Positions 1 to 11,210 of a DNA stretch of 11,210 bases are shown here, piece after piece. The notes under the pieces are model-generated. The model was given only the letters and a program-made list of their open reading frames with translations. It did no database searches and was not told where the DNA came from. Each line of letters opens with the position of its first letter. The first letter of the stretch is position 1. Source of the DNA: Halodesulfurarchaeum sp. (GTDB lineage Archaea; Halobacteriota; Halobacteria; Halobacteriales; Halobacteriaceae); assembly GCA_042216015.1 (NCBI GenBank), contig JBDGUI010000033.1:3571-14780 (forward strand). The letters run 5' to 3'. Made by a program: the position numbers and the translations under genes.

Positions 1-234
1 CCGGTCTGCAATTGACGTGTTGTCCGGTCTGCGGTCCCGATTCCTGCCCCATTCATCCATCGTTGGGGCCCCATCCCCCGATCCCGGATTTCTCCCAATC
101 CTGTCCCCTCCCACCCCCCCATTCGGGAATCGCGCGATTCGGGAGATGTGGGCACCGGTCACAGCCGATGGGGATCAACGGTGAGACAGTGCCCAGTCGG
201 GACGTTTTTGCACGCCACTGCGTAGAGAGGCACC

Positions 235-891
235 ATGGACGACGCCGACAACGAGGATCCCGAGGGCGATCGGAGCGAGGCCACTGGGCCGGAGGGGCCC
301 GAATCGGGCAGGGAAACGTCCCGGTCGCTCGACTGGCGCACCGACGACAGCGAGATCGCCTACCGGTGTCCCGGCTTTTCGATCGTCCACGAATCGGTGA
401 CACTCCCGGACGGCACTGAAACCGACTTCGATTACCTCCACGACGTTCCGAGTGTCGTCGTCATCCCGTTCACGCCCGATGGATCGGTCGTGGTCATCGA
501 TGAGTGGCGCCAGGCCCCAAAGCGAGTCGTCCACGGCTTCCCGGCCGGTGGCGTCGAGTCGGAGGAGGACTTATCCGCGGCTGCTAAGCGGGAACTGGCC
601 GAGGAAACGGGCTACAAGGCCGCCGAGGTGTCCCACCTCGATTCCTTCGAGCCGGCGACGGGAATCACCGACGCGGTCTTTCATTACTTCGTCGCGACGG
701 GCTGTCGACCGACCGCGACGCAGAGCCTGGACGAGGACGAGACGATTCGGGTCGAGGAGACGACCCTCGACGCGCTCATGGAGCGAATTCACACGGGCGA
801 CATACGCGACGGGCGAACCGCCCTGGGGTTGCTTCGGTTCGCGATGAGCGAAATGGGAGAGATGACTGTGAACCCGCCGGACGGGGACTGA
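235..891 (+). CDS. NUDIX hydrolase (ADP-ribose pyrophosphatase-like)
   Basis: Complete Nudix box GX5EX7REUXEEXGU (GGVESEEDLSAAAKRELAEETGY). The upstream 'SVVVIPF...VVVIDEWRQ' and downstream 'LDEDETIRV' segments resemble ADP-ribose pyrophosphatases. A T-run (205-209) lies about 27 nt before the ATG. Confidence 0.9.
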   Translation: MDDADNEDPEGDRSEATGPEGPESGRETSRSLDWRTDDSEIAYRCPGFSIVHESVTLPDGTETDFDYLHDVPSVVVIPFTPDGSVVVIDEWRQAPKRVVHGFPAGGVESEEDLSAAAKRELAEETGYKAAEVSHLDSFEPATGITDAVFHYFVATGCRPTATQSLDEDETIRVEETTLDALMERIHTGDIRDGRTALGLLRFAMSEMGEMTVNPPDGD

Positions 892-952
892 GGATCGAGC
901 CACTCGGGAGCCAAACACAACGGGTATGGCCCTTCCCAGGTAATACCCGGCA

Positions 953-2443
953 ATGGCGGGCCGCTTCGAGATTCGATCCCAGGACGCCGCCGGCCGGATC
1001 GGGAAGCTCTCGGTCCCGCGGGCCGACACGACCGTCGAGACCCCGGTGCTCCTCCCGGTCGTCAACCCGCACTACCGGACCATCGACCCGGCCCGACTGG
1101 CCGACTTCGGCGTGTCGATGCTCATCACGAACGCCTACATCATCTATCAGGACGGGGAACTCCGAGAACGGGCCGAGCGGGAGGGGCTCCACGCAGTGGT
1201 CGGGTTCGAGGGGCCGATCATGACCGACTCGGGCTCCTTTCAACTCGCCGAGTACGGTGACATCTCGGTCACGACCGAGGAGATCCTGGCGTTCCAGCAC
1301 GCGATCGGATCGGACATCGGCACGCCGGTGGACATCCCGACCCACCCCGATGCCGACCGCGAGACCGTCGAGGCGGACCTCGCGGAGACCGAGCGGCGCC
1401 TCGCTGTTGCCGAATCCGCAGAGACCGGTGACATGCTCGTGACGGCCCCGGTCCAGGGCGGAACGTTCGCCGACCTGCGTGAGGCGGCCGGGAGAAACGC
1501 GGCCGCGACGGATCTCGATGTGTTTCCGATCGGGGCCGTCGTGCCGCTCCTGAACAACTACCGCTACGCCGAGGTCGTCGACCTGATGATGGCCGCAAAG
1601 CGAGGGCTGGGCCCGGCCGCGCCGGTCCACCTCTTCGGTGCCGGCCATCCCATGACGTTCGCGCTCGCGGCCGCCATTGGGGCGGATCTCTTCGATTCGG
1701 CCGCCTACGCGCTGTTCGCCCGGGAGGGGCGGTATCTGACCGTTCGCGGAACCAGGCACCTCGAGGACCTGACCGAGTTTCCCTGTTCCTGTGCGGTCTG
1801 TGTCGAGCACGAACCCGACGACCTCCGGGAGATGGAGGAGCCACGCCGTACGCGCCTGCTCGCCGAGCACAACCTCCACGTCTCCCTCGCCGAGATCCGC
1901 CGGATCCGGGAGGCCATTCGGGAGGGGTCGCTGCTCGAACTGGTCGAGGCGCGGGCCCACGCCCACCCCAGCCTGCTCGACGGATATCGGACGCTCGTCG
2001 ACCACGCCGAGCAACTCGAATCAGGCGATCGGGCGAGCAAGTCGACGTTCTTCTACCTCTCGGAAGACAGCGCCCGCCGACCGGAGGTCATTCGTCATCA
2101 CGCACGGCTCGACCGGCTCGACGTCGAGGGATCGCTCCTGCTCACCGAGGGGAGCGACGACGACCGGTTCGACGCGACCTGGCGGCTCAAGCCACCCTTC
2201 GGCCCGGTCCCGCCCGGGCTCTCGACGACCTATCCGCTGACGGCCGAGGTCCCGGAGAAGATGGACGACTCGGGATATACCGCCGCCGCGAAGGGGATCG
2301 CCAGACTGGTCGAGGCAAATCCGGAGGCGTCCATCACGGTCGCGGTGTGGGACTGGCCGGAGCGGGCGCTCGCAGAACTCCCCGACGGGGTGGGCATCGA
2401 GCGGCTGGGGCCCGACCGGGACGATGCCGGGATGGGAAAATAA
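953..2443 (+). CDS. tgtA: tRNA-guanine(15) transglycosylase (ArcTGT, 7-cyano-7-deazaguanine tRNA-ribosyltransferase)
   Basis: TGT motifs: N-terminal '[17 protein letters not shown]', '[10 protein letters not shown]', 'PVQGG', 'VHLFGAGHP', 'DLFDSAAY' (catalytic Asp) and Zn site 'CSCAVC...HN'. Adjacent to arcS. Confidence 0.96.
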
Positions 2444-2470
2444 TTCCCCGGCGACCACGCAGTGGGAGGC

Positions 2471-4228
2471 ATGACCGAGTATTTCGAGGTGCTCGACCGG
2501 GACGGGGCCGCCCGCGTCGGGGAACTCGGCCTCGCCGAGCCCCTGCAGACACCCGCGCTGATCGATGGGGCTCTGGAGGACGCCGGGAGTCTCTGGGCCG
2601 CGGAACGAGAGGTTCCGGCGGGTAGCGAGGACGAGCTCACTGTTCTGCCCCACCGAGCGTTCCCGCCGGGAACGCCGCGGGAGGTTCAGGCGGAACTCGA
2701 TGTGAATGCGCCGGCCGTCGACGGGCCGAGTGCAGCCGTCATCTCGCTGGAGACCGCGGGGAATCGGGGGACTGACGCGTACGTGCTGTCCGGCACTGGA
2801 CCGCTAATCGGCCACGCCCGAAAGTTCGTCCAGACGATGATCACGGTTCGACGCCACATTCCGGACGACACGGCGCTGCTGCTCTCGGGCGTCGCCCTGC
2901 CGATGAACGTCGGCCTGCTGGCCTACGCGGGGGTCGATCTGGTCGATGCAGACCGGGCGGTCGTCGCGGGGACCCAGGGCCGATATCTCGAGGGGACCGA
3001 GGAGACGCGCCTCGAGGAGCGGTCGGAGCTGTCCTGTGCCTGTCAGGCCTGCCGGCAATCCATCGGGAAATTCGACAGGAGGGACTGCGTCGATCACAAC
3101 GTGGCGGCCCTCGAGGCCGAGCTTGCGCGGGTCCGCGAACGCATCCGGCGGGGGCGGCTGCGGGAGTACCTGGAGGGACAGGCCAGACACGCCCCGTGGA
3201 TGACCGCCGCCCTGCGGCGGTTCGACCAGGAGGACGGATACGTGCGCGAGCGGACGCCGCTCTTCAGGCGGGCTGAGTTGCTCGCGACGACGGAGGATGC
3301 CCTCTTCCGGCCGGAGGTGACCCGCTTTGCCGACCGGCTGGCCGAGCGCTACCGGAATCGCTTCGAGGACGTCCCGCTGTTGCTCGTTCCGTGCTCGGCG
3401 AGAAAGCCGTACAGCGATTCGAAGAGCCACCGTCGGTTCCAGGAGGCAGCACGCTATCGCGGCCACAAGGTCTCGATCACGGCGCCCCTCGGGGTCGTTC
3501 CACAGGAGCTGGAGTTGACCTATCCAGCCCAGCACTACGACGCCGCGGTGACCCACGACTGGAGTGAGACCGAGATCGACGTCATCGCCGATCGGCTGGA
3601 GGCGCTGCTCGAGGCCACGGACTACTCCCGGGTGGTGGCACACGTCTCACCGGGCGGCGAGCGTCGGATCGTCGAGCGAGCACTCTCAGGGCGGGACCTC
3701 CCCGTCGAGTACACGGTCGGGGAGCACCCAACGGGGGGCGATTCGCTGGCGGCCCTCGGGGAGGCACTCGAGGGCGAGCGGACGATCCGGGTCGAAGAGA
3801 AGGAGCGAGCGACCCTGCGGGCCGTCGCGGACCATCAGTTCGGCGCCGGGGCCGGGGACACGCTTTTGGACGGATTCGACCTGCAGGGTCGGTATCCCCG
3901 GCTCCAGGCGCTCCGGAAGGACGGTGACCAGCTGGCCGCACTCGTCCCGCAATACGGCACGCTCGCGCTCTCCATCGCGGGTGCCAGACGGTGGGCCGAG
4001 AGCGACCTGCCCACGAAGCGGGTGGGGATCGACGCCTTCCGGCCCCACGGAACCGTTCTGGCCCCGGGCATCGTCGACGCCGACGAGTCGATCGGGGTCG
4101 GGGAGGAGGTCGTCATCGAGGGACCCGAGGCGTTCGGCATCGGGCGGGCGGAGATGCACGGCACGGCGATGGTCGAGAGCACCCGCGGCGAGGCCGTCGA
4201 CGTCCGACACGTCACCGATCCGCGGTAA
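2471..4228 (+). CDS. arcS: archaeosine synthase subunit alpha (ArcS, lysine transferase)
   Basis: Degenerate TGT-like N-terminus ('FEVLDRDGAARVG', 'CACQAC...HN'), ArcS motif 'LLVPCSARKPYSDSKSH', 'PLGVVPQELE..YPAQHYD', and a C-terminal PUA domain ('VLAPGIVDADESIGVGEEV'). Start placed at ATG 2471 behind GGAGG rather than at GTG 2462. Confidence 0.94.
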   Translation: MTEYFEVLDRDGAARVGELGLAEPLQTPALIDGALEDAGSLWAAEREVPAGSEDELTVLPHRAFPPGTPREVQAELDVNAPAVDGPSAAVISLETAGNRGTDAYVLSGTGPLIGHARKFVQTMITVRRHIPDDTALLLSGVALPMNVGLLAYAGVDLVDADRAVVAGTQGRYLEGTEETRLEERSELSCACQACRQSIGKFDRRDCVDHNVAALEAELARVRERIRRGRLREYLEGQARHAPWMTAALRRFDQEDGYVRERTPLFRRAELLATTEDALFRPEVTRFADRLAERYRNRFEDVPLLLVPCSARKPYSDSKSHRRFQEAARYRGHKVSITAPLGVVPQELELTYPAQHYDAAVTHDWSETEIDVIADRLEALLEATDYSRVVAHVSPGGERRIVERALSGRDLPVEYTVGEHPTGGDSLAALGEALEGERTIRVEEKERATLRAVADHQFGAGAGDTLLDGFDLQGRYPRLQALRKDGDQLAALVPQYGTLALSIAGARRWAESDLPTKRVGIDAFRPHGTVLAPGIVDADESIGVGEEVVIEGPEAFGIGRAEMHGTAMVESTRGEAVDVRHVTDPR

Positions 4229-4300
4229 CATGGGACCAGATTTCCATACCGCCGGGACGATGACGATACCTTTTCGGTCCTCGGCCACCGATCCGTTCGT

Positions 4301-4585
4301 ATGGCGATCAACCTCGGATACCTGGGCTTCGCCGCCATCGGTTGGGTGGTGCTCCTCGCGAGCCTCTGGCTCGTGATGAGAGTCAGACCGTGGCACTACC
4401 CGGTCAGGTACGTCGAGTTCGATTTCGGTGTGCGGGAGACCACCCAGCAACTCTTGAGCCGCGGCCCGTCGGGCAAGGAGCGCGAGGATCGGGAAACCCT
4501 TGAGGAGGAATCGGCCGAGGGGCTGTGGGACCGGGTCAAGATGGGGCTTTACACCTACCCGCTCCGGCCCTCCAAGGTCAAGTAA
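4301..4585 (+). CDS. small hypothetical membrane protein (one N-terminal transmembrane helix)
   Basis: 94 aa with a hydrophobic segment 'LGYLGFAAIGWVVLLASLWLVM' followed by a charged tail. It fills the gap between genes, and a T-run (4271-4274) lies about 28 nt before the ATG. Confidence 0.65.
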   Translation: MAINLGYLGFAAIGWVVLLASLWLVMRVRPWHYPVRYVEFDFGVRETTQQLLSRGPSGKEREDRETLEEESAEGLWDRVKMGLYTYPLRPSKVK

Positions 4586-4705
4586 ACCGAGTGGCCCGGG
4601 AATCGGCTCGTTCCCGTCTGTCGAAGCCGGGAGAGCCGTCGATCCGACTGGGAGTGACTCGCCGCCGACGGGGCGTTTTTGTGCCTGCGGTGTGGACTCG
4701 AGGGC

Positions 4706-5089
4706 ATGGAGGAACTTTCGCTGGGCGTCCCGCGCCAGATACTCGAGTCGCTTCCCGAAGACGGCGAGGACGCGGCCACGGACATGCAGACGGCCGTCGC
4801 AGCCTGGGAGGACCGGCTCAACGCGATCATCGAGGAGGCGCCGACCGACCAGGAGGCCGCAAGCGGCATCGTCGACGGCATCGACCGCCTCGAGGACCGA
4901 CGCGACAGGTACGACGACTTCGTCGTGGAACTCCGGGCCTGGGGGCAGTCGCCCATCTATGCGATCGCGTGGCGGAACCTCTACGGCGACCTCATCGCCC
5001 AGGTCTACGACCACGAGGGGATCGCCGAGACGATCGACCGGGAGCGAAACGCCCGGCTCGTCGAGGACGGAATCAGGCAAGGGCGATGA
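4706..5089 (+). CDS. hypothetical acidic, probably all-helical protein, first gene of the SAMP unit
   Basis: 127 aa from ATG 4706 (MEELSLGVPRQ...) with strongly halophilic composition. TTTTTG at 4676-4681 is at TATA distance. Its TGA overlaps the next ATG (ATGA, 5086-5089). Confidence 0.8.
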   Translation: MEELSLGVPRQILESLPEDGEDAATDMQTAVAAWEDRLNAIIEEAPTDQEAASGIVDGIDRLEDRRDRYDDFVVELRAWGQSPIYAIAWRNLYGDLIAQVYDHEGIAETIDRERNARLVEDGIRQGR

Positions 5090-5382
5090 CGACTGACGGG
5101 ACGATCGAACTCGAACTCAGGCTGTTTGCCACCTTCAGGGAGGCGGTTGGCCAGAAGACGATCACCCGCGAGTTCCCCGAATCGGTGACGGTGGGCGAAG
5201 TGCTTTCGGCCCTCGAGGAGGAATTCGAGGGGCTGGAGGATCAGCTCCTCGACGGGGAGGAGATCCAGCCCCAGCTCAACGTGCTGAAAAACGGGAAGGA
5301 GGTGCTTCACCTCGACGGGCTGGACGAAGGGCTCGCCACGGGGGATCGGCTCTCGCTGTTCCCGCCCGTCGCGGGTGGATAG
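5086..5382 (+). CDS. samp3: ubiquitin-like small archaeal modifier / MoaD-ThiS family sulfur carrier, SAMP3-like
   Basis: 98 aa beta-grasp signature 'ELELRLFATFREAVGQK...TVGEVL..LEEEF...NVLKNGKEV.HLDG......GDRLSLFPPVAGG' with C-terminal diglycine. From recall it is closer to Haloferax SAMP3 than to SAMP1. Confidence 0.88.
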   Translation: MTTDGTIELELRLFATFREAVGQKTITREFPESVTVGEVLSALEEEFEGLEDQLLDGEEIQPQLNVLKNGKEVLHLDGLDEGLATGDRLSLFPPVAGG

Positions 5383-5637
5383 ATGCGCGTGGAGCGCTCG
5401 TTTCGTGGCATCTCCCTTCGTCTCGCCCTGAAGTACATGGAGTCGGTCGGCGCGGAGACCGTCGGCGAGGACTTCGCCGAGGGCGACGGGTGGCGGGCCG
5501 ATCTCTCTGCGGAGAAAGTCGCGATCGGTCCCTCGCTCGAACTCACCGAGGTCACCGTCGTCTTCAAGGGCGAGGGGGACGTGCTCGAGGAGATCGTTCC
5601 CGCGTTCGCCAACAAAGCCATCCGCGCCGGCGGGTAG
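5383..5637 (+). CDS. small protein with C-terminal diglycine (RAGG), resembling the C-terminal (DUF1952-like) domain of the Thermus MoaD-related protein
   Basis: 84 aa. The ATG directly follows the SAMP stop in the same frame (GGT GGA TAG ATG) and the protein ends ...NKAIRAGG. The family assignment comes from recalled sequence similarity only. Confidence 0.78.
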   Translation: MRVERSFRGISLRLALKYMESVGAETVGEDFAEGDGWRADLSAEKVAIGPSLELTEVTVVFKGEGDVLEEIVPAFANKAIRAGG

Positions 5638-5669
5638 GCGACAACAACCGCTATCGATTCCCGGAAGGA

Positions 5670-5960
5670 GTGTCAAGGGAGTGTAGGAGCCATCCGCAAC
5701 TCGACGTCCTCTTCGAGGACGAGTTCTCCCGGTTCGTCGCCGACGGACTCAGGCCCGAGGTCGTCATGAACGTTTCACCGGACCGGATCAACCTCGGAAT
5801 CCGGTCAGCCGACGGCTCGGCCGACGTCTTCCTCGGCGGGCTCTCGGTTTCTGAGGCGCGGTCGCTCAAAGCGACGATCGAAACGGTGATCGAGACAGTC
5901 GAGGGGGAGGGAGGCCTGGCAACGCTGACGGCGATCGACCCGAACGTTCCGGAGGACTGA
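5670..5960 (+). CDS. hypothetical protein (start uncertain: GTG 5670 or ATG 5766)
   Basis: The C-terminal part of ORF 5490..5960 has acidic, protein-like composition (LDVLFEDEFSRF...LSVSEARSLKATIETVIE), fills the gap and ends 9 nt before the convergent panB stop. Confidence 0.5.
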   Translation: MSRECRSHPQLDVLFEDEFSRFVADGLRPEVVMNVSPDRINLGIRSADGSADVFLGGLSVSEARSLKATIETVIETVEGEGGLATLTAIDPNVPED

Positions 5961-5969
5961 TCCGGTCGC

Positions 5970-6782
5970 CTACTCCCATCCGTCGATCGGCTCCTCGACG
6001 TAGTGATCCTCGGCGGGGAAGCTCCCCGACTCGACCTCCTCACGATACGACTCGATTCCCCGCTCCATCTCGCGCTGTACGTCCGCGTACTGCTTGGCGA
6101 AGGGCGGTACCCAGTCCCCGACCCCGAGCACGTCCGTGATGATCAGGCCCTGGCCGCTCACGTCCGGGCCGGCCCCGATACCGATCGTCGGGATGTCGAG
6201 TTCCTCGGTGACTCGCCGGGCGACGTTCGCCGGAATGTGCTCGAGGAGGAGCGAGAAAGCGCCGGCCTCCTCGTGCGCCCTCGCGAGTTCCATGATCTCC
6301 TCCGCCTCCTCGGCCTCGGTCGCGCGGCGGGTGAGATCCCCGGTCTCGTTCACCTTCTGCGGGCTCAACCCGAGGTGGGCCATCACCGGGATGCCGTTCT
6401 GGACCAGTCGCTCGGTCAACTCGATCGTGTTGTGGCCGCTCTCGTGTTTGATCGCCTGGGCGCCGGCCTCCTTGAGCATGCGTCCGGCCGTCTCGATCGC
6501 CTCGTCCTGGTCTGCCCCGTAGCTCATGAAGGGCATATCGGCGATCACCAGGGCGTCCTCCGTGGCGCGGGTGACCGCCCCGGTGTGACTCAGGATCTCC
6601 TCGACGGTGACCGGGAGGGTCGAGTCGTACCCGAGCATCGTGTTGCCGACGCTGTCGCCGACGAGAATCATGTCGATGCCGGCCTCGTCGACGGCTGCGG
6701 CCGTGGGGGCGTCGTAGGCGGTCAGAAAGGTCAGCGGTCGATCCGCGTCGTCGTGCGCGCGAATGTCGGCGACGGTTGGCAT
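5970..6782 (-). CDS. panB: 3-methyl-2-oxobutanoate hydroxymethyltransferase (ketopantoate hydroxymethyltransferase)
   Basis: Motifs 'LTAYDA', 'ILVGDS', 'IADMPFMSY', 'GIPVMAHLGL', 'AGAFSLLLE', 'PTIGIGAG..SGQ'. Start placed at ATG 6782, about 27 nt downstream of a minus-strand CTTATT. Confidence 0.96.
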   Translation of the reverse strand: MPTVADIRAHDDADRPLTFLTAYDAPTAAAVDEAGIDMILVGDSVGNTMLGYDSTLPVTVEEILSHTGAVTRATEDALVIADMPFMSYGADQDEAIETAGRMLKEAGAQAIKHESGHNTIELTERLVQNGIPVMAHLGLSPQKVNETGDLTRRATEAEEAEEIMELARAHEEAGAFSLLLEHIPANVARRVTEELDIPTIGIGAGPDVSGQGLIITDVLGVGDWVPPFAKQYADVQREMERGIESYREEVESGSFPAEDHYVEEPIDGWE

Positions 6783-6951
6783 ACTACCCATCAATTAGCC
6801 CGACCCAATAAGAGCCCTGCATCCGTCGAAACCTGCCAGCGGCTCGGCTCGCGATCGGTGTCGAAGTCGTTTTGGTGCGAAATTCGGTGGCGGTGACACG
6901 GGTCGTGGTGTGTCTGCCGGCGGGACTGGGACCAGGTGCCCCAACCGGTCC

Positions 6952-8874
6952 TCAGTCGTCTGCGGAGACTGCGCCACTCACGCCGGTGCCCGGGCCCACG
7001 TCGATGCCCAGTTCGTCGAGCTTTTCGTCGGGAACCACGCCGTCCTCCCAGCCGCGAACGTCGTAGTACTCCTCCTTGAGGAGGTCCATCTCGACCAGTT
7101 CGCCCTCGGCGGCGCCCTGGCCGGGGATTCCCTCCTCGCCCTCCTCGAGGAAGCGGTCCGGGAGCGTGTCGTCCTCGCCGTCGAAGCCGTTGAGGTTGTT
7201 GAAGTACCGCTCGAGCGTGTAGATGCGCTCGCCGGCCTCCGTGAGTTCGTCCTCCGTGACGTCCCGCCCGGTCATGCCGTTGTACTGGGCGGTGTACTCC
7301 TCGATGCCCTCGGCGAAGGCGCTGAACTTGCAGATGTCAAAGGAGTCAGAGACCGCATGGAGGTCCTGGAACACCGCGAGCAGCTCGCCCTTGCCCTCCC
7401 ACTCCGTCGGGTCGACCTTCTCCGGGATGCCGAGCACCTCGGCGGCCGGGGTGTACCCGCGCAGGTGACACGCACCGCGGTTCGAGGTGGCATAGCCGAT
7501 CGCCATGCCCTTCATGCCCCGCGGGTCGTAGGCCGGAATCGTCTGGTTCTTGACGTCGAGCCGGGTGTCCTCGGCGTCGAACGTCTCAGCAGCGCCGGCC
7601 GCGCCCTCGCCGAGTGCCTCGCTCAGGTCGTCCTCGCGGCGCCCGATGCGCTCGATGAGGCCGATCATCTGGTCGGCGTCGCCCCAGTCGATACCATCCT
7701 CGATGTAGCCCTTCTCGTCCATCTCCATGGCCATCGCGATGATGTTCCCGGTCTCGATGGCGTCGATGCCCATCTTGTTGCACCGGTCGATCATGATGGC
7801 CAGCTTCTCCACGTCGTCGTTCATGGAGTTCGGCCCGAAGGTGAACGCGGGCTCGTACTCCAGGGACTCCATCCGGACGTCGACCTGCTCGCCGTCGACG
7901 GTGGTGCTGACCTCGACCTCCTTCTTGCAGGCGACCGGACAGGAGTGACAGGTCGGCTCGTCCACCAGGATGTTCTCGCGGACGTACTCCCCGGAGACGT
8001 TCTCGGCGTCGATGTTCGGCTCCTCGGGTTCGGTCTCCCGCTCGGCCCGGGTCGAGGTGTACTTGCCGTTGCGGGTCGGCAGGGCGTCGATCTCCTCGGT
8101 GAGGTTCATCAGGACGTTCGTCCCGTACACCGAGAGCCCGCCCTCGTTCGGCGCGGTGACGTCTGACTCCCGGACCACCGACATCGCCTCGGAGGTCCCC
8201 TCACCGAACTGCTCGGGGTTCGCGGGCTCGGGCATGTCCGTCGTGGCCTTCACCATCACGGCCTTGAGGTTCTTCGCGCCCATCACGCAGCCGGTCCCGC
8301 CGCGCCCGCTCGCGCGGTCGTCCTCGTTCATGATGCAGGCGTACTTCACGCCGTTCTCCCCACCTGGGCCGATGCCCATGTAGCTCAGGTTCTTGCCGTA
8401 CTGTCCCTCGACTTCCTCCTCGAGGGCCTCGCGGGCCTCGTGGGTCGTCATGCCCCAGAGGTGGGAGGCATCCCGGAGTTCGACCTCGCCGTCCTCCACG
8501 ACGGCATAGACCGGTTCGTCGGCCTCGCCCTCGAAGACCAGGCCGTCCAGCCCCGACCACTTCAGCCGGGCGCCACTCCAGCCCCCGTGGTGGGAATCGG
8601 TAACGGTCCCGGTGAGCGGGGACTTCGTGACGACGGCGATTCGACCGGACATGACCGCCCGCGAGCCCGTCAGTGGACCGGTCATGAACGTGAGGATGTT
8701 CTCCGGTCCCGTCGGGTCCACGTCGGGCCCGTTGTCGAAGACGTATTTGACACCCAGGCCCCGCGCCCCGATGTACTTCTTGGCGTCCTCGTCCGGGATT
8801 GGCTCGTACTCGGTCTCGCCCGCGCTCAGGTCGACGCGGGCGACACAGTCATTAAATCCGCCGAGTTCTGTCAT
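6952..8874 (-). CDS. aor: aldehyde:ferredoxin oxidoreductase family tungstopterin/4Fe-4S enzyme
   Basis: 640 aa from ATG 8874, with GGAGG at 8885-8881. Motifs 'YIGARGLG', 'KSPLTG...S..GG', 'GRGGTGCVMGAKNLKA', Fe-S ligands 'CHSCPVAC' and 'NRGACHL', active-site 'EYE', 'YDPRG', 'YYDVRGW..GV'. Confidence 0.94.
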   Translation of the reverse strand: MTELGGFNDCVARVDLSAGETEYEPIPDEDAKKYIGARGLGVKYVFDNGPDVDPTGPENILTFMTGPLTGSRAVMSGRIAVVTKSPLTGTVTDSHHGGWSGARLKWSGLDGLVFEGEADEPVYAVVEDGEVELRDASHLWGMTTHEAREALEEEVEGQYGKNLSYMGIGPGGENGVKYACIMNEDDRASGRGGTGCVMGAKNLKAVMVKATTDMPEPANPEQFGEGTSEAMSVVRESDVTAPNEGGLSVYGTNVLMNLTEEIDALPTRNGKYTSTRAERETEPEEPNIDAENVSGEYVRENILVDEPTCHSCPVACKKEVEVSTTVDGEQVDVRMESLEYEPAFTFGPNSMNDDVEKLAIMIDRCNKMGIDAIETGNIIAMAMEMDEKGYIEDGIDWGDADQMIGLIERIGRREDDLSEALGEGAAGAAETFDAEDTRLDVKNQTIPAYDPRGMKGMAIGYATSNRGACHLRGYTPAAEVLGIPEKVDPTEWEGKGELLAVFQDLHAVSDSFDICKFSAFAEGIEEYTAQYNGMTGRDVTEDELTEAGERIYTLERYFNNLNGFDGEDDTLPDRFLEEGEEGIPGQGAAEGELVEMDLLKEEYYDVRGWEDGVVPDEKLDELGIDVGPGTGVSGAVSADD

Positions 8875-8926
8875 AAGTAACCTCCATCGTTTGTGTAGGG
8901 GCGGAGAGGGGGTAGTTTTTGGCGTC

Positions 8927-8951
8927 GTTACGTAACCATTATCAGTTACGT
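8927..8951. promoter_or_regulatory. compound palindrome, candidate operator in the divergent aor/raSEA intergenic region
   Basis: Perfect palindrome GTTACGTAAC (8927-8936) overlapping the inverted repeat ACGTAAC-N8-GTTACGT (8930-8951), in an AT-rich patch. Confidence 0.5.
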
Positions 8952-8997
8952 TCGCGGAGCGACGCCGATTTACGCCCCGCTCCCCTCGATCCGATAC

Positions 8998-10065
<1,068 letters not shown>

Positions 10066-10126
10066 GCCGTACCGGGCGTCTTCTCGGGAGGATCGGGTGG
10101 TTCGACTCGGTTCGAGAGAACAGCGG

Positions 10127-10819
10127 TTAGGGGGCGACGGTCGCCCGGGCGAATCCCGAGAGGATGCCCCGGCCGTCCGTCGGCCCGATGTCCGCGAGTG
10201 CGACCCGCTCCGGATGGGGCATCAACACGGCCACGTTCTCTGCCTCCCCCAGAATCCCGGCCACGTTGTCCGTCGAGCCGTTGGGATTTGCGTCCTCGGT
10301 GATCTCGCCCTCCGGGGTCGCGTAGCGGAAGAGCACCCGGTCTGCGGCCCGCAGTTCGGCCAGTTTCTCCTCGGTGATCTCGAAGCGCCCCTCGCCGTGA
10401 GCGATCGGGAGTTCGAGCACCTGTCCCTCCTCGTAGGCCGCCGTCCAGCGGGTCTCGCTATTTTCGACCCTGACGTGGACGTGCTCGCACTGGAAGCGAG
10501 CGCTCTCGTTCGTGGTGAAGGCACCCGGGGTCAAACTCGCCTCACAGCCCATCTGTGCCCCGTTACAGATGCCAAGCACCGGCAGGCCCTCCTCGGCCAG
10601 TTCCTTCACGTCGGCCATGATCGGCGCCCGGGCGGCCATCGCGCCAGCCCGCAGGTAATCGCCGTAGGAGAAGCCGCCGGGGAGCATCACGCCGGTGGTG
10701 TCCGCGGGGAGGCCATCCTCGTGCCAGACGATCTCGTTCTCGATGCCGAGTGAATCCAGGGCGCGGGCGGCGTCCCGGTCGCAGTTCGAGCCGCCGAAGC
10801 GGACGATCGCGACGGTCAT
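10127..10819 (-). CDS. purQ: phosphoribosylformylglycinamidine synthase glutaminase subunit PurQ
   Basis: 'FGGSNCDRD', 'PGGFSYGDYLRAG', catalytic 'GICNG', 'PIAHGEG', 'NPNGS', 'MPHPER'. Confidence 0.97.
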   Translation of the reverse strand: MTVAIVRFGGSNCDRDAARALDSLGIENEIVWHEDGLPADTTGVMLPGGFSYGDYLRAGAMAARAPIMADVKELAEEGLPVLGICNGAQMGCEASLTPGAFTTNESARFQCEHVHVRVENSETRWTAAYEEGQVLELPIAHGEGRFEITEEKLAELRAADRVLFRYATPEGEITEDANPNGSTDNVAGILGEAENVAVLMPHPERVALADIGPTDGRGILSGFARATVAP

Positions 10820-11067
10820 CGCTCCGTGACCGAGACGGTGTAGTCGTGAATCGTCGGGTTGGCGAGGAGCCGTTCGGCCATCTCGGTCGCCCGCTCTTCG
10901 GCCGCCTCGGCGTCCGTGGCCTCCAGATCGATCTCGAAGTGGTCGGCCGAGCGGAGGTCATCGAGTTCGAAGCCCAGCCGCTCGAGGGCGCGCTGGGTCG
11001 TCGTCGCCTCCGGATCGAGTACGCCCTGTTTCAGGCGGACAGTCACCGTGGCGGTGTAGGCGCTCAT
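10816..11067 (-). CDS. purS: phosphoribosylformylglycinamidine synthase subunit PurS
   Basis: 83 aa from ATG 11067. 'V.LKQGVLDPE', 'ALERLGF', 'MAERLLANPTIHDY'. 4-nt ATGA overlap with purQ. Confidence 0.95.
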   Translation of the reverse strand: MSAYTATVTVRLKQGVLDPEATTTQRALERLGFELDDLRSADHFEIDLEATDAEAAEERATEMAERLLANPTIHDYTVSVTER

Positions 11068-11090
11068 CGGGAGTACCTGCGCGATTGTGC

Positions 11091-11106
11091 TCAAAAACTC
11101 TTTTGG
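11091..11106 (-). promoter_or_regulatory. putative BRE/TATA promoter of purSQ
   Basis: The minus strand reads CCAAAAGAGTTTTTGA: an A-rich BRE-like segment followed by a T-rich box about 28 nt upstream of the purS ATG. Confidence 0.5.
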
Positions 11107-11138
11107 AAGGGCTGATCTATTCCACGTCCCTGAACATC

Positions 11139-11210
11139 CGGTCGGGTCGGCCGATGGGCCAAGTTCCGATACAATCGGTCGGGTCGGCCGATGGGCCAAG
11201 TTCCGATACA
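11139..11210. repeat. 37-bp-period tandem direct repeat, at least two copies, cut by the window end
   Basis: CGGTCGGGTCGGCCGATGGGCCAAGTTCCGATACA occurs identically at 11139-11173 and 11176-11210, separated by AT. Confidence 0.9.

Follow-up and report, generated by a model that had tools for sequence, protein, structure and literature searches.

The window analyzed in this study is a stretch of 11,210 nt from Halodesulfurarchaeum sp., and the closest named relatives of its genes are likewise from Halodesulfurarchaeum (82% for the small DUF1952 protein described below and 96% for the aldehyde:ferredoxin oxidoreductase, AOR). Three tightly packed genes lie on the forward strand, encoding a 127-aa all-helical protein with no assigned family (positions 4,706 to 5,089), a ubiquitin-like MoaD/ThiS beta-grasp protein of the SAMP3 type (5,086 to 5,382; matches to PF02597, NF041918 and TIGR01687) and an 84-aa protein of the DUF1952 family (PF09189; 5,383 to 5,637). 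The AOR gene is convergent to them on the reverse strand (6,952 to 8,874, with its start codon at 8,874 to 8,872), 1.3 kb downstream of the SAMP3-DUF1952 pair, with panB and a 93-aa ORF in between. Its 640-aa product has AFOR_N and AFOR_C matches and is a tungsten-dependent enzyme of clade 83 (WOR83), scoring 1018 bits against PDB entry 9Q1T, 'WOR83 from Haloferax volcanii', compared to at most 436 for other solved AORs. A scan for sigma-70 promoters, a type that does not include archaeal ones, found no promoter-like site in the stretch.

The stop codon of the 127-aa gene overlaps the start of the SAMP3-type gene (ATGA), and the 98-aa SAMP3-type product ends in FPPVAGG, followed by a TAG stop. 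A sequence-only reading of this DNA had described two GG-ended proteins in one frame with a single amber stop between them, and this description is exact, the frame from 5,086 to 5,382 being followed directly by the frame from 5,383 to 5,637. The zero-gap TAG-ATG junction (5,380 to 5,385) is unchanged in contigs from two DNA runs of one study, both spanning the whole stretch; one, possibly the source of this DNA, is identical to the window, and the other has a single synonymous change at 5,406. An assembly error at the stop is ruled out by these contigs.

The SAMP3-type protein matches the ThiS/MoaD profile, carries the terminal GG and is nearer to SAMP3 than to SAMP1: its top PDB match was 2M19 (E 6.5e-31), which we take to be H. 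volcanii SAMP3, with SAMP1 entries at 1e-11. Judging from these similarities, it is likely the ortholog of H. volcanii SAMP3 (HVO_2177). A SAMP1-like gene and a SAMP2-like gene are separate from it, on contigs C19 and C34 of the same genome, which also encodes one E1 and two JAMM-family genes. With a probable SAMP3 ortholog, an E1 gene and JAMM genes, this genome resembles H. volcanii with its SAMP3, UbaA and HvJAMM1, where UbaA ligates SAMP1-3 onto proteins and conjugation has been described for SAMP3 (PMC7305310). H. volcanii SAMP3 is, however, known as a protein modifier, and the Moco-dependent DMSO reductase does not require it (PMC4443979), whereas the gene found here is tied to WOR83. 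The single-sequence model of the 127-aa protein is helical with a moderate pLDDT of 71, which says nothing about fold novelty, and no Pfam/NCBIfam, Atlas or fold match was found for this protein. HVO_2176 is described as a HalOD1 protein (PMC10869688); the 127-aa protein gave no match to HalOD1.

Fold and terminal Gly-Gly of the DUF1952 protein

The 84-aa protein starts at the ATG at 5,383, ends in IRAGG and is closed by a TAG stop at 5,637. Its model (pLDDT 94) has a beta-alpha-beta-beta-beta-alpha topology (E-H-E-E-E-H) closing with a long helix, and the alignment gives its end as K-x-x-R-[AG]-G-G. The sequence-only reading had described the Thermus thermophilus protein in PDB entry 1V8C as joining a MoaD domain to a DUF1952 domain and had matched the 84-aa protein to the latter by eye. 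The description was correct (the MoaD part, residues 3-87, ends in PPVAGG, and the second domain reads ASRGG up to residue 167 of 168), and the homology is supported by both structure and sequence: the model aligned with residues 87-165 of 1V8C at Z 11.9 (rmsd 1.6 A over 79 residues; runner-up Z 8.0), Foldseek matched it to the C-terminal domain of 1V8C at E 4.8e-5 and TM 0.72, and a profile of bacterial DUF1952 homologs matched residues 90-167 at E 5e-12. Sequence-only PDB searches with the 84-aa protein or a haloarchaeal profile returned zero matches, which made the fold search and the bacterial profile necessary. PF09189 was the precomputed label on all 120 listed DUF1952 homologs, and the Atlas cluster of the protein was 100% PF09189 (score 0.94). 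An older local PF09189 model is too narrow, matching 5 of 39 aligned homologs and 0 of 301 genomes and missing the window protein itself. Weak DUF5376 matches also appeared among the profile results.

On the grounds of model topology and of the match to another domain, and not of missing matches, the 84-aa protein is DUF1952 and not beta-grasp; the ThiS profile gave no match to this ORF. Among 20 representatives looked up, the named sources of DUF1952 were Chloroflexota, Anaerolineales, Alkaliphilus, Anaerobacillus and Microaerobacter. No relative was found in viral contigs searched with one bacterial DUF1952 query.

Conservation of the terminal GG was found at every distance surveyed, as the sequence-only reading had expected for this non-beta-grasp protein. 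Among the listed close homologs, 119 of 120 end in GG, the sole exception being a partial sequence, and among distant representatives (the best 150 of 198 matches when 1.84 billion proteins were searched with a profile) 136 end in GG, 124 of these in RAGG or RGGG; the other 14 include truncated sequences as well as genuine variants ending in RAGA, RGGA, RAAG or RAPG. In a 96-sequence archaeal-bacterial alignment, G84 and G83 were the most conserved columns at 99% and 98%, ahead of W and Y in the core, and R81 was 96% conserved. The gene ends GG-stop in all 81 haloarchaeal loci surveyed, which comprise the window and the best 80 of 273 genome loci and are biased toward the window's close kin. 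All four Gly codons are used at each GG position across these loci, and this free variation indicates selection at the protein level. Compared to the genome background, where 9 of 1372 gene-like ORFs end in GG, the GG end of DUF1952 is far above chance. DUF1952 thus has the conserved free C-terminal GG of ubiquitin-like modifiers but not their beta-grasp fold, and the best explanation is that it requires a free C-terminal R-x-Gly-Gly. In the model the final helix extends to residue 82, so the tail would have to unwind to enter an E1 site. Second haloarchaeal DUF1952 copies, located away from WOR83, end in RAPG or RASG.

Junctions, fusions and tails

The arrangement of the two genes varies widely across the 81 loci: the junction is zero-gap TAG-ATG in 10, zero-gap TGA-ATG in one and in frame with a gap in four, while the genes are adjacent but out of frame in 24, more than 150 nt apart in 36 and fused in two, and four loci contain no SAMP3. 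In bacteria, where 17 loci have an adjacent MoaD, 14 junctions were checked, and a zero-gap stop-ATG occurs at none of them. The sequence-only reading had suggested that TAG readthrough would recreate the fused protein, that is, that the amber codon is decoded at some rate to give a regulated Thermus-type product. TAG-ATG is indeed retained in the three genomes of the same genus and the one of the same family that were examined, and its presence in 10 loci together with the existence of real SAMP3-DUF1952 fusions fits such a product. However, frame and spacing vary among both the haloarchaeal loci and the bacterial junctions, and this variability is what overturns the suggestion; the conserved in-frame stop of one type expected for programmed readthrough is missing. 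On the WOR83 tree (a quick search with 44 rows, 16 loci having been left out beforehand as near-duplicates or paralogs), the zero-gap loci form two inherited clusters, one of which includes loci that have lost the arrangement. Genes packed tightly behind a TAG stop in this genome are also most often at zero gap (10 of 39 close pairs by heuristic gene calls), and readthrough would turn the SAMP3 GG, which the stop leaves free, into an internal one. No PylS and no CUA tRNA were found in the genome, which is 87% complete. Readthrough is very improbable at this junction and is rejected as a conserved mechanism on junction variability, tree clusters and genome-wide packing. The stop between the genes is ordinary gene packing, and two proteins are made separately; we read the junction as a stop followed by a restart, i.e., translational coupling.

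Natural SAMP3-DUF1952 fusions do occur in several lineages of both haloarchaea and bacteria. The two fused SAMP3-GG-DUF1952-GG frames among the 81 loci belong to Halospeciosus flavus and a Salinarchaeum MAG, and fusions were found in 4 of 20 hand-picked genome regions and in 14 of the 150 distant representatives, all 14 ordered Ubl-GG-DUF1952-GG. One genus (g4) mixes both forms, with G100 fused and G008, G124 and G437 split. Of the three fused rows on the WOR83 tree, two fall in separate well-supported groups amid split forms; the basal position of the third is not resolved. The T. thermophilus protein is similar to the window in having MoaD and DUF1952 in the same order, with an internal PPVAGG and a terminal R-G-G, but it is a single polypeptide where the window has two genes; no function of the 1V8C protein was reported in the literature searched.

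SAMP3 itself is often extended, with 20 of 75 separate SAMP3 genes running 1-27 residues beyond the GG, mostly through an ATGA overlap, compared to DUF1952, which ends in GG at every locus; this difference suggests that JAMM trims SAMP3 alone. Both in vivo and in vitro, an artificial linear fusion of SAMP1 to MoaE is cut by HvJAMM1 precisely behind the GG (PMC4443979), and together with the natural fusions this supports the earlier proposal that the fused form is a precursor cut after its internal GG. By analogy, JAMM may trim SAMP3 tails and open SAMP3-DUF1952 fusions. DUF1952 presumably cannot be trimmed and so would have to be encoded with a free end. It is expected that JAMM recognizes the beta-grasp fold; this would account for DUF1952 being always last and almost never tailed. 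The closest parallel is the JAMM-opened MoaD-MoaE fusions, in which a ubiquitin-like domain is joined through GG to a partner and cut loose (PMC4443979); there the partner is MoaE, whereas here the partner DUF1952 is also GG-ended, so that one cut would yield two GG-ended products.

Association with WOR83

The sequence-only reading had missed that the pair belongs to a module tracking WOR83. Across the 81 loci, an AOR ortholog or paralog lies within 5 kb of DUF1952 in 55, and the ortholog is downstream on the opposite strand in 49. Among the 201 Halobacteria genomes of one evenly drawn sample, which are related and therefore not independent, 157 contain DUF1952 and 158 have an AOR match; the two genome lists, compared by eye, differ solely by G410, whose best AOR match (E 2.5e-57) is at paralog level. 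All 157 DUF1952-positive genomes carry WOR83, and the 43 genomes without an AOR match also contain no DUF1952. Presence is mixed within at least six genera (4 of 9 genomes in g2, 10 of 11 in g5, 4 of 5 in g10, 8 of 9 in g11, 1 of 3 in g14 and 2 of 3 in g19), and the DUF1952 and WOR83 genes are distant in G403, where megabases separate them, and in G437, so neither simple linkage nor one ancient loss explains the co-occurrence. Since the 43 negative genomes have no AOR paralog at all, the link could also be to haloarchaeal AOR or tungsten metabolism generally. In other archaea, AORs of other clades (at most 44% identity) were present in 30 of 38 tested genomes, and a broad DUF1952 profile matched 1 of 254 non-haloarchaeal archaeal genomes. 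No TupA match was found in the window's 87% complete genome.

The other genes of the module follow the same distribution. The 127-aa gene, its third member in haloarchaea, is present at 63 of the 81 loci and was found in all 30 DUF1952-positive but none of 44 DUF1952-negative genomes tested. SAMP3-level matches were found in 10 of 10 positive genomes tested, compared to only SAMP1-level matches in the 44 negatives, and MoaE is kept in 43 of these 44. General Moco biosynthesis was therefore rejected as the partner of DUF1952, as MoaE and SAMP1-level matches persist in its absence. The flanking archaeosine genes were also rejected, their proximity to DUF1952 (tgtA at 14, arcS at 17 and raSEA at 10 of the 81 loci) being local synteny.

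The bacterial loci examined are 24 metagenome loci retrieved with one narrow end motif, two of them with identical sequences and several short. A MoaD ending directly upstream of DUF1952 was found in 17 of these 24, and in 13 an AOR of 49-55% identity is located downstream on the other strand, which repeats the convergent arrangement of haloarchaea. A ThiF/MoeB (E1) gene is near in four loci, and in six MoaD-DUF1952 is directly preceded by a W_rSAM_matur-like gene whose score falls short of the family cut-off. One locus also holds MoaA, two MoeA and TupABC-like genes, and five clostridial-type loci (L084, L085, L089, L101 and L103) have no MoaD and no AOR nearby. The module is real and spans domains of life, and DUF1952 very probably belongs to it as a WOR83-linked component.

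The range of named DUF1952 homologs coincides with that of clade 83, which comprises haloarchaea, Deinococcota, Chloroflexota and Firmicutes, mostly aerobes, with wor on the opposite strand to its neighbors (PMC9424855); the supplement of the same paper lists Halodesulfurarchaeum, Anaerobacillus and Thermus under this clade. The AOR of the window is thus of the same clade as BmWOR and H. volcanii WOR83. In clade 83, the characterized member catalyzes its reaction in air (PMC9424855, PMC13328260), and BmWOR is described as active in air (PMC13328260). AOR-linked MoaD genes were noted earlier (PMC1779556, PMC2948915), and those adjacent to AOR have long been read as sulfur carriers for the enzyme cofactor (PMC1779556, PMC2948915, PMC11323500). 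Class I WORs have a ThiS-like neighbor, 'WorX', described as of unknown function with a predicted role in pterin biosynthesis (PMC13328260). In the available text of that paper, WorX is one beta-grasp neighbor, and neither a second, non-beta-grasp GG protein nor a 127-aa gene is mentioned.

The sole non-haloarchaeal match to the DUF1952 profile was a TIGR04140 protein (chp_AF_0576) ending in RMGG, encoded beside a TIGR04084 radical SAM gene. Of 301 genomes searched, the 11 with a TIGR04140 match all belong to a single family (f10), and 10 of the 11 matches end in GG, mostly as R-x-G-G. Profile-profile comparison with DUF1952 (probability 92.6%, E 4.6e-7) makes it a probable sister family. It differs from DUF1952 in its restriction to f10 and in its surroundings: no MoaD and no AOR was found among neighbors annotated within 1.5 kb, a radical SAM gene adjoins it in 4 of 11 loci, and no WOR83-level match was found in the f10 genomes tested. 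The GG tail therefore seems older than the WOR83 link, which strengthens the case for a chemistry of the tail and weakens its uniqueness to WOR83.

Possible roles of the DUF1952 protein

We propose that SAMP3 and DUF1952, joined in haloarchaea by the 127-aa helical protein, form a module that would serve the maturation of WOR83. The two proteins would be produced through the stop and restart, with JAMM freeing the SAMP3 end wherever the genes are fused or SAMP3 is tailed. SAMP3 would be activated by UbaA and act as a dedicated MoaD-type sulfur carrier for the WOR83 cofactor, a role of the kind predicted for WorX (PMC13328260); the dispensability of SAMP3 for DMSO reductase (PMC4443979) leaves room for this. 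DUF1952 would offer its free R-x-G-G from the end of the helix to an E1, either UbaA or the ThiF/MoeB encoded beside bacterial clusters, which would adenylate it and make it a second thiocarboxylate carrier for building or repairing the tungsten-pterin center of WOR83. We regard this activation of DUF1952 as tentative, with a little less than an even chance of being correct. There is precedent for E1-family enzymes adenylating the terminus of proteins without the ubiquitin shape, namely the CBASS CD-NTase with Cap2 and the microcin C precursor with MccB; these E1s, however, are dedicated enzymes of defense or antibiotic synthesis, and none of the substrates is known to be a sulfur carrier for a metal cofactor. 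Certain observations sit uneasily with a carrier function: the final helix extending to residue 82, the 14 non-GG representatives, the five clostridial loci without MoaD or AOR, the RAPG/RASG copies away from WOR83, and the GG kept by TIGR04140 in genomes without a WOR83-level match, so that the tail is not unique to this pathway.

Much of the same evidence could be explained if the R-x-G-G were never activated and its free carboxylate instead bound WOR83, its cofactor or the SAMP3 machinery, or served as a decoy for E1, MoaE or JAMM. Such docking would account equally for the GG conservation and the co-occurrence with WOR83; the tail caps a long helix bearing the conserved K78 and R81, a few members end in GA, AG or PG, KA1-type interaction domains come closest among unrelated folds (Z about 8), and there is no conserved cysteine, 65 of 96 aligned sequences having none at all. 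However, a terminal diglycine next to MoaD and E1 genes is a known signature of E1 substrates, and DUF1952 carries it beside MoaD and, in some Firmicutes-type loci, beside an E1 gene; moreover, a pure docking motif would not evidently need two glycines. Docking is thus somewhat unlikely, but less so than the use of DUF1952 as a protein tag, ligated through its terminal Gly to lysines of WOR83 or other proteins in the manner of SAMP1-3. The GG-ending neighbor of samp3 was reportedly expressed by Humbard et al. in 2010 with no conjugates seen, which speaks against tagging, as does the fold, since removal by JAMM would be doubtful for a protein that is not beta-grasp, and a strict tie to a single enzyme family is more in keeping with a cofactor function than with a general tag. 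The free GG end, the ligation of SAMP1-3 by UbaA (PMC7305310) and the tracing of SAMP3's own negative result in the same early study to a wrong start codon (PMC4500146) keep tagging under consideration, although it is improbable. Still more improbable is that the GG-tailed domain is a substrate or scaffold of a radical SAM/SPASM enzyme in tungsten-cofactor maturation; the radical SAM genes beside the bacterial and TIGR04140 loci point in this direction, but the recurrent neighbors of the haloarchaeal module include none except the archaeosine enzyme RaSEA. Activation of DUF1952 by an E1 remains our preferred reading.

A broader and more speculative proposal, which we consider possible but less probable than that activation, is that DUF1952 and TIGR04140 constitute a second, non-beta-grasp class of E1-activated thiocarboxylate carriers, within which DUF1952, released by JAMM from the natural two-unit GG-GG precursor where it is fused, would provide together with SAMP3 a sulfur step specific to WOR83, an oxygen-tolerant tungsten enzyme. 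The domains themselves, the Thermus fusion, SAMP3 and the AOR-linked MoaD genes were already known. In the literature searched, which did not include key SAMP papers and one large neighborhood table, no statement was found of the free GG of DUF1952, its tie to WOR83, a link between SAMP3 and WOR83, the frequent SAMP3 tails and fusions, or the kinship with TIGR04140. Since E1 substrates outside the ubiquitin fold exist, the DUF1952 module would not represent a new category.

Activation of DUF1952 by UbaA would mean that sulfur carriers extend beyond the ubiquitin fold and that a class of them escapes searches filtered for beta-grasp proteins. If such a carrier class exists, SAMP3 would gain a physiological job, and the finding might be relevant to how clade 83 can work in air. 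For the expression of clade-83 enzymes in another host, too, the accessory genes may be of importance. With both tied to WOR83, the purpose of SAMP3 and the function of 1V8C/DUF1952 become directly testable in H. volcanii, a genetically tractable archaeon.

Local gene insertions in the window

The genes flanking the WOR83 module in the window are the archaeosine genes tgtA, arcS and raSEA, which lie on both sides of it on the forward strand (positions 953-4228 and 8998-10065). Only a minority of relatives share this arrangement among the 81 loci examined (the window plus the best 80 of 273 genome loci), and it is a local feature of the neighborhood. Between DUF1952 and WOR83, the window also carries a 93-aa ORF (5679-5960, forward strand), which was absent from all other loci in the same set of 81, and panB (5970-6794, reverse strand); a second panB is found on another contig of the same genome, C3.

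Additional DUF1952 copies, homologues, fusions and probable relatives

Second DUF1952 copies, distant from both SAMP3 and WOR83, were identified at five loci (L114, L115, L116, L122 and L123), with the C-termini RAPG (two), RASG (one) and RAGG (one); one copy is broken by a TAG. Clostridial-type homologues ending in FMRAGG occur at five bacterial metagenome loci (L084, L085, L089, L101 and L103), where neither MoaD nor AOR was found within the available locus DNA. Two DUF1952 representatives (P0126 and P0137) are fused to ubiquitin-like domains that are more divergent than the SAMP3 type and end in PRIQGG and SRVRGG. TIGR04140 proteins (L134, 3449-3706; L137-L147), which have a conserved GG end, are probable relatives of DUF1952, and a radical SAM gene adjoins the TIGR04140 gene in 4 of 11 cases.

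Recurrent neighbors at haloarchaeal loci

After DUF1952, 59 of the 81 loci (window plus best 80 of 273) encode a 126-aa protein (cluster 1; L039, 5253-5633, forward strand, and 58 others), which is not among the genes following DUF1952 in the window. A Pfam search with this protein returned no match, and it is possibly a fifth member of the WOR83 module. In Haloarcula-type loci, SAMP3 is adjoined by a 141-aa protein (cluster 21; L034, 4012-4437, reverse strand, and 15 others) that has a weak ThiS match (E 8e-5), ends in FPFIFCC and lacks GG; this protein may be another variant carrier. Finally, an AzlC/AzlD amino-acid exporter pair (L020, 139-966; L017, 4610-4930) either separates SAMP3 from DUF1952 or adjoins them at 26-28 of the 81 loci (window plus best 80 of 273), chiefly in Natrialbaceae, a placement consistent with metabolism of amino-acid-derived aldehydes.
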